Of a stretch of DNA of 64,000 nt, positions 1-64,000 are shown piece by piece. The notes under the pieces are model-generated. The model was not told where the DNA came from. It saw nothing but the letters and a program-made list of their open reading frames with translations, and did no database searches. Both the position numbers and the translations under genes were made by a program. The stretch spans positions 11,275 through 75,274 of the forward strand of contig CAKUYE010000001.1 of NCBI GenBank assembly GCA_934702375.1, read 5' to 3'. The DNA comes from an uncultured Bacillota bacterium (lineage in GTDB: Bacteria; Bacillota; Dehalobacteriia; UBA7702). The number at the start of each line of letters is the position of its first letter. Positions within the stretch are counted from its first letter, which is position 1.

Positions 1-300
1 GCTAACAATAGCTTTTCGAATTCCATCGGGAAAGCTGCCGATTTTAACCCTGGGCGGCTTCACTCTCGGAGCGGATCTGCCATAAAGCTCCCGATACAAC
101 CCTCGCAGTATTTTTTCATGGCAGCCTTCCTCATCGGCAATGGCAAAAATCCTTTTGCGGTCACGCTCTTTTATTGCCATCCGCGCCAGCTGACGGTATT
201 TCTCCCGATCCGTCACTTCATCCTCAAGTGCAACTTTAATCATTTCCTCTAATACCCAATCACCTCTCAGGAATTCATGCTCACCATTGGTTTTGCCCAC
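1..300 (-). CDS. hypothetical protein, 5' part only (gene continues beyond the window start); GTG start at 300 preceded by AAAGGAGG RBS
   Basis: Minus-strand ORF reading GKTNGEHEFLRGDWVLEEMIKVALEDE...; RBS AAAGGAGGC 6 nt upstream of GTG; runs off the window edge. Confidence 0.4.
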   Translation of the reverse strand, partial: MGKTNGEHEFLRGDWVLEEMIKVALEDEVTDREKYRQLARMAIKERDRKRIFAIADEEGCHEKILRGLYRELYGRSAPRVKPPRVKIGSFPDGIRKAIVS

Positions 301-495
301 GCAGATGCCTCCTTTAATATAGCTCTTCAAAATCGATGATGATCGTCATCAATAAAAAACAGCCAATAGATCAAAAAGCTCCCCATAAAAAAGAAAAGGA
401 TAACAGGAAAACTCACGCCAATCTCTCCCTTGGGTGAACTCCTATTACCCTATCCTATGAAAGATGATATAAAGTTGCTACTCTTTTTCGCCGCT

Positions 496-987
496 TCAAC
501 GCAAAGCCAATGTTGTCAATTCAATTCGTTCATTGCCATCGTAGTCGGCAAAAAGCTGTCGTACCGTACCACAACCGGGAACTTCCCAGTCCGGGACAAT
601 ATCCATCAACGGCTGCAAAACGAAAAGCCGCTGACCAATCCGGGGATGCGGAATCGTAAGACGTTCGCTTTCCACCACAACATCTTCATAAATCAAAATA
701 TCCACATCAATATTGCGAGGGCCGTTGACAAAAAGCTTTTTTCGACCCATGCCCTGTTCAATGCTTTGGGTCAATTCCAAGAGAGCAGCCGGTTCACGAT
801 CGGTCTCAATGAGAATGGCACCATTCAAAAAATCCTCTTGATCGGCATATCCCCAAGGCTCTGTTTGATACAAACGAGAAACCGCCTTTACCACACACCC
901 GTTTTCCTCCAAAAGAGCCACGGCCTCTTGCAAATTACCCAAAGTATCGCCAATATTGCTGCCCAAAGCCAGTACGACCTTTTTCAT
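496..987 (-). CDS. folK: 2-amino-4-hydroxy-6-hydroxymethyldihydropteridine pyrophosphokinase (HPPK)
   Basis: 163 aa; N-terminal VVLALGSNIGD, TEPWGY and PHPR motifs typical of HPPK; overlaps folB stop by 4 nt. Confidence 0.85.
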   Translation of the reverse strand: MKKVVLALGSNIGDTLGNLQEAVALLEENGCVVKAVSRLYQTEPWGYADQEDFLNGAILIETDREPAALLELTQSIEQGMGRKKLFVNGPRNIDVDILIYEDVVVESERLTIPHPRIGQRLFVLQPLMDIVPDWEVPGCGTVRQLFADYDGNERIELTTLALR

Positions 988-1346
988 TTCCGTTCCCTCC
1001 GCAATTCTACCGCAGCAGGGAAAAGGCAGGTTGTTCCCGGTGCTTTTGGCTTATCCACTCGCACCGTTACCGCCTGTACCGTAGAAAAGGCAGCCAAAAG
1101 ACGTTCAATGATTTCATAGGCCAGCTTTTCAATGAGATCAAATTTATGGTTCAATGTGACGTCAGCAATCATATCGTAAACCTCGCCGTAATTTACCGTT
1201 GCTTCAAGATCATCGGTTTTCCCTGCTTCAGTCAGGTCAAGTTCCAAAGTTGCAGAGACATAAAAGGTCTGCCCATTTTTCTTTTCCTCTTCAAAACAAC
1301 CATGGTAGGCAAAAAATTCCAGATGCTCCAAATATATTTTATCCAT
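984..1346 (-). CDS. folB: dihydroneopterin aldolase
   Basis: 120 aa; IYLEHLEFFAYHGCFEEEK...TVRVDKP pattern of FolB; sits between folP and folK. Confidence 0.8.
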   Translation of the reverse strand: MDKIYLEHLEFFAYHGCFEEEKKNGQTFYVSATLELDLTEAGKTDDLEATVNYGEVYDMIADVTLNHKFDLIEKLAYEIIERLLAAFSTVQAVTVRVDKPKAPGTTCLFPAAVELRRERK

Positions 1347-1349
1347 GGA

Positions 1350-2564
1350 TTAATACTCCTCTCTTACAATAGCATCGGCCATTTTGGCGACTTGTGCCAT
1401 TTCCTTCACATCATGAACACGAATCATATCCGCACCATTGGCAATGGAAATGGCAACGACGGCGGCATCTCCCATCAATCGCTGATCGGCCGGGGCATCC
1501 AAAACAAGACCCACCGTCTTTTTCCGGGAAGCCGCCATCAATACAGGGCATCCCAACGAAGTTAATTCTCTTAATTTATTGGTGAGCAATAGATTGTGTT
1601 CCATATCTTTGCCAAACCCAAAACCCGGATCGACAATAATTTGGCTGCGCTCACAACCGGCGGCCACGGCAATATCAATGCTGCGACGCAAAAATGCCGT
1701 CATTTCCGCCATGAAGTTATCATAAACGGCCTCGGTTTTATTGTGCATCAAAATGGCAGGACAACCGTATTTTCCGGCAACCGCCGCCATTTCTCCTTGG
1801 TCAAACTGGAAGCCCCATACGTCATTGATGATATGAGCACCGGCACTCAAAGCCGCTTCTGCCGTTACCGCTTTGTAGGAATCAATAGAGATCGGCACCT
1901 TTAATTTTCCCTTGAGCTTTTCGATGACCGGCAGCACTCGTTCCATCTCTTCTTCGGCGGAAACCACTTTGGAACCGGGCCGCGTGCTTTCACCGCCAAT
2001 GTCGATAATATCGGCGCCATCGGCTTCCATTTCCAAAGCATGCTCTGCGGCACGGTCTACATCAAACCATTGCCCGCCATCGGAAAAAGAATCCGGTGTG
2101 CAATTCAAAATTCCCATTACCAGGGTCTTTTTTCCGAAAACCAGTTCACCGCCGCGATAAGGCAAAACCCGCTCTTTTCGCAGCCCCACATCATTCAGCA
2201 ATGCGGTCAGCTCCTCGGCAAGCTGAGGCAATCCAAATTGCTGTAATTTCAATCGCTTTATAGCAGATTGAAACTGCGCTTTCGTTGCCATCATTACCAC
2301 GGCAGAGGTACCGGTTTGATGAATCAATACATCCCGATTTGTCACCAGCTCCCCGCCGCAGGAAAGCAGTGTTTCCTTTAAAATCTGCACGGCAGGATCC
2401 CGCAGGTTTTCACCATAAACATTATAATAACCGGCTTTGGCTGCCATATAACTGCTGCCATATTCCGTGGGATGAATATAGCGGCCAAAGAAACGGCAAG
2501 CTTCGGCAAGCTCATCAAGGGAAAGGATACGTAAATTAAAATTCTGCATATCAAAGCACCTCAC
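1350..2564 (-). CDS. folP: dihydropteroate synthase with an N-terminal extension of about 125 aa of unknown function
   Basis: MGILNCTPDSFSDGG pterin-binding signature begins near residue 145; total 404 aa, against about 270-280 aa for a typical DHPS. Confidence 0.8.
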   Translation of the reverse strand: MRCFDMQNFNLRILSLDELAEACRFFGRYIHPTEYGSSYMAAKAGYYNVYGENLRDPAVQILKETLLSCGGELVTNRDVLIHQTGTSAVVMMATKAQFQSAIKRLKLQQFGLPQLAEELTALLNDVGLRKERVLPYRGGELVFGKKTLVMGILNCTPDSFSDGGQWFDVDRAAEHALEMEADGADIIDIGGESTRPGSKVVSAEEEMERVLPVIEKLKGKLKVPISIDSYKAVTAEAALSAGAHIINDVWGFQFDQGEMAAVAGKYGCPAILMHNKTEAVYDNFMAEMTAFLRRSIDIAVAAGCERSQIIVDPGFGFGKDMEHNLLLTNKLRELTSLGCPVLMAASRKKTVGLVLDAPADQRLMGDAAVVAISIANGADMIRVHDVKEMAQVAKMADAIVREEY

Positions 2565-3067
2565 ACTGTAATCACCGGCGGTTTTTCCGGCGAGAATTTT
2601 TTACATTCGCTCAAAACAGGACAATCATAACAGGGACGGCTCTCTTTATCGGCACGATAAATCAGCAAATCAAAACCTTCGGTCCCTTTGGTGCGATGCA
2701 TGGCAATGGCGTGCAAGATCAAAGAGACCTCGGCATCGGAAAAACCCGCCTCGACTAAAAGCGGGCGGGCAAGCACTGCACTTTCTTTGCTGTGATCCTT
2801 CGAGGCGTCCTCATATTCCAGAAAACGGCCGATATCATGCAAAAAGGCGGCAGCATAAATCATTTCCTTTACCGCAGTCGGAGAAAAAGCTTCAAATTCC
2901 GGACAAACAACTTCTCCGGAGAGATAGAGAATATACCCGGTCCTTGCCACTTCCCACATATGGTTGCGATCATGGCGGCAAAAACGGCGCGTTTTTTCCC
3001 ACTGGCGGATATTTTCCATATAAGATTGATAGGAGGTGGAGTTCAAAAGGAACTCCACCCGTTTCAT
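2561..3067 (-). CDS. HD-domain metal-dependent phosphohydrolase
   Basis: HD motif in AAFLHDIGR and downstream H...D residues; start placed at internal ATG (MKRVEFLL...) just below the ftsH stop; the 238-aa track ORF overlaps ftsH. Confidence 0.6.
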   Translation of the reverse strand: MKRVEFLLNSTSYQSYMENIRQWEKTRRFCRHDRNHMWEVARTGYILYLSGEVVCPEFEAFSPTAVKEMIYAAAFLHDIGRFLEYEDASKDHSKESAVLARPLLVEAGFSDAEVSLILHAIAMHRTKGTEGFDLLIYRADKESRPCYDCPVLSECKKFSPEKPPVITV

Positions 3068-3074
3068 TGCATTT

Positions 3075-5069
3075 TTATTTTGTTTCATCGGAATCATCGC
3101 TGCCTGTGGTTTCCACGGTTTCCGCTTTGATTTCTCCGGCAACTCCTTCTTCTTTTGTTTCGGTGACATTTGCACTTTCTTTGGTATCGGCAAGATCCGG
3201 TTCTCCGGCGGCTTCGGCGGGAGCATCGGCATCAACGACGATTTCATTTGCTTCCGGGGCAGAGAGGGTGCGGCCATTCATGATATCAAGGAATTCCTGA
3301 GCTTCCATAGTTTCCTTTTCATAGAGAAGCTTGGCAATGACATGAAGTTTATCGATATGCTCCGTAAGGATTTCCGTGCAGCGTTCGTAAGCGGCATCCA
3401 TCATTTTCCGGGCTTCCCGGTCAATGGCGGCGGCAACTTCTTCGGAATAACCGCGATTCTGGCCCAACTCACGACCAAGGAATACCTGCTCTTCGTTATG
3501 ACCAAAGGTCAAAGCGCCCAATTCCTTGGACATACCATAGCGCATAATCATTTTCCGCACCAGCTCCGAAGCACGTTCCAGGTCATTTTGAGCACCGGTG
3601 CTGACATCCTTCAGAATAATTTCTTCGGCAATGCGTCCGCCGAGGAACACCACAATTTCGTCTTCCATATGGCTTTTGGTCATATAGTTGCGATCTTCTT
3701 CGGGAAGCATCAGCGTATAGCCGCCGGCACGTCCCCGGGGAATGATGGAAATTTTATGAACAGGATCCGAGGTGGGGCTGTAAAAAGCAGCCACAGCGTG
3801 TCCGGCTTCGTGATAGGAAGTCAATTTCTTTTCATTGGGACTTACCACCTTGCTCTTCTTTTCCGGACCGGCAATCACACGTTCGCTGGCATCTTCCATT
3901 TCCTGCATATTGATTACTGTTTTCCGCTGACGGGCAGCAAGAAGTGCGGCTTCATTCACCAGGTTTGCAAGGTCCGCCCCGGAGAAACCGGGAGTACGGC
4001 GAGCAATTACCGCAATATCAACATCGTTGCCAAGGGGTTTTCCTTTGCAATGAACACGCAGGATTTCTTCTCTGCCTTTCACATCGGGCATCCCAACGCT
4101 GATCTGGCGGTCAAAACGACCGGGACGCAGCAATGCAGGGTCAAGAATATCGGGACGGTTCGTTGCTGCAATTACAATAATACCGGAATTTTCGGCAAAA
4201 CCATCCATTTCAACAAGAAGCTGGTTCAAAGTCTGTTCACGTTCATCGTGACCACCGCCGACACCGGCACCGCGCTGACGGCCAACGGCATCGATTTCAT
4301 CGATAAAAACAATGCAGGGAGCATTCTTTTTCGCTTCGCCAAAGAGATCACGCACACGAGAAGCCCCAACACCGACAAACATTTCTACGAAGTCCGAACC
4401 GCTGATACTAAAGAATGGAACACCGGCTTCACCGGCAACGGCTTTGGCAAGAAGGGTTTTCCCTGTACCGGGATAACCGTAAAGCAGCACGCCTTTGGGG
4501 ATTTTAGCCCCTAAAGCATTGTAGCGGGTACCGTCTTTTAAGAAATCGACGATCTCTTCCAGTTCTTCCTTTACTTCGTCCACACCAGCAACATCACGAA
4601 AGGTGACCTTTTTATCGCCGGGGGCCTGCATCCGAGCTTTGCTTTTCCCAAACTGCATCACTTTGCCGCCACCACCCTGGCTTTGGTTCATAATGTAAAG
4701 GAATACCGCAAGAATGATGATGGTAGGCACCAGCATGATCAGGAGACTCTGCCACCAAGGCTCACCGGCCTGCTCCGAAAAGGAAACATTGACGCCTTTT
4801 TCATCCAGCTGGGTAATAAAATCATTATCCGGCGGCAGGGTTGCTTTATAAATATTATCTTTTTTATCCGTACCCGTAGCTTCCCAGGCATTGTCGGCCG
4901 CAACGATCACGACCTCTGTATATTCTCCGTTAAGAGCATTGTTCAAGAACTCCGTCGCGGATAAATCCGAAATATCCTGACGATCCCTGTTCATCATTTG
5001 GAAAACCGCAACGCAGCCCAAAACGATGAGAAGGTAAATCATGATGTTCTTTAAAAAATTCTTCTTCAA
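3075..5069 (-). CDS. ftsH: ATP-dependent zinc metalloprotease FtsH
   Basis: 664 aa; N-terminal TM segments, Walker [17 protein letters not shown] region, HEAGHA zinc motif, acidic C-terminal tail. Confidence 0.97.
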
Positions 5070-5181
5070 GGTATCCTCCTTCGAGCATCTTATCTCAATA
5101 TGTTATAACTATATTCTTCGCTATTATAGCACAAAAAATAAGGAGAGAAAAGGGGTATTTATCAAATGAAAAAAGATTTTT

Positions 5182-6537
5182 TCAACCCATTTTCTCGATT
5201 TCCACAATAACGCCTTTTTCCTCTGCGGAACCAAAAACGCGATACCCCACAACCCAAAGGATTTGGGAACCGATGGACAATAAAGGGATCGAATCACGAA
5301 GATGTTTCGGAATCTTTTCATCGATAAAATAATCACTCAGTTTTTTCCGGTTTCCGTTGGGCAGTACCGCAAAATCACCTTGCCGGCGATATCGAAACTG
5401 CGGCAGTCCATTTTCAAAAAGAGAAGCTCCAAAAACCCCTGATTTTTCAGGGTCTGCCTTTCTTTTTTCAAAACAAACAGAGGTTGTAATCTTCCACCCT
5501 AATGCCGGGATATCCGTTTCTCCGGGAAAATTCAGATCCCAACTTAAATCATTGGAAAAAGCTTTGTGCAGAGGTCTTTTTTCCGTAAACAGCAGGGATT
5601 CCCCGGTATGCATCACAACAAGAGAGGAAGAAAGAGATATTTCCTTGCCGGTCTGTAAAGCCAAAAGCACTCCTATGCGCTCATAAGAAGGCACAATATC
5701 CCACATTCCCGCGGCAATTCGCAACACACGCCGCATCACTGAAATATCCTGCTCCGGTTTTAAAGGCCAGGTCAGAATCAAATCTTTCCCTTTTCGGCAG
5801 CTGTTTGCAGCAAAAACTTTCCCGGCGATTTCGTTTAAAAAACGGTCATCCTCTCCCGCAAGGCTCCCAAAACGACTCAACGCCGCGGAAACCGCCGGAT
5901 TGATCTCCGTCATTTTCGGCAATACCTCCAACCGAATCTTATTTCTGGTGTAGACCGTGTCATAATTGGTGCTGTCCTCATGATAAGAGATCCTTTTTTC
6001 ATGACAATAAGAGATCAGTTCCTCTTTGCTGCAACAAAGCAAAGGACGCCCCAGATCCCTCTCCCGGGGGAGCATACCCCTCGCCCCTTCGGCACCACAC
6101 CCTCGAATCAAATGCAAAAGGATCGTTTCCGCCTGATCATCCATATGATGCGCCGTCAAAATCAGCTCTCCGCCCAAAGAGCGAAAAAAGCGATACCGCT
6201 CCTCCCGACCGGTTTCTTCAATCCCCTGTCCTCGCTCTTGAGCCAAAGTCCCAATATCCAAATGAGTGCAGCGAAAACCCAAGCCATGCTCCGCCGCAAA
6301 CCGTTTCACAAGAGCTTCATCCTTATCGGCATCACTGCGAAGCCCATGATGCACATGAGCCGCAACATACCGATACTGTGGGTAGCACTCCACCATCAAA
6401 TGTCCCAATGCCATGGAATCACTGCCCCCGGAAAGGGCGAGGATCACGGTTTCAGTACCGACCAGAATATGCTGTTTTTCAATAAAATCCATTACCTTTT
6501 GTTCTATCGCCTTCATCACACCTGCACTCTGTTTCAA
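5182..6537 (-). CDS. tilS: tRNA(Ile)-lysidine synthetase
   Basis: PP-loop SGGSDS motif near N-terminus; 451 aa; canonical position upstream of ftsH. Confidence 0.9.
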   Translation of the reverse strand: MKQSAGVMKAIEQKVMDFIEKQHILVGTETVILALSGGSDSMALGHLMVECYPQYRYVAAHVHHGLRSDADKDEALVKRFAAEHGLGFRCTHLDIGTLAQERGQGIEETGREERYRFFRSLGGELILTAHHMDDQAETILLHLIRGCGAEGARGMLPRERDLGRPLLCCSKEELISYCHEKRISYHEDSTNYDTVYTRNKIRLEVLPKMTEINPAVSAALSRFGSLAGEDDRFLNEIAGKVFAANSCRKGKDLILTWPLKPEQDISVMRRVLRIAAGMWDIVPSYERIGVLLALQTGKEISLSSSLVVMHTGESLLFTEKRPLHKAFSNDLSWDLNFPGETDIPALGWKITTSVCFEKRKADPEKSGVFGASLFENGLPQFRYRRQGDFAVLPNGNRKKLSDYFIDEKIPKHLRDSIPLLSIGSQILWVVGYRVFGSAEEKGVIVEIEKMG

Positions 6538-6669
6538 ACAACATGCTTGATACCGTTAATAAGTCGCTTATTCTTTCTATCAGTATATCACATCCACGCC
6601 TTCCCTTAAAGCAAAAAACAGCAAAGAATCTTTTGTCCAAAAAGATTCTTTGCCGAAATTTATCATTTA

Positions 6670-9030
6670 TTATACGACCTTTGCCACAGTTACCGTGATA
6701 TCGTCCTTTACCTTGCCCCCTCCTGCCAATACGGCATGGTTGGCAATGCGTTCTCCAATCGCCTTAGGCGTATCACCGCAACAATCCGCCAATAGAGGGA
6801 TCAACCATTCATCCGGCCCATTTCCGACGGAAACCGCTTCTTCCAAGCCATCGCTGGCCAAAATAAGAATATCACCGGGATTCAAGGGCTCCTTGGAACG
6901 TTTGGCCGGAGCAGAAAAGAAAGTGTTTCCGTCAAAGGCAACACCGCCGATCACTTTTACCCCCTTTCCCGGTGTACACAGGTAGGATGCACCGGCGCCA
7001 AGCTTCACGAACTCCGCTTTTTTTCGAATGCGATCAATCAAACAAAGATCAAGGGTAGCATAAAGTTCCGCCTCTCTTTCCAATAATAATCGGTGTCGAG
7101 CCAAAGCCGCAACAAAATCCTGCTCAAAACCACAATCCAGTATCTTACGAATAAACTCCACTGTATTTTGAGATTCTTTTTTCGCTTTCGCACCGGAACC
7201 CATACCATCGCTGATGATCAAAGCTTCTTTTGCGTCAGGCAACAACAACGCTGCATCGGTATCACCACAAACGGTGCTGCCCTCTTTCGTCAATTGTACG
7301 GAGCTGACTTCCATGGAAATCGCATCGCCGGAGATCAAACGGCAGACACAGGCTTCGCCCCGGCTGCCGCAACAACAATCCGAAACGGTATAATGCAAAC
7401 CGGAAAGATGATTGATTGCTCCGGCGATCTGGCGTCCGCAGGGGCGTTTTCCATCACAATGACGGGTTTTGAGCCGCAACCGGATCTCATTCATATCAAT
7501 GTTATCGAAAAGAATTTTATCAACGCGAAAACCGTTTTTTCGTAATTCACCGCCGAGCTTGGTATAAAGGGTTTCCTTCATCGTTTTCAACCCTTCCATA
7601 TTTTCCGCCAATTCCGTTAAGATTCGGGCGGTATGCTCCATTTGACTTACAGCCAAAGTGCGGCTGGCATCAACTTGCCGCTGCCAATACTCATTTTTCC
7701 GAAAAAGCTCATAAAGACAATTTACGGCAGTCACCATTTCTTTGCTATGACAGCATTTACGCCGAAAGGTTTCGGGAAGATCCTTTGTGGTGATACCGTC
7801 GTTGGCATCGGCTAAGGCAAAAACCCGCATCAGATCTTTATAGGTCACATCAAAATCACTTTTCCAACATAACCCCTTTAACGTACAACCATTACAAATT
7901 TTTGCAGAGATATGCTCTAAAATTCCATTGGCATTTTTTCCGCTTTGAATAGACGATTCCTGATACACACCGTTCATCGCCGTTTTCAGAGCGGAAAGAC
8001 TTTGCCCGGTCTCTTTCAGACGATTCAAAGCATATTCCTCGCTTTTGGAAGAGGTATCGGCCTTTGCCGCCGGAGTTTTCAATCCAAACACTTCAGAGAT
8101 ACGAAAAAGAATGCCATTGGGTATTGCCAGGAAAAGTACTGCCCCGATCAAAGTTTCCAGAGCAGATGATGATAAAAGAGTTGTGTCAAGGAGATATAGA
8201 GATAACAATATCTTTCCCAGCAAATACCCAACAATAATCCCCGGTCGGCGAAAACGGCGGAATAGCCCTGCCGATAAACCGGAGAAAGCATACATTCCGA
8301 TGGCTGCCGGACTGACCAACGCAGAAAGCGATGGCAGAATACCAAGGACCGCCCCGGCGGCGGCACCGCTTCCGGCACCGCCGATAAAGGCAGCAGAAAG
8401 GATCAGGAAACACATCACAACATTTGCAGGAGATACGGAATAGACTGCAAAGCTATCCATGCCCAGTAACAAACCACCGGCAAAAATAAATATGCATAGG
8501 ATATCTCCCCGTCCCGGTTTTTCCATACTGCCTAAAAGATGCCATACCTCAGAAGCTCGATGCAGTACAAGAGAAAATCCGGCAGCTAAGATGCTCTCAG
8601 TCAAGGTGATAACGAGGAGCATATCCGATATGCCTTGAAAAACAAGAAACAGGCCGCGTATGACCAAAACTGCCGTAAAGACAGTGATCACCAAATACGA
8701 TTGACTTTTACTCCCTAAAACAGGATAAAACAAAAAACAAAAGAAGGATGCCACCAAAATCACGGCATAAACGGCAAATTGAGACGGTACAAAATAATAA
8801 TACCCGGCGGCGGCAAAAATCAGCCAGAGAAAACTCCGGCGCCGATCTGCAGCGGAAGCCGAAGCAAACCAGGCAATGCCAAAGGGATAAACAGCACCGA
8901 GAAAACCCGCACCGGCCATAAAAAAGCCGCAGATCCCCAAGAGAAGAGTCGGTAAAGAAAACCAGCATCGTACCATAGATTTTACCGGATGTTCTTTTTT
9001 CATTTTAGGCAAAGCCATTCTTTTTGGCAT
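6670..9030 (-). CDS. spoIIE: stage II sporulation protein E (PP2C phosphatase with polytopic membrane domain)
   Basis: About 10 hydrophobic segments in the N-terminal half; C-terminal PP2C-type domain with DGMGSG and ASDG motifs; about 790-846 aa depending on start (ATG at 9030 chosen; TTG at 9210 possible). Confidence 0.85.
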   Translation of the reverse strand: MPKRMALPKMKKEHPVKSMVRCWFSLPTLLLGICGFFMAGAGFLGAVYPFGIAWFASASAADRRRSFLWLIFAAAGYYYFVPSQFAVYAVILVASFFCFLFYPVLGSKSQSYLVITVFTAVLVIRGLFLVFQGISDMLLVITLTESILAAGFSLVLHRASEVWHLLGSMEKPGRGDILCIFIFAGGLLLGMDSFAVYSVSPANVVMCFLILSAAFIGGAGSGAAAGAVLGILPSLSALVSPAAIGMYAFSGLSAGLFRRFRRPGIIVGYLLGKILLSLYLLDTTLLSSSALETLIGAVLFLAIPNGILFRISEVFGLKTPAAKADTSSKSEEYALNRLKETGQSLSALKTAMNGVYQESSIQSGKNANGILEHISAKICNGCTLKGLCWKSDFDVTYKDLMRVFALADANDGITTKDLPETFRRKCCHSKEMVTAVNCLYELFRKNEYWQRQVDASRTLAVSQMEHTARILTELAENMEGLKTMKETLYTKLGGELRKNGFRVDKILFDNIDMNEIRLRLKTRHCDGKRPCGRQIAGAINHLSGLHYTVSDCCCGSRGEACVCRLISGDAISMEVSSVQLTKEGSTVCGDTDAALLLPDAKEALIISDGMGSGAKAKKESQNTVEFIRKILDCGFEQDFVAALARHRLLLEREAELYATLDLCLIDRIRKKAEFVKLGAGASYLCTPGKGVKVIGGVAFDGNTFFSAPAKRSKEPLNPGDILILASDGLEEAVSVGNGPDEWLIPLLADCCGDTPKAIGERIANHAVLAGGGKVKDDITVTVAKVV

Positions 9031-9316
9031 TGCTTTTTCTTCAAAGGGATAAAACTTTACCGACTCACTCACTGGATCACATCCTTTCCTGGGGCTTTTC
9101 TTTTGTTTTCTATCGCATCTCGCGATTCTGATACAATTATAGCTCTTTGCCGCTGTAAACATTGTCACAATACCGAAGCCAAACAAAGAATTTTCCGACG
9201 GTATCTGCAAGTATCCGGCAAAATACCCATAGCATTTTCGTCACATTTCCATTGACAAACCCATCTTCCCTGTTCAGGGCAGAGTCAAGGAACGACATTA
9301 TTTCAAAATGCGAAAA

Positions 9317-9754
9317 TCAGTGCAATACCAGTTTTGTACCGATAAGCAAAAGGACCACACCGCCAATACGACTCCAGGCAAAGGGAATTTTCTCTGCTCC
9401 AAAAAGGCCAAAACAGTCAATGATCAAAGCCATGGAAATCTGAAACAAAATGATTACTGCCGTGGCATTGCCCACTCCGGCTTTTCCCATTGCAGCGATA
9501 ACGCCAAATACGATTACCGCAGAAAGAACACCTCCCAGATAACCATACCAAGGGATTTCCGAAAAGCGGGAAAAATCTCCTTTGCCAATGCCGCACAAAA
9601 GAAGAATTCCAATGGTAAGGGCACCGATCAAATGAACAACCAGCGTATTTTCTGCCGTACCGATGACCTTGCCCGCAGCAGTATTAAAGGTCCCCTGCAG
9701 CGCCATGGCGGCTCCGGCAACGGCAGCAAAGATATAACAGGAGAATTGCTGCAA
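9317..9754 (-). CDS. DMT-superfamily small membrane protein (DUF606/YdcZ-like)
   Basis: 145 aa, four predicted TM helices, Gly-rich helices typical of DUF606. Confidence 0.55.
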   Translation of the reverse strand: MQQFSCYIFAAVAGAAMALQGTFNTAAGKVIGTAENTLVVHLIGALTIGILLLCGIGKGDFSRFSEIPWYGYLGGVLSAVIVFGVIAAMGKAGVGNATAVIILFQISMALIIDCFGLFGAEKIPFAWSRIGGVVLLLIGTKLVLH

Positions 9755-9878
9755 ATGATCTCACCTCCTCTCCCTGCCGAAACTTTCGGCATTTCTTATA
9801 GATAGACTACCCCAAAGTGCAATAAAAAACCATATTCTTATCCATACTACAACAAAGACGAAAAAGGAGCTTGCACAA

Positions 9879-10547
9879 ATGCCCATATTGTTACTGATGA
9901 CATTAAAAACCGGCGCTCTGTTCTTACTCACTCTGGGATGTTTTCGTCTGATGGGCTATCGCTCCCTGGGAGATATGGAACCTCTGGATTACGTGATCGT
10001 TTTGGGGATCGGCGAAATCATGGGATCACCATTAAGTGCCCCGGAAGATCCCATTTACGGCGCGGCCATTGCCATTGTTACACTCACTCTTCTCCAAATG
10101 ATCCTTTCCGCCCTTTATTCCAAAATTCCCAAACTGGGTAGAATGATGGAAGGCGGACCGATTCCGGTGATTCGTGACGGCAAGATCATCGAAAAGAACC
10201 TGAGCCGCAATCGCATTGACACCGATTCCATTATGGAGGAGCTGCGCATCAAAGGCTGCCGGGATGAAAGAGATGTAGACGCAGCTTATCTGGAGCCAAG
10301 TGGACGTTTTAGCGTGATTTTAAAAAACGAAGCATCCCCCATTACCCCGCGCTATCTGGGAGAAAACGCATCTTTGCTCCTAGTGGAACATGGGGAAATC
10401 CGCACCGCCGATTGGGAACGATGTGATGCTCCCAAAGAAGAGATCCTTCGCTTTTTAGAAGGCGAAAAAATAGAATCCTGGCAAGAAATCAAGACTCTTC
10501 TTTACAAAAACGGCGCTTTTTACATGGAACGAAAAAAAAATTCGTGA
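9879..10547 (+). CDS. DUF421 (YetF-like) membrane protein
   Basis: 222 aa; N-terminal TM segments then soluble domain, YetF-family pattern; RBS AAAGGAGC upstream. Confidence 0.55.
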   Translation: MPILLLMTLKTGALFLLTLGCFRLMGYRSLGDMEPLDYVIVLGIGEIMGSPLSAPEDPIYGAAIAIVTLTLLQMILSALYSKIPKLGRMMEGGPIPVIRDGKIIEKNLSRNRIDTDSIMEELRIKGCRDERDVDAAYLEPSGRFSVILKNEASPITPRYLGENASLLLVEHGEIRTADWERCDAPKEEILRFLEGEKIESWQEIKTLLYKNGAFYMERKKNS

Positions 10548-10576
10548 TTTTCTGATTTTTTTTCGTAAAACCTATT

Positions 10577-10605
10577 GACTTTTCGGCAAATGTATGCGAT
10601 AATTA
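10577..10605 (+). promoter_or_regulatory. sigma-A type promoter for the tRNA genes (TTGACT-17-GATAAT)
   Basis: TTGACT and GATAAT hexamers separated by 17 nt, about 10 nt upstream of the tRNA-Met 5' end. Confidence 0.55.
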
Positions 10606-10615
10606 GTATCACTGT

Positions 10616-10691
10616 GGCGGTGTAGCTCAGTGGTTAGAGCACTCGGTTCATACCCGGGGTGTCAAGGGTTCAAATCCATTCACCGCTACCA
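10616..10691 (+). tRNA. tRNA-Met (anticodon CAT), CCA encoded
   Basis: Cloverleaf by eye: acceptor GGCGGTG/CACCGCT, D-arm GCTC-AGTGGTTA-GAGC, anticodon loop TTCATAC, T-loop TTCAAAT, 3' ACCA; one G-A mismatch in T-stem; Met versus initiator versus lysidine-Ile not resolved. Confidence 0.8.
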
Positions 10692-10694
10692 CAT

Positions 10695-10771
10695 GGCGCG
10701 TTGGAGAAGCGGCTGAACTCACCAGCCTTTCACGCTGGCATTCATGGGTTCGAATCCCATACGCGTCACCA
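10695..10771 (+). tRNA. tRNA-Glu (anticodon TTC), CCA encoded
   Basis: Acceptor GGCGCGT/ACGCGTC, anticodon stem CCAGC/GCTGG with loop CTTTCAC, T-loop GGTTCGAATCC, 3' ACCA. Confidence 0.85.
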
Positions 10772-11040
10772 TATAAAAAAAGCTCATCGTCAGATGGGCT
10801 TTTTTTATATGATACACTTAATCCGGAGGGGATTCGAAGTTTATGCCCTTCAGGGTAAATCCCATACGCGTCACCATATAAAAAACACTCATCTCATGAT
10901 GAGTGCTTTTTTGTTTATGATACACTTGATCCAAAAGGGATTCAAAGTTTATACCCTTTAGGGGAAACCCCACACGCACTGATGATAAAAGGGGCTGTTG
11001 CAAAATAGATGAGAAGTCATCTATAGAGCAACAGCCTCTT
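10750..11040 (+). repeat. tandem array of three about 105-bp units, each a degenerate tRNA-Glu 3' end (T-arm and acceptor) plus hairpin terminator plus ATGATACACTT..GGGATTC.AAGTTTAT.CCCTT.AGGG spacer
   Basis: AATCCCATACGCGTCACCATATAAAAAA from the genuine tRNA-Glu 3' end recurs at about 10857 and, degenerated (AAACCCCACACGCACTGATGATAAAAGG), at about 10961; each copy is followed by its own hairpin and T-run. The third hairpin (10990-11040) is a bidirectional terminator for hisIE. Confidence 0.7.
10773..10808 (+). terminator. rho-independent terminator after tRNA-Glu
   Basis: A-run, 8-bp hairpin AGCTCATC-GTCA-GATGGGCT, then TTTTTTT. Confidence 0.75.
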
Positions 11041-11043
11041 TCG

Positions 11044-11685
11044 TTATCTCTTTTGACGGGAAAGCATTTTTTTTGCCACATCATCCCAATTCATACCCTG
11101 TTCATAGAGGAGAACGGTCATATGATAGATAAGGTCAGCGGCTTCCCATTGAAGTTCATCGTAGGCGTGGTTTTTAGCGGCAATGACACATTCCGTGGCT
11201 TCCTCACCCACCTTTTTACAAATTTTATCGACACCCTCGGTAAGGAGATAGTTAGTATAAGAACCTTCCACCGGATTCTTTGCCCGTTCGGCCACAACGC
11301 TGTATTCCTGAGCCATGGCCGGTCCGATAGTGAGAGAATCTTCCGCCGGCTGCAAAGCACCATCTTTCCACTGCCGATAGAAGCAAGTTTTATTTCCGGT
11401 ATGGCAAGCCGCACCGGTCTGTTCAATCTCCAACAGAATCGTATCTCCATCGCAATCCAACTTCAAGGATATCAATTTTTGTTTATTGCCGCTGGTCTCC
11501 CCTTTTTGCCACAGGCATTGGCGAGAACGGCTAAAGTAGGTGCAGTATCCTGTTTCCAGGGTTTTCGTCAAAGATTCTGCATTCATATAGGCCATCATTA
11601 CCACCTGACCACTGCAAACATCATAGGCAATGGCGGGAACCAGGCCTTTTTCATCCCATTTAATTTCATTTATCAATGCATTCAT
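11044..11685 (-). CDS. hisI: bifunctional phosphoribosyl-AMP cyclohydrolase / phosphoribosyl-ATP pyrophosphatase
   Basis: 213 aa; N-terminal HisI cyclohydrolase region and C-terminal HisE MazG-like region. Confidence 0.85.
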   Translation of the reverse strand: MNALINEIKWDEKGLVPAIAYDVCSGQVVMMAYMNAESLTKTLETGYCTYFSRSRQCLWQKGETSGNKQKLISLKLDCDGDTILLEIEQTGAACHTGNKTCFYRQWKDGALQPAEDSLTIGPAMAQEYSVVAERAKNPVEGSYTNYLLTEGVDKICKKVGEEATECVIAAKNHAYDELQWEAADLIYHMTVLLYEQGMNWDDVAKKMLSRQKR

Positions 11686-12406
11686 CGGTTTCTCCTATCA
11701 CATTTTCCAGCTTTACGGCTCCGGTATAAAGGGCCTTGCCAATGATGGCTCCGGCCACACCGGTTTCCTTTAAAGCGGGAATATCACTTTCCTTTGCCAC
11801 ACCGCCAGAAGCAATTACCGCAGCATCTACCGCCTCGGCCATCGTTGCCATGGCGCTAAGATTGGGGCCGGAAAGCATACCATCCCGGGAAATATCCGTA
11901 TAGATGATTGTTGCCACACCCAGGTCCGCAACGGCCTTGGCAAATTCCACCGCTTCCAAAGTGCTGCTTTCGGTCCAGCCCTCAATGGCAACCATACCAT
12001 CCTTGGCATCGATCCCCACGGCAAGACTTTTACCGTATTTCTTTGCAGCTTCGGCCAAAAGCTTTCGATCCCGCACCGCCGAAGTGCCAAGAATCACTCG
12101 GTCAAGACCGGCTTCTAAATAAGTCTCAATATCGGCCATAGTACGAATACCACCGCCAACTTCGGTAAAAAGGCCGGTTTCCGCTTTTACGGCTTTGATA
12201 ATCTTATCGTTGACAGGACAACCGGCTTTGGCACCGTCCAAATCTACCAAATGAATGGAATCAGCGCCGAGCTGCAAAAATTCCCGGGCTTTGGCCACCG
12301 GATCGGCGGCAAACACAGTCTTTTGAGCATAATCCCCTCGAACCAGGCGCACACACTGGCCATCGATCATATCAATGGCAGGCAAAATCTGAAAAGTTCT
12401 CATCAC
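11666..12406 (-). CDS. hisA: 1-(5-phosphoribosyl)-5-[(5-phosphoribosylamino)methylideneamino]imidazole-4-carboxamide isomerase
   Basis: ILPAIDMIDGQCVRL, HLVDLDGA and VGGGIR motifs typical of HisA, not HisF; overlaps hisIE by 20 nt. Confidence 0.8.
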   Translation of the reverse strand: MMRTFQILPAIDMIDGQCVRLVRGDYAQKTVFAADPVAKAREFLQLGADSIHLVDLDGAKAGCPVNDKIIKAVKAETGLFTEVGGGIRTMADIETYLEAGLDRVILGTSAVRDRKLLAEAAKKYGKSLAVGIDAKDGMVAIEGWTESSTLEAVEFAKAVADLGVATIIYTDISRDGMLSGPNLSAMATMAEAVDAAVIASGGVAKESDIPALKETGVAGAIIGKALYTGAVKLENVIGETDECIDK

Positions 12407-12981
12407 AGCACCCCCTTGGTAGAAAGAATCTCCGTCCCTTCTACGGCAACGGCGGCTTTCAGCCCATGACCAAAGGCTTTAAACAACCCCTCGGCCATAT
12501 GATGATTGTTTTTTCCATAGCGTAAATTAAGATGTAGCGTCATCCCGGCCTGATCCGCCAAAGCCCGGAAAAATTCCTCCGTCATTTCCGTGGGATATTC
12601 CCCGATCCGCTCTACGGTAAAATCAGCATGAAAGACAAGATAACTGCGACCGGAAAGATCGATTACCGCTTCGGCCAGAGTCTCATCCATGGGAATCAAA
12701 GCACTGCCATAGCGGTGAATCCCGGCTTTATCACCGAGAGCCTCTTTCAATGCACAACCCAAAACAATACCGGTATCTTCAATGGAATGGTGAGCATCCA
12801 CATAGAGATCTCCCCGACATTGCAAAGAAAGATCAAAACCGCCGTGACGGGCAAAAAGGGTCAGCATATGATCAAAAAAACCAATGCCGGTATTCACTTC
12901 CGCCTTGCCGCTGCCGTCCAGATTCAAGGTCAGAGCGATATCCGTTTCCTTTGTTTTACGGTTTACCGATGCTGTTCTCAA
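12403..12981 (-). CDS. hisB: imidazoleglycerol-phosphate dehydratase
   Basis: 192 aa; RKTKETDI start and DxHH metal motifs of IGPD. Confidence 0.88.
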   Translation of the reverse strand: MRTASVNRKTKETDIALTLNLDGSGKAEVNTGIGFFDHMLTLFARHGGFDLSLQCRGDLYVDAHHSIEDTGIVLGCALKEALGDKAGIHRYGSALIPMDETLAEAVIDLSGRSYLVFHADFTVERIGEYPTEMTEEFFRALADQAGMTLHLNLRYGKNNHHMAEGLFKAFGHGLKAAVAVEGTEILSTKGVL

Positions 12982-14051
12982 TCAAACCGCCCCTTTCCGT
13001 CCACGTATTCCTCTACCACATCAAGGAAAATACGCATTTCTTCTTTGGTGCCGATGGTCACCCGAAGGTAATCTTCGATCCGGGGTTGATCAAAATGGCG
13101 CACCAGAATATTTTTACTGCGCAAATGGTCAAAAAGATCTTTGGCCTTGCAATTCCAGTAATGAATCATAATAAAATTTGCCGAAGAAGGTAAGACATCA
13201 AAGCCAATCATCCGCAAAGCAACACTGACCCCTTCCCGGGTAGCACGAACGGTATTGATATTTGCCTCCACGGTACGTTTGTTTTGAAGAGAAGCAATAG
13301 CCCCGGCTTGAGCAATACGGTCTACCGGATAAGAATTAAAGGAATCCTTCACCCGATACATGCCTTCGATCAATTCGGGACTGCCGATAGCAAATCCCAC
13401 CCGCAGACCGGCCAAAGAGTGAGATTTCGACATGGTTTGTACCACAAGGATATTGGGATATTTCCGTACCAACGGAATGGCCGTTTCCCCACCAAAGCGC
13501 ACATAGGCTTCATCGACAATAATCACATGATCCGGATTATTCTTTACGATAAACTCAATTTCCCGACGGGTGAGTGCAATGCCGGTAGGCGCATTGGGAT
13601 TGGCAAGAACAATGCCGCCGTTTTTCCGACGGTAATCCCGAAGATTGATGGAAAAATCATCCTTTAACGGCACTGTTTCGTAAGTCAGCCCCAAATGATT
13701 GCAGTATACCGGATAGAAGCTGTAAGTAACATCCGGAAAATAAACAGGCTCTTCCGGCGAAAAAAAGGCATCAAAGGCAAAGGAAAGGACCTCATCGGAA
13801 CCATTCCCAACAAAAACATTTTCCGGGGATACCTTATTATACTTGGCAAAAAGACTTCTTAATTCCAAGGCCTCAGGATCGGGATATTTGCGCAGGTCGC
13901 CATTGGCGGCCTTACGCATAGCCCGAAGGACTTTATCGCTGGGGGGAAAGGGATTTTCATTGGTATTTAATTTTACCATTTCTGTTTTGGGCTGTTCCCC
14001 GGGGGTATAGGGCTTTAAATTACGGGTACGTTCATTCCAAAATCGACTCAT
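12978..14051 (-). CDS. hisC: histidinol-phosphate aminotransferase
   Basis: LKPYTPGEQP...NENPFPP N-terminal pattern and PLP-lysine region (SKSHSLAGLRVG); start placed at internal ATG (MSRFW...); the track ORF start at 14126 overlaps hisD. Confidence 0.85.
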   Translation of the reverse strand: MSRFWNERTRNLKPYTPGEQPKTEMVKLNTNENPFPPSDKVLRAMRKAANGDLRKYPDPEALELRSLFAKYNKVSPENVFVGNGSDEVLSFAFDAFFSPEEPVYFPDVTYSFYPVYCNHLGLTYETVPLKDDFSINLRDYRRKNGGIVLANPNAPTGIALTRREIEFIVKNNPDHVIIVDEAYVRFGGETAIPLVRKYPNILVVQTMSKSHSLAGLRVGFAIGSPELIEGMYRVKDSFNSYPVDRIAQAGAIASLQNKRTVEANINTVRATREGVSVALRMIGFDVLPSSANFIMIHYWNCKAKDLFDHLRSKNILVRHFDQPRIEDYLRVTIGTKEEMRIFLDVVEEYVDGKGRFD

Positions 14052-14070
14052 GGTATTGGGATCCTCCTGA

Positions 14071-15363
14071 TTATTTACGGATTGCTGCGCTTCTGGCATG
14101 GCCGGTAAGGCCTTCGGAATTGGCAAAGCGAATCACATCATCCTGGACTTTCATAAAAGCTTCTTTGTTGTAACAAAGCACTGTGGTTTTTTTCATAAAG
14201 TCAATGGTATTCAAAGGAGAAGAGAATCGTCCGGTACCAATGGTAGGCAAAATGTGGTTGGGACCGGCCATGTAATCCCCAAGAGCTTCGGGGGTGTAGT
14301 GACCAAGGAACAATGCTCCGGCCGTTTTGGGTTTGTGAATGTAATCCAGAGGATTATCCACGGCGATTTCAAGGTGCTCCGGAGCAATGATATTGGCAAC
14401 GTCAAAACACTGGTCAAGATCATCACAAAGGATCACCGCACCGTAATCATCCCAGGATGCTTTGGCAATGTCATAGCGTTCCATGGGCTTCAAAGCTTTT
14501 TCCACTTCAGCTTCGGTAGCTTCGGCCAAAGCAGCATCGGTAGTTACAAAATAAGATGCAGCAAGGCGGTCATGCTCGGCCTGAGAAAGAAGATCCGCCG
14601 CAAGCCATACCGGATCGGAGGAACTATCGGAAACAACGCAAATTTCACTGGGGCCGGCAACCATATCAATACCGCACTCACCGAATACCAGCTGTTTTGC
14701 AGTGGCAACAAAAGCATTGCCGGGGCCGGTGATTTTATCTACCGCAGGAATGGTTTCGGTACCGTAAGCCAACGCAGCAATGGATTGAGCGCCGCCAACC
14801 TTATAAATTTCGGTAACACCGGCAATCTTGGCAGCCACCAAGGTAACGCCGGGAATGGTGCCATCGGCAGCAGGGGGTGTGACCATCACAATTTGTTTTA
14901 CTCCGGCAACCTGAGCCGGAACAGCGTTCATCAAAACCGAGGAGGGCAACGGTGTTTTACCGCCGGCACCACCGGGAACATAGATCCCCACATTGCGCAA
15001 GGGCTGAATCAACATCCCCAGAGTTGTGCCGTCATCTTTCTGTTCAAACCAACTGTTTTCCAGTTGTTTTTTGTGGAAATAGGCAATATTTTCCGCAGCT
15101 TTCTCAATCGAGCCTAAAAGCTCCTTGTCAATCTTGGAAAAAGCATCCTCGATTTCTTCTTCGCTGACCTTAAGGTTTTCCACGGTGCAGCCATCAAATT
15201 TGGCATTGTAAAAGCGCAAGGCATCATCACCTTCGGCACGAACTTTGGCAATGATATCCTTTACGATATCCTCTACATCAGCGCTGTTGTTATCCTTGCG
15301 GACATTGAGATAAGCCTGCAACTCACTGTAATCGGTGCTGTTTCTAAAATCAAATTTTTTCAT
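14071..15363 (-). CDS. hisD: histidinol dehydrogenase
   Basis: 430 aa, HisD family Zn/NAD-binding motifs (QAEHD, GPxHxLPT). Confidence 0.9.
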   Translation of the reverse strand: MKKFDFRNSTDYSELQAYLNVRKDNNSADVEDIVKDIIAKVRAEGDDALRFYNAKFDGCTVENLKVSEEEIEDAFSKIDKELLGSIEKAAENIAYFHKKQLENSWFEQKDDGTTLGMLIQPLRNVGIYVPGGAGGKTPLPSSVLMNAVPAQVAGVKQIVMVTPPAADGTIPGVTLVAAKIAGVTEIYKVGGAQSIAALAYGTETIPAVDKITGPGNAFVATAKQLVFGECGIDMVAGPSEICVVSDSSSDPVWLAADLLSQAEHDRLAASYFVTTDAALAEATEAEVEKALKPMERYDIAKASWDDYGAVILCDDLDQCFDVANIIAPEHLEIAVDNPLDYIHKPKTAGALFLGHYTPEALGDYMAGPNHILPTIGTGRFSSPLNTIDFMKKTTVLCYNKEAFMKVQDDVIRFANSEGLTGHARSAAIRK

Positions 15364-15378
15364 TTTATATCGACTCCT

Positions 15379-16017
15379 TTATTCCAATTCTTTTTTAAAA
15401 TCGCGGATCAATTTCACAATCATTTCATTTTTCGTTTTCATACTGACTTTGTTCACCACCATCCGGGCGGAAATATCCCGGATCACATCCTCATAGATCA
15501 CAAGGCCGTTAGCATCCAAAGTTGCACCGCTCTGAACAATATCAACGATAACATCGGCAAGGCCGGTGATGGGAGCCAATTCCACGGATCCGTTGATCTT
15601 GATGATTTCCACACGCTCCGAGCGCTCCTCACGAAAATATTTCTCAGCAATATGGGGATACTTTGTAGCTACTTTCTTTCGCTGGTTTTTCTCCCAAAGC
15701 TCCTGTTTTCCCACAGGTCCGGCCACACACATACGGCAACGACCAAAACCAAGATCAAGGACCTCAAAGAGATCTCGTTCTTCTTCCAACAAAGTATCCT
15801 TACCTACAATGCCGATATCGGCGGCACCGTATTCTACAAAAGTAGGGATATCCGAAGGCTTTCCCAGGAAAAAGCGGACGCCGCCGCTTTCATCGGTAAG
15901 AATCAGCTTGCGCTTGGGATCATCAAATTCCGGACAGACAATACCGCTTTTACGGAAAAATTCCATGGAGAGATCGGCCAGGCGGCCCTTGGCCAAAGCA
16001 ACATTCAATGTTTTCAT
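15379..16017 (-). CDS. hisG: ATP phosphoribosyltransferase, short form
   Basis: 212 aa, the short HisG form that requires HisZ; overlaps the hisZ stop. Confidence 0.85.
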   Translation of the reverse strand: MKTLNVALAKGRLADLSMEFFRKSGIVCPEFDDPKRKLILTDESGGVRFFLGKPSDIPTFVEYGAADIGIVGKDTLLEEERDLFEVLDLGFGRCRMCVAGPVGKQELWEKNQRKKVATKYPHIAEKYFREERSERVEIIKINGSVELAPITGLADVIVDIVQSGATLDANGLVIYEDVIRDISARMVVNKVSMKTKNEMIVKLIRDFKKELE

Positions 16018-17012
16018 GACGACATTCCCTCCTCTCCGTTACCGGCTAAGATGTCCAATAAAAAGTTGATATTTACCGAAAAGCCCGTAGCCGGCGTGGC
16101 CGGGCCGAATTTTTCTACCAGGTGGTCATAACGCCCCCCAGAGAGTATCGGCGTGCCAAAGCCGGAAACAAAGCCCTGAAAGATAATGCCGGTATAATAA
16201 GATAACGCGCTAACCATGCCGAGATCAATGGCCAGATAGCGGCCGTAGCCTGCTTTTTGCAACCGTTCTACCACATCGGAAAGATTATCAATGGCTTCCC
16301 GAGCCTTGCCCCCAAAACGATAGTCCTTTAATCGGGTCAGGATTTCAATACCACCGTAAAGTGCCGGCAACTCCGTTAATGCAGATTTCAAATCTCCGCC
16401 AATGCCCAAAGCTGCCACCTTCTTTTCCAGTCCAAGAAAATCCTTTTTATCCACAAGATGGCGTAAAGCATCTTTTTCGGCAAAGGGCAGCGATGTTTCG
16501 TTCATCAATCCCTTAAAATATTTCACCTGCCCCAGCTCTACGGTAAATTCATTTAGCCCGGCAGCAATAAGAGCTTCAATGGCGGTAGCTATCATCTCGG
16601 CATCTGCCGCCGAAGAGCCGTCGCCAATGCTTTCGCAGCCGGCCTGGGTGATTTCCTTTAAATCCAGGTACCGATCTTTTTTGCTGCGAAATACATTCTG
16701 ACAATAGCACAATTTTAAAGGCAGTCGCTCCTTAAGCTTCGTTGCAGCCAACCGGGCACAGGGCACGGTAAGATCGGGGCGAAGAACAAGAATACGTCCC
16801 TGCTCATCGACAAACTTAATCATATCCTCTTCGGGGATGATATCCCGCTGGCCGCTGAAGGAATCAAAAAATTCCAATGTCGGCGTAACGATCTCGGAGA
16901 AACCACCGTGTCGAAAGACCTCGATCATAGCATTTTCAATTTTTCGCTTGCGATAGCTTTCGTCTGCAAGAAGATCCTGCTCGCCATCGGGGACATAAAG
17001 CTTCCAGGTCAT
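16014..17012 (-). CDS. hisZ: ATP phosphoribosyltransferase regulatory subunit (HisS paralog)
   Basis: Class II aaRS-like catalytic core without anticodon-binding domain; start taken at internal ATG (MTWKLYV...) with GAAAGGA RBS, because the longer track ORF would overlap the attenuator terminator. Confidence 0.8.
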   Translation of the reverse strand: MTWKLYVPDGEQDLLADESYRKRKIENAMIEVFRHGGFSEIVTPTLEFFDSFSGQRDIIPEEDMIKFVDEQGRILVLRPDLTVPCARLAATKLKERLPLKLCYCQNVFRSKKDRYLDLKEITQAGCESIGDGSSAADAEMIATAIEALIAAGLNEFTVELGQVKYFKGLMNETSLPFAEKDALRHLVDKKDFLGLEKKVAALGIGGDLKSALTELPALYGGIEILTRLKDYRFGGKAREAIDNLSDVVERLQKAGYGRYLAIDLGMVSALSYYTGIIFQGFVSGFGTPILSGGRYDHLVEKFGPATPATGFSVNINFLLDILAGNGEEGMSS

Positions 17013-17051
17013 AGAACGATCATCCTTTCTGAGATATTCCGGGGAACCCGG

Positions 17052-17086
17052 GAAATAAAAACGCAGCCACAATTGCGTGACTGCGG
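17052..17086 (-). terminator. intrinsic terminator of the his attenuator (between leader peptide and hisZ)
   Basis: On minus strand: CCGCAGTCAC-GCAATT-GTGGCTGCG hairpin (9 bp including one G-U) followed by TTTTTATTT; lies 40 nt upstream of the hisZ ATG. Confidence 0.7.
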
Positions 17087-17135
17087 AACTTACTATAAAG
17101 AAATATACCCTACCTACGGGTAATTTTGAATGACA

Positions 17136-17240
17136 TTACCCGCAAATAAAGGAAGGTGCTTTCGGAGAACACGCACACGCCACAAAAATATTTTTTTCTG
17201 CACAATGGTGATGGTGGTGGTGGTGAAGATGCATGCGCAT
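17136..17240 (-). CDS. hisL: his operon leader peptide with 7 consecutive His codons (MRMHLHHHHHHHCAEKNIFVACACSPKAPSFICG)
   Basis: Minus-strand mini-ORF ATG CGC ATG CAT CTT CAC CAC CAC CAC CAT CAC CAT ... TAA, preceded by GAAAGGAGC RBS; absent from the ORF track because it is only 34 codons. Confidence 0.7.
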   Translation of the reverse strand: MRMHLHHHHHHHCAEKNIFVACACSPKAPSFICG

Positions 17241-17292
17241 TTTAAAAGCTCCTTTCTTATGGATAGATCACGATTTCTTGATGTTGTTTGAT

Positions 17293-17321
17293 ATTATACT
17301 ATGATAATCCGGGAAAATCAA
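17293..17321 (-). promoter_or_regulatory. sigma-A type promoter of the his leader transcript (TTGATT-17-TATAAT)
   Basis: Minus strand: -35 TTGATT (17316-17321), 17-nt spacer, -10 TATAAT (17293-17298), about 50 nt upstream of the leader ATG. Confidence 0.6.
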
Positions 17322-17433
17322 GTATAATTTTACATTTTTTCTCAAAAAAATTAGTAAAAATTAGGACAAGACTTTTCACCCATTTTTCATTTTCGCATAG
17401 AATGAAAGAAGAATCAAAGAAAGGAACTTTACT

Positions 17434-18228
17434 ATGACCTGGTTTTTATCACTCCCCACGTTGCTCCAGGGGCTGCTGGCCGGTTTACTGGCGTTGCTCC
17501 CTGCGGCAGGCGGCGCAGCGATGGTATTTCCCCTTCGTGATCTCAACCAGAAATATCTGGACGGTTGCCTTGGCCTGGCCGGCGGAATTATGGTAGCGGC
17601 ATCCTTTTATTCATTGCTGAACCCTGCCTACGATCAGGCGGTAGCGCTGCATTTCACTCCGATCTGGCCCATCGTTTCCGGTTTTATTTGCGGTGTGCTT
17701 TTTCTGCTTTTTGCCGACAAGGTGCTGCCCACCGACGGCAGAGAAACCAAGGCAGGAAAATTCCTTCAACGCTCCTTTGGCAGCAACACACTTCTCTACC
17801 TCGCCATGACGGTACATAATATCCCCGAAGGCCTCGCTATCGGGGTTGCCGTTGGGGCTGCAGCCGATGGCAGCACCATGGCGGCAGCTCTGGCACTGGC
17901 TCTGGGCATCGGCATTCAAAACTTCCCGGAAGGCGCTGCGATTTCCCTTCCTCTGCGCCGAGACGGTCTTTCTCCGGCAAAAGCCTTTGGCTTTAGCCAG
18001 CTTTCGGCCACAGCAGAAACCATCTCCGCCATGATCGGCGCAGCTCTTACCATCTTTGCCGAACCGATCCTTCCCTTTATCCTGGCCTTTGCCGCCGGAG
18101 CAATGATTTTTGTGGTTTTTGCCGAGATCATTCCCGAGGCTCATATCAACGGCAACAAAAAAGCGGTGTCGGTGTTGGCGGCGGTGGGGTTTGTTGTAAT
18201 GATGTTCTTCGACCTCTTCTTCAGCTGA
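17434..18228 (+). CDS. ZIP family divalent metal (zinc) transporter
   Basis: 264 aa; 8 TM pattern; HNIPEGLAIG signature of ZupT/GufA-type ZIP proteins. Confidence 0.75.
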   Translation: MTWFLSLPTLLQGLLAGLLALLPAAGGAAMVFPLRDLNQKYLDGCLGLAGGIMVAASFYSLLNPAYDQAVALHFTPIWPIVSGFICGVLFLLFADKVLPTDGRETKAGKFLQRSFGSNTLLYLAMTVHNIPEGLAIGVAVGAAADGSTMAAALALALGIGIQNFPEGAAISLPLRRDGLSPAKAFGFSQLSATAETISAMIGAALTIFAEPILPFILAFAAGAMIFVVFAEIIPEAHINGNKKAVSVLAAVGFVVMMFFDLFFS

Positions 18229-18235
18229 TTTTGGC

Positions 18236-18347
18236 GCGCTAAATGCACAGAACTCGGCAAACCTGTTCAAAGTCGAGCTTACGGGTACATTAAGTACACC
18301 GCAAACTCAACTCCGAACCTGTTTACCGAGTTCTGCACATTTATTGC
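18236..18347. repeat. REP/MITE-like long imperfect inverted repeat (29-bp arms, 24/29 paired, about 46-nt spacer with nested hairpin) between convergent genes
   Basis: Left arm TAAATGCACAGAACTCGGCAAACCTGTTC versus right arm GAACCTGTTTACCGAGTTCTGCACATTTA; the same CAGAACTCGG(C/T)AAA core recurs at 60.7-60.9 kb. Confidence 0.65.
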
Positions 18348-18370
18348 CGTCTTAGTTATTTTTTTCTCTT

Positions 18371-19549
18371 TTAAAATCTTTTGGCGTACTTTTCCAAATA
18401 GAAGGTGCGCATGATGCTGCAATCCTCTTTTTCCAATGCGTGGAGCTTCCTTTCCGGATCGTTGGCAGTAAAAAATTCGGAAAGCAGCCTTGTCCGAGCA
18501 TTTTTTTCGGTTATATCCGCCAAGGCAGCGGCATCCTCCATGGTTTTGCCGCAACAAAGTGCGCCGCATTTTTCCACCAGAACGCCATGATTTTCTCCCA
18601 AAGCAGCGGCAATGCCATCGGCATAGAAAGCCGACCACTCCATTTTTTCCCCGTTAATCTGAGCAAAATCATCCAGATACGCCGCCAAAGGCTCCCGCAA
18701 TACGGAGCAAGCCAACGTTGCAGGAGAAAAGGACTGGCGGATTGCATGGATATCCGGCCGCTTTTTGTATATCAATAAATGAGTCCGTTGCTCTTCGCTG
18801 ATCACCGGATGATCCAGTTCCATTTCAGATCCATCGGGATAATACATTACCGGCGTGCCATCGGCTTTGCGTTCACTGGTGCATAATTGACGCACTCTTT
18901 CCGGCATGGACTCTCGATAAAAACAGGTAAGCACATCCTGATAGATATTATCCTCCATGGTCATAGCGCGCTGCATAAAGCTTTCATAAGCCATGCGGAT
19001 ATGGTGGCTGCACAACATTTCCAATCCCACAGCAGCACGGAAAGCATCGGCACTGTTCCCTCCAAGACAAACAGCGCCATGATGCGCCATTAATGCTGCA
19101 GCATGAAGGTCATCGTGAAGCACTGCAACAACATGATCCTTGAGGGCATCGCTACCGGGAAGACCATAAGCAGCACAGGGCATGCCGTTCAGCTTAACAT
19201 TTCCAATCTTGAGACCGGGAATATCCGCATCAAAAGCACCCAAAACCGAAGCATCGGTTTGATGCGTATGAATAATAAAATTTGCTTTGGGATTGGAGCA
19301 ATACAATGCCCGGTGCATCTCAACCTCCGAAGAAGGCAAGCCATCCCCCCAGGAGCGTCCGTCCGTAAGATTCACAATCACAAGATCCTCCGGACGTAAA
19401 GAACGATAATCCTTACCGCTGGGGGTAATCACAAAATGACCGCGATCCACACGGCAGCTGAGGTTGCCCCAGGTACGCACAATCAGACCGGCACTCAGCA
19501 ACCGCATACTCATATCCAGAATATCTTCTCTTGCCTTCGCAAGTTCCAT
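18371..19549 (-). CDS. class II aldolase/adducin family protein with two tandem aldolase-II domains
   Basis: ITPSG motif and His-rich metal site in the first half, second aldolase-II-like half; start at internal ATG (MELAKARED), because the longer track ORF overlaps the upstream gene. Confidence 0.55.
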   Translation of the reverse strand: MELAKAREDILDMSMRLLSAGLIVRTWGNLSCRVDRGHFVITPSGKDYRSLRPEDLVIVNLTDGRSWGDGLPSSEVEMHRALYCSNPKANFIIHTHQTDASVLGAFDADIPGLKIGNVKLNGMPCAAYGLPGSDALKDHVVAVLHDDLHAAALMAHHGAVCLGGNSADAFRAAVGLEMLCSHHIRMAYESFMQRAMTMEDNIYQDVLTCFYRESMPERVRQLCTSERKADGTPVMYYPDGSEMELDHPVISEEQRTHLLIYKKRPDIHAIRQSFSPATLACSVLREPLAAYLDDFAQINGEKMEWSAFYADGIAAALGENHGVLVEKCGALCCGKTMEDAAALADITEKNARTRLLSEFFTANDPERKLHALEKEDCSIMRTFYLEKYAKRF

Positions 19550-19562
19550 TTTTTCCACCTCC

Positions 19563-20822
19563 TCAAGCTTTTTGACAGTAAGCAGCCATGGCCTTTCCGG
19601 CCTGATAGCCGGAGCAAAGAGCCGCCTGAATATTAAATCCACCGGTATAACCATCAATATCCATCACTTCACCGGCGAAAAACAGACCCTGTTTTTTCTT
19701 GGACATCATCGTCTTGGGATCAATCTCTTTAACCTTTACACCGCCGCCGGTCACAATGGCTTCCTCTGCTTTGTGGCAGCATTTCACGGTAAAGGGAAAA
19801 TGCTTCAGCAAGGAAAGAACTTTTTTCCGCTCCTCTTTATTGATCATACATCCTTTTTTAAAGGGATCCACCCCGGAAAGCTCCAGAAATACCGGGATCA
19901 TTTTCCTTGGGAGCAAACCTTCAAGGATATGGCGAAAATCCTTTTTGGAGAGGGCTTCAAAGTCCCGTTGCAAACGGTCGTCCAACTGCTTGTCGCTAAG
20001 AGCCGGTTTCAAGTCGATTTCCATAGCCAAAGGTGCGCGGTCTTCAATAAAATGCAGCGAAACACTGCGGCTGGCAGAAAGGATTACCGGACCGGACAAG
20101 CCATCGGCAGTGAAAACCATTTCTCCAAAGCGATGCTCCAGTACCTTCCCTCGGTGATAAATGGTAACGCCCACATTCCGCAGGCTCAGCCCTTCCATTT
20201 TACCGGCATAGTCTTCAACCACCGTCAACGGTACTAAAGAGGGAAACAGCGGCGTTACGGTGTGGCCGGCATCCTCAGCAAAGGTATAACCATCTCCAGT
20301 GGAGCCGGTCAAAGGATAAGAAATCCCACCGGTAGCCACCAACACGGCTGAAGCCGCCAAAGTGCGCCCCTTTACCTCCACAGCACAAACGGCATCCCCG
20401 TTAAAAAGGATGGCATCGGCCTCAGCTAAAAATTCCACCTTGGTTCCGGCACGACGAAGCTGGCGTTCCATACAGCCTACGATGTCCCGAGATTGATCGG
20501 AAACCGGAAAAACCCGGTTTCCCCGCTCGGTTTTTAAAGGAACCTCCCGTTCCTCAAACCAGTTTTGCACCGCAGAAGAAGGGAAATTTTTGTAAGCACT
20601 GTACAAAAACTTGCCGTTGCCGGGCATATGCTCCATAAAGGCTGCAATATCACTGTCATTCGTCACATTGCACCGCCCTTTCCCGGCAATCAACATTTTC
20701 TTTCCTAATTTTGCATTTTTTTCCAGCAGCGTAACCGGTACACCGCTTTGGGCCAGGATATAAGAGGCCATCATCCCGGCGGGCCCTCCGCCGATGACGA
20801 TGGCATTTTTTACTTGATTCAA
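19563..20822 (-). CDS. NAD(P)/FAD-dependent oxidoreductase, HI0933/BaiN-like flavoprotein
   Basis: N-terminal Rossmann VIGGGPAGMMA motif; 419 aa; family-typical C-terminal GG..D region. Confidence 0.7.
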   Translation of the reverse strand: MNQVKNAIVIGGGPAGMMASYILAQSGVPVTLLEKNAKLGKKMLIAGKGRCNVTNDSDIAAFMEHMPGNGKFLYSAYKNFPSSAVQNWFEEREVPLKTERGNRVFPVSDQSRDIVGCMERQLRRAGTKVEFLAEADAILFNGDAVCAVEVKGRTLAASAVLVATGGISYPLTGSTGDGYTFAEDAGHTVTPLFPSLVPLTVVEDYAGKMEGLSLRNVGVTIYHRGKVLEHRFGEMVFTADGLSGPVILSASRSVSLHFIEDRAPLAMEIDLKPALSDKQLDDRLQRDFEALSKKDFRHILEGLLPRKMIPVFLELSGVDPFKKGCMINKEERKKVLSLLKHFPFTVKCCHKAEEAIVTGGGVKVKEIDPKTMMSKKKQGLFFAGEVMDIDGYTGGFNIQAALCSGYQAGKAMAAYCQKA

Positions 20823-21589
20823 TTGGAAACCTCTCTGATAACTTTATTCTTTAATGTGCCGATCCCCTCTATCGTTACCGCCACCTCATCGCCAATGTGA
20901 AGTTCTCCCACACCGCTGGGAGTCCCCATAAGAATGAGATCTCCGGGGTTCAAGGTCATCACCTTGCTCAAGTAGCTTACCACCTGGGGTACGGAAAAAA
21001 TCATATCCTCCGTATTGGCTTGCTGACGTACTTCTCCGTTGACACAAAGGGTTATTTCCAGATGCTCCGGATCCAGATTCGTTTCGATCCAGGGACCAAC
21101 AGGCAAAAACGTATCAAAAGACTTGGAAATCGTCCACTGACCGTGGATGGGCTGAAGATTTCGAGCGGTAATATCATTGGCAATGGTATAGCCAAGAATG
21201 TAGTGAGCCGCTTCTGCCTCCCCGATGTACCGGGCACGACGACCAATCACCACCGCCAATTCCCCTTCGTAATCCATTTGTGTTACCAGCTCATGAGGGT
21301 AAACAATATTTTCACCGTCTCCGATCAATGCCGAAGAAGGCTTCATGAAAAAACTGGGTTTTTCCGGAGTCGGAATGCCCATTTCTTCCGCATGGTTTTT
21401 ATAATTTAATCCCAGACAAATCGCTTTTGAAGCATCCACCGGACAAAGAAGCCGCACCTCAGATAAGGGGAAACCGATCCCCTCGCGGATCGGCTTTTGA
21501 AAGATCGTCCCTGCAAGGGGATATGCCTTTTTGTGATCAATCATGCCATATTTTGGCAGGCTGTTATGAACAAAACGCGTCAATTTCAT
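20819..21589 (-). CDS. fumarylacetoacetate hydrolase (FAH) family protein
   Basis: 256 aa; KIICLGLNY-like motif (ICLGLNYKNH) and FAH-fold metal-binding Glu/Asp pattern. Confidence 0.7.
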   Translation of the reverse strand: MKLTRFVHNSLPKYGMIDHKKAYPLAGTIFQKPIREGIGFPLSEVRLLCPVDASKAICLGLNYKNHAEEMGIPTPEKPSFFMKPSSALIGDGENIVYPHELVTQMDYEGELAVVIGRRARYIGEAEAAHYILGYTIANDITARNLQPIHGQWTISKSFDTFLPVGPWIETNLDPEHLEITLCVNGEVRQQANTEDMIFSVPQVVSYLSKVMTLNPGDLILMGTPSGVGELHIGDEVAVTIEGIGTLKNKVIREVSN

Positions 21590-21605
21590 CGTTCACGCCT
21601 TCTTT

Positions 21606-22409
21606 TCATTTTTTATAAAAGGGATATTTATCCTTACGGCCGGGGCGTTTTTCCATCACCACCGGGCGGGATTTGGGGCGCACCGGTTTTTCCTTTACAT
21701 CACCGAGAAGCCGGCGTACCTCTTCTTTTTTCAAAAACCGCCACTCACCGACTTTCAAACCTTTCAGACTTAAAAAATCAAAGTTAGTGCGAGTAAGTTC
21801 CTCCACCGGGCAGCCGATAGCCTGAAACATTCGGCGGATCTGACGTTTTTTTCCTTCGTGGATTACCACTTCCCACTGGGTAATTTTCCCTTTTTTTGCC
21901 AAAAAACGAATTTTTGCCGGAGCAAAGGTTTCTTCCTCCAGCTCTAAGCCGTTTCGCAGCAGTGTCAATTTTTCTTCACTGGGAGAACCCTTTACCGAGA
22001 CACGATAAACCTTGTTGATTTCCCGGGAAGGATGAATCATTTTATTGGTAAAGCTGCCATCGTTGGTCAAAAGAAGCAAACCGGTGGTATCCATATCCAA
22101 ACGTCCCACCGGATACATACGCACATGCCAATCCGGAAGCAAATCCAAAACCGTAGGGCGATCGTGAGTATCGGTAACGGTGCAAAGATACCCCTTGGGC
22201 TTATACATCAGAACGTATATCTTCCGTTCCTTGCGTTCGACGGGTTTTCCGTCAACGGCAATTTTATCTTTACCAAAATCGGCTTTAGAGCCAAGAGTCG
22301 TTACCACTTTCCCGTTGACCGTTACATGACCTCCGGTAATCAATTCTTCGGCTTTTCTTCTTGAGGCCACACCGGCGGCAGCCAATAATTTCTGTAATCT
22401 TTCTTCCAT
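21606..22409 (-). CDS. rluB: rRNA pseudouridine synthase, RsuA/RluB family
   Basis: N-terminal S4 domain (RLQKLLAAAGVASRR); catalytic GRLDMDTTGLLLLTNDG motif; basic C-terminal tail. Confidence 0.75.
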   Translation of the reverse strand: MEERLQKLLAAAGVASRRKAEELITGGHVTVNGKVVTTLGSKADFGKDKIAVDGKPVERKERKIYVLMYKPKGYLCTVTDTHDRPTVLDLLPDWHVRMYPVGRLDMDTTGLLLLTNDGSFTNKMIHPSREINKVYRVSVKGSPSEEKLTLLRNGLELEEETFAPAKIRFLAKKGKITQWEVVIHEGKKRQIRRMFQAIGCPVEELTRTNFDFLSLKGLKVGEWRFLKKEEVRRLLGDVKEKPVRPKSRPVVMEKRPGRKDKYPFYKK

Positions 22410-22463
22410 AATTTCCTCCAATTTAATTATAAGAGGAAAGGAACCAATATACAAGACCTTTCT

Positions 22464-22994
22464 TTAAAAAAAGAGCTTCGTCACATAAAAAGCCGTAAAA
22501 AAAGCAACGAAATCTCCGATAAGCCCTACCCAAAGAGCATAGCGAAAGCGTTTGATGGCCACAGCACCAAAATAAACGGTGAGAACATAAAAGGTCGTTT
22601 CAGTGCTGCCCTGCATGATCGAAGCCATACGGCCAATAAAGGAATCCGGACCGTAATGCTGGATCAGCCCGGCAGTAAGCCCCAGTGAGCCGCTGCCGGA
22701 AAGAGGCCGCATCAGCGCCAGAGGAATCACCTCTGAGGGAATCCCCAGTCGAGTACAGAGCGGAGCGCAAGCCTTTTGGAGCAGGGACATCCCGCCGCCA
22801 TTGATGAAAATGGATACCGCCGTCAGCATAGCGATGAGAAACGGCAGAAGATTCCAGGTGAGAAGAAGCCCCTCCTTGGCTCCGTCGATAAACTCATCAT
22901 ACACCGAAACACCTCGATAATAGGCATAAAGAGGAACCGCCAAAAGAATCAGAGGAATGATCCAATCGGAAAGAGAAGCCAAAGCTGCTACCAT
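22464..22994 (-). CDS. spmB: spore maturation protein B
   Basis: 176 aa membrane protein with nucleoside-transporter/FeoB-associated Gate fold; paired with spmA immediately upstream. Confidence 0.7.
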   Translation of the reverse strand: MVAALASLSDWIIPLILLAVPLYAYYRGVSVYDEFIDGAKEGLLLTWNLLPFLIAMLTAVSIFINGGGMSLLQKACAPLCTRLGIPSEVIPLALMRPLSGSGSLGLTAGLIQHYGPDSFIGRMASIMQGSTETTFYVLTVYFGAVAIKRFRYALWVGLIGDFVAFFTAFYVTKLFF

Positions 22995-23590
22995 TTTTTA
23001 CGCCTCCCCTTTGCAAAGAGATGGGAGGCAATGAGAGCCGCTGCCAACCCGGCACAGGAAGCCAGTAACGAGGGAATGATGATCTCCGCCGCATTGGCAC
23101 TGCCGGCTTCGGCACGAATCCCCAGAATCATGCCGGGCATCAAACTCACCGCCGAGGTATTCAACGCCAAAAAGGTAATCATTTCCTTTGTTGCCGTCCC
23201 TTTATTCTTATTGGTAGCCTCCAGCTCTTTCATGGCCTGAATGCCAAAGGGAGTGGCAGCATTGCCCAAACCGAGAAAATTCGCGGAGAAATTCATTACC
23301 ATCGGCGCCCAGGCTTTGTGCTCTCGTGGGAGATCTCGGAAAAGAGGACGCACCAAAGGATAGACCAACCGGGAAAAACGATCCAACAGCCCCGAGCCTT
23401 CTGCCAACCGCATGATGCCGGACCAGAGAGAAAGAAAAGCCGCAAGACCAATGATCATTTCAATGGCATTGGTGGCCCCCTCTAAAACCGAAGGAAATAC
23501 CACTGCCGTTTTACCCGTTACAATCGCAGCCAAAATACCGCCGCAAAGCAAAAACAGCCAAATCGGATTCATCATAGGAAAACACCTCAT
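22988..23590 (-). CDS. spmA: spore maturation protein A
   Basis: 200 aa membrane protein, SpmA family; canonical spmA-spmB order. Confidence 0.7.
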   Translation of the reverse strand: MRCFPMMNPIWLFLLCGGILAAIVTGKTAVVFPSVLEGATNAIEMIIGLAAFLSLWSGIMRLAEGSGLLDRFSRLVYPLVRPLFRDLPREHKAWAPMVMNFSANFLGLGNAATPFGIQAMKELEATNKNKGTATKEMITFLALNTSAVSLMPGMILGIRAEAGSANAAEIIIPSLLASCAGLAAALIASHLFAKGRRKKW

Positions 23591-23708
23591 CCCATCTTAC
23601 GGCAAAATATTTCAGAATATGTCCGAAAAGTTGCACCGATCCAATGAGACAAACATAGGATAAAGTATAGACAGGTACTTGCCGTACCAAAACAAAGGAG
23701 GTGTGCTT

Positions 23709-23849
23709 ATGTTCCCGTTCCTTTTCTGGCCCTTCTGGGGTCCCTGGGGCTGGGGTGGCTGGGGCTGCCGCGGCTGGGGATGGGGCAGCTGCGGCGGTTG
23801 CAACTGCGGCTGTAACTGCTGTAACAACCAATGCGGCTGCTGCCGTTAA
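23709..23849 (+). CDS. small Trp/Gly/Cys-rich peptide (46 aa: MFPFLFWPFWGPWGWGGWGCRGWGWGSCGGCNCGCNCCNNQCGCCR)
   Basis: ATG 7 nt after a strong AAAGGAGGTG RBS; ORF is in a different frame from the 174-aa GTG track ORF; followed by its own rho-independent terminator; candidate sigma-K-like -10 CATAGGATA upstream. Confidence 0.55.
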   Translation: MFPFLFWPFWGPWGWGGWGCRGWGWGSCGGCNCGCNCCNNQCGCCR

Positions 23850-23862
23850 CATAAAATATTCG

Positions 23863-23899
23863 GAGGCAGAGAAATTCTCTGCTTCCGTTTTCTGTTGTA
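23863..23899 (+). terminator. rho-independent terminator after the small Cys-rich peptide gene
   Basis: GGAGGCAGAGA-AAT-TCTCTGCTTCC (11 bp, one G-U) then GTTTTCTGTTGT. Confidence 0.7.
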
Positions 23900-23967
23900 T
23901 AAAAGCCAATGTATCACCGTTATCGGTAATGAGATTATTAAAGATAGAAAAACCTTTGATTTCCTCT

Positions 23968-24395
23968 TTAAAACACGTAAGGGGGTTCACCGGAAAAATC
24001 GGCAATCAAACCGTGGGCATCTTCCAGATAAAAGACTTCCAAAAGAGGATTGGTCGCTTCTCCATATTGCCCTTTTACAATCGGGTTTTGGATACACATT
24101 TCTTTGGCTGCCATATTATTTTCAAACACAGCCTTACCATGCAGACGGATCCATGCATATTCCGGACTGGAAACAGAGATTTCTATTTCCGGATTTTCCT
24201 GCATATCCCGAAAACCTCTTTCTGATTATTTGTACAAAACCACAATTTCCCCTCAAGTTCACCGGCAAACATAAAAGGACGGCATTTGGCCTTACCGTCA
24301 CGCCCAACAGTCGCTAAATACTGCACAGGATTTGCATTGAGAAATTCTATAACCTTTTTCATGAATGGCACCTCCAAAATACTTTTCAACAACAA
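23968..24395 (-). pseudogene. pyridoxamine 5'-phosphate oxidase-like FMN-binding protein (general stress protein 26 family), split by a -1 frameshift
   Basis: Track ORFs 24183-24395 and 23968-24204 together reconstruct one about 135-aa PNPOx-like protein; the break is at TTTTCGGG where TTTTCCGGG is expected. Confidence 0.6.
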
Positions 24396-24547
24396 GGATT
24401 GATTTTTCCTCTCGTTGATAGTATAATATCACCGTAAGCCCCATTCGTAAAGTAAGCACAATATTGTGCCGTAGTTACCCAAAAGATACCATTGCACCAT
24501 TTCATAGCTTTTATGTCCTTATACTCCAAAATATCGAGGTGATATAT

Positions 24548-24926
24548 ATGAATCAGACAGAGGTTAATAACGATCTCCCGGCTTGTCCCGTAGAAACAAC
24601 GCTGACTTTGATCGGAGACAAATGGAAGGTTCTTGATCCTGCGCGACTTAATACCCGGGAAAAAACGATTTGGAGAACTGAAAAAGTCCATAGGTAAAGT
24701 CTCTCAAAAGGTGCTGACGGCACAACTTCGATCTATGGAGAAAAGCGGCCTTGTCCACCGTAAGGTTTACGCCGAGGTTCCGCCAAGGGTGGAATACTCT
24801 CTCACCGATCTGGGTGAAAGTCTCAAACCCATTCTGGATTCCATGTGGACATGGGGTGAAGAATACAAAAAACAACACGGTTTACCCAACAGGCAAACCG
24901 AGGAAACTTCTCCTCAAAATATATAA
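24548..24926 (+). pseudogene. HxlR-family transcriptional regulator, split by a +1 frameshift
   Basis: MNQTEV...CPVETTLTLIGDKWKV in one frame continues as ILRDLIPGKKRFGELKK... in the next; junction GGTTCTTGATCCTG where GGTTCTGATCCTG would be in frame; divergent from the PNPOx-like gene, a common pairing. Confidence 0.6.
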
Positions 24927-24949
24927 AGCAAAACACAAAGAACGGTTCT

Positions 24950-25030
24950 ATAAAAAACACCGTGCAGGATTCCTGCACGGTATCAAACAACAGGCGGATA
25001 AAGAGATTCTTTATCCGCCTGATTCATTTC
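24950..25030. terminator. two tandem perfect hairpins forming a bidirectional terminator between the HxlR gene (+) and purA (-)
   Basis: CCGTGCAGG-ATT-CCTGCACGG and CAGGCGGATAAAGA-GATT-CTTTATCCGCCTG, flanked by A-run and T-rich sequence. Confidence 0.65.
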
Positions 25031-25050
25031 ATAAAAACTCTGTGGGCAAA

Positions 25051-26340
25051 TTATTTACATTGGGAACAATCGCGAATAATCGTCTGATGCCGTTCCGGCC
25101 CAACCGCAACAATACCTACCGGAGCACCGGTCAACTCTTCCACACGGCGAATATAGGCTTTGGCATTTTCAGGCAATTCATCGTAAGAGCGACAGCCGGT
25201 AATATCCTCGTTCCAACCGGGTAACGTTTCGTAGATCGGTTCACATTTTTCCATGCGAATCAACGATGCAGGGAATTCCGAAAGGTTTTCTTCCCCATAG
25301 CGATAACCGACACAAACCTTAATTTCATTCAGATCATCCAGAACATCCAGTTTTGTCAAAGCAAGTTCCGTTACACCGCTTACCCGCACGCTGTAACGAA
25401 GCATCACAGCATCAAGCCATCCACAGCGGCGAGGACGTCCTGTCGTTACGCCATACTCTCCACCGGTCTTGCGAAGCTGCTCACCCATTTCATCGAAAAG
25501 CTCTGTGGGGAAGGGGCCGGCTCCTACTCTCGTAGTATAAGCCTTTGCTACACCGACAACGCTGTCGATCTTTGTAGGCCCTACACCGGTGCCGGTCAAA
25601 GCACCGCCGGCACAAGGCGAGGAGGACGTTACAAAAGGATACGTTCCGTGGTCAATATCAAGATGCACAGCCTGCGCTCCTTCAAAAAGAATATTCTTTC
25701 CGGCTTTGATGGCTTCATCAAGAAGCAACGAAGTATCCGCAACATAAGGACGAATCCGATCCGCCAAAGCTTCGAATTCCACAAGAATATCTTCTTCCTT
25801 GAAAGGTTCTTTTTCGTATACTTTTTCTAAAATGATATTTTTTTGAGGAAGCACATTTTTCAGCTTTCTTTTGAATTCGGAAAAATCCATAAGATCGCAA
25901 ATGCGAATCCCCACACGATTTACTTTATCGGAGTAAGCAGGACCGATCCCACGTTTGGTCGTACCGATCTTGGCATCTCCTTTTGCCTCTTCTTCCAGTC
26001 CGTCAAAAAGCTTGTGATAAGGCATGATCAAGTGTGCACGATCAGAAATACGGAAGTGATCGAAAGAAACACCGCGTGCCTTTAACTGACCCATTTCGTC
26101 AAGAAGCACCGCTAAATCAACGACAACACCATTACCAACGACATTCAGGCTGTCTTTATTAAGGATTCCTGACGGTATCAGATGAAGCTTATACTCCTCC
26201 CCCTCACTGATCACGGTGTGACCGGCGTTGTTACCGCCTTGAGAGCGAACGACCACATCAGAGCGTTCTGCCAGGAAATCTGTGACTTTACCTTTGCCTT
26301 CGTCCCCCCACTGGGAACCGATCAAAATAATAGCAGGCAT
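25051..26340 (-). CDS. purA: adenylosuccinate synthetase
   Basis: 429 aa; N-terminal GSQWGDEGKGK P-loop and GNNAGHTV motif. Confidence 0.95.
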   Translation of the reverse strand: MPAIILIGSQWGDEGKGKVTDFLAERSDVVVRSQGGNNAGHTVISEGEEYKLHLIPSGILNKDSLNVVGNGVVVDLAVLLDEMGQLKARGVSFDHFRISDRAHLIMPYHKLFDGLEEEAKGDAKIGTTKRGIGPAYSDKVNRVGIRICDLMDFSEFKRKLKNVLPQKNIILEKVYEKEPFKEEDILVEFEALADRIRPYVADTSLLLDEAIKAGKNILFEGAQAVHLDIDHGTYPFVTSSSPCAGGALTGTGVGPTKIDSVVGVAKAYTTRVGAGPFPTELFDEMGEQLRKTGGEYGVTTGRPRRCGWLDAVMLRYSVRVSGVTELALTKLDVLDDLNEIKVCVGYRYGEENLSEFPASLIRMEKCEPIYETLPGWNEDITGCRSYDELPENAKAYIRRVEELTGAPVGIVAVGPERHQTIIRDCSQCK

Positions 26341-26443
26341 GAAATAAGACCGCCTTTCTTCTTAAACCTGTGCGTACGCGCACAGATTAATTATATCGAA
26401 TATATGTAATGATGTCAACGACTATATCGCATTTTTATCATTA

Positions 26444-27523
26444 TTATTCATCACCGAAACTGATACCCACAGCCCGTGCCGCCGCGACGATATCACCATC
26501 GGGATCAACCTTTTTCAACACCCGGATAGAATCTTCAATGGGCACACGTTCAATCCGATCATTACGAAGGCAAACAAGAACATCATTTTCCCCGGCCAAA
26601 GCCGCTTGGGCTGCGGCAACTCCATATCGAGTCGATAAAATCCGATCAAAAGGCGCCGGACTCCCGCCACGCTGCAAATGTCCCAAAACGGTACAACGAG
26701 TTTCGCACCCGCCGCTTTCGGCAAGAAGCTTTGCCACAGCATTACCGATACCACCCAATTTTTCCGGATTATAAAGGTTGCCTTCATTTTCCCCTTCGGT
26801 AACGATTTTTCCGTTTAATTTCGCTCCCTCAGCAACAACCACAATGCTAAACGCAGTTCCCCGGGCTTTACGTTCTTCTATTTTTTTCAGGATACCATCT
26901 ATGGTAAAAGGGATCTCCGGAATCAGGATCACATCGGCACCGCCGGCCAAACCGGCATAAAGGGCAATAAAACCGGCATCACGTCCCATCAACTCTAAAA
27001 CCATTACCCTGTGGTGGCTTTCCGCCGTGGTATGAAGCTTATCAATGGCATCGGTTGCTGTATTTACCGCTGTTTCAAAGCCAAAGGTACGGTCAGTTGC
27101 CGAAAGATCATTGTCAATGGTTTTGGGAACGCCGATCACCCGCAGCCCCTTTGCCGCCAATTCATGGGTGATGGCCATGGTTCCGTCACCGCCAATCACG
27201 ATAAGACAATCAATGCCTAAAGATCGGGTGTTGGCAATGATTTCATCACTTACATCTTCATAAGTAACATGACCATCCTTTTCCACGCGATAATGGAAAG
27301 GATTATCACGATTTGTCGTTTTTAAAATCGTACCGCCCTTGGGCAGAATTCCCCGAACGCTTTCCGGCGTCAAAATGCCGTAATCCAATTCCTTCAACCC
27401 TTTATAACCGCTGAAGAAACCATATACCTCCGCACCTTCCCGACATAGGGTTTTCACCGCACCGCGTATCACCGGGTTCAAACCGGGGCAATCTCCGCCG
27501 CCGCACAGAATACCTATCTTCAT
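26444..27523 (-). CDS. pfkA: 6-phosphofructokinase
   Basis: MKIGILCGGGDCPGLN N-terminus and PFK family GGDGS/MGR motifs; start at internal ATG with GGAAAGGTGG RBS. Confidence 0.85.
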   Translation of the reverse strand: MKIGILCGGGDCPGLNPVIRGAVKTLCREGAEVYGFFSGYKGLKELDYGILTPESVRGILPKGGTILKTTNRDNPFHYRVEKDGHVTYEDVSDEIIANTRSLGIDCLIVIGGDGTMAITHELAAKGLRVIGVPKTIDNDLSATDRTFGFETAVNTATDAIDKLHTTAESHHRVMVLELMGRDAGFIALYAGLAGGADVILIPEIPFTIDGILKKIEERKARGTAFSIVVVAEGAKLNGKIVTEGENEGNLYNPEKLGGIGNAVAKLLAESGGCETRCTVLGHLQRGGSPAPFDRILSTRYGVAAAQAALAGENDVLVCLRNDRIERVPIEDSIRVLKKVDPDGDIVAAARAVGISFGDE

Positions 27524-27761
27524 CCGGAACACCACCTTTCCTTATTATCATATTTTATCATAAATCAACAAAAAAGAGTTGCGATTTTATGTCTATTTCC
27601 CAAAAATCATTTCTTGCAAAAATAATTTTTGAGATATTTTCCAAGCATTTCTTTTTGTCATTGCCCCTGCTTGAGTTGAAATTTTAACATTTCCTCAGCT
27701 TTTATGCCATCAAAATTACTTCAATACCGATAAGATTTTCTTATTTATGCTGTTGAAAGCA

Positions 27762-27790
27762 TTGACAACAAGAGCTTTTTTCTATATAAT
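27762..27790 (+). promoter_or_regulatory. consensus sigma-A promoter of nhaA (TTGACA-17-TATAAT)
   Basis: Perfect hexamers with 17-nt spacer, about 80 nt upstream of the nhaA ATG; the 5' UTR carries a 12-bp direct repeat TTCTTAACAAAG (27815 and 27839). Confidence 0.6.
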
Positions 27791-27872
27791 ATTCAGCAAA
27801 CATCTTTTGTTAAATTTTCTTAACAAAGCCATCATATTTCTTAACAAAGAAATAAAAGGAGGAAGCTTACAT

Positions 27873-29102
27873 ATGCGTCAACACACAAAGAAAATACTGA
27901 GTATCGTAAAAACATATTCGCTGCCTCTGTTTTTAGGGATCCTCATGGCTCTTATTTGGGCAAATACAGCTCCCGAAAGCTACCGCCATTTTGTTGAACT
28001 GGAGGTATTTCATGGAATTACCATCCACTTCATAGTAAAAGAAATCTTTATGCCTCTTTTCTTTGGCATTGCAATGGCAGAGATCGTTGTCGCGATACGC
28101 CCCGGAGGCGCCATGTATCCCCTGCAAAAAGCAATCAATCCCTTAATGGCTACCGCAGGCGGAGTGATTGGCCCTATCGTAATCTACTTTATACTGGCAG
28201 TACTTTGCAATGGTCTTGCCTATCGCCACGGTTGGGGGATCGTTACCGCAACAGATATCGCCATTGCCTGGCTTGGGGCAAAACTGATTTTTGGAGAAGA
28301 TCATCCCGCCGTTAAATACTTGTTGCTTTTGGCGGTAGCGGACGATGCCATAGGTCTTGTGATCATCGGCGTATTTTATCCTTCCGCTCCGGTAGAACTC
28401 CCTTATTTGACACTTTGTCTATTGGGTATGGTCATTGCCTATCTGCTTCGCCGTTTCCACATTTTAAATCATCTTGCTTACCTTTTGCTGGCAGGAATCC
28501 CATGTTGGTTCGGTCTTCACCTTGCCAATATTGAACCGGCATTGGCTCTCGTTTTTGTTGTACCGTTTATGCCCTCCCACCATCAAAAAAAGGCATGGGA
28601 AAAAGAAAACAAATGCCCCGCAAATGCAGAAATTTTCACATTGGAAAGCTTCTATCAAAACTGGAAACCCGTCGTCGATTACGGACTATTCTTTTTTGGT
28701 CTGGTCAGCGCCGGAGTACATTTTTCTCAAATCAATATCGTAACGATTCTCATTATCCTTTCACTGTTGCTGGGAAAAGCATTGGGAATCACAACTTGCG
28801 GCATTCTTGGCGTCAAATTAGGATTTGCACTTCCCCAGGGGATGACAAAAAAAGATCTTTGCCTGGTAGGGATCGTAGCCGGGGCAGGACTTACCGTTGC
28901 ATTGTTCATCTGCGACGCCGCTTTTGAAAGTTTATTTATCATTAATGCAGCAAAAATGGGTGCACTGTTCAGTTTGGCAGCCATTCCTCTCGGTTACGCT
29001 GCATCTCGAATACTGAGACGGAAAGAAAATAGAAAAATGGCTTCCTTGAAGGAAAAAGAAACAATCCGCAAAATCCCGGCAAAAGAAATATACGAAAACT
29101 AA
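27873..29102 (+). CDS. nhaA: Na+/H+ antiporter NhaA
   Basis: 409 aa; NhaA family TM topology and conserved DD pair (LLLAVADDAIG); GGAGGAAG RBS before the ATG at 27873. Confidence 0.85.
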   Translation: MRQHTKKILSIVKTYSLPLFLGILMALIWANTAPESYRHFVELEVFHGITIHFIVKEIFMPLFFGIAMAEIVVAIRPGGAMYPLQKAINPLMATAGGVIGPIVIYFILAVLCNGLAYRHGWGIVTATDIAIAWLGAKLIFGEDHPAVKYLLLLAVADDAIGLVIIGVFYPSAPVELPYLTLCLLGMVIAYLLRRFHILNHLAYLLLAGIPCWFGLHLANIEPALALVFVVPFMPSHHQKKAWEKENKCPANAEIFTLESFYQNWKPVVDYGLFFFGLVSAGVHFSQINIVTILIILSLLLGKALGITTCGILGVKLGFALPQGMTKKDLCLVGIVAGAGLTVALFICDAAFESLFIINAAKMGALFSLAAIPLGYAASRILRRKENRKMASLKEKETIRKIPAKEIYEN

Positions 29103-29247
29103 ACTAATTGAAATAAAAAAGAAAGAAGCAAATCATGCAATAGCGCATCTTCATGCAGCATGATTTGCCTTTTTATTAAGAAAATGTTAAGATACAAAGA
29201 AATAAAATAAAATTGAGAATGTCAATTGACATTGATATTCCCATTAT

Positions 29248-29285
29248 ACTATAATTATAGTAATTTTTATCTCAATACAAAAGAG
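29248..29285 (+). promoter_or_regulatory. perfect 16-bp palindrome AATGTCAATTGACATT overlapping the -35 (TTGACA) of the promoter for the downstream permease; -10 TATAAT at 29280-29285
   Basis: Self-complementary 16-mer at 29248-29263 containing TTGACA; 18-nt spacer to TATAAT; operator-like geometry. Confidence 0.5.
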
Positions 29286-29298
29286 GCGTGAAAACAAT

Positions 29299-30570
29299 AT
29301 GAGTACACTACAAATTTTTTCAATTATCGTTTTCGTCCTCGTCATGGCAGTGATTATCAGTGAAAAGCTGCACAGAGCAACCGTTGCTCTGACCGGCGGC
29401 ATCATTCTGATCCTCACCGGAGTATTAACCTTTGACGAGGGCATCGAGGCCGTGGACTTCAATACCCTTGGCGTGCTTTTGGGCATGATGCTCTTTGTTG
29501 GCGTAGTAAAAGAATCCGGGTTATTTGAATACCTTGCCATCCGGTCAGCAAAAGCGGTAAAGGGTAATCCATGGAAAATCATGGTTGCGTTTACGATCAT
29601 TACGGCAGTTTGTTCCGCATTTCTTGATAACGTAACGACCGTTTTGCTTGTAGGCCCTATGACAATCACCATCTGCGAAATGATGAAGACCAACCCGGTC
29701 CCCTTCCTTCTGGCAGAGATCCTTTCTTCCAATATCGGCGGTACAGCAACGCTTATCGGTGACCCGCCCAACATTATGATCGGCAGCGCCGCCAACCTCA
29801 GTTTTGTAGATTTTGTGATGGTAGATGCCCCTGTAATCATTGTCATTATGGTGGTATTGATTCTGTTCTTCCGTTTCAAATTCAAAAAAAATCTTATCGT
29901 ATCCGAACAGGATCGGGCAGAAGTGCTGCAAATGAATGAAAAAGAAGCCATCAAAAACCCGGCACTTTTCAAAAAAAGCGTCGTAATGATCTTCCTTGTG
30001 GTTTTAGCTTTTATGCTCCACGGTGTTTTGGGCTTGGAATCCTGTGAAATTGCCCTGACCGCCGGCTTGGTCATGGTCATCCTGGGCCATGCCGATTTCG
30101 AAAAAGTGGTTCATCATGTAGAATGGCCGACCCTGCTCTTTTTTATCGGTCTTTTCATCGTTGTCGGCGGTATGGAGGCTACCGGCGTCATTTCCATGTT
30201 GGCCGATTTTATTATGGAAGCTACCGCAGGCAATATGGTCTTGACCATGCTGGTGATTCTCTGGGTATCGGCTCTGCTCTCTGCAATTCTCGATAACATT
30301 CCCTTTGTCGCCACCATGATTCCGCTGGTCATTGCCATGGGAGCCGACGGCATGGATGTAACCCCCCTCTGGTGGGCAATTTCCCTCGGGGCTTGTCTCG
30401 GCGGCAACGGAACCTTAATCGGCGCTTCCGCCAACGTTGTCCTTTCCGGTATCAGCAACAAACACGGCTACCCCATCACCTTTGTGGAATTCCTGAAAAT
30501 CGGGATGCCGGTGATGCTCATAAGCGTAGCCATTGCCACAGTCTATCTGGTGTTACGCTTTGCCCTGTAA
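29299..30570 (+). CDS. ArsB/NhaD-superfamily ion permease (YbiR/citrate-transporter-like)
   Basis: 423 aa, about 11-12 TM, duplicated-half architecture typical of the ArsB/NhaD superfamily; followed by a hairpin terminator (30576-30625). Confidence 0.6.
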   Translation: MSTLQIFSIIVFVLVMAVIISEKLHRATVALTGGIILILTGVLTFDEGIEAVDFNTLGVLLGMMLFVGVVKESGLFEYLAIRSAKAVKGNPWKIMVAFTIITAVCSAFLDNVTTVLLVGPMTITICEMMKTNPVPFLLAEILSSNIGGTATLIGDPPNIMIGSAANLSFVDFVMVDAPVIIVIMVVLILFFRFKFKKNLIVSEQDRAEVLQMNEKEAIKNPALFKKSVVMIFLVVLAFMLHGVLGLESCEIALTAGLVMVILGHADFEKVVHHVEWPTLLFFIGLFIVVGGMEATGVISMLADFIMEATAGNMVLTMLVILWVSALLSAILDNIPFVATMIPLVIAMGADGMDVTPLWWAISLGACLGGNGTLIGASANVVLSGISNKHGYPITFVEFLKIGMPVMLISVAIATVYLVLRFAL

Positions 30571-30644
30571 AACTTAACAAAAAGATAAAATGCAGAGTAT
30601 GCTCAAACAAGCTACTCTGCATTTTTTTCAGATTCATTTAGCTG

Positions 30645-31121
30645 TTATTCTTCCGAAGGAGCCTCTTCCTCCGGTTTTTCTTCCGCAGGAGCATCCTCTG
30701 TTTCTTCACAACCGCAACCGCAGGTTTCTACCGTAGGTTCGTCTTCGTCATCATAACGAATGGTGTACTCGACAACAACTTCCTCTTCTCCGTCACCGTA
30801 AAATTTGTCTTTGATTTTATCAACGACATCATCGGCGGTTTCCTTGATCTTATCCGCAACACGACAGGAAGTTTCCTTTACACCGTTCACCGCAGTATCT
30901 TTCTTATCGCAGATGTTCTGCCGTGCTTCCGCACCGGAACGGGGTGTTGTAAAAGCGGTAATGCCGGCACCGACAACCACACCGGCAGTAAAGCCGATCA
31001 AAAGACCGCCAAGCATCATCAGATTCTCACGAACCTCGGCCTCTTTTTTGGAGATAACGGGGATCTGTTCTTTCACATATTTTTTTGCGGCAGGACTGAA
31101 GGAGCATTTACAAAAACTCAC
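30645..31121 (-). CDS. YtxH-like (DUF948) membrane-anchored protein with acidic Cys-containing C-terminal tail
   Basis: GTG start with AAGGAGGTG RBS at 7 nt; single TM helix with G..G...G..P.SG.E.R pattern of YtxH proteins; C-terminus TCGCGCEETEDAPAEEKPEEE. Confidence 0.45.
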   Translation of the reverse strand: MSFCKCSFSPAAKKYVKEQIPVISKKEAEVRENLMMLGGLLIGFTAGVVVGAGITAFTTPRSGAEARQNICDKKDTAVNGVKETSCRVADKIKETADDVVDKIKDKFYGDGEEEVVVEYTIRYDDEDEPTVETCGCGCEETEDAPAEEKPEEEAPSEE

Positions 31122-31193
31122 TTACAGCACCTCCTTTCTTAAATTGGCTATATTATATTCCATTAAAACCAGTTTGTCAAATCAATGAAAACT

Positions 31194-32567
31194 TTATTCC
31201 TCTTCATCCTCCTGAGGAGGATTTTCTTCTTCATGATCAAAATCCATATCGCAAAACAGCGTAAATTCATGGAGAAAACCGAGGTAGGCCGTACCCACCG
31301 CACCGCTTCTGTTTTTAGCAACGATGGCTTTTGCAAGATACTGATTTTCCGTTGGGTCATAGTAATGGGGACGATGAATAAAGATAACAATATCCGCATC
31401 CTGTTCCAAAGCCCCGGATTCACGCAAGTGGGAAAGATCCGGTTCTTTTACCTTTCCCTCACTTTTTACCGAAGCACGGTTCAACTGAGAAATCACGATG
31501 ATGGGGACATCCAGCTCCTTTGCTAACCCTTTCAACTGCCGGGAAATTTCCGAGATCTGCTGCTGACGGCTTTGGTTCATCTGCAATGCCGAGGACTGCA
31601 TCAAACCGATATAGTCCACAACCACCAGATCCAATCCTTTTTCCCGTTTCAAACGCTTACATTTCCCGCGAATTTCAGCCACGGTAATCATAGAAGTTTC
31701 GTCAATGTAAAGATTGGAGCGACTGATCTCCTCCATGGCTTCGGCCAATTTCGCAAAATCCGCATCGGTCAATTCATTGGTCTTTTTAGCCCGCTCCTGA
31801 CTAACCTTAGCCTTGGAGAAAAGCATGCGGGATGCCACCTGAACCGAGGTCATTTCCAAAGTAAAAAAAGCAACGGTGAGATCGTATAACGTCGCGGCAC
31901 GCTCGGCAATATTCAAACAGATCGTTGTTTTTCCCATCCCGGGGCGGGCTGCAACAATAATCATTTCCCCCCGTTTGAAGCCGCCGATATATTTATCCAG
32001 TTCAATAAAGGTGGGAACCCCCTTTTCTTCCTTGCCGATATGGTCATAGGCTTCGGCAACAAACTCTCCGACTTGCTGCAAGGAGGTAGGCTGGGTAGCC
32101 TGATTCAACTGGTAAATTTCGGCTTCAGCCTCATCCAGCAAAAGGGAGGATGCTTTTTCCTCGGCCTGGGCTTCCCGGGAAATCCGGTCGGAGATGGCAA
32201 TCAGCTTCCGCTTCACCGACTTATCCTTTACGATTTGGGCATAGCTCACCGCGTTTGCCGCCGAAGGCACAGCATCGTAAAGCTCCGTTAAATAAGCTGT
32301 ACCGCCAATCACATCAAGGATTCCTTCGGTTTTCAACACATTGGCAACAGTCACAAGATCCACGTCTTTCCCTGCCTCATGGAGAGAAAACATTGCCGTA
32401 TAGATTTTTTTATGGCTGTCTTTATAGAAATCCGCAACGCCGATCACCTGAGATATCTCATAAAGCAGACCCGGCTCCAAAAGAATCGAGCCCAGCACTG
32501 CCATTTCGGCAAAATCACTGTGCGGCATGCCCATATCTGTCGGCAATCCCATCTGTTCCATCGCCAT
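31194..32567 (-). CDS. dnaB: replicative DNA helicase
   Basis: 457 aa; Walker A GARPGMGKT, RecA-like core, N-terminal DnaB helical domain. Confidence 0.95.
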   Translation of the reverse strand: MAMEQMGLPTDMGMPHSDFAEMAVLGSILLEPGLLYEISQVIGVADFYKDSHKKIYTAMFSLHEAGKDVDLVTVANVLKTEGILDVIGGTAYLTELYDAVPSAANAVSYAQIVKDKSVKRKLIAISDRISREAQAEEKASSLLLDEAEAEIYQLNQATQPTSLQQVGEFVAEAYDHIGKEEKGVPTFIELDKYIGGFKRGEMIIVAARPGMGKTTICLNIAERAATLYDLTVAFFTLEMTSVQVASRMLFSKAKVSQERAKKTNELTDADFAKLAEAMEEISRSNLYIDETSMITVAEIRGKCKRLKREKGLDLVVVDYIGLMQSSALQMNQSRQQQISEISRQLKGLAKELDVPIIVISQLNRASVKSEGKVKEPDLSHLRESGALEQDADIVIFIHRPHYYDPTENQYLAKAIVAKNRSGAVGTAYLGFLHEFTLFCDMDFDHEEENPPQEDEEE

Positions 32568-32708
32568 GCACCACTTTCCGTCATAATAGAGTCAAAATAA
32601 ATTACTTTACTCTGAACTTAAATTATACCAATTTAAGGCCTGGATGGCAAGAAGTTTACGCCGAAAAATAAGAGAATTCACCATCCGTCAATGGAACCAC
32701 CAAAAATG

Positions 32709-34333
32709 CTAATCCAAGCAAATCTCCTTCGTAAAGCCCATTGCCGAAGGATCTTCATGGGAAACGACCATTAAGATACCGCTATAATGCCAACGTTCCA
32801 GAATTTTTGTCAACAAATCCCGGGTCGATTCGTCCAAGTTCGAGAAAGGCTCGTCCATAATAACCACTTCCTTACCGGATAAAATCGCCCGAACGATGGC
32901 AATCATTTGCATTTGCCCGCCGGAGACACCGGAAAGGTGCTGCTGAATATCGGTATCCAGCCCTTGGGGAAAGGTTTCAAAATAGGCCGTTAAGTCCAGC
33001 TCTGCCAAAAGCTTTTGAACATCGGCACGGGTTTTTCCGTGCAGTCCGATGAAAAGATTATCAAGTACAGAGCCTTTGAATAAAAAGATGTGTTGAGATA
33101 CCACGGCAATATGCTCTCGGATGCTTTTCACCGCCAGCTCCGTTGCATCCACCTCATTATAGAGGATTTGCCCGGACACAGGAGCATATAACCCCAGCAT
33201 CAATTTTACCACCGTAGATTTTCCGGAACCGTTCTTCCCGCGGAGCAAAACCCGGTCACCGGAATGAAGCGCAAAGCTGCACCCTGTCAAAACCTCATGT
33301 TCATCGTAGGAAAAGGAAACATTCTCAAAAGAAATATTGGAGATTTTTTCGGAAACCTCCCTGCCCTTTTCATTTTCACTGTCCCTGGAGAACAAGGCAT
33401 TGATCCGCTCCATACTGCGAAAAGGCTGTTCCAAAGCAATCCGCAAATTGCCCAGACAGAGGATTCCGCTGGTAACATAGGAGAGATACATAGCAAAAGC
33501 CGTATACAAACCAATAGTAACCTGTCCTTGAAGGATCAAGGCACCGCATAGGAGCAGCACAAAAACAGATTCCAGATTGCAAAGAAGGTTGATAAATTCA
33601 TCGTAACAAACAAAGCGGCGCTTCATTTTAATTCGGCTTAAAGCAAGATCAGCGGATTTATCGACGAAAGAGGAAAATCCCTCTTCACGACGGTTTAAAA
33701 CCTTAAAATCCTCTACTCCGTTAAGAATCTCATAGCCCTCACCGCTCAAGATACCATTCTTCTCCAAGGTTGCTTCAATGTCTCGTGCAATATGCTTTTC
33801 GTTATTTTTGGTAATAAAGAAAACCACGGGCAGAAAAACCAAGGAGATCAACGCCAACTTCCAGTGCAGCAAAAACATAACAATCAAGGCAAACATGGCA
33901 ATGACGATCTGACAAACGGTACTGATGGAATCCGAGGAAAACAGCGATTCCAATTCCGAACACTCTTCCATGCGGCTCAATAAATACCCCTTTTCATTTT
34001 TACGCAAATAATCCATAGGCAGGGAAACGATCTTTTCCATCAGCTTACAGCGCAGCTCATGGGCAAAATTCACGTTGATTGAGATAAGCAGACGATTCAT
34101 AGCTAAGGAAACAACGCATTTTAACAAATAGGCTCCCACCGTAACACCAATCAACAGCAAAAAGGTATGATAATCCCCGCCGCTATTTAAAACATCAATG
34201 GCTTGACCGATCAAATACGGCGTAACCGCCACCAAAGAGGAAAACAGAAAAAACACCAACAACCCAACGAGAATACTCCCTTTTTCACCGCCACAATACG
34301 ATCAAGCTTCTTTAATTCTTCCCATACCTTCAT
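32709..34333 (-). CDS. ABC exporter, fused permease/ATPase (type I half-transporter); N-terminus disrupted by an apparent -1 frameshift near 34265
   Basis: Six-TM domain plus NBD with Walker A GKNGSGKST, signature LSGVSGGQ, Walker B VVIMDEP; the track ORF starts at TTG (34262), but an upstream mini-ORF MKVWEELKKLDRIVAVKKGVFSLG in the -1 frame is a typical ABC exporter N-terminus. Confidence 0.75.
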
Positions 34334-34496
34334 GTCAATATCTCCCATACTCTCAATAAAAATACAATTGTTAAGCTATATCTATATTTTACAAAATTTG
34401 GCGGAAGTTGTAAAGCCAAACCTTGGCAATATCCCTTCAAATGCACTCCCTTATTTTTATAAAAATCCAAAAGATTGCGAAACTTTGAGAAAAAAC

Positions 34497-34524
34497 TTGA
34501 CAACAAGGGAAAAAAGCGTATAAT
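34497..34524 (+). promoter_or_regulatory. consensus sigma-A promoter (TTGACA-16-TATAAT) of the aromatic amino acid supraoperon
   Basis: Perfect -35 and -10 hexamers; about 200-nt leader follows before the first CDS. Confidence 0.6.
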
Positions 34525-34553
34525 GTAGAAAAAATGAAAGGGGGAGAAAAGAA

Positions 34554-34628
34554 GTGTTATTGAATTTACATCGATTTTATTATTTCAGCACGGACTTTCT
34601 GACTACCCTTTCAAATAGCCATCGCTAA
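34554..34628 (+). CDS. candidate aromatic leader peptide (GTG start; MLLNLHRFYYFSTDFLTTLSNSHR)
   Basis: GGGGGAG RBS 7 nt upstream of GTG; four consecutive aromatic codons TTT TAT TAT TTC plus another TTT; sits between promoter and leader terminator. Confidence 0.35.
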   Translation: MLLNLHRFYYFSTDFLTTLSNSHR

Positions 34629-34653
34629 GGTCGTATTTTAAAGAGTACGGAAA

Positions 34654-34710
34654 GCCCGCAATTCTACGTGCCCGAAAAAGGCAGTATTTGGATTGCGGAC
34701 TTTTTTATTT
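34654..34710 (+). terminator. intrinsic terminator in the leader of the aromatic operon (candidate attenuator)
   Basis: Interrupted hairpin CCGCAAT..TAC.TGCC-CGAAAAAG-GGCA.GTA..ATTGCGG followed by ACTTTTTTATTT, 12 nt before the RBS of the aminotransferase. Confidence 0.55.
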
Positions 34711-34721
34711 GGAGGACTGAA

Positions 34722-35924
34722 ATGAAAATGAATTTATCGGAAGAAATGATGATGTTAGGTAAAAAAAGCTCTGTGATTCGGGAAATCTTTGAATACAGCA
34801 AGAAAAGAAAAGCAGAGATTGGCGCAGACAAGGTATTTGATTTTAGTATTGGGAACCCCAGCGTACCGGCACCGGAAGAAATTGGAGAAACCATTGCCAA
34901 GCTGGCCCGGGAGATGGACCCTGTTTTACTTCATGGCTACACTGCAGCAGTGGGAGATCCCGGCGCAAGGGCGAAAATCGCCGAGGGAATCCACCGGGAT
35001 TTTCACACACCCAACCGTCCGGATCTCGTTTACATGACCTGCGGAGCCGCTGCATCTCTTACCATTTCCCTCAATGCCATTTTACAACCGGGTGAAGAAG
35101 TTCTCGTTCCCACGCCCTATTTCCCGGAATATAAAGTATTTACCGAACATGCCGGCGGCGTTCTGGTAGAGATCCCCTGTGATAAAGATTTTCAGCTGGA
35201 TCTTAATGCCATTGAAAATGCCATCACAGCCAAAACCAGAGCCATTATCATCAATTCCCCCAATAACCCCACCGGAGCAATTTTCCGCACCGAGGATCTG
35301 AAAAAGCTCTCGGCTCTTTTACAACAAAAGGAAAAGGAATATGACCGCACCATCTACATCATTGCCGATGAACCCTACCGCAAGCTGGTGTGGAACGGAG
35401 AAGAGGTTCCCTTTTTGCCGGAGCTTTACCCCGATACCCTGGTATGCTACTCCTACAGTAAAGCCCTCTCCCTCCCCGGAGAACGTATCGGCTACATTTT
35501 CGTAAGCCCTTATATGGAAGCATGCGGCGATGTTTTTGCCGCTGTTTGCGGCGCCGGCCGCGCCCTTGGATTTGTCTGCGCTCCGAGCTTAATGCAATTT
35601 ATGATTGCAGAATGTGCCGACTGCACCGCAGATTTCCGTATTTACCGTAAAAACAGAGAACGACTCATGGAAATGCTCACGGACATCGGCTACGAAGTGA
35701 TTCCCCCCGACGGTGCCTTCTACCTGTTTGTGAAAGCTCTGGAACCCGATGCCCATGCCTTCTATGAAAAAGGGAAAAAACATGAGCTGCTACTGGTTCC
35801 CAGTGATTCCTTTGGCTGCACCGGCTATGTACGTATTGCATACTGCGTAACACCGGAACAGATTGAAGCTGCCAAACCGGCATTTGAAGCCCTGTACCGG
35901 GATTATCAGGAAGGGAATGATTAA
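34722..35924 (+). CDS. class I/II PLP-dependent aminotransferase (probable aromatic/aspartate aminotransferase)
   Basis: 401 aa; fold-type I aminotransferase motifs (NPSVPAP, INSPNNPTG, SYSKALSLPGERIGY with the Lys); first gene of the aro/phe/tyr cluster. Confidence 0.75.
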   Translation: MKMNLSEEMMMLGKKSSVIREIFEYSKKRKAEIGADKVFDFSIGNPSVPAPEEIGETIAKLAREMDPVLLHGYTAAVGDPGARAKIAEGIHRDFHTPNRPDLVYMTCGAAASLTISLNAILQPGEEVLVPTPYFPEYKVFTEHAGGVLVEIPCDKDFQLDLNAIENAITAKTRAIIINSPNNPTGAIFRTEDLKKLSALLQQKEKEYDRTIYIIADEPYRKLVWNGEEVPFLPELYPDTLVCYSYSKALSLPGERIGYIFVSPYMEACGDVFAAVCGAGRALGFVCAPSLMQFMIAECADCTADFRIYRKNRERLMEMLTDIGYEVIPPDGAFYLFVKALEPDAHAFYEKGKKHELLLVPSDSFGCTGYVRIAYCVTPEQIEAAKPAFEALYRDYQEGND

Positions 35925-35925
35925 A

Positions 35926-37020
35926 ATGAGTTCATTGGAGGATGCCCGCAAAAAGATCAATGAGATCGACCGCAAAATGGCCGATCTCTTTACCCAACGA
36001 ATGCACGCCGCAGAACAGGTTGCAAACTATAAAATGCAGGCAGGCTTACCCATTTACGATCAGGCAAGAGAAGATGAAGTGATCGAAAAAAACAGAGCCT
36101 TTGTTCCCGAGGAAGAGCTGCAATCCTATTACGTGAATTTTCTGAAAAGCAACATGATTATTTCCCGCCGTTATCAGCGCCGCCTTTTAGACGGTATGCG
36201 CGTTGCCTACAGCGGCGTTCCCGGAGCTTTTGCCGCTACGGCAGCCCAGCGGATCTTCCCCGACGGCACACCGGTCCCCCACAAAGACTTCGCCGCCGCC
36301 TACGAAGCCGTAACCAAGGGTGAATGTGATTGCGCCGTTTTACCCTTGGAAAACAGCTTTGCCGGCGATGTTTCTCAAGTAATGGATCTGGCATTTTTCG
36401 GCGATTTATACATCAACGGCATCTATGACCTGGAAATCACGCAGAACCTCATCGGCCTCCCCGGTACATCGTTAAAGGAGATCAAAAAGGTCATCAGCCA
36501 CCCCCAGGCATTGGCTCAAAGCGCTGCTTTTTTAAGAGAACATGGCTTTGAAACCGAGGAAGCCACCAATACCGCCGTAGCCGCCCAAAGCGTAGCGGAA
36601 AAAAAAGATCCTGCCTTTGCCGCAGTAGCCGGCGCCGAAACCGCTGCCCTTTACGGTTTACAGGTGCTGGAAAAGCGCATCAACGACCGCTCCGGAAATA
36701 CCACCCGGTTCGCCGTATTTTCCCGGCTGAATCATCAGGATCCTGCTCATGATAATTATTTCGTCATGAACTTCACCGTAAAAAACGAAGCCGGCTGCCT
36801 GGGGAAAGCGGTATCCGCCATTGGGGAATTGGGTTTTAATCTTCGCGCTTTAAAGAGTCGTCCCACCAAAGAACTGATTTGGGAATACTACTTCTATGCC
36901 GAAGGAGAAGGCAACATCAACAGCAAGGACGGCATCTGTTTGCAAAAACGATTACAGGAGCTTTGCAGCGATGTGCGCATTTTAGGCAGCTTCGACCGGG
37001 AACGCGTGCTGGATCGATAA
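35926..37020 (+). CDS. pheA: bifunctional chorismate mutase / prephenate dehydratase (P-protein)
   Basis: N-terminal AroQ-type chorismate mutase helix (LEDARKKINEIDRKMADLFTQRM); PDT domain with ESRP-like motif (ALKSRPTK) and C-terminal ACT domain. Confidence 0.85.
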   Translation: MSSLEDARKKINEIDRKMADLFTQRMHAAEQVANYKMQAGLPIYDQAREDEVIEKNRAFVPEEELQSYYVNFLKSNMIISRRYQRRLLDGMRVAYSGVPGAFAATAAQRIFPDGTPVPHKDFAAAYEAVTKGECDCAVLPLENSFAGDVSQVMDLAFFGDLYINGIYDLEITQNLIGLPGTSLKEIKKVISHPQALAQSAAFLREHGFETEEATNTAVAAQSVAEKKDPAFAAVAGAETAALYGLQVLEKRINDRSGNTTRFAVFSRLNHQDPAHDNYFVMNFTVKNEAGCLGKAVSAIGELGFNLRALKSRPTKELIWEYYFYAEGEGNINSKDGICLQKRLQELCSDVRILGSFDRERVLDR

Positions 37021-37037
37021 CACAAAGGAGAAAACCT

Positions 37038-38033
37038 ATGGAAATACAGGTAAAAGCTGGGAGTCCCTACCCTATTTATATCGAAGAAGGCGCTCTTTCT
37101 CAGGCCGGCGAGTTATTCGAGCTAAACCGCAAAGCCCTCATCGTTACCGACAACGGCGTACCCAAAAGCTACGCGGAAACCGTTGCCGCAGCCTGCAAAG
37201 AGCCTTACATCGAAATTTTTCCGGCCGGTGAAGCCTCTAAGAATCTTTCCACCTGGCAAACCCTTTTAGAACGGCTCAGCAAGGAAAAATTCAGTCGCTC
37301 CGACTGTGTAATTGCCGTTGGCGGCGGCGTAACCGGCGACATGGCCGGCTTTGCCGCGGCCTGCTATTTAAGGGGGATCGACTTTTACAACATCCCCACA
37401 ACGTTACTGGCCCAGGTGGATTCCTCCGTCGGCGGAAAGGTAGCCGTAGATTTTATGGGCTATAAAAACACGGTAGGCGCCTTCTACAACCCCAAAGGAG
37501 TGCTGATCGACCCAAAGGTTCTGGACACACTGGAATATCGGCAAATCGCCTGTGGCTTGGCGGAAGCAACAAAAATGGCAGCAACCTGCGACGCTAATTT
37601 CTTCCAATGGCTGGAAGGAAATGACCCCTTAAAGAACCGCACCGAAATGATTCTGCGGGCAATTACGATCAAAAAAGAAATCGTCGAAGCCGATGAAAAG
37701 GAATTGGGATTGCGGCGAGTATTAAACTTTGGCCATACCTTAGGCCATGCCGTAGAATCGGCAACAGGCCTTTTCCACGGCGAATGTGTAGCCATCGGCA
37801 TGCTGCCCTTTACCGCAGAAGCAGACCGGGAACGACTAAAATCCCTGCTGCAACGGTTTCAATTACCAACGGAAGCCGGCGGTCAAAAAGAAAAAATTCT
37901 GGAAAATATCAAAATGGATAAAAAGATCACCGGCAACGACATTACCGTGGTTCGCGTACCGCAAATCGGTCAATACACTCTGGAAAAACTCTCTCTGGAA
38001 GAGTTGATCGCGCAGGTAAAAGAAGCGATCTGA
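37038..38033 (+). CDS. aroB: 3-dehydroquinate synthase
   Basis: 332 aa; GGGVTGDMAGF NAD-binding motif and metal ligands of DHQS. Confidence 0.9.
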   Translation: MEIQVKAGSPYPIYIEEGALSQAGELFELNRKALIVTDNGVPKSYAETVAAACKEPYIEIFPAGEASKNLSTWQTLLERLSKEKFSRSDCVIAVGGGVTGDMAGFAAACYLRGIDFYNIPTTLLAQVDSSVGGKVAVDFMGYKNTVGAFYNPKGVLIDPKVLDTLEYRQIACGLAEATKMAATCDANFFQWLEGNDPLKNRTEMILRAITIKKEIVEADEKELGLRRVLNFGHTLGHAVESATGLFHGECVAIGMLPFTAEADRERLKSLLQRFQLPTEAGGQKEKILENIKMDKKITGNDITVVRVPQIGQYTLEKLSLEELIAQVKEAI

Positions 38034-38063
38034 ATATAAAACAGATTGGTCGGGTGAAATGAA

Positions 38064-39302
38064 ATGAAATACGGATGTATCGGAGAAAAGCTGGGACACA
38101 GCTTTTCCAAAGAGATCCACCACTGCTTTGCAGCATATCCTTATGAATTAAAGGAAATCCCTCCAAATAACCTTGAGGCCTTTATAAAAAACCATGATTT
38201 TTCCGGTATTAACGTAACGATCCCCTATAAACAGGCCGTGATGCAATACCTGGATAAAATCAGCCCCCAGGCCTTGGATATCGGTGCAGTAAACACCATC
38301 GTACAACGGGATGGACAGCTATGGGGTTACAACACAGATTTTGATGGCATGAAAGCACTGCTTGCCCATATCGGTATAATACCAAAGAACAAAAAAGTAC
38401 TGATTCTGGGCAGCGGCGGTACATCTCACACCGCCCGAACTTTAATGAAGGATATGGGAGCAAAAGAAATCCTTATCGTCTCCCGTTCAGGGGAAAACGG
38501 CATCACCTATAAAGAAGCTACGAAACAACACCGTGATGCTCAACTCATCATCAACACCACCCCCTGCGGCATGAGCCCCAATATTTGGGATTGTCCCATT
38601 GACCTTACCAATTTTCATGCCCTGGAGGGTGTTGCCGATGCCATCTATAACCCCCTACGTCCTCGGTTGATACAACAAGCTCTGTCTTTAGGGATCCCGA
38701 CATCCGGTGGCCTCTATATGCTGGTAGCCCAGGCGGTACGCGCTGGCGAGCATTTTACCGGCACCACATTTTCGCCGGAGACCATTGATACCGTTTATAC
38801 GAAAATCAAAACCGCCAAGGAAAATATCGTGCTGACAGGAATGCCCGGAGCAGGAAAAACCACCATAGGCAAAGCCCTTGCAACAGCCCTGCACCGTCCC
38901 TTCTTCGATACCGACGAAGAAATTCAAAAACATTTTGCCAAATCACCAGCGGAAATCATTTCCGAGGAAGGCGACGAAGCTTTTCGTCAAAAGGAAACAC
39001 AGGTGATTCAAAACAGCTTGGCAGGAAAAAACGGGTGTATTATCGCCACCGGCGGCGGTTGTATATTAAAACAGGAAAATGTAGATGCACTAAAGATGAA
39101 CGGAAAAATTCTGTTTTTGGATCGTCCGCCGGAATTGCTGACCCCAACAAAAGACCGTCCCCTTTCCAGCAATCGCAAGGATCTGTTTCAACGCTATAAG
39201 GAGCGCTACCAAACCTATATAGAAACAGCAGATAAGATGATAAAAAATCAGGGGGACATGGAAAAAGCTTGTAAAGAAATCCTGGGAGAATATAAACTAT
39301 GA
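38064..39302 (+). CDS. aroE: fused shikimate dehydrogenase (N-terminal) and shikimate kinase (C-terminal)
   Basis: N-terminal half with AroE motifs (INVTIPYK, GYNTD, LGSGG); C-terminal about 160 aa with Walker A GMPGAGKTTIGKALA typical of AroK; single 412-aa ORF. Confidence 0.85.
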   Translation: MKYGCIGEKLGHSFSKEIHHCFAAYPYELKEIPPNNLEAFIKNHDFSGINVTIPYKQAVMQYLDKISPQALDIGAVNTIVQRDGQLWGYNTDFDGMKALLAHIGIIPKNKKVLILGSGGTSHTARTLMKDMGAKEILIVSRSGENGITYKEATKQHRDAQLIINTTPCGMSPNIWDCPIDLTNFHALEGVADAIYNPLRPRLIQQALSLGIPTSGGLYMLVAQAVRAGEHFTGTTFSPETIDTVYTKIKTAKENIVLTGMPGAGKTTIGKALATALHRPFFDTDEEIQKHFAKSPAEIISEEGDEAFRQKETQVIQNSLAGKNGCIIATGGGCILKQENVDALKMNGKILFLDRPPELLTPTKDRPLSSNRKDLFQRYKERYQTYIETADKMIKNQGDMEKACKEILGEYKL

Positions 39303-39733
39303 AAATTTTAGTCATTAACGGACCAAACTTAAATATGCTGGGAATTCGGGAGCCGGGCATTTATGGAAAGGAAACCTACGAGGATCTCCTCACAATGATC
39401 CGCAGCCACGGTGAAAAAAACGGCACGGAAGTTTCTTTTTACCAATCCAATCACGAAGGTGATTTGGTCGATGCCATTCAGGAGGCAAGAAACACGGCAG
39501 ATGGAATCATCATCAATCCCGGCGCTTATACCCATACCAGCATCGCTCTGCTTGACGCCGTAAAAGCAATTTCCCTGCCGGTAGTCGAAGTTCATATTTC
39601 CGACCCCGACACTAGGGAACCTTTCCGTAAAACCAGCTACATTCGTCTGGGCTGCGTTCATACCATCAAAGGAAAAGGTTTTGCCGGATACACCGAAGCC
39701 ATGGATTGGCTGGAGGCCCACTATGGAAATTAA
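39299..39733 (+). CDS. aroQ: 3-dehydroquinate dehydratase, type II
   Basis: 144 aa; MKILVINGPNLNMLGIREPGIYG start typical of type II DHQase. Confidence 0.92.
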   Translation: MKILVINGPNLNMLGIREPGIYGKETYEDLLTMIRSHGEKNGTEVSFYQSNHEGDLVDAIQEARNTADGIIINPGAYTHTSIALLDAVKAISLPVVEVHISDPDTREPFRKTSYIRLGCVHTIKGKGFAGYTEAMDWLEAHYGN

Positions 39734-40922
39734 AATCAAACCGGGGATTGCCCGAGGAAAAATTACAGCGCCGCCCTCTAAAAGTATGTCCCATCGATTG
39801 CTGATTGCCGCAGCACTGGCCCAAGGCACCAGCACCCTTCACCATATCGGCGCATCTGAGGATATCACAGCAACCATTGACTGCCTAAAGGCTTTGGGCT
39901 ATGAACCGAAGCAAAAGGGCTCTACGATACAGATTTCCGGCGGAATGCCAAAGTATACCGGCGAAACGCTTTTTTGCCGGGAAAGCGGCAGCACCCTGCG
40001 ATTCATGATTCCCCTTTGTCTGCTCACCGGTGAGAAAATCACCCTCCGAGGCAGCAAACGACTGATGGAACGCCCCCAAACCGTCTATGAGAGCCTCTGC
40101 CGCGAAAGACATTTTACCTTTTCCCAAACAGAGAATACCATTACGGTACAAGGTCGGCTCACCCCCGGAGAATACCAGTTGGATGCCGGCATAAGCAGCC
40201 AGTTCATCACCGGCATGATGTTTGCCCTTTCCACCTTTGAAACACAAAGCAAAATCTGCCTGACCGGAAATGTCGAAAGCCGCTCCTACATTGACCTTAC
40301 GATAAAAACCCTCAATGCCTTCGACATGAAAACAAGCTGGATCAGTGAAAATGAGATCCTCCTCACCGGTGAAAAAGGAACCGGCAAAGAGCTGACCGTC
40401 GAGGGAGATTACTCCAATGCCACCTTCTTTGCCGCCTTAAATTACCTGGGCGGCAGCATTGAAATCACAGGACTTGCTCCGGATTCTCTCCAAGGGGACC
40501 GAATCTATCAGGATTATTTCAAACAAATCGAAAACGGCTGTCCCACTCTTTCTCTAAAGGACTGCCCCGATCTGGGGCCGATTTTAATGACCCTGGCAGC
40601 AATGAAAAACGGCGCCGTTTTTACAGACACCGCCAGGTTGAAAATCAAAGAAAGCGACCGCGGTGCCGTTATGGCCCAAGAGCTGAAAAAAGCCGGCGTA
40701 ACCTGCCAATTAGAAGAAAACCGCATCATCGTTCCTGCAGGAGTATCGGTACCCAAAGAAGCCTTTTGCGGTCATAATGACCACCGCATCGTCATGGCTC
40801 TGGCCGTTTTGGCCACACAGCTCGGCGGAAAAATCATCGGCGCTGAAGCCGTAGCCAAAAGCTTTCCGGACTTTTTCCGGGAGCTGCAAAACTTAAACAT
40901 TGAGGTAACAAAATGCAGTTAA
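39723..40922 (+). CDS. aroA: 3-phosphoshikimate 1-carboxyvinyltransferase (EPSP synthase)
   Basis: 399 aa; PPSKSMSHRLLIAAALA N-terminal signature; overlaps aroQ and tyrA ends. Confidence 0.92.
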   Translation: MEIKIKPGIARGKITAPPSKSMSHRLLIAAALAQGTSTLHHIGASEDITATIDCLKALGYEPKQKGSTIQISGGMPKYTGETLFCRESGSTLRFMIPLCLLTGEKITLRGSKRLMERPQTVYESLCRERHFTFSQTENTITVQGRLTPGEYQLDAGISSQFITGMMFALSTFETQSKICLTGNVESRSYIDLTIKTLNAFDMKTSWISENEILLTGEKGTGKELTVEGDYSNATFFAALNYLGGSIEITGLAPDSLQGDRIYQDYFKQIENGCPTLSLKDCPDLGPILMTLAAMKNGAVFTDTARLKIKESDRGAVMAQELKKAGVTCQLEENRIIVPAGVSVPKEAFCGHNDHRIVMALAVLATQLGGKIIGAEAVAKSFPDFFRELQNLNIEVTKCS

Positions 40923-41779
40923 AAGAAACAACCCATATCTTAATCGTTGGCCTTGGCCTGTTAGGGGGCAGCTATGCAATGGCCCTCAGCAAAAAGGGTT
41001 ATCATGTGGAGGCCATCACCTTAGAGCCTCGAGACATCGAATACGGAATCACTCACAATCTCATTGAATCCGGCACCACCGAGGTTGAACCGGAAAGGAT
41101 CGCCAGAGCAAATCTGATTATCTTTGCTCTGTATCCCCACGTTTTTGAAGAATGGATCGACCGTTACGGAAATCTGATACAACCGGGTACCCTCATCACC
41201 GATGTTACCGGGGTAAAAGGGGCATTGTTGAATCGCATCCAAAGCAAGCTTCCGGATCAGGTTGAATTTATTGCCGCTCATCCCATGGCCGGTCGAGAAG
41301 TCAGCGGTGTAGAAAACAGTGACGATCGTATTTTCAAAGAAGCAAACTATATTGTGGTGCCTACGGAAAAAAACACGCCGGAAGGAATTGAAGCCTGCAA
41401 AGAGCTGGGCGCTCTTATCGGCTGCCGTCATATTTCCGTTTTAGAACCGGACAAACACGATGAAATGATCGCATTCCTATCCCAGTTGGCTCACTGTATT
41501 GCCGTATCCCTGATGTGCTGTCACGATGAACATAAATTGGTGGATTACACCGGAGACTCCTTCCGTGACCTTACCCGCATTGCGAATATCAATGACGAAA
41601 TGTGGAGCGAGCTATTTTTGGTCAACAAGGAACATTTACTGAAAGAAATGGATCTCTTTGCCGAAAACTTTTCTGCCCTCCGCAATGCGCTGGCCGGAGA
41701 AGACCAAGAAGAAATGCGCCGCATGATGCGACTTTCCACGGAACGCCGCTCATGGTTTGATAAAAAAGGAGATAATTAA
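40913..41779 (+). CDS. tyrA: prephenate dehydrogenase
   Basis: 288 aa; N-terminal Rossmann IVGLGLLGGS and TyrA dimerization domain. Confidence 0.85.
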   Translation: MQLKETTHILIVGLGLLGGSYAMALSKKGYHVEAITLEPRDIEYGITHNLIESGTTEVEPERIARANLIIFALYPHVFEEWIDRYGNLIQPGTLITDVTGVKGALLNRIQSKLPDQVEFIAAHPMAGREVSGVENSDDRIFKEANYIVVPTEKNTPEGIEACKELGALIGCRHISVLEPDKHDEMIAFLSQLAHCIAVSLMCCHDEHKLVDYTGDSFRDLTRIANINDEMWSELFLVNKEHLLKEMDLFAENFSALRNALAGEDQEEMRRMMRLSTERRSWFDKKGDN

Positions 41780-41780
41780 C

Positions 41781-42812
41781 ATGAATATGAAATTTATCAG
41801 AAAGCTGCCAATCCCCATGGACATCAAAGCCCAATATCCCGTCACAAAGGAAATGATGGCCGTAAAAAAAGAGCAGGATCAGGAATTGAAAAGGATCTTC
41901 ACCGGAGAAAGCAACCGATTTCTCTTAATCATAGGCCCTTGCTCTGCAGATAATCAGGAATCTGTCTTGGAATATGTGGGCAAGCTTCGGCGTTTACAGG
42001 AGCAGGTAGCCGATAAAATTATGATGGTCCCCCGGCTCTATACCAATAAGCCCCGTACCACCGGTATCGGCTACAAAGGGATGCTGCATCAACCGGATCC
42101 GGTAGAAAATCCAGATCTTTTAAAAGGCATTGTGGCCATTCGGGAGCTTCATATGAGAGCCTTGGCCGATTACCACTTCAGCTGTGCCGATGAGATGCTT
42201 TATCCGGACAACCATCGCTACCTTTCCGACCTTCTTTCCTATGTTGCCGTTGGCGCTCGTTCTGTGGAAAACCAACAACACCGCCTTACCGCCAGCGGTC
42301 TGGATATTCCCGTAGGAATGAAAAATCCCACCTGCGGAGATCCCTCGGTAATGATGAATTCCATCATTGCGGCTCAACATACCCAAAGCTTCATTTACCG
42401 CGGTTGGGAAGTCGTAAGTGAAGGAAATCCTCTTACGCATGGAATTCTTCGCGGCTACACCGATGAAACCGGCCGTTCCGTTCCCAATTATCACTATGAA
42501 AATATTATGGGCATTGCCGATCTTTACGAAGAATCCGGCCTTGCAAACCCGGCACTCATCATTGATACGAACCATGCAAATTCCGGGAAAAAATATATGG
42601 AACAAATCCGTATTGCAAAAGACGTTTTACATAGCCGCAAACAAAACGAAACCATTCGTCATCTGGTAAAGGGTTTGATGATCGAAAGCTATCTTATCGA
42701 CGGCTGCCAAAAGCCGGAAGAATGCGTATACGGAAAATCCATTACCGATCCCTGCCTCGGCTGGGAAAAAACCGAAAAGCTCGTTTTGGACATTGCAGAT
42801 GCTCTGGATTGA
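41781..42812 (+). CDS. 3-deoxy-7-phosphoheptulonate (DAHP) synthase, class I alpha (AroG/F/H type)
   Basis: 343 aa; family pattern including KPRT, GARS and IDTNHANS motifs; AAGGAG RBS; start at internal ATG 41781. Confidence 0.85.
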   Translation: MNMKFIRKLPIPMDIKAQYPVTKEMMAVKKEQDQELKRIFTGESNRFLLIIGPCSADNQESVLEYVGKLRRLQEQVADKIMMVPRLYTNKPRTTGIGYKGMLHQPDPVENPDLLKGIVAIRELHMRALADYHFSCADEMLYPDNHRYLSDLLSYVAVGARSVENQQHRLTASGLDIPVGMKNPTCGDPSVMMNSIIAAQHTQSFIYRGWEVVSEGNPLTHGILRGYTDETGRSVPNYHYENIMGIADLYEESGLANPALIIDTNHANSGKKYMEQIRIAKDVLHSRKQNETIRHLVKGLMIESYLIDGCQKPEECVYGKSITDPCLGWEKTEKLVLDIADALD

Positions 42813-42946
42813 CATGATCACCGCTGCATTCAAACTATTTCATACCTTCAATAAAAAAAGGCCGCTGACAAATCTTTTTGATTTGCAGCAGCCTTTTTTA
42901 CGAAGAGAAATCCACCGGATTCATGGAAAATATGGGAAATACCATT

Positions 42947-43390
42947 TTATTCTCCCTGAACGTCTACGATAATTTCTGTTTTCACCTGAGGATGCATTTT
43001 GATCTTAACTTTGTACTGACCGGCAGTTTTAATATGATCTTCCAATTCGACATTGCGTTTATCAACTTTAATGCCATTTTCAGCCAATACGGCGGCAATA
43101 TCCATATTGGTAACGGAGCCAAAAAGACGATCGCCCTCGCCGGCTTTTGCCTTTAAAACATAGGTTTTTCCTTTAATAGTCTTTGCTGCAGCCTGAGCTT
43201 CTGCCAGCTTTTCAGCAGCAGCGGCTTCCTCTTTTGCCTTATTCCGTTTCCATGCTTTCATGTTAGTATCGTTAGCTTCCAAAGCCAATTTTTTAGGGAA
43301 AAGGAAATTACGTGCATAACCGTCAGAAGCATTAACCACTTCACCTTTTTTCCCGTGGCCTTTTACATCCTGTAATAAAATTACTTTCAT
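42947..43390 (-). CDS. rplI: 50S ribosomal protein L9
   Basis: 147 aa; [32 protein letters not shown] start. Confidence 0.95.
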
Positions 43391-44400
43391 ATTTCATGAC
43401 CTCCGTCTTTATTATTTTTTCTTTTATTTGCCATTGCCCGATAATTTACCGCGGTATCGGCTGCACCAAGGAGAATAAAGAAGATGACCGATATCGAAAG
43501 GAACAGCATTGTCGTGATCCACAACAAAATCTGTACACCGCTGCCCAGCCCCACACGAAGAAAGAAATAACGAACAAGGGATATGCCGGAAACAAGTAAT
43601 ATCGGGAAATAACAATACAATATATTTTTCGCAGCAGTAATAAAAAGTTCCGAATTAAGAAAATTACCGCCAACATAAAGCATCAGAGCAACCACAAGAC
43701 CCCACAGCAACCACCAGGGCAAATGCCACTGGGAAAAAGGCGGCAAAGCGGAAATCTTATAGCCTCTTTTTTTCAAAAAGCTCTGGGCAATGATATAGTT
43801 CAATGCAGTGATTGCCATGGCGGTAATAAAGAAAAAGGAAGGTAAAATTGCTTTCATAGCTGCGATCACTTCGTTTTTCAGCATTGCCACAGACATGCCC
43901 TCAGCCACTGCCGTTTCAAGTAAACCGGCATCATCATAAGCTCGAAAAACTTCATTAAGATAGTTTTCAAAGGAGCTTAAAAGCTGATCCAAAGTAACAC
44001 CGCCAATGTTTTTTGCCAGGATAAAATAACCACCGACAATAACAAAGGCAAATAAAACTCCGGCCAAAAGCGTATAGCCGGGATTTTTGTTGTTACGCAG
44101 GGAGATACCGTAAAAAAGCCCCAGTACCGCCATAACGCAGACGGTAACAAAGCCATCGAACACGCCCATAAAACAAACGGCAAGGGCTGTAAGCACTGCA
44201 GCAGCAACAACTCCGGGAACAATGCCATCCCTTACAACGATCAGAATCACCGGCAAAGCCCAGACAAACATCACAACGGTGCCCAGAACCGGAACAAATC
44301 GGCTGCAAAACAAAAAGACAATGCCCAACAACAAATAAAGCAGGCTATCCAATATTTTATTTCGTGAAGAAGGTGATTTTTCCATTCGTACACCTCGCAC
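43387..44400 (-). CDS. YybS-family (DUF2232) polytopic membrane protein
   Basis: 337 aa, multiple TM helices; conserved position next to rplI as in Bacillus; no gdpP between. Confidence 0.6.
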
Positions 44401-44499
44401 AGGAAAGGCCTCCGGGTTAAAGAAGCCTTTCTCAGGACAAAAAAAGCCCCGAAACTCGGGGCTTTTTGCAGACAGATACCGTAAAAGTATCCGTTTTCA

Positions 44500-44745
44500 T
44501 TACTCGGTAGTATAAGGCAGCAAAGCAACCTGTCTTGCTCTTTTAATAGCAGTAGTCAGGGCTCTCTGATGCTTTGCGCAGTTACCGGAAATTCTTCTGG
44601 GTAAAATTTTACCCCGTTCGCTGACATATTTTCTTAAGCGTTTTTCATCTTTATAGTCAATATGATCAATTTTGTCTACGCAGAAAGCACAAACTTTTCT
44701 TCTGACTCTGCGGCCGCCGCGAGGACGGGAAGTTCTTTCAGCCAT
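44500..44745 (-). CDS. rpsR: 30S ribosomal protein S18
   Basis: 81 aa; CAFCVDK...DYKD motif. Confidence 0.95.
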
Positions 44746-44762
44746 GATATGAGACTCCTTTC

Positions 44763-45167
44763 TTAAAATGGAATTTCATCCAGGGGAGTCATTTCCTCTC
44801 CCGGAAAATCGGGGGTATATCCACTGCCCCCACCGGAACTGCTGCCGTCTTTCGGAGAAAGAAATTGGACATTATCGGCAACGATTTCCGCTACCGTGCG
44901 TTTTGCACCGTCATTCCCTTCGTAGCTGCGAATCTGCAAACGACCTTCTACGCCAACCAGCTTTCCTTTGGAAAGATAGCGACCACAGGTCTCTGCCAAA
45001 CCACGCCAAACTACAACAGGAATAAAGTCCGTTTCTTTTTCACCGCGGCTATTGGGAAATCTTCTGTCTACCGCAACGGTAAAAGTTGCAACAGCAACAC
45101 CACTGCCGGTAGAACGGAGCTCCGGATCCCTGGTCAAACGACCAATTACAACGATTCTGTTCAGCAT
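44763..45167 (-). CDS. ssb: single-stranded DNA-binding protein
   Basis: OB-fold N-terminus ([15 protein letters not shown]), Gly-rich linker, acidic C-terminal DEIPF tail. Confidence 0.95.
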
Positions 45168-45191
45168 AATCTCACCTGAATTCTTTATTGA

Positions 45192-45479
45192 TTATTCGCC
45201 TTCGCGAATAACAAGAAAACGAATTACGTTGTCGGAAATTTTGAAGTTTCTTTCCAACTCTTTGGGAAGTTCTGTATCGCCATTGAAATAGCAAAGTACA
45301 TAGTAACCTTCCCGCAATTTCTGAACTTCATAAGCAAGACGGCGTTTGCCCCACTGTTCCACCTTGGTGACTTCACCACCGTTGGTAGCGATGATAGCGG
45401 AGAATCTTTCAATCGCTGCATTGACCTGTTCTTCATCTAATTCAGGACGGAGAACATACATAGCTTCATAATTGCGCAT
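45192..45479 (-). CDS. rpsF: 30S ribosomal protein S6
   Basis: MRNYEAMYVLRPELDEE start; 95 aa. Confidence 0.93.
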   Translation of the reverse strand: MRNYEAMYVLRPELDEEQVNAAIERFSAIIATNGGEVTKVEQWGKRRLAYEVQKLREGYYVLCYFNGDTELPKELERNFKISDNVIRFLVIREGE

Positions 45480-45620
45480 CGTACACGACACCTCCTTTCG
45501 GACTTTGGCCTCCCGATATCAGGAAGCAAGGAGCTAAGCGGAACACTATCGTTCCACAATAAGCCTAATTAGTATACCATAAAACAACGATAATTGCAAG
45601 GGAAACTTACCTCAAAATAA
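45480..45620 (-). promoter_or_regulatory. rpsF promoter (TTGCAA-17-TATACT) and structured 5' leader (candidate S6:S18-binding rpsF leader element)
   Basis: Minus strand -35 TTGCAA and -10 TATACT; leader has hairpin GGAACGATAGTGTTCC and CGGGAGGCCAAAGTCCGAAAGGAGG adjacent to the RBS. Confidence 0.4.
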
Positions 45621-46577
45621 GAAAATTCTCAAAGCAAAAGCAACCATGTGCCTAAGCTTTGAGAATATAACTTCAATATAACTTCATAAGAAAAATGCGT
45701 GAACCCCCTCGCCTCTTGATCTTATCATTTGTGTTTCTAAGTTTTTTTCATCAAAGGGATCTCTTTGCCAAACAGAACCAACCTGTCCGGCAGTGTTCCC
45801 TCCCGGCAATTTTTTTTGCCTAAGGAAACCGAGACCAAAGCGATCCAGAATACTATCGCCTCTGTGCATGGCACGATTCTGTTATCGCCAGCCGCAAAAA
45901 GCGAACGTTTCCTTTTTATGCCATCCGCCGTAGACAAAAGAAAACGAGCTATTTTGCAAAATACAGAGGGGATTCACCCATTTTTCCTATAAAGTTCTCC
46001 CGAAAAGAGAGATATACAGCAGCTCAAAACAATATACCTCTCCCCGGGGCCTTACATCTAATGCACGGCAATTCCGTACAAACTGCAAACAAAAGTATTA
46101 GCGTTCCGCTTAAAAATCGCATAAAGGAAAACGTATGAGCCTCCCTAATGCCGAAAGTTATAATAAAAAAATATCAGATCCTTCAGACTCCATTGAAAGA
46201 TCGGCATATTGTCTTTGTGAGTTGCCGCGGGGATATCCCATCACAAAGAAGCATTTTTTCATTACAACTTCCAGTGTGCGTGTCCTTGGCCCGGAGAGAC
46301 TCATACCTTTTCCCTTTGTTCTGCAAAACCCTTACGGGCGGCTTTCGGCAGGAGAGAATGCCGAAAGCCATTTGATACCATAGCAATATAAAGAGAAAGG
46401 AGGTAAAGTTACAAAAGCATTATGTTGTATGCGCGGTAAAAGAGTTCCGCAGCATCTGTTTTAGAAAGAGGTGCGGCACAAGGCCGCAAAATCCAAATAG
46501 TAAAAGAGATTAAAAAGAGATAAGTAAGGTTGAAAGGAGATGCAAAAAAAGATAACAGCATCTTATTTGGCAACTTG

Positions 46578-46863
46578 TAAATAAAAGAGCCCTGCTTCTA
46601 GAAAGCAGGGCATTTTCACAACGTAATTACCATGCTTCTTGCGCGGAAGCTAAGACAATAAAAGCACAAAACTCGAAATATCCTGACTTCACATCAACGC
46701 ACAGCTTCGTCTTCCCACCAATGGCAGTGACTGACAACGTCTGAAGCATGCTCCGTTTCACAGTGGCGCGACCGTTCGGGATTCTAACCCGATTTCTTCG
46801 CAGTTCCGTGATTCATTATTTATTTACTATATTATTTATACCACAATTCCAACAAAATTTCAA
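46578..46863 (-). ncRNA. candidate unclassified small RNA of about 250 nt bounded by an extended -10 promoter and an intrinsic terminator; contains a tRNA 3'-half-like segment
   Basis: Minus strand: -35 TTGAAA (46858-46863), 17-nt spacer, TGgTATAAA -10 (46835-46840); terminator GCCCTGCTTTCTAGAAGCAGGGC then TCTTTTATTT (46578-46611); no ORF; internal GGGTTAGAATCCCGAACGGTCGCGCCA resembles a T-arm plus acceptor plus CCA. Confidence 0.4.
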
Positions 46864-46953
46864 GAGAAAGTTTGCAAAAACTCATCAAATTTTTTTCGCC
46901 AAAACTACAATAATTTGTTTTACCCATAGGCAAACGAAAAATCATTCTCTGAT

Positions 46954-47139
46954 TTATGCTTTTTCTACGGCTTTTACCCGGCGCATCACTTCGTTACGAG
47001 GCAGCATTACCACATGGCCGCAGCAGCAGCATTTTAAACGGAAATCAGCGCCGATCCGCAATACCTCCCAGGTATAGCCGCCACAGGGATGAGGTTTTTT
47101 CAAACGTAAAACGTCACCTACATTCACTTCTGTTGTCAT
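46954..47139 (-). CDS. DUF951 family small protein
   Basis: 61 aa; VGDVLRLKKPHPCGGYTWEVLRIGADFRLKCCCCGHVVMLPR matches the DUF951 Cys-rich pattern; conserved partner of mscS. Confidence 0.7.
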   Translation of the reverse strand: MTTEVNVGDVLRLKKPHPCGGYTWEVLRIGADFRLKCCCCGHVVMLPRNEVMRRVKAVEKA

Positions 47140-47140
47140 G

Positions 47141-47977
47141 TTACTTCTCCTTTGTGATCACTTCTCTTACAGGGAACGGTATTTCGATACCTTCTTTCTG
47201 TAAAGCCTGTAAAATATTGGTTTTCAAATCTCGACTGATCTGCCATTTTTCCATTGGCAGCACATAGGCAAACAAACAAAGGGTCACACCGCTCTCACCG
47301 ATGGCATCCACCCCGTTTACTGTAGGTGCAGCAGAAAAAAGATCCTTGTGTTCGTTGTAATATGCCTTTGCCGTTCGACGGATCACCGCTTCGGCTTTGG
47401 AAATATCGCTGTCAAAGGAAACTTCAAAAACCTCCTTGATCCGGAAGTATCCCCGGCAGAAATTCACCACATCGGTGATGGTACCGTTGGGAACGATGAT
47501 CAATTCTCCATTATCGCCCCGAAGCCGCGTGGCACGTAAGCCAACCAACTCTACAACGCCGGTAAAACACTGATTGATGGTCACATACTCCCCAACGCCG
47601 TATTGATCTTCAAATATAATAAAAAAGCCGGCAAAAACATCTTTGATCAGGGATTGGGCACCAAAGCTCACTGCCAGACCAATAACCCCCGCGGCGGCCA
47701 TGATGGAAACAACGTTAATGCCGAGTCGGGAAAGGATCATCACCAAGGCCAAAAACGCAATCACATAGCGCACAACACTTTTCAGTACACGTTTCAGTGT
47801 GACCTGACGGTTGTTTTCTCCAATCTCCACCGTTGTTTTAAGAGCCTTATCAACGATATGAACGAAGATTTTATTTATAAGAAAGGCTAAGATCAGAATG
47901 ACCAAAACCCCTATCAACTTCACCAAAAGTCCATTGCCTTCGTACCACTGAATAAGGATATCCTGAATTTCAGTCAC
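47141..47977 (-). CDS. mscS: small-conductance mechanosensitive channel
   Basis: 278 aa; three N-terminal TM helices, then the MscS beta domain. Confidence 0.85.
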   Translation of the reverse strand: MTEIQDILIQWYEGNGLLVKLIGVLVILILAFLINKIFVHIVDKALKTTVEIGENNRQVTLKRVLKSVVRYVIAFLALVMILSRLGINVVSIMAAAGVIGLAVSFGAQSLIKDVFAGFFIIFEDQYGVGEYVTINQCFTGVVELVGLRATRLRGDNGELIIVPNGTITDVVNFCRGYFRIKEVFEVSFDSDISKAEAVIRRTAKAYYNEHKDLFSAAPTVNGVDAIGESGVTLCLFAYVLPMEKWQISRDLKTNILQALQKEGIEIPFPVREVITKEK

Positions 47978-48656
47978 CGTCTTTCACCTCCATTTTGGCA
48001 GCCAGAGTTAAAAGCCCCGCCTTTACCGTATCGTCACAGGTTTCGGCAGCAGCGCGAATAGCCGGTGCATAATCGTAGGCTTTGGCTTTTACCAGAGCAT
48101 GGGCTGCCTTCATCTTCCAGCGCCAATCCTCATTATCCAGATACTCTGCGATCAATGCACACCCCATGGGACAAGGCACAGAGGCCAGCACATCAAAGGC
48201 AGCCGTCCGTTCCTCATCATCCAAGGTTGGCAACATTTTCCCAACCTCGGCAGCGGTTTTTTCCGGGGCATCTTCACCGCAGACACTAAGATAGATAAGA
48301 CGCTGCGTAGGAGGCATATCATGAAAACATAACTTTAATAAGGCCGAAGTTTCCTCCGGATACTTTTGAAAGATTCGTTTCATATACGGTTGAATGCAGG
48401 GCTTATGCCCCATGGCAAAGGCATAAACTTCATTCTTGATCCGTTCCCAACCGTAGTCCAGGAACTCTTCTATCGCTGCTTCCGCCGTTAAGGGATCTGC
48501 TTTTCCGGCCAATGTATTCAATATTTTTTTATCAATCGGTGCGATATCTTCCGGAACACTCAGCTCCAGCCAAAGCAGCTCTTCCTTATCTTTTTTTTGC
48601 TCTTTGCGTTTAAAGAGGTTCCGAAACAACGATGTCATACCCATAAGCTTCCTCAC
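47970..48656 (-). CDS. hypothetical protein (alpha-helical repeat, HEAT-like)
   Basis: 228-aa ORF in operon-like tandem with the flanking minus-strand genes; no recognisable motif. Confidence 0.4.
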   Translation of the reverse strand: MRKLMGMTSLFRNLFKRKEQKKDKEELLWLELSVPEDIAPIDKKILNTLAGKADPLTAEAAIEEFLDYGWERIKNEVYAFAMGHKPCIQPYMKRIFQKYPEETSALLKLCFHDMPPTQRLIYLSVCGEDAPEKTAAEVGKMLPTLDDEERTAAFDVLASVPCPMGCALIAEYLDNEDWRWKMKAAHALVKAKAYDYAPAIRAAAETCDDTVKAGLLTLAAKMEVKDGD

Positions 48657-49072
48657 AATGTAATCACTTTATCAACAGAGTTCAATAATTCTATGATTTT
48701 ACCGGTAGATGCTGCGAAAAGCGGTGCAATCTCCTTTTCCCAACCATAAAGCCGCAAACTTTCTTCTGAGGCAAAAACCGTACTTCCATTTTTTTCCAGC
48801 TCTTGAAAAATCGGATTCAACACATGGCCGCGGCATAGAAAACCGGCAGCCCGATCCATCAAAATCACATACTTTGGATAACAGCGTTGATTCACCATGG
48901 AGGTAAAGAAATCAATCATCAGCTCCTTGCCTTTTTCGCCGCTGCCAATAGCATCTCCGGTAACGAAATAGCAAATACTGGGCGGAGCAGGTAAATCATC
49001 AATGGGCAAAAGATCAAAATCCTCTGCCGTTTCTTCCTGCCACTGCCGCAGCATGGGATCTTTAAAGGTCAT
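48653..49072 (-). CDS. DsrE/DsrF-like family protein (putative)
   Basis: 139 aa; CYFVTGDAIGSGE and conserved Cys pattern loosely resembling the DsrE/YchN fold; low certainty. Confidence 0.35.
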   Translation of the reverse strand: MTFKDPMLRQWQEETAEDFDLLPIDDLPAPPSICYFVTGDAIGSGEKGKELMIDFFTSMVNQRCYPKYVILMDRAAGFLCRGHVLNPIFQELEKNGSTVFASEESLRLYGWEKEIAPLFAASTGKIIELLNSVDKVITL

Positions 49073-49779
49073 GCGTTCTCATCTCCTTCAGTTTTCCCAC
49101 CTTTGCCATAACGGCATACGGCAATGCACCGACCACAGGTACGTTTACCAAAGGTCTGGCGTGTTTCCGTCAAAAAGGCATCGCAGCGTTTAAAATCAAA
49201 TCGTTGCGAAAGGTCATCCTTGGGGTTAAAGTTTTTCCCTAAAATGGCATGGGCCGGGCAGATATCCGTGCACAGGCGGCAGCTGCCGCATTGCTCCTCC
49301 ATGGGAGAATTGGCCTTCAACGGGGCATTGGTCAACACTGTACCCAATCGAAGCCGAGGGCCGGCCTCTTTCGTCACGAGAGCGCAGCTCTTGCCGATCC
49401 ATCCCAATCCACCGAGCTGAGCAGCCATGCGATGAGAGAAAGCACCGTTGTCCTTTGCTCCGGTACGCTGGGAAGCAGGGATAGGATAAGTATCGTACCC
49501 CATTTTCATCAACAGATTATTCAGCCGCAAACCGATCTCATTGATCAGAGCATTGGCAATATCGTAGTAAGCGAGGTAGGTATGTGTAGGATGCTCGATA
49601 ACCTCATCCACAACACGCTTGGGAAGATAAACACCAAAAGCAACGGCTCGCGTCAAACCATCAAAATGGTGTCCGTAAGCAGCCACAATATCATCATGCA
49701 CCGCTTCAAGATCTGCAACACCGCATAGATCTGCCCCCCATTTTTGCACATTTTCTTTTACAAGATCTGTAATATCCAT
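49069..49779 (-). CDS. 4Fe-4S cluster-binding protein, QueG/reductive-dehalogenase-related
   Basis: 236 aa; CGSCRLCTDICP and CGRCIAVC ferredoxin-type motifs in the C-terminal half. Confidence 0.45.
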   Translation of the reverse strand: MDITDLVKENVQKWGADLCGVADLEAVHDDIVAAYGHHFDGLTRAVAFGVYLPKRVVDEVIEHPTHTYLAYYDIANALINEIGLRLNNLLMKMGYDTYPIPASQRTGAKDNGAFSHRMAAQLGGLGWIGKSCALVTKEAGPRLRLGTVLTNAPLKANSPMEEQCGSCRLCTDICPAHAILGKNFNPKDDLSQRFDFKRCDAFLTETRQTFGKRTCGRCIAVCRYGKGGKTEGDENA

Positions 49780-51020
49780 CTTCTACACCTTCTCTTTTCT
49801 TCTTTTATCTTTTTTGTTTTTACGATTGACCGGGAAATCAAATATCCCAAAGGAACAGCGGAGATACTGAGCAAAGCACCCATTTTTGCGGCACCCAAAG
49901 CATCCTCCCCGGCAAAAGCAGCGTCACACATAAACAGAGAAACCGTCAACCCAACCCCGGCCACAATAGAGACAAGGAAAAGATCCCGGCCGGTCATGCC
50001 CTGAGGAAGAGGAAAACCCAATTTTCCGCCAAGAAGTCCGAAAAGAGAGATCCCAACGGTTTTTCCAACAAGAAGAGCGGCAACAATATACCAGGTCACC
50101 GGTGCCACGGAAGAAAGCAGCACACCGGCATTGACCAGCCCAAAGAAAAACAAACCGTAATCCACCACCGGCTTCCAGCTGCGATAAAAGGATTCCAAGG
50201 CAAAATAAGCCGTATCGGCAGGAACCGCCCCGGCAGAGACCATCAGCTCCTTGCGATGAACCGACGGCAAGAAAGGCACCACCAATACCAGAGCCAAAGC
50301 CGGCTCCAAATGGGCAAGATAAAGCCCCAGCCAGCAGGGAATACCGGCAAGAAGCAAATAAAATCCGTGATGAACCGTGTGCATGGATCGGAGCACATAA
50401 GCGATGATCATCCCCAAAACACACAGCGCCAGATAAGAAAGCTCCACCGTGGCGGCAGGATAGAAAATCCCGATAATCACCAGGCCCACAGCATCATCGG
50501 CTACGGCAAGAAGCAAAAGATACTTTACCCCGGGATGGTCGGCACCGAAAATCAGTTTTGCGCCAAGCCAGGCAATGGCAATATCCGTTGCCGTAACGAT
50601 GCCCCAACCATTGGCATAATCAAAGCCGTTAAAGACCCATAATAGCAGGAAAAAGACGAGAACCGGCCCTAAAACACCCCCGGCAGTAGCAAGGAGAGGA
50701 TTTACAGCCTTTGGTAAAGGATGCAGCGCCCCTCCGGGCCGCAAAGCCTCTACAATCTCGGCCATGGCAACGCCGAAAAACAGGGCCATAAAGACCTCTT
50801 TCACAAGGAAATGAATGGTAACATTGCCAAACAAAGAAAATTCAACAAAGTGATGGTAGCTGTCCGGGGCAAGATTTGCCCAAAACAGCGCAATTCCAAT
50901 GCCCAAAAGCAAAGGCAGGGAGTAAGCTTCCGCAAAAGCAAATATTTTTTTCACAGGCAGGTTCCTTTCGGTAAAATCAGTCCAATTGATTGATACGGCT
51001 GGCGGCACAAGCCGCGCCAA
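49758..51020 (-). CDS. nhaA: Na+/H+ antiporter NhaA (second paralog)
   Basis: 420 aa; recognisably homologous to the 27873-29102 product (YSLPLLLG, LLLAVADDAVGL). Confidence 0.8.
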   Translation of the reverse strand: MARLVPPAVSINWTDFTERNLPVKKIFAFAEAYSLPLLLGIGIALFWANLAPDSYHHFVEFSLFGNVTIHFLVKEVFMALFFGVAMAEIVEALRPGGALHPLPKAVNPLLATAGGVLGPVLVFFLLLWVFNGFDYANGWGIVTATDIAIAWLGAKLIFGADHPGVKYLLLLAVADDAVGLVIIGIFYPAATVELSYLALCVLGMIIAYVLRSMHTVHHGFYLLLAGIPCWLGLYLAHLEPALALVLVVPFLPSVHRKELMVSAGAVPADTAYFALESFYRSWKPVVDYGLFFFGLVNAGVLLSSVAPVTWYIVAALLVGKTVGISLFGLLGGKLGFPLPQGMTGRDLFLVSIVAGVGLTVSLFMCDAAFAGEDALGAAKMGALLSISAVPLGYLISRSIVKTKKIKEEKRRCRRWILQIL

Positions 51021-51732
51021 AGCCGTTATTGATATTTACTACCGTAACACCGGCAGCACAGGAATTGAGCATGGCAAGTAAGGCCGAGAGACCATGGAAG
51101 CTGGCGCCATAGCCCACATCGGTAGGCACGGCGATCAGGGGTTTTTTAACCAAGCCCCCCACAACGCTGGGCAAAGCACCATCCATACCGGCCACAACAA
51201 TCAGCACCCGGGCTTTTTCCAACTCTTCCTTATGGTGCAAAAGCCGATGAATACCGGCAACACCGGCATCGTAAATCCGCGTCACGGCATTTCCCATAAT
51301 TTCCGCTGTGAGGGCGGCTTCTTCCGCCACAAACAAATCCGAAGTGCCGGCGGATATCACAACAATATTACCTTTCCCTTCTTTCGGTTTTTTATAAATC
51401 ATCAGCAAACGGGAAAGAGCATGATACTCCGCTTCGGGAATCTGTGCGCAGATGCTGTCGGCAATTTCCCGGGAACAGCGGGTAGCCAAAACGTTTCCTT
51501 CAGAACGCTGCCAAAGCAATTTTATAATTTCCACCGCCTGCTCTGTGGTTTTGCCTTCGCAATACACCACCTCGGGGAAGCCGCCGCGGCGCTCCCGGTC
51601 GATATCCACCTTGGCAAAGCCCATATCCACAAAAGATGCTTTTTGCAAGTGCGATAGGATGATATCTTCTCCAATCTCACCGTTCTTAAACTTTGCCAAA
51701 AGAGCTTTCAATTCCTGATTTTCCATAACCAT
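50977..51732 (-). CDS. larB: nickel-pincer cofactor biosynthesis protein LarB (PurE-like carboxylase/hydrolase)
   Basis: 251 aa; C-terminal PurE/AIR-carboxylase-like fold (VVISAGTSD...VAGMDGALP), length and layout of LarB. Confidence 0.5.
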   Translation of the reverse strand: MVMENQELKALLAKFKNGEIGEDIILSHLQKASFVDMGFAKVDIDRERRGGFPEVVYCEGKTTEQAVEIIKLLWQRSEGNVLATRCSREIADSICAQIPEAEYHALSRLLMIYKKPKEGKGNIVVISAGTSDLFVAEEAALTAEIMGNAVTRIYDAGVAGIHRLLHHKEELEKARVLIVVAGMDGALPSVVGGLVKKPLIAVPTDVGYGASFHGLSALLAMLNSCAAGVTVVNINNGFGAACAASRINQLD

Positions 51733-51871
51733 ACCTCGAAAAAAATTTTCTACCTTATATTTTACATAAAATCCAAAGAATGTAAAGGCAAATCATTGTC
51801 AAAGCCGAAAAACTCCGCTATAATGAATAGAATATACCAAGTCAACATGACCATTTGCGAAAGGATACGCG

Positions 51872-52309
51872 ATGAAAGAAGTAACGATCTATACCGACGG
51901 CGCCTGCTCCGGGAATCCCGGCCCCGGGGGCTGGGGAGCCATATTGGAATTTAAAGGCATTGAAAAGGAGATTTCCGGTTTTGAGGCAAACACCACCAAC
52001 AACCGCATGGAGCTGACGGCGGCGGTAAAAGCCCTTTCCTTACTGAAGGAGGACTGCATCGTAAAGCTTTACAGCGACAGCGCCTACCTTGTAAACGGAT
52101 TCCAGCAAAAATGGATTCTGGGCTGGCAAAAAAACGGCTGGAAAAACAGTAAAAAAGAGCCGGTGCTCAACAGCGACCTTTGGAAGGAGCTGGTGGCACT
52201 GGATAAACGCCACCGCATCACCTGGATCAAGGTAAAAGGCCACAGCGACAATGTAAAAAACAACCGCTGCGACGAGCTGGCCACGGGAGAAATCAAAAAA
52301 CACCGCTAA
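51872..52309 (+). CDS. rnhA: ribonuclease HI
   Basis: 145 aa; IYTDGACSGNPGPGGWG start; DEDD catalytic residues pattern (TNNRMEL, DS.Y, D at C-term). Confidence 0.9.
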   Translation: MKEVTIYTDGACSGNPGPGGWGAILEFKGIEKEISGFEANTTNNRMELTAAVKALSLLKEDCIVKLYSDSAYLVNGFQQKWILGWQKNGWKNSKKEPVLNSDLWKELVALDKRHRITWIKVKGHSDNVKNNRCDELATGEIKKHR

Positions 52310-52419
52310 CGACAACCTCTGCCGATGAGGGAAATACCCAATACAACCGCAAAAAACCGGCCTCCGCAACATAACGGAAGCCGGTTCTTTTTATGCAACT
52401 GTAGGAAGCCCGGAGGCGA

Positions 52420-52869
52420 TTATTGAGAAAGGGAATGATCGATACCCTCCTGGTACACTCCAAGATCGTCAAAATAGGACCACCGACCATTGGTTCGCAG
52501 CATGGCCCAATGATTGACACATTCCTTTTCCGGCAGCAGATCCGATCCGCTGGCAACCTCACCACGATCGTACACGGCGGTGAGAATAAGGATATCTTCA
52601 TTGCCGGAGTCCTTTACGAAATCGGCATAGCGTTCCGGAGCCTCAAGGGTAAGCTCCTCTTCATAAATGATCTCCTTTAAGGTGCAATTTTCGGAGTGAT
52701 CGTAGAAATACTTCGTCAGAGCATCCATGGCTGCGGTAATTTCTTCTTCGGAATATACTTCCGAGGATGCGATGGTGTAAACCGGCTTTTCTTCCCCGGT
52801 TTTTTCTCCGCAGCCGCTGAGATAAACTACAGAAAGCAACAACAAAAGCAAGCAAATTCGTTTTCTCAT
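52420..52869 (-). CDS. lipoprotein, function unknown
   Basis: Signal peptide with lipobox LSGC; 149 aa. Confidence 0.55.
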   Translation of the reverse strand: MRKRICLLLLLLSVVYLSGCGEKTGEEKPVYTIASSEVYSEEEITAAMDALTKYFYDHSENCTLKEIIYEEELTLEAPERYADFVKDSGNEDILILTAVYDRGEVASGSDLLPEKECVNHWAMLRTNGRWSYFDDLGVYQEGIDHSLSQ

Positions 52870-53151
52870 CCTTCCACCTCCGGTTTCATTTCACCCATGG
52901 CTCATTCAAATTGTGTCAGTTCATCGGGGTCTGTAATGATTTTACTTGACGCCGCTACTTCCGACAGCACTTTTTCAACATCGTCTTTCAAGCTTCCTTC
53001 TGCAACAAACTGGAGAACATGAGAAGAGTTGTAATCTTTCATGTTGTTGCAATATACCTACAACGAAATCACAGTAATGTTCTATGCCGAATCGATAACT
53101 TTCATATAGCAAGAAAATTGTTTAACGATGCGAGAAAGGAACTTCAATCCA

Positions 53152-53796
53152 TCATAGGCCGGTATAAAAACCGCTAATCAAATAGTTTTCATCAACTTTA
53201 TCCACAACGACAATACAGCTAAAGGTCGTTTCATCCGGAGAAAGTGTACCATCCGGGGAGGGTTTCATATCAAATTGGCACGTATAGGCCAAAATTCCTT
53301 TTCCACTGTCAAAGGCAGATTCATCTAAAGTGCAGTCCGTAAGCTTTGCTTCGGCCATGCCAAAGACGCCATCCCGGAAATCCCATGCAGAGGTTTCGCC
53401 GGTGGAAAGGAGCTTCATTTCGTAAAAATCGCCGGCATTAAAATCGTCAAAAAAGGTTTCAATCACCTTTTTTCCGGCTTCGGCATCTTCCTTGGTGAGG
53501 CTGCCGTTATTCACCTTTAAGGTGCTGTTTTCGGCATCCCAATAGGCTTCCTTGCCCAGCTGCTCTGCAAAGGCACTTGCGGGGACATATACCACATCCT
53601 GATAAAGCACAGGATAAACCTCGTTGCCATCGGCATCGGTAAGCACTCTTTCTCCACCATCTACGATGATCTTCAGAGAAGATGCTTCGGTCACACCAGC
53701 ATCACTCTTTGCTGTTTCCGAAGAAGAGCAACCGGTAAAGGCCACCACCGCAATCAGAGATAAGGCAAGAGGAAACACACATTTTCGTAGCTTCAT
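53152..53796 (-). CDS. lipoprotein, function unknown
   Basis: Signal peptide with lipobox FTGC; 214 aa. Confidence 0.55.
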   Translation of the reverse strand: MKLRKCVFPLALSLIAVVAFTGCSSSETAKSDAGVTEASSLKIIVDGGERVLTDADGNEVYPVLYQDVVYVPASAFAEQLGKEAYWDAENSTLKVNNGSLTKEDAEAGKKVIETFFDDFNAGDFYEMKLLSTGETSAWDFRDGVFGMAEAKLTDCTLDESAFDSGKGILAYTCQFDMKPSPDGTLSPDETTFSCIVVVDKVDENYLISGFYTGL

Positions 53797-53951
53797 TTTC
53801 GAACCTCCTTTATTTCAAATATCTATAGGCATAATCCCTAGCCGCAATTCGATTATAAATACTCCAATTACAAATTGACAGTCAAATTAGATGAGAGCTT
53901 GTTTTTTATTTGAAGAGGTCCTTTTCGTTATTTAATCTCTTTGGAAAAAGA

Positions 53952-54455
53952 TTATTCTAACATAAGCAATTTTCTTATCCCAAATTTTTTTATCAAATAA
54001 CCAAAGCTAAAAGCGAAGAGAAAACAAAAAGAGTTTGCGATGATGCTAGTTGTTTCAGAATTCACCTCCAGCACTCCCATGATGTTAAACTTATCAATGT
54101 GAGAACCAATAAAATATTCAATAATCGGATAACTATTTTGATGCATTCCAAGTATACCAAAATAAATAATTTCGCCAATTGCATTGAAAAAAATAGGTAG
54201 ATTTCCCAGAAAAAAACTTTTTCTGAAATCATTTAATTCGCAGGCAAAACGATATCCAACAAAAGACCAATACGGAAGTATGGTAATAAAATACACAGCC
54301 AGGAAAAACACTATCAACTCAGTATTTCCTGCTGAAGATCCAGTATCAAAAGGAATCAGATAATCATCCCTATATCCAAAAGGAAAAAATGCAGGAATAA
54401 GCACAAGTACAGACAATCGCAAAATTTTAAAATTTTCACTAATATTGAAGATCAC
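53952..54455 (-). CDS. 4-TM membrane protein of unknown function (last gene of the agrDB transcript; candidate immunity or accessory protein)
   Basis: 167 aa; four hydrophobic helices; 18-nt gap to the upstream SLH-peptidase gene. Confidence 0.45.
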   Translation of the reverse strand: MIFNISENFKILRLSVLVLIPAFFPFGYRDDYLIPFDTGSSAGNTELIVFFLAVYFITILPYWSFVGYRFACELNDFRKSFFLGNLPIFFNAIGEIIYFGILGMHQNSYPIIEYFIGSHIDKFNIMGVLEVNSETTSIIANSFCFLFAFSFGYLIKKFGIRKLLMLE

Positions 54456-54473
54456 ATTATTGATCCTCCTTTG

Positions 54474-55772
54474 CTAAAACTTATATATTGCCGAAAATCC
54501 ATTATATACCCTATCATTCATTATATTTAGAGGCGTAATTATCGTCGGGTTTATATATCTAACAACACCTGTATTAGGATCTTTATAATATATTTTATAA
54601 TAAAATCCAGCTCCGTCGCGATAGCATTTGTATGCGAGTCCAGAACAATTTATTTTTTGCGTATTTGATAAGGGAGCCGTTGCACTCCAAGAATAGTTTC
54701 TACCTGCACCATTTACAAAATAAGTTTGACCATACCAAGCTGCGCTAACAGATACCTGACGGCAATTTGTATCGCCGTTGCAATATTCAGGAATTCTTCT
54801 TAAAACATACGTGTATCGATCACTATATCGATTAGCCCATGTTTGATATGAAACCTTTTGAACTCCCGAATCAACAATCTCAAGAATTCGGTCACCACAT
54901 GCCATCCCGATATGACCAAAATAGAATGTTCCATTAGTATACAGAATATCTCCATCAAGAAATTGGAATCCACCTCCAACAAAACCACTAGGAGAAATAA
55001 TGTTATTGAAAATTGGAGCATTCTTAAAATAATTGACAGAACTGGGATCATTTGCCAAATGCTCCATTTCATCCTGAGCAGCTTTAATTTCTGCATCTAA
55101 TTCTTCCTGATGTATTTCTATATATTGCTGCATTTCAAATCCTGATAAATAGAGGTAATAAATTGCGATCATTTTACATGCTTCGCTACGTTTTATGTTA
55201 CTTTTAGGATTGTAGTTTTGATTTTTGTCTCCACAAAGTATATCTGCAAGTTGTAGTTTTTCTATATCAATCTTCGCCCATTCCGAAATATTTGATTCAT
55301 CTTTAAAATGCATTTTTTCTTTAGGGTTGGGAAGTTGAAATTCATCAATCGTATTAACATGGCGTCCTAAAATAACCGCGGCTTCTTCGCGGGTTATTTT
55401 TTTGTTTGGCGCAAAAAAATTATTTCCCATACCTTGTACGATTTGACTATCATATGCCCATTGAACCGGTTTTGCATACCAGCTTTCATAGTTTACATCG
55501 TAAAAATCCGTTATGCCTGTGTACTGCGAGAAATCTATTTGCGAAACATTTGCCAAAATTTTTACAAATTCTGCCCGAGTAATATCATCATTAGGCATAA
55601 ATTCATTATTATTTACCCCAGATACAAAAAACCTTTCGGATAAAAGCGTAACATAATCGTAGAACCAATCTTGTTCTGTTACATCTTGAAAGGACGTAGT
55701 TTGAGCGAAAGTTGCAGATGAAAAGAAAGCGCAAAAGATAATTGCTAAAATAGAAATTGAAACTTTTTTCAT
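54474..55772 (-). CDS. secreted SLH-domain protein with C-terminal circularly permuted papain-fold (NlpC/P60-superfamily, YiiX/DUF830-like) peptidase domain
   Basis: Signal peptide; two SLH repeats (FQDV...W..YV and FPNDDITRAEFVKIL type); C-terminal region with His before Cys (GHIGMA ... NCSGLAYKCY), the order seen in permuted NlpC/P60 enzymes. Confidence 0.6.
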   Translation of the reverse strand: MKKVSISILAIIFCAFFSSATFAQTTSFQDVTEQDWFYDYVTLLSERFFVSGVNNNEFMPNDDITRAEFVKILANVSQIDFSQYTGITDFYDVNYESWYAKPVQWAYDSQIVQGMGNNFFAPNKKITREEAAVILGRHVNTIDEFQLPNPKEKMHFKDESNISEWAKIDIEKLQLADILCGDKNQNYNPKSNIKRSEACKMIAIYYLYLSGFEMQQYIEIHQEELDAEIKAAQDEMEHLANDPSSVNYFKNAPIFNNIISPSGFVGGGFQFLDGDILYTNGTFYFGHIGMACGDRILEIVDSGVQKVSYQTWANRYSDRYTYVLRRIPEYCNGDTNCRQVSVSAAWYGQTYFVNGAGRNYSWSATAPLSNTQKINCSGLAYKCYRDGAGFYYKIYYKDPNTGVVRYINPTIITPLNIMNDRVYNGFSAIYKF

Positions 55773-55822
55773 ATCTGTTCCTCCTAATTATAATATATTT
55801 TCTAAATTATATCAAGTTGATT

Positions 55823-56395
55823 TTACCAATATTTATTTTTGATATATCCCAAAATCAGCATTAAAACCATTGTAATAAACGCTGCAAAGATACATGTGCT
55901 GAGCGTGGTATAATTTATAAAGCATGCTATTATAAAAATGAATGTTTCGATGAATAAAAGATAACGTATTTGTTTTTTGAAAAAAAATTGTTCTTTTGTC
56001 GTAAAAGGTTTGTTTTTATCTTCCATTGGTGCTATGATAAAGATAACAGCAAAAGCAAGTATCATTCCGATACAGCAGACCACATCGCTTATCGCGAAAA
56101 AACGGATCGCCAACAGTATTGCTGTGATCAGAATTACAGAAAAAATGTAACATCTCCCGGGTGTTTCAGCATGGTATCCCCCTGCGTATATCCGAAGAGG
56201 AATATATGCCGCCAGATACAGTATCACCTCCATAACGGAATCAAGGAACAACCCGATCAACAGGGCGGTCAACAAATTGAAAAAAAGCACGACTCCCTGA
56301 TACATCCCATAACAATACAGATCCTTCATTTCCGATGTAATAATGCCGGTATCTATGAAACAATCACATAACTTAAGACACACTCTTTGAATCAT
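55823..56395 (-). CDS. agrB: accessory gene regulator protein B (AgrD-processing membrane peptidase)
   Basis: About 190 aa polytopic membrane protein; conserved PLRIYAGGYHAETPGRCYIFS block with the catalytic His and Cys of AgrB; ATGA start/stop overlap with agrD. Confidence 0.8.
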   Translation of the reverse strand: MIQRVCLKLCDCFIDTGIITSEMKDLYCYGMYQGVVLFFNLLTALLIGLFLDSVMEVILYLAAYIPLRIYAGGYHAETPGRCYIFSVILITAILLAIRFFAISDVVCCIGMILAFAVIFIIAPMEDKNKPFTTKEQFFFKKQIRYLLFIETFIFIIACFINYTTLSTCIFAAFITMVLMLILGYIKNKYW

Positions 56396-56544
56396 TTGCA
56401 ATTAATTTTGCTTAGCTTTTCTGCACCGGCAGGCAATTTGGGCTGATGCATAACAAATAAACATGCCGTGCTTGCATTAACGGCGGTTACAAAAAGTGCC
56501 AGACTTGCCATGATGCTACCGATTCGGTACATAAATTTTTTCAT
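56392..56544 (-). CDS. agrD: AgrD-like autoinducing peptide precursor (50 aa: MKKFMYRIGSIMASLALFVTAVNASTACLFVMHQPKLPAGAEKLSKINCK)
   Basis: Amphipathic N-terminal leader; central STACLFVM with Cys 5 residues before the HQP processing motif, the Clostridium perfringens-type AgrD pattern (SACLWFTHQPEEP); AGGAGG RBS upstream. Confidence 0.7.
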   Translation of the reverse strand: MKKFMYRIGSIMASLALFVTAVNASTACLFVMHQPKLPAGAEKLSKINCK

Positions 56545-56587
56545 TGTACAAATGCCTCCTGAACTTAGTTTTTCTGTTGGCATGTTC

Positions 56588-56654
56588 ATTATAAAGCATT
56601 TCTTTTCAGAAATGTCGGGAAATGTTGTGAATTGCAAATTTTTTGTTGAAATTT
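56588..56654 (-). promoter_or_regulatory. candidate autoregulated agr promoter: two LytTR-type direct repeats (TGTTGTGAATT / TGTTGAAATTT, 10-nt gap) upstream of a -10 TATAAT on the minus strand
   Basis: Imperfect 11-bp direct repeats at 56624-56634 and 56644-56654; -10 at 56588-56593 on the minus strand; geometry resembles the AgrA boxes of the staphylococcal P2/P3 promoters. Confidence 0.45.
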
Positions 56655-56675
56655 GTATGTTAGGAGGTAAAGCCT

Positions 56676-57380
56676 TTGTTTCATATTGCAGTTTGTGATG
56701 ACGAAAAAAATATTTGCGAGGAAATTCGCACTTTTGCTCAACGCTATGCTGAAGAAAAAACCTGTTCTGTAGATTGCAGCATATTCCTTTCCGGGGAGGC
56801 TCTTTATGAATCTCTGGCTAGAGGAAATTATTATGACGTAATCTTTCTGGACATTGAACTTTTTCACATCAGCGGTATTGAAATCGGGGAATATATCCGC
56901 CGGCAATTGAAGGATATGCTTTCCCAGATCGTATACATTTCCTCCCGTCCGGAATATGCCATGGAGCTTTTTGCAACGCATCCCTTGGATTTTTTAACAA
57001 AGCCGATTTCCTTTGAGAAATTTTCAGTCTGTTTAAATCAAACCGCAGAGCTAAAAAGTAAAAGAGGCGCATTTTTTTCTTATAACTGCCGGGGAGAATA
57101 TCGAAGAATCCCGTTATCCAATATCCTCTATTTTGAAAGCCAAAACCGCAAAATCTATGTAACAAGAATCAACGGAAAAGAAGAATATTACGGCAAACTC
57201 AACGATGTGGAAATGCAGGTAGATGATTATGGTTTTTTACGAATCCATAAATCTTTTATTGTAAACCCACAGTATGTAGATATTTACGGGAAAACAACCG
57301 TTACGATGAACAACGGAGATATCCTGCCTGTCAGCCGAGATAAACAAAAAGAAATTGCAGCTAAAATAATAGAAGTATAA
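56676..57380 (+). CDS. agrA: LytTR-family response regulator (AgrA-like)
   Basis: TTG start after AGGAGGT RBS; N-terminal receiver (CDDE, D at about 59) and C-terminal LytTR DNA-binding domain. Confidence 0.8.
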   Translation: MFHIAVCDDEKNICEEIRTFAQRYAEEKTCSVDCSIFLSGEALYESLARGNYYDVIFLDIELFHISGIEIGEYIRRQLKDMLSQIVYISSRPEYAMELFATHPLDFLTKPISFEKFSVCLNQTAELKSKRGAFFSYNCRGEYRRIPLSNILYFESQNRKIYVTRINGKEEYYGKLNDVEMQVDDYGFLRIHKSFIVNPQYVDIYGKTTVTMNNGDILPVSRDKQKEIAAKIIEV

Positions 57381-57395
57381 GTTTGGTGGTTTACG

Positions 57396-58691
57396 ATGGA
57401 CATCCTTTATTCTTGCTCTCTTACGGTGTATTCTTTTTTTAATGTGTATATTCTGCATCGATTTAATCGCTCTTTTTTTGGAACATGCATCACACCACGG
57501 TATATCGAATTAGGGTCTTATTTTTTCATATTCCTTTCAAATACAATCATTTCTTTATGGATCAATATACCGATAGTGATATTGCTATGCAATGTAATAG
57601 GGTATTATTTACTAACCTATAACTATCAATGCGATCAAAAGCATCGAGTTTTCTTACCTTTAATCTACATATGCATTACCACCTTGGCAGAATTGATTAT
57701 ATTCTTCTTGTCTACCTATACCCCAATTCAAATTTCGGAAATAAACTCGTACAATTTCGCTTTTGGACCGGTCTTTTCAGCAATTTTGTCTTATGCAATC
57801 GTAAAAATTCTTATTGCATTAAAATCATCAAGCGCCCAAATCAAGCTGCCGCTTACCCATTGGCTTCTTCTTTTAGTGATTCCTCTGGTTTCGTTTTACC
57901 TCATTCTGCTCATCATGAGCTTTGAAGATGCAGATCCGAAAACAGTGGCACTCTGCTGCATATTGGCATTGATAATCAATTTTGTGGCCTTCTATTTTTA
58001 CGAAGTGGTTACAGCTTATGCCATAAGCAAAATGGAAAAGCAGCGGGAGGAAGAAAAAAACCGTTACTATCTGCGCCAGCTGGAAACGATGGAGGCATTT
58101 TCCGAATCTATGCGCAGCTTCCGGCACGACTTAAAAAACCACACCATTGCCATGCAGGCATATCTAAAAAACAAACAGTACGACGCCCTGGAAACCTATC
58201 TGTCCGATACCTTTATTGAAAAGGCCTTGTCCGAAGAAAGCATCCATTGCGGCAACACCGTGATTGACAGTATTTTAAATTTCAAAATACACGAAGCGGG
58301 AAATAAGGGGATTACCCTTGAAGCAAAGGTTTCCATCCCGCCCCAACTGCACATTTCCGATTCTGATCTGACGGTGATTTTGGGAAATCTCCTCGACAAT
58401 GCCATAGAAGCAGTGGAACCTTTAACCGAAGAACGTGTAATCCAACTGACGATTTCCTATCAAAAAGGAAACTTGATTCTTTCGGTGAAAAATCCCTATA
58501 AAGGAGAATTGCTGAAAAAAGGAGACCGATGGATTACCTCCAAAAAAGATAAGGATTTACACGGCTACGGCTTGGGCAATGTGAAACATATTGTCGATAA
58601 AAACGGCGGCACCATGCGGATTCAAACGGAACAGCAAATCTTCTCCGTGACGATGATGCTATACGACACGAATACAGACGAAAGCCACTAA
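57396..58691 (+). CDS. agrC: AgrC-like sensor histidine kinase (HPK10 family)
   Basis: Six N-terminal TM helices; H-box FRHDLKNH; N-box LGNLLDNAIEA; G-box GYGLGNV. Confidence 0.8.
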   Translation: MDILYSCSLTVYSFFNVYILHRFNRSFFGTCITPRYIELGSYFFIFLSNTIISLWINIPIVILLCNVIGYYLLTYNYQCDQKHRVFLPLIYICITTLAELIIFFLSTYTPIQISEINSYNFAFGPVFSAILSYAIVKILIALKSSSAQIKLPLTHWLLLLVIPLVSFYLILLIMSFEDADPKTVALCCILALIINFVAFYFYEVVTAYAISKMEKQREEEKNRYYLRQLETMEAFSESMRSFRHDLKNHTIAMQAYLKNKQYDALETYLSDTFIEKALSEESIHCGNTVIDSILNFKIHEAGNKGITLEAKVSIPPQLHISDSDLTVILGNLLDNAIEAVEPLTEERVIQLTISYQKGNLILSVKNPYKGELLKKGDRWITSKKDKDLHGYGLGNVKHIVDKNGGTMRIQTEQQIFSVTMMLYDTNTDESH

Positions 58692-58929
58692 ACTGAGCCT
58701 ACTTCCATTTCCTGCCAAAAGTTCCACAAAACGTCCACAAAGAGATACAGAAAGAACACGTTTTTTCGGTAAGATAAATACTGTGAAAGCGATTTGGTGA
58801 TACAGGAATAAGCCAAAGAGCAAAAGATGGCGTATATTTTAAACGAGATGAAAGGTATCCCACCCTAAAAAAGATCCTCATGCAATGCATGGGGATCTTT
58901 TGATTTTCAAGAATTCCGTTGGAAGCAGG

Positions 58930-59769
58930 TTATTCCATATCATCAATGATTTCCACAGACAAAGCCCCTTCCTCCTGATAGCCATAGTCCATGATATGAA
59001 CGCAATCATCATAGCGAGCGGAACTGTTCAATGCCACGGCAAGATACCGCTTACCGTTTTTTTCAGCAGTAGCCATCAGACATTTTCCCGCCATACTGGT
59101 GGTGCCGGTCTTTAAACCCGTTGCACCGTCGTAAGAGTAGAGAAACTTGTTGATATTGGTGATATCCATGGATTTTTCCGGCTTCAGCCACATCAATTTA
59201 TGAGACGGAGCCGCAGGAAAAGAGGAAAGCCGGTCATTGTTCATATAAGCCGTGCCCAGCACTGCCAGGTCGTAGGCAGTGGTTTTTTGTGCTTCCTCGG
59301 AATAACCGTTCACATTGACCGAGGTCGTGTGCACCGCTCCCAAGGCCCAGGCCTTGGTATCCATAAGAATGGCATAAAAGGAGATATCCCCGGCAACGGC
59401 ATCGGCCATAGCAACGGCGGCATCGTTGGCGGAAAAAAGCATCATCGCGTAGATCAAATCTTCATTGCGGATCACATCCCCCTCGGCCAAGCCGATCAAC
59501 TGGCCGTTATAAACGGTTTGCGCCAAGGGACCGATGGTCACTTCATCGCGAAGTGCAATATACGGCTCTGCGGTAAGAAGGTTTAAAACCTTAATCAAGC
59601 TGGCAGGAGCCAAAGGACGGTCACAATCCTTTTCCCACACCACCTCATTGCGATCCATATCATAAAGGATGGCACCATCGGCCTTTACCTCCGGCGGCTC
59701 CTTTGCCGCATCCACACCGGCAGGGAAACAAAAAAGTAAAAATACGCATAGGCAAAAAATCTTTTTCAT
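58930..59769 (-). CDS. dacA: D-alanyl-D-alanine carboxypeptidase (S11, PBP5-type)
   Basis: Signal peptide; SLIK (SxxK), SAN (SxN) and KTG motifs in canonical order. Confidence 0.8.
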   Translation of the reverse strand: MKKIFCLCVFLLFCFPAGVDAAKEPPEVKADGAILYDMDRNEVVWEKDCDRPLAPASLIKVLNLLTAEPYIALRDEVTIGPLAQTVYNGQLIGLAEGDVIRNEDLIYAMMLFSANDAAVAMADAVAGDISFYAILMDTKAWALGAVHTTSVNVNGYSEEAQKTTAYDLAVLGTAYMNNDRLSSFPAAPSHKLMWLKPEKSMDITNINKFLYSYDGATGLKTGTTSMAGKCLMATAEKNGKRYLAVALNSSARYDDCVHIMDYGYQEEGALSVEIIDDME

Positions 59770-59906
59770 ATCACACCTCCCTTTACTATATCTTGAGAGG
59801 CTTAAAAAAATGTGCTAAAATAAAAAAAATTCGTTGAACGGACAATCTGATATTGCTCATGACCCAAGGTCATAGGATACCATGATACGATAAGGAGGTG
59901 AAGGCT

Positions 59907-60632
59907 GTGTCCAAATATTCCACCGGAGAACTGGCAAAGCTTTGCAATGTATCGGTGCGCACCGTGCAATACTACGACAAAAAAGGTTTGCTAAAGCCCT
60001 CAGAGCTCAGCGAAGGCGGAAGAAGGCTCTACACGGAAACCGACCGCCAAAAGCTACAGTTGATCTGTGTGTTAAAAACGATGGGCTTATCTCTTGATGC
60101 CATTGGCGGAGTCCTAACCAGTAAAAAGCCAAATAAAGTATTAAAGCTTCTGCTTCAGGAACAAAAAAAACAGATTGATGCAGCAATAAAAGCCCAACAG
60201 CAACAGCTTGACACTATCAAACTCGTAGAAAGCTATTTGCAGGAAAACGCACCGCTGCCGGAAACCCTTACCCACGGTGTGGACGCTATCATGGAAAGCG
60301 ACCGCAAATTAAAGCATACCCGAGGGATTTTGCTGGGTGTAGGTCTTGTTATGGATGCAATTGAGATCGGTACCCTAATCTACGGAATCATTACCGGCAC
60401 ATGGCTCCCCTTTCTGCTGGGAATGTTCATAGTGATCCTTTGCGGTATCGGGGTCTTTCGACTGTATTACCACTCCACCGCATACATCTGCCCCAACTGC
60501 GGCAGCATCTTCCAAACCGGAGCCAAAGAATACTTCTTCTCATATCACAAACCCAACACCAGAAAGCTAACTTGTCCGGAATGTCACGAAAAAGACTGGT
60601 GCGTAGAGATCTACAACGACAAAAAAGAATAA
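59907..60632 (+). CDS. MerR-family regulator with C-terminal TM segment and zinc-ribbon
   Basis: GTG start after GGAGGTG; N-terminal MerR HTH (YSTGELAKLCNVSVRTVQYYD), coiled coil, about 40-aa hydrophobic stretch, then CPNC...CPEC ribbon. Confidence 0.65.
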   Translation: MSKYSTGELAKLCNVSVRTVQYYDKKGLLKPSELSEGGRRLYTETDRQKLQLICVLKTMGLSLDAIGGVLTSKKPNKVLKLLLQEQKKQIDAAIKAQQQQLDTIKLVESYLQENAPLPETLTHGVDAIMESDRKLKHTRGILLGVGLVMDAIEIGTLIYGIITGTWLPFLLGMFIVILCGIGVFRLYYHSTAYICPNCGSIFQTGAKEYFFSYHKPNTRKLTCPECHEKDWCVEIYNDKKE

Positions 60633-60639
60633 AACAAAA

Positions 60640-60940
60640 AAACTCGACAAACTCGCCAAGCAACGGCAATAGGCTATACATAACGGTATGCCCATTGTCG
60701 GCGATTGGCGATTTTGCCGAGTATCAGCCATTCAGCGCCCGGAAAGGGTGCGATAAACGTTCAGAACTCGGTAAAACTCACCGGGCGGCGGCAATAAGTA
60801 TCAGCCAGCGCCCGGAAAGGGTGCGATAAACGTTCAGAACTCGGTAAAACTCCTTTGGCAGCGGCGAAGCACTATACTAAGACGTATGTGTTTCGTCGGT
60901 GGCAAAGGATTTTGCCGAGTTCTGTGCGTTTAGCGTGCCC
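60640..60940. repeat. cluster of REP-like repeats: two tandem about 70-bp direct copies and one inverted copy of the CGCTAAA.GCACAGAACTCGG.AAA family motif also found at 18.24-18.35 kb
   Basis: Direct repeat TATCAGCCA..CAGCGCCCGGAAAGGGTGCGATAAACGTTCAGAACTCGGTAAAACTC at about 60721 and about 60799; inverted copy TTTGCCGAGTTCTGTGCGTTTAGCG at 60912. Confidence 0.65.
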
Positions 60941-60942
60941 GC

Positions 60943-62721
60943 TTAGAAAAGTTTCTTAAATTTACTTTGCGACATATCCTGCGTAATCGTCTTCCGCTCC
61001 AGATGGAAGAGGTCGGTATCCAGTTTCAGATAACCATCGCCTTTTACAAAGGCTGCGGAGAAGCCGGCATTCTTTACGGCATCCACAAGGACATCCGAGG
61101 TTGCGCCAAAGGGATAGATAAAGAACGGCGTATTTTCTTCGCCAAGGTTATCACAGAGAACAGTAATCGCGGCGGTAACATCCTTTTTCACCCGGGCGGC
61201 ATATTCTTCATCGGTTTCAAGGCGATCTTCCCCTTCAACGGTGGTGGGAGCCGCAAGGAGAGGTTCTTCGCTGCCATAGCGATTGGAATCATAGCTTACG
61301 CAGCCAACTTCAAAGGTGCCGTCGGCAACCATTTCCTTGAGAGCCGCAAAGGTCACCGAGGGAAACCGGCAATCATCGTCAAAGGCATCCAATGCCTTTT
61401 CTGCACCGTCTTCACCGGCATTTACCGCATCCATTAGGGGGGAGCGATCCTCCACGGTTTTGACTACCGGCGCAATATTGGCTTTTAAACCGAGGTCTTT
61501 TAAGACCGGATAGGCCAAATCATAGGTGGATTCGTAGCCGTTCACAAAGAGAATCAGTACACTGTTTTTCGGCGGCATCACACCAGACTGCACATAGCTC
61601 TTGTACTCCGAAACCGTAAGGGTCTTAAAATCATTATCAGCAAGGTATTTCATTTCCTCTTTAAACTGATCCAAGGAAATAACCATATCGTCACCGTAGA
61701 AGGGACCTTTCACCAATTTATCCACTTTTTCCGTTGTCACGATTTCTTTGGTAGGATCTACCGGATCCGGAGTGCGTTTTTCTTTTTCCTCCGTCACAGT
61801 TTTCGAGATATTATCTTTATTTTTTGTAATGTAGAAATAGGCCAGTACCGGAACGCTTTCTGCCGCGTGGTACTCCCCTTCAATATGAATGGTTTTGGAA
61901 ATCGTTTCCGACCAATTGCCTTTGTAGTCCTTCACGGCATAGGAAATCGTCACATCGCCGGATTCAAAATACCAGTCAGCGCGGTTTTCCCATTTTTCTT
62001 CCACAATCTCATAGCCCTGGGGAGAGCTGCTTTCGACGGTATACTGGATCTTTTCGCCTACATTGTAGGTATCTTTATCCGTGGAAAAGGTTGCCGTAGG
62101 CGCTTTGTCATCTTTTGTAGGTACAAAGATATCAATACGCTTGCTGGAAGCCGTATATGTCACACCATAACCCAAGGCATCAAAAAAGCTGCGCACCGGA
62201 ACATACACGGTTCCATTGTCATCATAAACTTTCTGATCCAACTGGGAGCTGCCAAAGAGCCCCTGTTTCATGGCATCGCTATTAACGGTAAGCTTCACCC
62301 GTTTTCCGATGCCGTCAAATTTCACGGTACCTTTGTCTTTATCGTAATTTATCGTTCCGCCCATAACCTCGGCAATGCCGTCGGCAGGAAGATAGGCGAC
62401 ACCGTCTTTGGTAATATAAGCGCCGCTCATTTCATAGGTGGTACTTTCATCGGCAGATTCGGTGCTGCCTTCGATAAACCAGGCGTGAAGATCACCTTTT
62501 GCCGGAGCATTATTGGAATTGGAAGCGGTGGCGTTATCTGCAGAAAAGCCAACCACACCGATAATAACGACCATACAAAGGACGACCACGCTAATTACGA
62601 TCGCCGCCAAAGAAGCCGCCAATACTTTCGGATTTTTTGTTTTACCGTTTTGCGGTAATCGTCTTCTTTTTTCATAGGATCTGCGATTGGAATGTAATTT
62701 CATTTGAAACCTCTTTTGCAA
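60943..62721 (-). CDS. membrane-anchored polysaccharide deacetylase (NodB-type) with copper-amine-oxidase-N-terminal-like domain
   Basis: 592 aa; N-terminal TM; CuAO-N-like VPVRSFFDALGY segment; C-terminal NodB-type deacetylase region. Confidence 0.6.
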   Translation of the reverse strand: MQKRFQMKLHSNRRSYEKRRRLPQNGKTKNPKVLAASLAAIVISVVVLCMVVIIGVVGFSADNATASNSNNAPAKGDLHAWFIEGSTESADESTTYEMSGAYITKDGVAYLPADGIAEVMGGTINYDKDKGTVKFDGIGKRVKLTVNSDAMKQGLFGSSQLDQKVYDDNGTVYVPVRSFFDALGYGVTYTASSKRIDIFVPTKDDKAPTATFSTDKDTYNVGEKIQYTVESSSPQGYEIVEEKWENRADWYFESGDVTISYAVKDYKGNWSETISKTIHIEGEYHAAESVPVLAYFYITKNKDNISKTVTEEKEKRTPDPVDPTKEIVTTEKVDKLVKGPFYGDDMVISLDQFKEEMKYLADNDFKTLTVSEYKSYVQSGVMPPKNSVLILFVNGYESTYDLAYPVLKDLGLKANIAPVVKTVEDRSPLMDAVNAGEDGAEKALDAFDDDCRFPSVTFAALKEMVADGTFEVGCVSYDSNRYGSEEPLLAAPTTVEGEDRLETDEEYAARVKKDVTAAITVLCDNLGEENTPFFIYPFGATSDVLVDAVKNAGFSAAFVKGDGYLKLDTDLFHLERKTITQDMSQSKFKKLF

Positions 62722-62989
62722 TTAAAAATTTACCAAAACAGTCTTTTTTTCTGTTGTTTCGTAAAAACTACCAGCTTACGCCGATATAGTTATCCTTTTA
62801 TATTCTACCATATCCAACCGGAAAATCCAAGGGCGTTTTAAAATTTTCACTAAAAATTAAGATTTTGGCTACAAAAGACATAGAGAACCGCAGTTTTAAA
62901 AAAAGTGAAAACATGGTATAATAGAAGTAATGCGATGCTGCCGAATTCCAGGTCCATGCAGGCGCATAATTTATTTACGGAGGCATAAA

Positions 62990-64000
62990 ATGAAAGATCC
63001 CAGATCAAAAAAATTAGCAGAATTACTGATCCGATATTCCACAAATTTACAGCCGGGGGAAAAGGTTCTCATCGACTGCATCGGCAATTGCAGCGACCTT
63101 TGCATCGACATTGTAGAAGAAGCTTACAAAGCAGGCGGCATCCCCTTTGTAAATGTGGAGAACCCGGAGCTGGAAGCAGCATTGCTCAAAGATGCAACGG
63201 AAGAATCCTTCCTGCTGCGGAGAAAATGGGAAGAGTTGCGTATGAAAGAGATGGATGCCTATATCGGTGTTCGGGCCACCAACAACAGCTATACCTTTAA
63301 AAACATTCCGGCAAAGCAGCACGAACTCCAAAGCACCCTCCTCTGGGAGCCGGTACACGGCAAAATTCGCGTACCTCAAACCAAATGGGTCATTCTGCGC
63401 TACCCCAATGACTCCATGGCACAAATGGCAGAAATGCCCACCGCCGATTTTGAAGACTATTTCTTTGATGTTTGCACCGTAGACTACCGCAAAATGTCGG
63501 CAGCCATGGATCCTCTGGTCACACTGATGGAAAAAACCGATAAGGTGCGGCTGGTGGCTCCCGGAACAGACCTCACCTTTTCCATTCAAGGCATCCCGGC
63601 CATCAAGTGCGACGGCAAGTGCAATATCCCCGATGGCGAAGTATACACCGCTCCGGTGAAGGACAGTGTAAACGGCGTGATCCGCTACAATACCCCCTCT
63701 CCTTACGATGGCTTTGTATTCAAAGATATGGAGCTGACCTTTGAAAACGGAAAGATTGTAAAAGCTACCTCCAATAATACCGAGCGCTGCAATAAGATTT
63801 TCGATACCGACGAAGGCAGCCGCTATGTGGGAGAATTTGCCATCGGCGTAAATCCCCAGATTCACGATGCCATGGGCGATATCCTCTTTGACGAAAAAAT
63901 TGCCGGCTCCATCCACTTTACCCCTGGAGCCTCCTACGACGATGCCCCCAACGGCAACGACAGTGCCGTACATTGGGATCTGGTACTAATCCAAACACCG
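62990..64000 (+). CDS. pepS: aminopeptidase, M29 family (PepS/AmpS-like), 3' end beyond the window
   Basis: GGAGG RBS and ATG at 62990; ORF open to the window end; M29-family pattern (E..D metal ligands, HFTPGAS...HWDLV). Confidence 0.75.
   Translation, partial: MKDPRSKKLAELLIRYSTNLQPGEKVLIDCIGNCSDLCIDIVEEAYKAGGIPFVNVENPELEAALLKDATEESFLLRRKWEELRMKEMDAYIGVRATNNSYTFKNIPAKQHELQSTLLWEPVHGKIRVPQTKWVILRYPNDSMAQMAEMPTADFEDYFFDVCTVDYRKMSAAMDPLVTLMEKTDKVRLVAPGTDLTFSIQGIPAIKCDGKCNIPDGEVYTAPVKDSVNGVIRYNTPSPYDGFVFKDMELTFENGKIVKATSNNTERCNKIFDTDEGSRYVGEFAIGVNPQIHDAMGDILFDEKIAGSIHFTPGASYDDAPNGNDSAVHWDLVLIQTP

Follow-up and report, generated by a model that had tools for sequence, protein, structure and literature searches.

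A tRNA-Glu tail array in an uncultured Bacillota bacterium appears to belong to a family of tRNA 3′-end-linked hairpin units in Clostridia

The 3′ ends of tRNA genes are classic landing sites of genomic islands, and where a short tRNA tail is found in duplicate it is, as a rule, written off as the scar of such an event. In a 64,000-nucleotide stretch of DNA from an uncultured Bacillota bacterium (hereafter the window), the tail of a tRNA-Glu gene recurs behind the working gene, which raises the question of whether these copies are scars or something else. An initial annotation read them as the footprint of serial integration and excision or as slippage of a terminator module. Here we describe the array, compare it with related loci (numbered with L) and weigh the explanations for it. 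A conserved module between the tails points to a small mobile or functional element and not to simple decay, and the array seems to be one instance of a widespread and apparently undescribed Clostridia family of tRNA 3′-end-linked units.

The array follows a two-gene operon on the + strand. A sigma-70-like promoter (10575–10603, +; TTGACT, 17 nt, TG-n-GATAAT, with 10/12 matches and a TG extension) lies directly 5′ of tRNA-Met (CAU; 10616–10691, +; 61.5 bits), after which comes the genuine tRNA-Glu (UUC; 10695–10771, +; 59.7 bits), both recognized by ARAGORN and Rfam. The tRNA-Glu gene has the T-arm ATGGG-TTCGAAT-CCCAT and an encoded CCA, and is identical to genes in L021, L022, L045 and L052. 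Core 1 (10753–10780, +), the copy that belongs to the working tRNA, consists of tRNA-Glu positions 58 to 76 (AATCCCATACGCGTCACCA) and TATAAAAAA, and runs into hairpin T1 (10770–10811, +), whose 19-nt arms (10770–10788 and 10793–10811) are 95% complementary around a 4-nt loop. With an A-run on its 5′ side and a T-run on its 3′ side, T1 looks like a bidirectional terminator of the tRNA operon. Spacer 1 (10812–10828, +), homologous to the spacers of other tRNA-Glu units, leads to the first copy of a motif (10829–10863, +; GGGATTCGAAGTTTATGCCCTTCAGGGTAAATCCC; 61 bits, E=1e-12). Core 2 (10858–10885, +) begins within this motif, taking its initial 6 nt from the 3′ strand of the P1 stem, and is a 28/28 copy of core 1: the 28-mer AATCCCATACGCGTCACCATATAAAAAA (tRNA bases 58–76 plus 9 nt) recurs here exactly. 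The same order is then repeated, with a terminator-like hairpin T2 (10880–10911, +; arms 10880–10893 and 10898–10911), spacer 2 (10912–10936, +) and a second, partly decayed motif copy (10937–10971, +; GGGATTCAAAGTTTATACCCTTTAGGGGAAACCCC; 51.6 bits), directly followed by core 3 (10966–10990, +; AACCCCACACGCACTGATGATAAAA), a variant or decayed tRNA tail. Hairpin T3 (10981–11048, no strand assigned; 32-nt arms at 10981–11012 and 11017–11048, 78% complementary) closes the array and overlaps the hisIE stop at 11044. It is probably a bidirectional terminator common to the array and the convergent hisIE ORF (11044–11685, −), whose terminator the distal tail abuts.

The recurring unit is thus about 105 nt of tRNA bases 58–76, hairpin, spacer and motif, placed after tRNA-Met and tRNA-Glu (10616–10771, +). 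By blastn within the window, unit 1 (10753–10857, 105 nt) and unit 2 (10858–10965, 108 nt) are 85% identical over 107 nt (E=2e-26), and the gap between cores is about 77–80 nt. These values bear out the initial annotation in placing recurring tails at 10750–11040 behind the genuine tRNA-Glu, with a conserved spacer of about 50 nt and increasing divergence, the third tail having diverged most. Tandem Repeats Finder reported no repeat in the array, probably because of indels in the hairpins, which we regard as a limit of the tool and not as evidence against the repeat; the repeats were then established by repeat finding and blastn. Taken alone, core 3 is statistically weak, as 32/2000 shuffles score equally well, and we accept it because strain L002 has the same variant tail at the same position, as does the relative L048, in both of its units. 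In the flanks examined (spoIIE, a DMT-family gene, a DUF421 gene and hisIE-A-B-C-D) there is no integrase gene, and no element genes lie between the window repeats, in agreement with the earlier remark that no integrase remains and that hisIE comes next.

What distinguishes this array from a set of scars is the content of the spacer between the tails, a 35-nt bulged hairpin with the consensus GGGAUUCGAAGUUUAURCC, 3 to 85 nt, and GGUAAAUCCC. It is present in about 40 loci, drawn from JGI metagenomes and at least eight MAGs (Oscillospiraceae, Ruminococcaceae, ‘Clostridiales’ and ‘Peptococcaceae’), and lies behind tRNAs for Ser (five anticodons, UGA, GGA, CGA and GCU among them), Arg (ACG, CCG), Glu, Lys and Gln. 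Its presence behind at least nine other tRNA species tells against the initial reading as plain prophage or ICE scars or as slippage of a terminator module. The motif lies on the tRNA's strand in all loci, and a tRNA 3′ end always comes next. In two pattern scans, that tail was the neighbor's own in 29/30 distinct loci with a neighboring tRNA on the contig, L042 being the exception. The motif-fused copy covers the last 19 bases of the cognate tRNA (positions 58–76, CCA included); the duplicated block starts at T-loop A58 in every case, with the minimum identity running from A58 to CCA (L033, L034, L017), and the duplicated target is 19–60 nt long across loci. At the roughly 40 related loci there are no genes between the repeats and no integrase at the tRNA-proximal end.

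The motif is nearly invariant across genera while flanking hairpins and spacers have diverged, as shown by comparison of the window with L021, L048 and L052, in which the DUF421 protein is 67–70% identical. The two L048 units differ at 2/51 positions in the motif and variant tail and at about 25% of positions in the spacers. However, both collecting scans demanded an exact match over most of the motif, so this conservation is overstated because the patterns imposed much of the invariance; pattern-independent confirmations are limited to L048, L052, L053, L055, L042(-) and the second copies within arrays. The motif turned up nowhere in IMG/VR, whether scanned with motif patterns or with the tail of tRNA-Glu, nor in INPHARED phages or PLSDB plasmids, and we reject a phage or plasmid origin as represented in these collections. 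Rfam 15 over 10000–11600 scored only the two true tRNAs, with nothing relevant at E<=10, and gave no match in related loci either; this also disposes of a whole-tRNA pseudogene. The literature searched holds no published description of the motif, its literal sequence included.

The fold of the motif is simple. In copy 1, a 6-bp P1 (GGGATT/AATCCC) is followed by a 9-nt bulge (CGAAGTTTA) and by P2 (TGCCC/GGGTA), closed by the loop TTCA. Across loci the base of P2 is conserved and a tip of 3–85 nt stands on this fixed base, so that the parts read GGG-A-UUCGAA (T-stem and T-loop-like), GUUUAURCC, variable tip, GGUA and AAUCCC, and then the tRNA 3′ strand, after which, in most units, comes a hairpin terminator. 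Pairing occurs in 97.7% of cells, and upper P2 pairs show compensatory changes. Three cells fail to pair: the terminal P1 position of L042, which is A-C, and two positions within decayed copies. We do not claim an RNA structure as proven because the covariation statistics are weak (3 compensatory cells, with 1/500 shuffles reaching the observed score) in a motif that hardly varies. The pair at the base of P2 is G-U in 16/23 sequences and A-U in 6, with further wobbles of U-G in 2 and of G-U within P1 in 2. Some tips are cUUCGg tetraloops (L015, L023), and many are C-GNA-G triloops. The motif consensus contains neither attC boxes (RYYYAAC ... GTTRRRY) nor a dif-like XerC/XerD site.

The sequence just 5′ of the motif suggests that the hairpin was once longer. 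In L053, the position equivalent to spacer 1 holds GACGCGTATGGG, the exact complement of the tRNA 3′ strand. This left arm is exactly reverse-complementary to tRNA positions 54–72, and the two arms, about 95 nt apart, would pair as a stem of 17 bp (−49.5 kcal/mol, z=−4.9). The target-duplex stem is exact in L053 and in the third, partial L052 unit, and elsewhere complementarity is residual; in a permutation test, cognate arms scored above non-cognate ones (p=0.006 and p=0.03), which is suggestive only. At tRNA G-U pairs, the left arm agrees with the complement of the 3′ strand rather than with the 5′ strand of the tRNA itself (L053, L029, L035). Because a decayed complement of the tRNA 3′ strand sits just 5′ of the motif, we infer that the ancestral unit is a long hairpin whose stem reproduces the 3′-end duplex of the tRNA gene, in the form seen in L053, and spacer 1 in the window is probably a decayed left arm of this kind. 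The outer stem has decayed in most copies, and the inner motif is invariant even where the tail has decayed (L048). Two other readings of the spacers were discarded. AT-rich hexamers after T1 that might pass for a promoter before the motif are the 3′ arm of the long hairpin, and a minus-strand tRNA fragment is contradicted by the sequence 3′ of TTCGAATCCC (minus strand), which is not conserved between loci.

Related genomes show the locus in two states. DUF421-tRNAMet-tRNAGlu orthologues lack the unit in L045/46, L047 and L049, and carry it in the window, L021, L048, L052 and L053. Since the orthologous loci of close relatives (L045–L047, L049) are without it, the unit is dispensable. The comparison with relatives that the initial annotation proposed therefore does yield empty and occupied sites, although what occupies the site is a hairpin unit with no mobile genes nearby. 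By the same annotation, a shared structure in relatives that never held a mobile element would indicate a functional structure, and the relatives agree with this in part. The integration footprint it described has likewise survived in part: the repeated block, A58 to CCA and a hairpin, is of att type, as in two genuine elements at tRNA-Glu, but the repeats lie about 80 nt apart and no integrase accompanies them. One of these elements is the tRNA-Glu phage L013, in which an endolysin is followed by TTCAAATCCCATACGCGTCACCA, a hairpin and an integrase without a tRNA, marking an attP with the same A58 start; the other, L011, has tRNA-Glu, a hairpin and an integrase. The arms of the L013 attP are unrelated to the motif.

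Several observations suggest that units have moved. Behind one tRNA, the order of unit and integrase island varies, with the island on the far side of the unit in L030, L035 and L055 and nearer the tRNA in L016, L028 and L038; as either order occurs, the units behave as independent insertions at the same site. A direct link to the adjoining island (L030, L035, L055) was rejected, as the island homologues L055–L058 have no second motif-bearing end and L057, a homologue of the island beside the motif in L030 and L055, lies at tRNA-Met without a motif. In L042 the units are only 55 nt long, consisting of tail, 8 nt and motif without a terminator, and one unit behind tRNA-Ser(UGA) bears a Ser(GCU)-type tail, implying movement or exchange between loci. 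Within the species of the window, two strains that differ by about 1.5% overall differ by 17% in unit 2, which indicates that the site is recombinationally active. In strain L002, T2 keeps its stem with a different loop and one pair more, and motif copy 2 departs from the consensus at two positions only, at its very end, where CT stands in place of TC (54.4 bits).

We favor, at a probability of about 0.4, the reading that the unit is a miniature hairpin-att insertion module targeting the tRNA T-loop. A non-autonomous module would be inserted into the T-loop of the tRNA gene through site-specific recombination, with a putative recombinase acting in trans. It would give the tRNA a replacement 3′ end and terminator and displace the earlier 3′ end downstream; short arrays would then grow by repeated insertion or by unequal crossing-over between direct repeats, and their distal members would decay. 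In the window, the presumed order of insertions would leave tRNA-Glu followed by core 1, T1, spacer and motif, next by core 2, T2, spacer and motif, and last by the old variant core 3 with T3. The attachment site may be a folded hairpin used in single-strand form, by analogy with two known systems. In the CTX-phage attP(+), a pair of inverted half-sites separated by about 90 nt folds into a mimic of dif, and the integron attC has a conserved base, an unpaired bulge and a variable terminal structure. In the same way, the two inverted arms of the L053 unit, about 95 nt apart, would reproduce the target duplex when folded (17 bp, positions 54–72), the stem base and asymmetric bulge are conserved below a 3–85 nt tip, and the units are strand-specific and stand head-to-tail like cassettes. 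Unlike those sites, the units target the tRNA T-loop and not dif or attI, have no XerCD-type or attC consensus, and are linked to no IntI, Xer or other enzyme, so that this mechanism is wholly a proposal from architecture. Also consistent with an insertion module are the reality of the repeat in every assembly of the species, one motif behind many tRNAs with each cognate tail starting at A58 as in the phage attP, the empty and occupied tRNA-Glu loci, the units on either side of islands, the foreign-type tail and strain-variable unit 2, and the hairpin with its variable tip and target-copying arm.

The insertion module also resembles other miniature elements. Like MITEs, REP/BIME with RAYT and IS200/IS605-derived PATEs, the units are tiny, hairpin-forming, present several times per genome and intergenic behind genes, with conserved ends around a variable or deleted interior, a conservation that a cognate enzyme would explain. 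Unlike them, the units occur strictly at tRNA 3′ ends in one orientation and are linked to no transposase; unlike MITEs, they have no short target-site duplication, 19–60 nt of target being duplicated instead, and their inverted ends are just 6 nt long (GGGATT/AATCCC, doubling as tRNA sequence), tRNA-derived arms apart. The insertion reading has to face several facts. We found no recombinase tied to the motif and no autonomous motif-carrying element (one integrase family was examined and showed no specific link), nor is the motif in IMG/VR, INPHARED or PLSDB. Conservative insertion requires a correct tRNA-specific 3′ end for each unit, and the coupling to at least nine tails is left unexplained. 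The same host-type hairpin on either side of the motif in four loci fits local duplication equally well, an invariant motif beside a decayed outer stem resembles purifying selection more than dead scars, the P2-base counts of G-U and A-U are as expected of a + strand RNA, and the apparent invariance comes largely from the search patterns.

Some of these points favor a small RNA, the main rival reading and in our view a somewhat less likely one. Transcription that reads through from the tRNA operon, or starts at a weak promoter of the unit's own, would produce a mimic of the tRNA 3′ end, made of a 5′ bulged hairpin with a UUCGA T-loop-like pentaloop, a single-stranded T-stem/acceptor 3′ strand with CCA, and an intrinsic terminator. 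Such an RNA might, for instance, serve as a decoy or compete for a factor that recognizes the elbow or the 3′ end of the tRNA, or it might pair with the tRNA 5′ strand; the DNA repeats would be a by-product of the gene's origin. The order of hairpin, about 20 nt of single strand and terminator would suit an intrinsically terminated sRNA gene with a structured body, and wobbles compatible with the + strand only and the cUUCGg tips of some units also speak for an RNA. In the terminators, it is the pairing alone that is preserved (window T1 vs T2, window T2 vs L002 T2, L048 T′ vs T″), suggesting that the hairpins are still in use, while the motif is almost invariant; the contrast between motif plus tail and spacers in L048 agrees, and the unit is kept at the same locus across genera where mobile genes are absent nearby. 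Yet there is no + strand promoter between T1 and the motif, and none is conserved in the spacers upstream of the motif; a weak minus-strand promoter-like site (10945–10917) is present only in the decayed motif copy. The terminator is missing after the tail in L034, L027 and L042, the unit is missing from orthologous loci of close relatives, and the many C-GNA-G tips are typical of stable DNA hairpins. Above all, a small RNA leaves unexplained the fusion to at least nine tails, always in cis to the cognate tRNA, and would still require mobility at the DNA level.

Comparison with known RNAs is similarly divided. Units share with tRNA-like or minihelix RNAs (YrlA, the tmRNA domain, 3′ETS sponges, theta/HDV-like RNAs) a T-stem, a UUCGA T-loop-like element, an acceptor 3′ strand and CCA, and with tRNA-adjacent RNAs a position directly 3′ of a tRNA, on the same strand, in gut Firmicutes; unlike them, the units have no Rfam match, and the acceptor 5′ strand has decayed in most copies. 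Theta/HDV-like ribozymes adjoin phage tRNAs (PMC10879173). The units are not of this type, since they lack P1.1, the hairpin at the P3 position ranges in length from 3 to 85 nt, the partner of G1 is C instead of U, the motif neither abuts CCA nor lies within a few nt of it, and Rfam gives no match. Hammerhead, pistol and twister ribozymes were set aside because their conserved cores are absent and Rfam again gives no match.

Ordinary att scars, the original explanation, now seem improbable. Here, prophages or ICEs would have integrated serially at tRNA-Glu and been lost by internal deletion, leaving the tRNA-proximal terminator and the attR-proximal arm. Tyrosine-integrase elements that cross over in the T-loop of tRNA genes (Williams' sublocation classes; Islander database, PMC4383910) produce attL/attR duplications, tandem ‘accretion’ arrays among them. 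The units share with these a direct repeat that starts in the T-loop, an intact tRNA-adjacent copy with its own terminator, decaying distal copies and both empty and occupied sites; decay is greatest in the copy farthest from the tRNA, as expected of serial insertion. Real islands (L011, L013, L028, L030) use the same cores, the tRNA-Glu phages L011 and L013 also have their own terminator, and integrase islands are common at these tRNAs (L028, L030, L055). By contrast, the units have 50–110 nt and no integrase or other gene between repeats, and their element-side arm is one constant structured motif over at least nine tRNA specificities, untraceable to any phage, plasmid or viral contig searched and unrelated to the L013 attP arms. 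Scars would need identical deletion end-points and the same 35-nt arm in dozens of genomes and at nine or more tRNAs, do not account for the 55-nt units of L042, and, if neutral, would not be expected to stay invariant between hosts at 60–70% protein identity.

Purely local tandem duplication of the tRNA tail and terminator, by slippage or unequal crossing-over and with neither mobility nor function, is less probable still. It fits head-to-tail units, identical successive units in L022, L024 and L020, and the same host-type hairpin on both sides of the motif in L015, L025, L037 and L043, and unequal crossing-over does alter copy number once two direct repeats exist. This is a likely route of array expansion, but it accounts neither for the origin of the first unit nor for motif conservation: junctions would be locus-specific, yet the inserted 28–35 nt are the same behind different tRNAs and in different families, and no simple tandem repeat or minisatellite (none was reported by Tandem Repeats Finder) would have a central motif common to unrelated loci and tRNAs. 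As a complete explanation it is refuted by motif identity across tRNAs and genomes. Finally, a collapsed or chimeric assembly, also considered in the initial annotation, has a negligible chance, for although tRNA-Glu is a repeat troublesome to assemblers, as contigs break or switch there (three contigs of the species, L003, L005 and L008, end inside it, and L010 joins it and the array to different upstream sequence with tRNA-Lys in place of tRNA-Met), seven independent metagenome contigs of the species, from different studies and assemblers, agree on the same 495–497-nt three-tail layout with strain-level substitutions, and relatives have homologous arrays.

We tentatively propose that the units are a new, so far unannotated class of element, either T-loop-homing miniature elements, whose folded-hairpin attachment site would copy the 3′ duplex of the tRNA gene, or cognate-tRNA minihelix-like small RNAs, kept across gut, rumen and anaerobic-digester Clostridia. 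Software that maps islands is affected, as the real islands in L030, L035 and L055 adjoin a pseudo-tail and not the tRNA itself, and so is annotation downstream of tRNA operons. What was taken for a scar contains a strongly conserved structured module that is repeated behind many tRNAs of gut and rumen Clostridia, which are abundant and for the most part uncultured. As a mobile hairpin-att module, it would be the smallest unit so far described that integrates site-specifically at tRNA genes, and it might lead to a recombinase that recognizes its target in folded copy, with potential use in programmable integration; as an RNA, it would represent a new family of tRNA 3′-end mimics.

The tRNA operon of the window begins at a promoter-like site (10575-10603, plus strand) and encodes tRNA-Met(CAU) (10616-10691, plus strand) and tRNA-Glu(UUC) (10695-10771, plus strand), with the DUF421 gene on one flank (9879-10547, plus strand) and hisIE of the convergent his operon on the other (11044-11685, minus strand). 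The initial annotation described an array of decaying tRNA-Glu tails with hairpins and spacers between tRNA-Glu and hisIE, and this was borne out in all particulars. The first tail, core1 (10753-10780), comprises tRNA-Glu positions 58-76 plus TATAAAAAA and overlaps hairpin T1 (10770-10811). A spacer (10812-10828) then leads to a 35-nt bulged hairpin, referred to here as the motif (10829-10863), which is fused to core2 (10858-10885), a 28/28 match to core1. Hairpin T2 (10880-10911) and a second spacer are followed by a partly decayed second motif (10937-10971), core3 with a variant tail (10966-10990), and the long hairpin T3 (10981-11048), which overlaps the hisIE end. In a search within the window, units 1 and 2 were 85% identical over 107 nt (E=2e-26), while Tandem Repeats Finder run over the array did not report it. 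Core3 by itself is a marginal match to the tRNA tail (32/2000 shuffles equal its score); its variant, ATACGC.TG.A.CGAT, is present at the same place in strain L002 and in the relative L048 (L numbers denote related loci fetched for comparison).

For a Glu tRNA, this tRNA-Glu has an unusual D-arm (GAGAAGCGGCTGAACTC), which recalls class II tRNAs, and it contains a G2-U71 pair. Relatives with neighbouring DUF421 proteins at only 60-74% identity have the same gene, with at most one base changed. A minus-strand promoter-like site (10945-10917; TTGAAT, 17 nt, TATCAT; 9/12 matches) is directed at the tRNA and is built from the decayed second motif and its spacer. At the equivalent place intact unit 1 has only TTCGAA, 18 nt, TATCAT, and the site is probably fortuitous.

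Scanning one genome per species in GTDB with 22 nt of the spacer (GGGATTCRAAGTTTATRCCCTT) gave 12 loci in 8 MAGs labelled Oscillospiraceae, Ruminococcaceae, Clostridiales/Clostridia and Peptococcaceae, and a looser pattern added 18 loci from JGI metagenomes. In both scans every match extends as ...GGGTAAATCCC, an extension that the first pattern did not demand, and in every match GGGTAAATCCC is followed by 13 nt that form the 3′ acceptor strand and CCA of a tRNA. Where a tRNA gene is present just upstream the tail is its own 3′ end, with the exception of the Ser(UGA) unit of L042. The motif stands behind tRNA-Ser(UGA) (L015, L017, L025, L043), tRNA-Ser(GGA) (L023, L031, L040), tRNA-Ser(CGA) (L024, L033, L034), tRNA-Ser(GCU) (L042), tRNA-Arg(ACG) (L019, L020, L035, L037, L055), tRNA-Arg(CCG) (L018), tRNA-Glu (L021, L022, L048, L052, L053), tRNA-Lys (L029) and tRNA-Gln (L032). 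The T-arm GGGTTCGAATCCC is common to all of these tRNAs, and the motif lies on the tRNA strand without exception among the loci found, a collection subject to the ascertainment bias of exact-pattern scans. A covariance model of 23 distinct copies recovered only two copies in the 64-kb window (61 and 51.6 bits). Motif-pattern scans of IMG/VR, INPHARED phages and PLSDB plasmids returned no motif, no Rfam family matches it, and a literature search that included the literal motif sequence as a query found no description.

The motif consensus is GGGAUUCGAAGUUUAU-R-CC[tip]GGU-R-AAUCCC. The predicted fold comprises P1 (GGGAUU/AAUCCC), a 9-nt bulge on the 5′ side (CGAAGUUUA), P2 (U-R-C-C.../...G-G-U-A), which would stack on P1 via the continuous 3′ strand, and a highly variable tip. 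The shortest tips are tri- or tetraloops (TTCA, TTCG, GAA, GCA, GGA, TATA), and the longest reach 26, 59 or about 85 nt (among L022, L020, L052 and L053). Standard pairs occupy 97.7% of all cells; upper P2 pairs show compensatory changes from C-G to G-C or U-A, and at the base of P2 16 sequences have a G-U pair and 6 an A-U pair. Because TTCGAA is palindromic, the 5′ half can be read as the reverse complement of the tRNA's TTCGAATCCC or, equally, as a direct copy of T-stem and T-loop (GGG-A-UUCGAA), in which case the motif amounts to a T-arm interrupted after A59 by ~28 nt or more.

The stretch directly 5′ of the motif, the left arm, resembles the complement of the tRNA 3′ strand. In L053 the match is exact (GACGCGTATGGGATT; 17-bp stem, -49.5 kcal/mol, z=-4.9), as it is in the third, partial unit of L052, and six further loci retain a recognisable arm with a ~2-nt deletion (L029, L038, L018, L035, L036, L023). 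A permutation test scored cognate arms above non-cognate ones (p=0.006), and did so again without L053 and with one representative per lineage (p=0.03), a preference that we regard as no more than suggestive. In loci whose tRNA contains a G-U pair (L053, L029, L035), the arm follows the 3′-strand complement rather than the 5′ strand of the tRNA itself. Given this complementarity, the ancestral unit would appear to have been a long hairpin with a stem that copies the acceptor/T-stem duplex of the cognate tRNA gene.

To compare relatives at the tRNA-Met/tRNA-Glu locus, as had been proposed, we fetched the orthologous region (spoIIE, DMT-family gene, DUF421 gene, tRNA-Met, tRNA-Glu) via DUF421 homologues. 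Both states were found. Units are absent from L045/L046 (74% protein identity), L047 (67%) and L049 (63%) and present in L021 (70%), L048 (67%; two units, with the variant tail after both), L052 (68%) and L053 (60%). Between these genera the spacers drift, and of the hairpins only the pairing is kept. The L048 locus was found independently of motif patterns, and its motif is that of the window bar a compensatory P2 extension; its two units differ at 2/51 positions of motif and tail and at 5/20 of the spacers. Against strain L002/L007 the window shows 20 differences in 10879-10992 (~115 nt, 17%) over a background of ~1.5% across 3.2 kb, and the second motif, decayed in the window, is nearer consensus in that strain. 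This hotspot suggests gene conversion or turnover, not neutral drift. Another contig of the species, L010 (790-2851), has identical hisIE, array and tRNA-Glu, with tRNA-Lys(UUU) in place of tRNA-Met immediately 5′ of tRNA-Glu and then a Peptidase_S24 (CI/LexA-like) gene. Its identity to the window stops exactly at tRNA-Glu base 1. A second tRNA-Glu locus, a rearrangement or a chimera of assembly could each explain this contig; a further three contigs of the species break within tRNA-Glu.

Ordinary integrase islands also occupy unit-bearing tRNAs, in either order: distal to motif-core2 in L030, L035 and L055, and proximal, with a decayed core ahead of the unit, in L016 and L038. In L028, likewise proximal, an island is integrated within the anticodon loop. 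Thus, the units act as occupants of the shared site in their own right. An ORF fragment in L030 carries the tyrosine recombinase signature R...HxxR...Y. A link sought between the motif and this integrase family was not established. L042 has 55-nt units of nothing but tail, 8 nt and motif, and its unit behind tRNA-Ser(UGA) bears the tail of the nearby tRNA-Ser(GCU), implying exchange between loci.

One family of islands has a tyrosine integrase and arm-type repeats of the form TGACCCA(A/C)AC (L030:3676-4401; L035:205-420; L055:12700-12918, minus strand). In all three genomes it directly follows the pseudo-tail linked to the motif of tRNA-Arg(ACG) instead of the tRNA gene, so that island-mapping tools expecting a tRNA at the junction would misplace attL. 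L055 also has a ~65-nt direct repeat (9130-9197 and 12680-12747; GGGGTTTTATTTGTTA.TCCTTCGTGTTGTT.ATACATTTCCCC) around a 3.5-kb segment with a lipase/SLH gene, a truncated integrase and a DUF6076 gene; the repeats may bound a further inserted element. Downstream of the tRNA-Glu unit in L053 (2590-2790) are two copies of a ~45-nt repeat (ATCAATCAGGGGGATTCTTCGTCACTTCGTTCCCCGGAATGACAG). Directly after the last tail copy and hairpin, L016 (3394-3587), L017 (732-804) and L026 (6910-6987) carry a large quasi-palindromic region in which TGAAAT/ATTTCA (or ATGATAT/ATATCAT) separates one small hairpin from the next and which Rfam calls Gut-1 RNA (RF01706; 50-61 bits, over the gathering score), on both strands in L016. 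A region of L028 (oriented 10390-10560) is similar in look, and the window has no Gut-1 RNA. Gut-1 has no known function and, to our knowledge, its location beside tRNA-tail arrays has not been noted before.

The same structured motif is joined directly to positions 58-76 of the local tRNA, is present or absent at orthologous sites, and forms short head-to-tail arrays in which the distal members have decayed. We hypothesize, with a probability of roughly 0.4, that the unit is a miniature non-autonomous module that inserts at the T-loop, probably via a folded hairpin. The unit would recombine into the tRNA gene at the T-loop, probably using as its recombination site a top-strand hairpin folded so as to imitate the target duplex. 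Insertion would give the tRNA a new 3′ end and terminator and displace the old 3′ end, and arrays would grow through re-insertion or unequal crossing-over. The proposed site would thereby work in the manner of CTX-phage attP(+), which mimics dif, and of integron attC. Such a module accounts for the A58 boundary, inverted arm, variable tip and strand specificity, as well as for the arrays, decay gradient and empty sites. It does not account for the coupling of one motif to nine or more tails. Tentatively, the array motif may represent a new class of element or RNA.

The main alternative, somewhat less probable, is a function at the RNA level, the RNA having a terminator, a 5′ hairpin with a UUCGA that resembles a T-loop, and a single strand mimicking the tRNA 3′ end. 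In favor of this reading, the motif is near-invariant even where the tail has decayed, wobble usage is consistent with the plus strand, and hairpins are preserved via compensatory change. However, a promoter was sought and none was found, some units are missing terminators, and close relatives do without the unit. The RNA function and the insertion module are not exclusive. Much less likely than either are the remaining explanations. Ordinary prophage or ICE scars, proposed in the initial annotation, are improbable. The att-type reasoning held, since real integrating elements bring along a block of identity that begins in the T-loop and has a terminator of its own: the L011 phage carries tRNA-Glu, hairpin and integrase and targets the same tRNA-Glu tail, and the L013 phage carries an attP (endolysin ... 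TTCAAATCCCATACGCGTCACCA, hairpin, integrase) without the tRNA. The arms of both phages are unrelated to the motif. Pure replication slippage, also raised initially, seems more doubtful still, and an assembly artefact is contradicted by seven independent metagenome assemblies encoding identical HisIE that share the same 495-497-nt intergenic layout and therefore confirm the original observation.

The duplication itself belongs to a known type, in which a tRNA 3′ end is duplicated in the manner of an att site, and its content is a conserved module, undescribed as far as these searches reach. With a conserved motif and strain-level divergence across 10879-10992, the site is therefore conserved in content and dynamic in state.

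Follow-up and report, generated by a model that had tools for sequence, protein, structure and literature searches.

A predicted ribosome-mediated histidine attenuator with a His-rich leader peptide in front of a hisZ-led operon of uncultured Clostridia

The leader between a single promoter and hisZ in this clostridial DNA is very likely a histidine-responsive, ribosome-mediated transcription attenuator of the his operon, as judged from comparative sequence analysis and a folding model. As a point of reference, the window is the whole 64 kb stretch of DNA analysed, and all leader coordinates are given on its minus strand. The first-pass annotation of the window had already proposed such a His attenuator, with an intrinsic terminator and an upstream copy of the terminator 3' arm. 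This proposal is now supported by the conservation of the His cluster among relatives, by covariation in the terminator stem, by the constant position of the upstream copy (region 2, R2) and by a predicted switch between alternative folds when ribosomes are placed on the His codons. From these lines of evidence we infer that the leader open reading frame (ORF) is translated, that ribosomes stall on it and that readthrough into the operon responds to histidine.

The leader begins with a sigma-A-type promoter (17293..17321), formed by a -35 box TTGATT (17321-17316), a 17-nt spacer and a -10 box TATAAT (17298-17293), which together match the consensus at 10 of 12 positions. The pattern TTGnnn-17-(TAG)TATAAT is found at the equivalent relative position in the relatives L006, L009, L010, and L007. 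Between promoter and hisZ lies a mini-ORF of 34 codons plus TAA (17136..17240), preceded by the ribosome-binding site (RBS) GAAAGGAGC (17248..17256), 8 nt 5' of its ATG. The encoded peptide, MRMHLHHHHHHHCAEKNIFVACACSPKAPSFICG, is rich in His and Cys. The presumed regulatory His codons (17205..17231) are codon 4, a CAU (17231-17229), and codons 6-12 (17225-17205), which read four times CAC, followed by CAU, CAC, and CAU. His accounts for eight of the first 12 codons, seven of them consecutive. The 64 kb window contains this (CAY)7 run once, and 100 dinucleotide shuffles never produced it, even with one mismatch permitted; a chance origin is excluded. Furthermore, the 251-nt leader folds better than all of its 200 shuffled versions (z = -3.8).

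Downstream of the mini-ORF, an intrinsic terminator (17053..17085) is composed of region 3 (R3, CGCAGUCAC, 17085-17077), the loop GCAAUU, region 4 (R4, GUGGCUGCG, 17070-17062), and the U-tract UUUUUAUUU (17061-17053). Its stem (17085-17062) is G+C-rich, counts 9 bp and has a predicted stability of -14.4 kcal/mol. The end of the U-tract is separated from the hisZ ATG by 41 nt. Inside the mini-ORF, at positions +56..+70, R2 (UGUGGCGUGUGCGU, 17171..17184) resembles the terminator 3' arm and is predicted to pair either with an upstream region 1 (R1) or with R3, the terminator 5' arm. The first-pass annotation had described the promoter, the 34-codon mini-ORF with seven consecutive His codons and its RBS, the GC-rich 9-bp hairpin with U-tract (placed 40 nt before hisZ), and the leader segment similar to the terminator 3' arm. 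Its observation was confirmed as correct at every listed element.

The operon to be regulated comprises hisZ, hisG, hisD, hisC, hisB, hisA, and hisIE (11044..17012, minus strand), as indicated by NCBIfam equivalog matches above the curated cut-offs. Its first gene, hisZ (17012-16014, with the ATG at 17012), scored above the curated cut-off of TIGR00443, and its last gene is hisIE (11685-11044). No promoter of its own was detected for hisZ downstream of the terminator, and no HisF paralogue was found in the window with HisA as query. On the other side, a gene for a ZIP-family transporter, starting at 17434, diverges from the his promoter. The tRNAs adjoining the operon are those for Met and Glu, not for His. 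The window also encodes SpoIIE, which marks the organism as a spore-former.

Leaders of relatives were gathered by a scan of reference genomes, by a HisZ protein search and by looking up contigs with exactly matching proteins. This resulted in 13 distinct leaders, with HisZ identities of 71-92%, and in 14 leaders for analysis when a strain variant with nine His codons (L002) was included. The relatives carrying the leader are metagenome-assembled genomes (MAGs) of uncultured Clostridia from gut, rumen, and anaerobic reactors, some of them labelled Peptococcaceae or Clostridiales. Within the species itself, many metagenome contigs encode an identical HisZ protein, and their leaders do not differ except for the presence of either seven or nine consecutive His codons and, in one case, a Ser/Phe change. 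The His run at the centre of the first-pass proposal recurs as an in-frame cluster in all 13 distinct orthologous leaders, with 5-10 His codons within the first ~14 codons of a mini-ORF of 24-34 codons behind an RBS and an ATG. Examples of the N-termini are MRIHLHYHHHSANEH, MKMHLHHHHHHHHHMTSV, MRMYTHHRHHHNHLCQ, MKAHHHHFHHHFKNGK, MRLHDHHHRYHWIGNK, MNIHHHRSHFHMVLF, and MLMHTYHRHHHKMDAQ. In the alignment of the 13 leaders, the GGA of the RBS and the ATG form invariant columns, while the surrounding bases vary. Outside the N-terminal His cluster, the leader peptides diverge in sequence, length, and Cys content. A peptide that diverges outside its His cluster, while this cluster, the RBS, and the start codon are kept, bears the signature of a regulatory leader.

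The strain variation between seven and nine repeats would also be expected of slippage-prone triplets. One could thus see in the CAC/CAU run a neutral trinucleotide repeat that happens to stand in an open frame, in front of a constitutive or insulating terminator and with histidine sensing absent. We consider this extremely improbable. The His codons of the relatives do not form simple repeats but are interrupted by other codons (e.g. HHRHHHNH, HHHHFHHH, and HDHHHRYH). They are nevertheless kept in frame behind the RBS and ATG. Moreover, R2, the copy of the terminator arm, is kept in position, and the cell would be harmed by a constitutive terminator standing between an essential biosynthetic operon and the sole promoter detected for it.

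A different function for the same peptide is suggested by its richness in His and Cys and by the ZIP-family gene, which adjoins the his promoter not only in the window but also in most relatives. The mini-ORF might encode a functional micropeptide, for example a metal-binding one tied to the divergent ZIP gene, and the terminator would then merely mark the end of a small gene. We attach a very low likelihood to this explanation, as neither the sequence, nor the length, nor the Cys content of the peptide is conserved beyond the His cluster, and what is conserved downstream of it is the RNA complementarity to the terminator arm and not the amino acids. In addition, the relative L022 has the ZIP-his synteny without the mini-ORF, and hisZ follows within 41 nt of the terminator, with no separate promoter detected. 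A conserved metal-binding His/Cys micropeptide was rejected as a candidate because neither the Cys residues nor the C-terminal half are conserved.

The distribution of a regulatory leader appears limited. In relatives with a HisZ identity of 60-61% (L011, L022, and L023), as well as in Lachnospiraceae at 36-41%, the mini-ORF is absent. A metagenome scan with the HisZ alignment retrieved two loci only, both from the 60-61% relatives and both lacking the leader. The absence of the leader ORF at HisZ identities of 61% and below indicates that the element characterises one fairly narrow clade.

Among the RNA structures, the terminator is the best supported. A hairpin followed by a U-tract is located between the mini-ORF and hisZ in all 14 leaders, and it was the only helix recovered by RNAalifold from the MAFFT alignment of the whole leaders. 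Compensatory changes, which the first-pass annotation had proposed to look for in the stems, affect seven of its nine pairs. In the alignment, 95% of the terminator cells are paired, none of 500 shuffles matched either the percentage paired or the covariation score, and the pairing collapses when the register is slid.

The antiterminator is predicted to form between R2 and R3. In the window, this duplex has 9 bp with a 3-nt bulge and a stability of -10.9 kcal/mol, making it weaker than both the pairing of R2 with the upstream region 1a (-16.3 kcal/mol) and the terminator itself (-14.4 kcal/mol). To locate the partner of R3 in each leader, the best duplex was searched in the interval that begins at the RBS and ends 12 nt short of the terminator. 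In 12 of the 14 leaders, the best upstream partner falls at mini-ORF positions +43..+70, just past the His cluster, and a G/U-rich segment equivalent to R2 is present at +43..+76 in 13 of 13. The sequence of R2 nearly repeats that of the terminator 3' arm and varies along with the terminator arms across the leaders. For example, GUGGCUGA occurs with CAGUCAC, AUGUGGUCGG with GCGGCCACAU or ACGGCUGCAU, and either UGGCUGCA or GGUUGCA with GCAGCC. At alignment column 209, three leaders have G in place of A in R3, and the same three have C in place of U in both R2 and R4. Column 215 alternates between G-C and A-U. When R2 and R3 were swapped between leaders, the resulting matrix showed blocks corresponding to sub-clades, with foreign arms often pairing much worse. 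The R2 of L010, for example, reaches -3 to -4 kcal/mol with foreign arms, as compared to -11.8 with its own.

To follow this helix by columns, a mini-alignment was built, in which the natural R2, an artificial A8 linker, and the natural R3-R4 were joined in register. Here, 75% of the R2:R3 cells are paired, as opposed to 30-35% after a slide of 1-2 columns and 44-60% after a slide of 3 columns in either direction, and four pairs are changed on both sides. Nevertheless, the covariation of R2:R3 stays within the range of column shuffles, with 164 of 500 shuffles reaching its percentage paired and 72 of 500 its covariation score. R2 is rich in G and U and promiscuous in its pairing, and the mini-alignment was built around the predicted duplex, giving the zero register an advantage. 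Against shuffled upstream sequence, the duplexes of the individual leaders are mostly weak as well (z from about +0.1 to -3.2). Neither R1:R2 nor R2:R3 was recovered by RNAalifold from the whole-leader MAFFT alignment, as these helices are not alignable column by column, due to indels and because the L007 group is shifted in register by one column. The argument for the predicted R2:R3 pairing is its positional consistency and not the strength of any single duplex. Of the alternative pairing expected by the first-pass annotation, the constant place of the R2 partner in 12 of 14 leaders stood up, and covariation above the level of shuffles did not. Taken together, the antiterminator appears conserved in position and complementarity, and its covariation is suggestive, not proof.

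For R2 to be released by a stalled ribosome, its upstream partner has to be covered. The region scheme of the first-pass annotation held for R2 and the terminator, and left region 1 unnamed. In the window, R1 is mainly AAUGCGCAUGCA (region 1a, R1a, 17230..17241), a segment that includes the leader start codon and is predicted to pair with R2 over 10 bp at -16.3 kcal/mol. The distal His codons, CACCAUCACCAUUGUGC (region 1b, approximate limits 17200..17216), come second as a weaker partner. The pairing between the start-codon segment and R2 is also predicted in the closest relative, L024 (-16.6 kcal/mol). More generally, the best upstream partner of R2 lies at ORF positions -3 to +38 in 13 of the 14 leaders, that is, on the start codon and/or the His codons, and R1 overlaps the His codons in L007, L009, L010, L026, L027, L028, L031, L033, L034, and L035. 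With the footprints used in our model, R1 would always fall within the stretch shielded by a ribosome that has stalled at the His cluster. Between R2 and R3, and enclosed by the antiterminator helix, are central stem-loops (17106..17141), in which GGGUAAU (17141-17135), holding the leader stop codon, can pair with AUUACCC (17124-17118), or, alternatively, UACCC with GGGUA (17122-17106). The relatives also have a stable hairpin between R2 and R3, but it is non-homologous.

When the full leader was folded at equilibrium under ribosome masks, the terminator retained a probability above 0.9 in nearly every state. Such folds are uninformative, because the perfect local hairpin always wins, and since the terminator is kept at equilibrium whatever is masked, the switch must be kinetic. 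In our switch model, transcripts were therefore ended after the terminator loop, before R4 emerges, and the expected number of R2:R3 pairs was computed with a ribosome masking the RNA from -15 to +12 relative to the A-site. The footprints are approximate and the model is thermodynamic. On these R4-less transcripts, the number of R2:R3 pairs is about zero in 12 of 14 leaders when the RNA is free, rises to 2-11 pairs when a ribosome is masked at a His codon, and is again about zero in 11 of 14 when the ribosome is masked at the stop codon, with L006 and L031 deviating from the expected stop-codon behaviour. The change of fold implied by the first-pass mechanism is thus reproduced in most leaders, as masking a His codon shifts the predicted fold to R2:R3.

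The leader of the window behaves in a more demanding way. Its R2:R3 pairs number 0 in the free RNA, 0-2.8 with one stalled ribosome, and up to 8.6 with a lead and a trailing ribosome. In a codon scan, R1a:R2 (~9 bp) formed without a ribosome, as well as with one placed at any position from codon 9 up to the stop codon. When one ribosome sits on codons 4-8, R2 is freed only partly, with at most 2.8 R2:R3 pairs, because the distal His codons act as its second partner. When a ribosome on codons 8-13 is combined with a second one at the AUG, 6.4-8.6 R2:R3 pairs are obtained. According to the model, one stalled ribosome would be insufficient for antitermination in this leader, and both R1a and the His run would need to be covered.

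This lack of a switch under a single ribosome in the equilibrium model of the window could be taken as a sign that the leader is sensed in trans, either by uncharged tRNA-His through a divergent T-box-like element or by an RNA-binding protein. The His run would then be an untranslated binding or pairing element. T-box control of his genes is indeed common in Firmicutes (PMC9413887). The T-box model (RF00230), however, gave no match in the window, neither at the gathering threshold nor at E<=10, and 14 related loci searched at the gathering threshold were likewise free of matches. Furthermore, the ~235 nt leader has no conserved specifier or T-box-like core, with the terminator being the only structure retrieved by RNAalifold, and an untranslated element has no need for the RBS, the ATG, and the in-frame His cluster that are kept in 13 of 13 leaders. 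Sensing in trans is thus very improbable, and we retain ribosome-mediated attenuation as the explanation for the leader.

Searches for other regulators pointed in the same direction. Against Rfam, the whole window at the gathering threshold and positions 16900-17500 at E<=10 gave only chance matches of the snoRNA or osmY-like type. The His_leader family (RF00514) was matched neither at the gathering threshold nor, on 16900-17500, at E<=10, and no other Rfam family was found at the gathering threshold in the 14 related loci. For HisR, a repressor of the TrpR family, the published consensus of the operator is a 20-bp palindrome, cacTTTA-N6-TAAAgtg. A HisR-type palindrome, (A/G)CTTTA-N6-TAAATT, is present at a fixed position near the promoter in seven leader-bearing relatives (L006, L009, L010, L027, L028, L034, and L035), which raises the question of whether a HisR repressor acting at the promoter could be the main histidine control, with the leader playing a minor part. 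For the window this is most improbable. No TTTA-N6-TAAA was found in 17000-17450, the clade-specific version is absent from there even with two mismatches permitted, and the palindrome is likewise absent near the promoter in L024, L026, L007, L031, and L033. Judging by these searches, no competing regulator is visible at the his promoter of the window.

We therefore describe the mechanism as attenuation by translating ribosomes. Transcription would start ~45 nt upstream of the 34-codon leader ORF. When charged tRNA-His is ample, the ribosome would pass the His codons and R2 and reach the stop codon. Behind it, R2 (17184-17171) would pair again with R1 (17241-17230 or the His codons) and leave R3 free, and the R3:R4 hairpin with its U-tract would halt the RNA polymerase at 17053-17061, releasing a leader transcript of ~235 nt. 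When charged tRNA-His is scarce, stalled or queued ribosomes on codons 4-12 would shield R1. R2, left single-stranded, would then capture R3 the moment this arm is made, which would deprive R4 of its partner and let the polymerase continue into hisZGDCBA(IE). In the window's leader, this state would likely involve one ribosome stalled on the run of 7-9 His codons and a second one loading at the AUG. The stop codon is located 32 nt past R2, which means that a terminating ribosome does not cover R2, and termination of transcription relies on R1:R2 forming again.

The two upstream partners of R2 in the window, the start-codon segment and the distal His codons, imply that antitermination in the model needs two ribosomes. 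It is possible, if rather unlikely, that the attenuator of this clade senses ribosome queuing, that is, a stall on the unusually long run of 7-9 His codons together with a second ribosome, and that in sister lineages the HisR-type operator acts along with the leader in a two-layer control by repressor and attenuator. If true, this would also speak for a functional coupling of transcription and translation in a clostridial lineage.

The relevance of the leader lies in several points. It would add a fourth, sequence-unrelated lineage to the Firmicutes whose his operon is likely under the control of a His-rich leader peptide, and it lends weight to a repeated origin of this design outside the Proteobacteria. 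The 13 diverse leaders offer a basis for a covariance model; at present, his leaders of Firmicutes are not recognised by any Rfam family. Neither gene callers nor Rfam pick up the mini-ORF and the leader, and annotation would otherwise list the his regulation of such gut and digester Clostridia as unknown. Since the ribosome has to keep up with the RNA polymerase in this mechanism, the leaders could also serve as convenient natural reporters for transcription-translation coupling in Clostridia. The general understanding of attenuation is not changed by this finding.

Compared with known systems, the predicted attenuator follows the same logic as the enterobacterial hisL (RF00514), with a chain of alternative hairpins ending in a terminator. 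The hisL of Escherichia coli has seven consecutive His codons, the same number as the leader of the window. The differences are the phylum and the longer leader peptide of the window, which reaches 32 nt past region 2. In addition, the first regulated gene in the window is hisZ, which enterobacteria are not known to carry. The lack of a match to RF00514 indicates that the proteobacterial hisL is not homologous to the leader described here. In the trp paradigm of E. coli, the terminating ribosome covers region 2, whereas in the window, with its stop codon 32 nt beyond R2, region 2 would be uncovered at termination.

Within the Firmicutes, control of an intrinsic terminator by translation of a leader ORF has been experimentally established for the leucine-rich leader of ilv-leu in Staphylococcus aureus (PMC5794164) and for bmrCD in Bacillus subtilis (PMC4191407). 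They differ from our case in the signal, which consists of Leu codons or of antibiotic-induced stalling, and their sequences are unrelated. The control of Firmicute his genes by His T-boxes or HisR has the same role, a feedback on histidine synthesis, but works through different mechanisms, which are absent from the leader and promoter of the window.

The closest parallels come from Ashniev et al. 2022 (PMC9413887), who searched 626 Firmicute genomes and found candidate His-leader attenuators upstream of hisZ-led operons in six species of the Bacillus cereus group, in four Peptostreptococcaceae (including Clostridioides difficile) together with Lutispora, and in six Erysipelotrichales. These attenuators have 3-5 His codons in a row, none of them is detected by RF00514, and they were reported only from lineages without HisR regulation. 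The first-pass annotation therefore overstated the case in calling the design unexpected for this phylum, as His-leader attenuators had already been predicted in three Firmicute lineages (PMC9413887). The likeness is considerable. The phylum and the hisZ-led target are the same, and so is the arrangement of promoter, RBS, ORF with tandem His codons, attenuator hairpin, predicted alternative antiterminator, and intrinsic terminator. The leader of the window is equally invisible to RF00514, and its promoter has neither a T-box nor a HisR site. On the other hand, a nhmmer search with the 13-leader profile against the published leaders of Lutispora, Terrisporobacter, and Acetoanaerobium (Additional file 6, PMC9413887) scored below 5 bits and matched the CAY run only. 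The species of the window has 7-9 consecutive His codons as opposed to 3-5, its lineage is known from MAGs of uncultured spore-forming Clostridia, and its region 1 includes the leader start codon. Several sister leaders add a HisR-like operator, a combination unreported for his operons in PMC9413887. By sequence comparison, the clade of the window does not appear among the published Firmicute lineages with his attenuators, and what is new is the lineage itself, the longer run of His codons, and some details of the predicted architecture.

Besides the pairings of the attenuator proper, the his leader holds two further potential interactions. On the minus strand, GGAGCUUUU, next to the RBS of the leader peptide (17245-17254), is able to pair with GAAAGCACCUUC (17152-17164), just 3' of R2, the segment that pairs with either the start-codon/His-codon segment (R1) or the 5' arm of the terminator (R3). 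This pairing would lengthen R1:R2 into a long hairpin, in which the leader's own RBS and AUG are predicted to be buried. Counterparts were found in all 13 distinct leaders, with energies of -8 to -16.5 kcal/mol, and in one relative, L010, the RBS-proximal pairing carries an apparent compensatory change (GAGUUU/GAACUU against GAGCUU/AAGCUU). As modelled, such a hairpin could restrict translation of the leader to the first round. The second interaction came from folds of truncated window transcripts. Here, the 5'-UTR hexamer CGUGAU (17267-17272, minus strand) forms a helix with GUCACG, part of R3 (17076-17081), with 5-8 expected pairs in many states. Its conservation in relatives is not obvious, and the predicted pairing may be an artefact of the model or may add to the competition for R3.

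The leader peptide itself varies within the species. The run of consecutive His codons is polymorphic, with 7 or 9 codons (window 17205-17225 compared with the same-species leaders L001-L005), and in L003 and L004 the peptide has an additional Ser-to-Phe change. The indel in the His run keeps the frame, which a triplet repeat alone would give anyway.

Between the U-tract of the terminator and the hisZ RBS lies a small G+C-rich hairpin, CCGGG-UUC-CCCGG (17039-17051, minus strand). Hairpins at the equivalent position are GGCGGCGC-UUCC-GGCGCCGCC in L009 and GACGC-CAA-GCGUC in L007, and L008 has one there as well. The hairpin has a common position and a differing sequence. It might influence how well hisZ is translated, or shield the 5' end of mRNAs that arise by readthrough or processing.

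The operon downstream (11044-17012, minus strand) consists of hisZ-G-D-C-B-A-IE, without hisH and hisF. A tblastn search with HisA as query found no HisF paralogue in the 64 kb window. The two missing genes must be located elsewhere in the genome, where they are possibly under separate control. Convergent to the operon end are tRNA-Met(CAT) and tRNA-Glu(TTC) (10616-10771, plus strand). At the other end, a ZIP-family metal transporter gene (17434-18228, plus strand) directly adjoins the his promoter region, as it does across the clade (L022, L024, L028, L031, L033, L034). Most loci have it divergent to his, whereas in L028 and L034 both are transcribed in one direction; L022, a locus without a His leader, shares the synteny. 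The window further contains a cobalamin riboswitch (RF00174; 46658-46825, minus strand; 59.6 bits, above the gathering score). It also encodes SpoIIE (6670-9210, minus strand); therefore, the source organism is a spore-forming Firmicute.

Elements resembling operators of the repressor HisR, with the published consensus cacTTTA-N6-TAAAgtg, were found in two groups of relatives. In Lachnospiraceae, the short leaders of the hisZ loci share a conserved motif, TTTAAYATGGTAGCAYRCTAAAGT, just 3' of a TTGACA/TATAAT promoter (L012:2963-2977, L013:2955-2969, L014:2954-2968, L015:2954-2968, L016:2956-2970). Since its right half agrees with TAAAgt of the consensus, and the HisR site of R. gnavus has been validated in vitro, this motif is probably, judging from sequence, a lineage-specific HisR operator.

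The second group comprises seven relatives with a His leader, which carry the candidate HisR-type palindrome (A/G)CTTTA-N6-TAAATT (L006:2684-2697, L009:2736-2749, L010:2766-2779, L027:298-311, L028:1206-1219, L034:1207-1220, L035:881-894). In five of the seven, the distance from the start of the palindrome to the downstream -10 box is exactly 66 nt; in the other two, L009 and L010, the palindrome directly follows the -10 box and covers the transcription start. It is absent from the window, L024, L026, L007, L031 and L033. The co-occurrence of palindrome and leader suggests that part of the clade may combine repressor and attenuator control. The attenuators predicted in the 2022 survey came only from lineages without HisR regulation (PMC9413887), whereas these seven relatives pair a His leader with a candidate HisR palindrome.

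Follow-up and report, generated by a model that had tools for sequence, protein, structure and literature searches.

This locus raises the question of whether a short, GC-rich stretch beside two sporulation genes encodes a protein that gene callers never call, and what such a protein might do. An earlier note on the window, which is the whole stretch of 64,000 nucleotides analysed here, had pointed to an unannotated 46-codon ORF with a strong ribosome-binding site. The ORF was confirmed on the + strand, with ATG at 23709 and TAA at 23847-23849, and its product is MFPFLFWPFWGPWGWGGWGCRGWGWGSCGGCNCGCNCCNNQCGCCR, 46 aa. As had been read, the start follows the ribosome-binding site at 7 nt, counted from the GGAGG core to 23709. 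The features of the locus are as follows.

22464-22994, - strand: spmB-like gene, Pfam Gate domain
22988-23575, - strand: spmA-like gene, Pfam Gate domain; the sources of its homologues call them spore maturation protein A
23594-23620, - strand: candidate sigma-E-type promoter of spmAB (ATA, 16 nt, CGTAAGAT), back-to-back with the promoter of the peptide gene; a probable assignment
23635-23636, + strand: candidate sigma-K-type -35, an AC dinucleotide 17 nt upstream of CATAGGATA; AC stands at the aligned position in 11 of 12 species loci
23654-23662, + strand: candidate sigma-K-type -10, CATAGGATA (CATAnnnTA); all orthologous loci have CATAnnnT(A/G), despite divergence of the 17-nt spacer
23694-23703, + strand: ribosome-binding site AAAGGAGGTG, its GGAGG core ending 7 nt 5' of the ATG
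23709-23849, + strand: CDS of the 46-aa peptide including TAA; its orthologues, 33-62 aa long, share its position and frame
23709-23741, + strand: aromatic/proline head MFPFLFWPFWG, codons 1-11; variants of it are found in all 13 sequences
23742-23789, + strand: Trp/Gly-rich middle PWGWGGWGCRGWGWGS, with imperfect 6- and 15-nt CTGGGG-type repeats (Tandem Repeats Finder)
23766-23846, + strand: Cys-rich tail, residues 20-46, with 10 Cys in CxC and CC motifs; composition is kept among orthologues, Cys spacing is not
23850-23858, + strand: CATAAAATA, immediately 3' of the stop, what remains of a second conserved module found downstream of the gene in relatives
23861-23897, + strand: intrinsic terminator found by folding, a 12-pair hairpin at 23861-23887 followed by TTTTCTGTTG

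It is conceivable that there is no gene here, and that a GC-rich simple repeat happens to be open in several frames. The region does carry imperfect 6-, 12- and 15-nt repeats, at least three frames lack stops, and gene callers never call the ORF. The ORF list indeed shows only long low-complexity ORFs in other frames, as the earlier note had said: one of 174 aa on the + strand and one of 164 aa on the - strand. Both were rejected as genes, since they have neither a ribosome-binding site nor conservation and the codon-position pattern speaks against them.

Comparison with relatives argues strongly for the 46-codon frame. Twelve further distinct versions of the peptide gene were found at the equivalent place, divergent from spmA, in related uncultured Clostridia, so homologues with a conserved frame do exist; the hosts are a group of uncultured gut and digester Clostridia. 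The ORF, its ATG and its ribosome-binding site are retained in all 13 distinct sequences, with a (G)GAGGTG-like site at equal distance from the start in every orthologue. The stop codon and the promoter-like motif are also kept in the 12 other species loci, whose SpmA identity is 63-82%, and the synteny with spmAB holds in all 12. Orthologues are 33-62 aa long and every length change among the versions is in frame. Strain variants of the gene differ by one Cys-to-Trp change or by an in-frame 12-nt duplication.

The best-conserved part of the peptide is its non-repetitive head, with the consensus M-F-P-F-F-F-W-P-F-W-G. Across the first 11 codons of five orthologues there are 1, 1 and 8 variable sites at codon positions 1, 2 and 3; of the pairwise codon differences, 40 are synonymous and 8 non-synonymous. 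This third-position wobble is confined to the peptide frame. The simple-repeat reading is now very improbable; because the ORF, ribosome-binding site and motif are conserved across orthologous loci, chance is excluded. Comparative sequence evidence thus shows a real, previously uncalled protein-coding gene whose head is under purifying selection. The gene is missing from its position beside spmAB in three related genome lineages (L006, L042/L043 and L050), so it is dispensable and not essential for sporulation.

The earlier note had recognised no family for the peptide, and the searches agree. Profile search against Pfam and NCBIfam gave no family at E <= 10, including the YjcZ-type tiny sporulation proteins and metallothioneins, and a sequence search of the PDB gave no chain at E <= 10. 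HMMER found no homologue among 1.84 billion representative proteins, and word-indexed protein searches were empty both for the single peptide and for an alignment of 8 sequences. Exact look-up of 9 versions found them absent from 15 billion proteins and from called genes. A degenerate DNA pattern for the head gave no match in viral contigs. The same pattern gave 4 matches in JGI metagenome contigs, which were rejected as false positives in homopolymer-ridden, low-complexity contigs without the peptide gene. In the literature, the head motif strings were not found, and a keyword search gave no Trp/Cys-rich spore peptide.

The surroundings of the gene point towards sporulation. The earlier note had placed it next to spmAB, and the pair on the minus strand is confirmed as two Gate-domain proteins in the spmA, spmB arrangement. 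The peptide gene forms its own transcription unit, divergent from spmAB, and the two share a common control region of roughly 130 nt. On the spmAB side of this region, a block GGACATATT...CGTAnnAT is conserved in six of the loci (L001-L004, L038 and L048). The spmA-spmB operon is sigma-E-dependent in C. difficile (PMC3789822). SpoIIE is encoded within the window, and spoVAC and spoVAD adjoin the peptide locus in a relative, so the host appears to be an endospore former.

On the side of the peptide gene, a sigma-K-like -10 with an AC 17 nt upstream had been noticed, and it is present. The stretch 23635-23662 has the form of sigma-K-regulon promoters (AC, 16-17 nt, CATAnnnTA), a consensus drawn from promoters of other species (PMC3789822 and PMC4750369). 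Experimentally supported SigK promoters share it, for example bclA with CAC-N16-CATATGTTA (PMC4750369). Of 12 species loci, 11 have AC-N16/17-CATAnnnT(A/G) at the aligned position, although the spacers between the two elements have diverged. AC-N16/17-CATAnnnTA is not enriched in the window (5 matches versus 5.6 expected), so the promoter call depends entirely on conservation among related, non-independent sequences. A sigma-70 scan of the locus gave no promoter. In C. difficile the -35 element is AC for sigma-K and ATA for sigma-E (PMC3789822), and on these grounds the peptide gene is probably dependent on sigma-K. The -10 elements of sigma-E and sigma-K are nearly identical, which counts against assigning the promoter to sigma-K.

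Downstream, the private terminator described in the earlier note is present and strong, with a stem of 12 pairs, one of them G-U, where 11 had been counted. Its folding energy is -22.4 kcal/mol (z = -5.7 versus shuffles), and not one of 200 shuffles is as stable. A terminator directly 3' of an ORF rich in rare amino acids is what one would expect of a leader peptide, in which ribosome stalling senses the supply of Trp, Cys or Phe and the hairpin is a regulated terminator. Neither the window nor the relatives, however, have a same-strand gene downstream, the next genes being convergent. In relatives the terminator lies 100-150 nt off, past another module, no alternative anti-terminator pairing was seen, and the head is conserved in its amino acids and not merely in codon content. 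Attenuation is the least probable of the explanations considered.

The composition of the peptide is as extreme as had been described, although the counts were off: 9 Trp, 13 Gly and 9 Cys had been given, and there are 7 Trp, 12 Gly and 10 Cys, along with 4 Phe. Across the orthologues Cys makes up 22-36% of the peptide, and Ala and Lys are wholly absent from their 575 residues. The net charge is +2 to +6, with almost no acidic residues. The richness in Trp holds for the window's peptide and not for the family. It is specific to the window's species, and most relatives have Cys at those sites, so that the Trp/Gly-rich middle of the window's peptide corresponds to Cys-Gly repeats in relatives. 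Codons for Cys and Trp are one third-position change apart (TGC/TGT to TGG), and the two residues interchange even between strains.

The tail keeps its composition (Cys-rich, plus Gly, Arg and Asn) but not its sequence, length or Cys spacing. The strings of Cys spacing differ in all 13 sequences, and the number of Cys and the length of the tail vary too, so the check that the earlier note had proposed, conservation of the Cys spacing, fails. AlphaFold2, run on the single sequence, returned no confident fold (pLDDT 56, pTM 0.26). We propose that the tail may behave like bulk material, judging from its varied Cys spacing, number and length, the Cys-Trp swaps, the absence of Ala and Lys and the lack of a confident predicted fold.

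This variability bears on the metallothionein-like reading of the earlier note, in which thiolate clusters of the tail would bind Zn(II), Cu(I), Cd(II) or Fe, making the peptide a metal buffer or store in the sporulating cell or the spore. The abundant CxC and CC motifs and the 22-36% Cys are suggestive, as are the small size and the failure to predict a fold when no ligand is present. The peptide shares its size and dense motifs with bacterial metallothioneins of the SmtA/BmtA family and MymT, but those have fixed Cys/His ligand positions, few or no aromatics and induction by metal. A fixed cluster geometry would resist the changes of Cys spacing and number, and the Cys-to-Trp changes between strains and species, that are seen here. 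The variable spacing, number and tail length, together with the Cys-Trp interchange, argue against a fixed metallothionein- or knottin-like scaffold. A quarter of the peptide is aromatic, and high aromatic content is unusual in classical metallothioneins. No Pfam or NCBIfam metallothionein model or PDB chain was matched at E <= 10, and no metal transporter or sensor is a conserved neighbour. Metal storage as the main function is unlikely, though it would be compatible with a location in the spore coat.

The contrast between a conserved N-terminus and a hypervariable Cys-rich C-terminus also recalls the leader and core of a RiPP precursor, which the earlier note had offered as one option. The head would then be the leader or recognition element and the tail the core, with its modifying enzymes encoded at another site in the genome. 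Radical-SAM thioether peptides abound in Clostridia, and SCIFF (six cysteines in forty-five residues) ranthipeptide precursors are clostridial, Cys-rich and about 45 aa long, like the peptide. The leader/core pattern is not specific to RiPPs, however, and this locus lacks both the conserved Cys pattern of SCIFF and the radical-SAM maturase encoded beside it. What is conserved around the peptide gene is spmAB together with an HTH/S24-like gene. In the orthologous loci that have the peptide gene, no radical-SAM enzyme, lanthionine synthetase, cyclodehydratase, protease or exporter was found within 1.5-4 kb, and the peptide matches neither SCIFF nor any other NCBIfam precursor model. An all-aromatic leader of 11 residues would be atypical, and the cores would range in length from about 20 to 50 residues without a constant arrangement of Cys. 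The idea is poorly supported and seems a rather distant prospect.

The head itself suggests that the peptide could be membrane-active. Its consensus MFPFFFWPFWG is extremely aromatic, and with the net positive charge and near absence of acidic residues it might sit at a membrane interface, where the peptide would aid mother-cell lysis as sporulation ends or act as a small regulator or anchor like SpoVM. W/F/P-rich stretches such as FPWWWPF in indolicidin and tritrpticin partition into membrane interfaces. The analogy is limited to the head, as these are secreted host-defence peptides of 13 residues that have no Cys tail and no shared ancestry with the peptide. The candidate late mother-cell promoter would suit the timing of mother-cell lysis, and there is precedent in SpoVM and CmpA of B. 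subtilis, mother-cell peptides of <40 aa at the forespore surface that were long missed by annotation (PMC10730256). SpoVM differs in being an amphipathic helix under sigma-E without a Cys-rich tail, and no similarity to the peptide was detected. The head is too short for a bilayer and is not amphipathic, the Cys-rich tail would be left unexplained, and neither a cognate antitoxin nor an antisense element turned up; the module beyond the gene in relatives is on the same strand. A primarily membrane-directed function is therefore doubtful, rather less likely than metal binding. A type I toxin was considered and rejected: no antisense promoter or RNA family was found, and the hydrophobic head has only 11 residues. 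A head of 11 residues is not long enough to cross a membrane, which was also counted against the coat reading.

The reading that we prefer is that the gene encodes a late mother-cell peptide of the spore coat or exosporium, with an aromatic docking head and a tail cross-linked through disulfides or thiolates. We give it a probability of about 0.5. The earlier note had listed a spore coat or crust peptide among its suggestions, and the conserved sigma-K-like promoter makes this the best-supported one. The 46-aa peptide has no signal sequence as read from its residues (no charged n-region, no long hydrophobic core, no cleavage site), and would thus remain in the cytoplasm of the mother cell, the site of coat assembly; an endospore-forming host and a peptide without a secretion signal fit a coat protein. 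Sigma-K RNA polymerase would transcribe the gene late in the mother cell. The head would dock on a hydrophobic surface, either the outer forespore membrane or a coat/exosporium partner. The cationic Cys-rich tail would form many disulfide cross-links, perhaps with metal-thiolate ones as well, and would harden and insolubilise the outer spore layers on meeting oxidising conditions. Since the hosts are strict anaerobes with a reducing cytoplasm, the disulfides could form only after release. Sigma-K dependence, localisation to the spore, docking by the head and cross-linking by the tail are all inferred.

Several known proteins resemble such a peptide in part. Small, low-complexity, sigma-K-dependent proteins of extreme composition are typical of outer coats; CotC, CotU and CotG of B. 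subtilis are examples, and become cross-linked into the coat. They are rich in Tyr/Lys/Asp or Lys/Ser/Arg, with dityrosine or phosphorylation-dependent cross-links instead of thiol ones, and are not homologous to the peptide. CdeC and CdeM of the C. difficile exosporium are rich in Cys, under sigma-K control and confined to a narrow lineage, with a proposed role as disulfide cross-linkers of the outermost spore layer (PMC9542656). The peptide shares their richness in Cys and narrow distribution, and would share late mother-cell sigma-K control and a disulfide role if the assignments above are right. CdeC and CdeM are 19-45 kDa, whereas the peptides are 4-6 kDa, and there is no sequence similarity; they have no aromatic/proline head, their Cys content is far below 22-36%, and their location in the spore was shown by experiment, whereas that of the peptide is deduced. 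CotY/CotZ of the B. subtilis crust and ExsY of the B. cereus group exosporium are Cys-rich and SigK-dependent and form disulfide-linked, self-assembling outer layers (in part after PMC4750369), but these proteins, about 150-160 aa long, are folded and keep their Cys positions, and no homology to the peptide was detected.

A broader and more speculative idea, which we think probably wrong, is that these peptides represent a new class of spore thiol-cement micro-proteins, in which a universal 11-residue aromatic/proline address tag would bring a hypervariable poly-Cys (in the window's species also poly-Trp) tail to the spore surface, to form a keratin-like matrix of disulfides or metal thiolates. 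The purely functional analogy is with mammalian keratin-associated proteins of the ultra-high-sulfur and high-Gly/Tyr classes, which are eukaryotic and share no descent with the peptide: small, fast-evolving and driven by repeats, with 20-40% Cys or a richness in Gly and aromatics, they make a disulfide-hardened matrix. Cys/Trp switching and repeat slippage might then tune the surface chemistry of spores in gut anaerobes, for instance how they scavenge oxidants, load metals or adhere. A more radical version would make the head a leader for an unlinked maturase, and the family a new, sporulation-specific class of RiPP.

The outer spore layers of gut Clostridia, almost uncharted outside C. difficile, are made of lineage-specific components on which persistence, transmission and resistance depend. 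A gene family that shows clear selection and a conserved sporulation-type promoter, yet is absent from gene callers and from the protein databases queried, is also a concrete case of functional micro-proteins systematically missed by metagenome annotation. If the peptide is a coat cross-linker, then 35-60 residues with 22-36% Cys can serve as spore cement, and the 11-residue head is a candidate targeting tag for spore-surface display. It would also explain why such peptides are lost in standard spore proteomics: they are absent from search databases, yield few or no usable tryptic peptides and would be heavily cross-linked. The drift from Cys to Trp is also a natural experiment that may tell which of the tail's properties selection acts on.

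Genes near the peptide gene in the window encode the Gate-domain proteins, RluB and PNPOx-like and HxlR proteins, and in relatives an HTH/S24-like protein; no radical-SAM enzyme is among them. Rfam gave no match in or around the locus, nor in the module that follows the gene in relatives on the gene's strand. A second small ORF after a conserved downstream GAGGA in relatives was rejected, as there is no start codon at a usable distance. Between strains of the window's species the sequence past the 9-mer CATAAAATA differs, so a rearrangement breakpoint lies there, and the strains with the other downstream neighbour (L029 and L030) carry a different hairpin and T-run at the equivalent place.

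The peptide gene is a short ORF divergent from the spore-maturation genes spmAB. Its translated product is MFPFLFWPFWGPWGWGGWGCRGWGWGSCGGCNCGCNCCNNQCGCCR, and it lies between the start of the spmA-like gene (ATG at 23575, minus strand) and a convergent PNPOx-like pseudogene. The elements of the locus are:

23594-23620, minus strand: candidate spmA promoter with the conserved block ATA-N16-CGTAnnAT, placed back to back with that of the peptide gene
23635-23636 and 23654-23662, plus strand: candidate sigma-K-type promoter, AC, 17 nt, CATAGGATA
23694-23703, plus strand: ribosome-binding site AAAGGAGGTG, whose GGAGG core ends 7 nt 5' of the ATG
23709-23849, plus strand: peptide gene, a 141-nt ORF
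23861-23887, plus strand: 12-pair terminator hairpin, beginning eleven nt past the peptide stop codon and followed by TTTTCTGTTG

The mechanical ORF list shows only a 174-aa and a 164-aa low-complexity ORF here, both in other frames, as the earlier note had remarked. The "private terminator" it described is real: the hairpin folds at -22.4 kcal/mol (z-score -5.7), and 0 of 200 shuffles fold as well. Its residue counts were slightly off, and the peptide contains 7 Trp, 12 Gly, 10 Cys and 4 Phe. An Rfam search of the peptide-gene region matched no family. The middle of the gene consists of imperfect 6-, 12- and 15-nt repeats, which probably drive its rapid change.

Orthologous neighbourhoods were retrieved using the adjacent SpmA, from species-representative genomes and, through SpmA homologues, from public assemblies. 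In 12 further distinct loci fetched from other genomes (L001, L002, L003, L004, L005/L044, L007, L019, L038, L040, L041, L045 and L048), a small ORF occupies this position with the same orientation, immediately upstream of spmA and divergent from it, so the adjacency to spmAB first seen in the window extends to all of these. Their SpmA proteins are 63-82% identical to that of the window. The ORFs encode peptides of 33-62 aa, each with a variant of M-F-(F)-P-F-F-x-W-P-F-W-G at its N-terminus and a Cys-rich tail after it, and a GGAGG or GAGGTG site is kept at the right distance from the ATG in every locus. Across the five sequences with a canonical head, codons 1-11 vary at one first, one second and eight third positions, and pairwise comparison gives 40 synonymous vs 8 non-synonymous codon differences. 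The window's own species carries the gene in about ten independent human-gut assemblies; one strain variant is C28W, and a second has gained CGCN through a 12-nt duplication that stays in frame, along with one synonymous change and R46H. Compared at the sequence level, the wobble pattern of the head, the kept ribosome-binding site and the in-frame strain variants show that this is a real coding gene under purifying selection in its frame. The claim of an unannotated gene is upheld, with ORF, ribosome-binding site and frame kept in the 12 other loci. That the ORF is not a gene is contradicted by the same evidence and is highly improbable, and the earlier note's proviso of a simple repeat without coding constraint fails on the selection in frame, despite the repeat-built middle.

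The peptide family is new as a sequence family and has never been annotated. Nine versions of the peptide were looked up among ~15 billion predicted proteins and none was present, and gene calls on all fetched contigs carrying the gene leave an uncalled gap of ~350-550 nt at its position. HMMER run in full against 1.84 billion representatives gave no match, nor did word-indexed searches, Pfam, NCBIfam or PDB sequences; the family had gone unrecognised at first reading, and every profile and sequence search has come back empty since. A degenerate DNA pattern for the head had 0 matches in viral contigs, and the head motif strings do not occur in the literature searched. Four JGI metagenome matches to the head pattern (contigs L020-L023) were rejected as homologues. 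These contigs are homopolymer-rich and of low complexity, are open in all frames with Gly/Pro/Phe/Lys-rich translations, and look like sequencing or assembly artefacts.

Sequence conservation is confined to the head, while the tail keeps composition only. The 13 peptides pooled are 29% Cys, 18% Gly, 13% Phe, 9% Arg, 7% Pro, 6.5% Trp and 5% Asn, with 22-36% Cys in each; Ala and Lys have 0 occurrences in 575 residues, hardly any residue is acidic, and the peptides carry a net charge of +2 to +6. Conservation of the Cys spacing had been proposed as a check, and the spacing proved to differ among orthologues, as do Cys number (8-18) and tail length. The Trp/Gly-rich middle is particular to the window's species; relatives mostly have C-G-C-G repeats there, except at locus L040, which has a short GWGW. 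A single third-position change turns TGC or TGT into TGG, and such Cys/Trp switches are observed between strains (C28W) and between L002 and L003. An AlphaFold2 single-sequence model of the peptide has low confidence (pLDDT 56). Because composition is kept while Cys spacing, Cys number, tail length and Cys/Trp identity drift, the tail behaves as expected of bulk material or an unstructured multivalent tail, and not as would be expected of a metal cluster with a precise fold or of a knotted scaffold. Metallothionein-like metal binding would fit the Cys motifs, but with a ligand pattern that is not conserved, Cys/Trp exchange, the aromatic content and no model match, it is unlikely. A membrane-active or lysis peptide, or a SpoVM-like anchor, would suit the head but leave the tail unexplained, and seems quite improbable. 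The leader/core pattern recalls a RiPP precursor, but there is no modifying enzyme among the conserved neighbours and the "cores" follow no fixed pattern, making a RiPP very doubtful.

The earlier note had pointed to a sigma-K-like motif upstream of the gene. It matches the form of sigma-K promoters, which SigK-dependent exosporium promoters of B. thuringiensis share, e.g. CAC-N16-CATATGTTA (PMC4750369). A single match carries little weight, because 5 sigma-K-type matches were observed in the window vs 5.6 expected. The motif is borne out by comparison: in 11 of 12 species loci, AC and CATAnnnT(A/G) occupy the aligned position, with a spacer diverged beyond recognition (the exception to AC is L005/L044, which has GC). 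This suggests that the peptide gene is sigma-K-dependent. The ATA-N16-CGTAnnAT block facing spmA resembles a sigma-E promoter with one -10 mismatch, and spmA-spmB are sigma-E-dependent in C. difficile (PMC3789822). A further AC-N17-CATAnnnTA match at 27531-27557 (plus strand), ~190 nt upstream of the gene for a Na+/H+ antiporter at 27747-29102, probably reflects the background rate of the motif in the window and arose by chance.

Judged by gene content, the organism is an endospore-former. Core sporulation machinery is present, as the window encodes a full-length SpoIIE:

6670-9210, minus strand: SpoIIE, full-length (SpoIIE_N and PP2C domain)

In one relative (L050), spoVAC and spoVAD lie two genes from spmA. 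Contigs of the window's species come from human-gut samples, including Hadza, and the relatives were recovered as MAGs from anaerobic digesters, rumen and chicken gut and bear the labels Clostridia, Clostridiales, "Peptococcaceae bacterium" or Candidatus Cryptoclostridium.

Altogether, we give a probability of about one half to the peptide being a late mother-cell spore coat or exosporium micro-protein. This reading draws on the conserved sigma-K-type promoter, on the lack of a secretion signal in the window peptide, which fits assembly from the mother-cell cytoplasm, on an extreme, drifting composition typical of outer-layer spore proteins, and on the direct precedent of CdeC and CdeM, exosporium proteins that are rich in Cys, controlled by sigma-K and restricted in lineage, with proposed disulfide cross-linking (PMC9542656). 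SpoVM and CmpA are tiny mother-cell peptides with structural roles at the forespore surface (PMC10730256). We infer that the peptide localises to the spore and cross-links there: the aromatic/proline head would be a conserved docking element, and the cationic poly-Cys tail would provide multivalent cross-linking via disulfides, perhaps with metal thiolates. An essential role is argued against by L050 (GCA_017421955.1; SpmA 80% identical), where gene and promoter are cleanly missing between spmA and an S24-like gene and the intergenic region has shrunk to ~100 nt, and by loci L006 and L042/L043, which have no peptide gene at this position and rluB upstream of spmA instead.

In its proposed function, the peptide is nearest to the Cys-rich late-sporulation surface proteins CdeC/CdeM and CotY/CotZ/ExsY and to the small coat proteins of extreme composition, CotC, CotU and CotG; keratin-associated proteins are alike by analogy only. 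It falls outside all of these families, because all profile and sequence tests were negative. If the proposed function holds, it would be a micro-protein version of a lineage-specific Cys-rich spore-surface theme, 35-60 aa long and one-quarter to one-third Cys, with a conserved aromatic address tag.

Strain arrangements diverge directly after the 9-mer CATAAAATA at 23850-23858, which places the apparent rearrangement breakpoint there. The downstream neighbour in the window's species is either the PNPOx/HxlR/purA side or, in the strains L029 and L030, a gene for a Metallophos-domain protein of ~1,015-1,021 aa, and each arrangement has its own hairpin and T-run terminator in the same place after the peptide gene. 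No same-strand gene lies downstream, so an attenuator leader peptide is scarcely credible. The genes on the window's side are:

23968-24395, minus strand: PNPOx-like gene, frameshifted into two ORFs of 78 and 70 aa (the latter 59 aa in the public call)
24464-24926, plus strand: HxlR-type regulator, split into two frames by a frameshift

Other strains have an intact divergent pair (PNPOx 131 aa, HxlR 125 aa). The PNPOx frameshift is probably gene decay and not assembly error, because it recurs in several independent assemblies.

In relatives, CATAAAATA opens a second module 3' of the peptide gene, and it is the sole remnant of that module in the window, where a search for the module elsewhere found none. 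The module lies on the same strand, ~20-130 nt 3' of the peptide stop, in L001, L002, L003, L005/L044, L019, L038, L045 and L048, and consists of CATAnnnTA, a short covarying hairpin (CCGG-loop-CCGG), GAGGA and a second hairpin. Its CATAnnnTA resembles a sigma-K -10 element, with AC 16-17 nt upstream in L001 and L002, and the terminator after it is at the end of a convergent HTH/S24-like gene. The module lacks a usable start codon and matched nothing in Rfam; it may be a sigma-K-driven small RNA or 3'-UTR element.

The convergent gene (L001-L005, L019, L038-L041, L044, L048, L050) encodes a conserved protein of ~155-233 aa (~210-230 aa where complete), with an HTH region at the N-terminus and a peptidase S24 (LexA-like) domain at the C-terminus. 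It lies between the peptide/spmAB locus and spoVAC/spoVAD, as seen in L050, and is absent from the window position. It may be a sporulation-linked regulator.

Other features of the window are:

9879-10547: YetF-type DUF421 protein
10616-10768: two tRNA genes
46658-46825, minus strand: cobalamin riboswitch (59.6 bits)
55823-56401, minus strand: agrB, AgrB homologue
56392-56637, minus strand: AgrD-like autoinducing-peptide precursor (…MKKFMYRIGSIMASLALFVTAVNASTACLFVMHQPKLPAGAEKL…), immediately upstream of the AgrB homologue
56676-57380: LytTR response regulator, divergent from the agrD-like gene
57396-58691: GHKL histidine kinase, divergent from the agrD-like gene

Together, the last four form a complete agr-type quorum-sensing locus.
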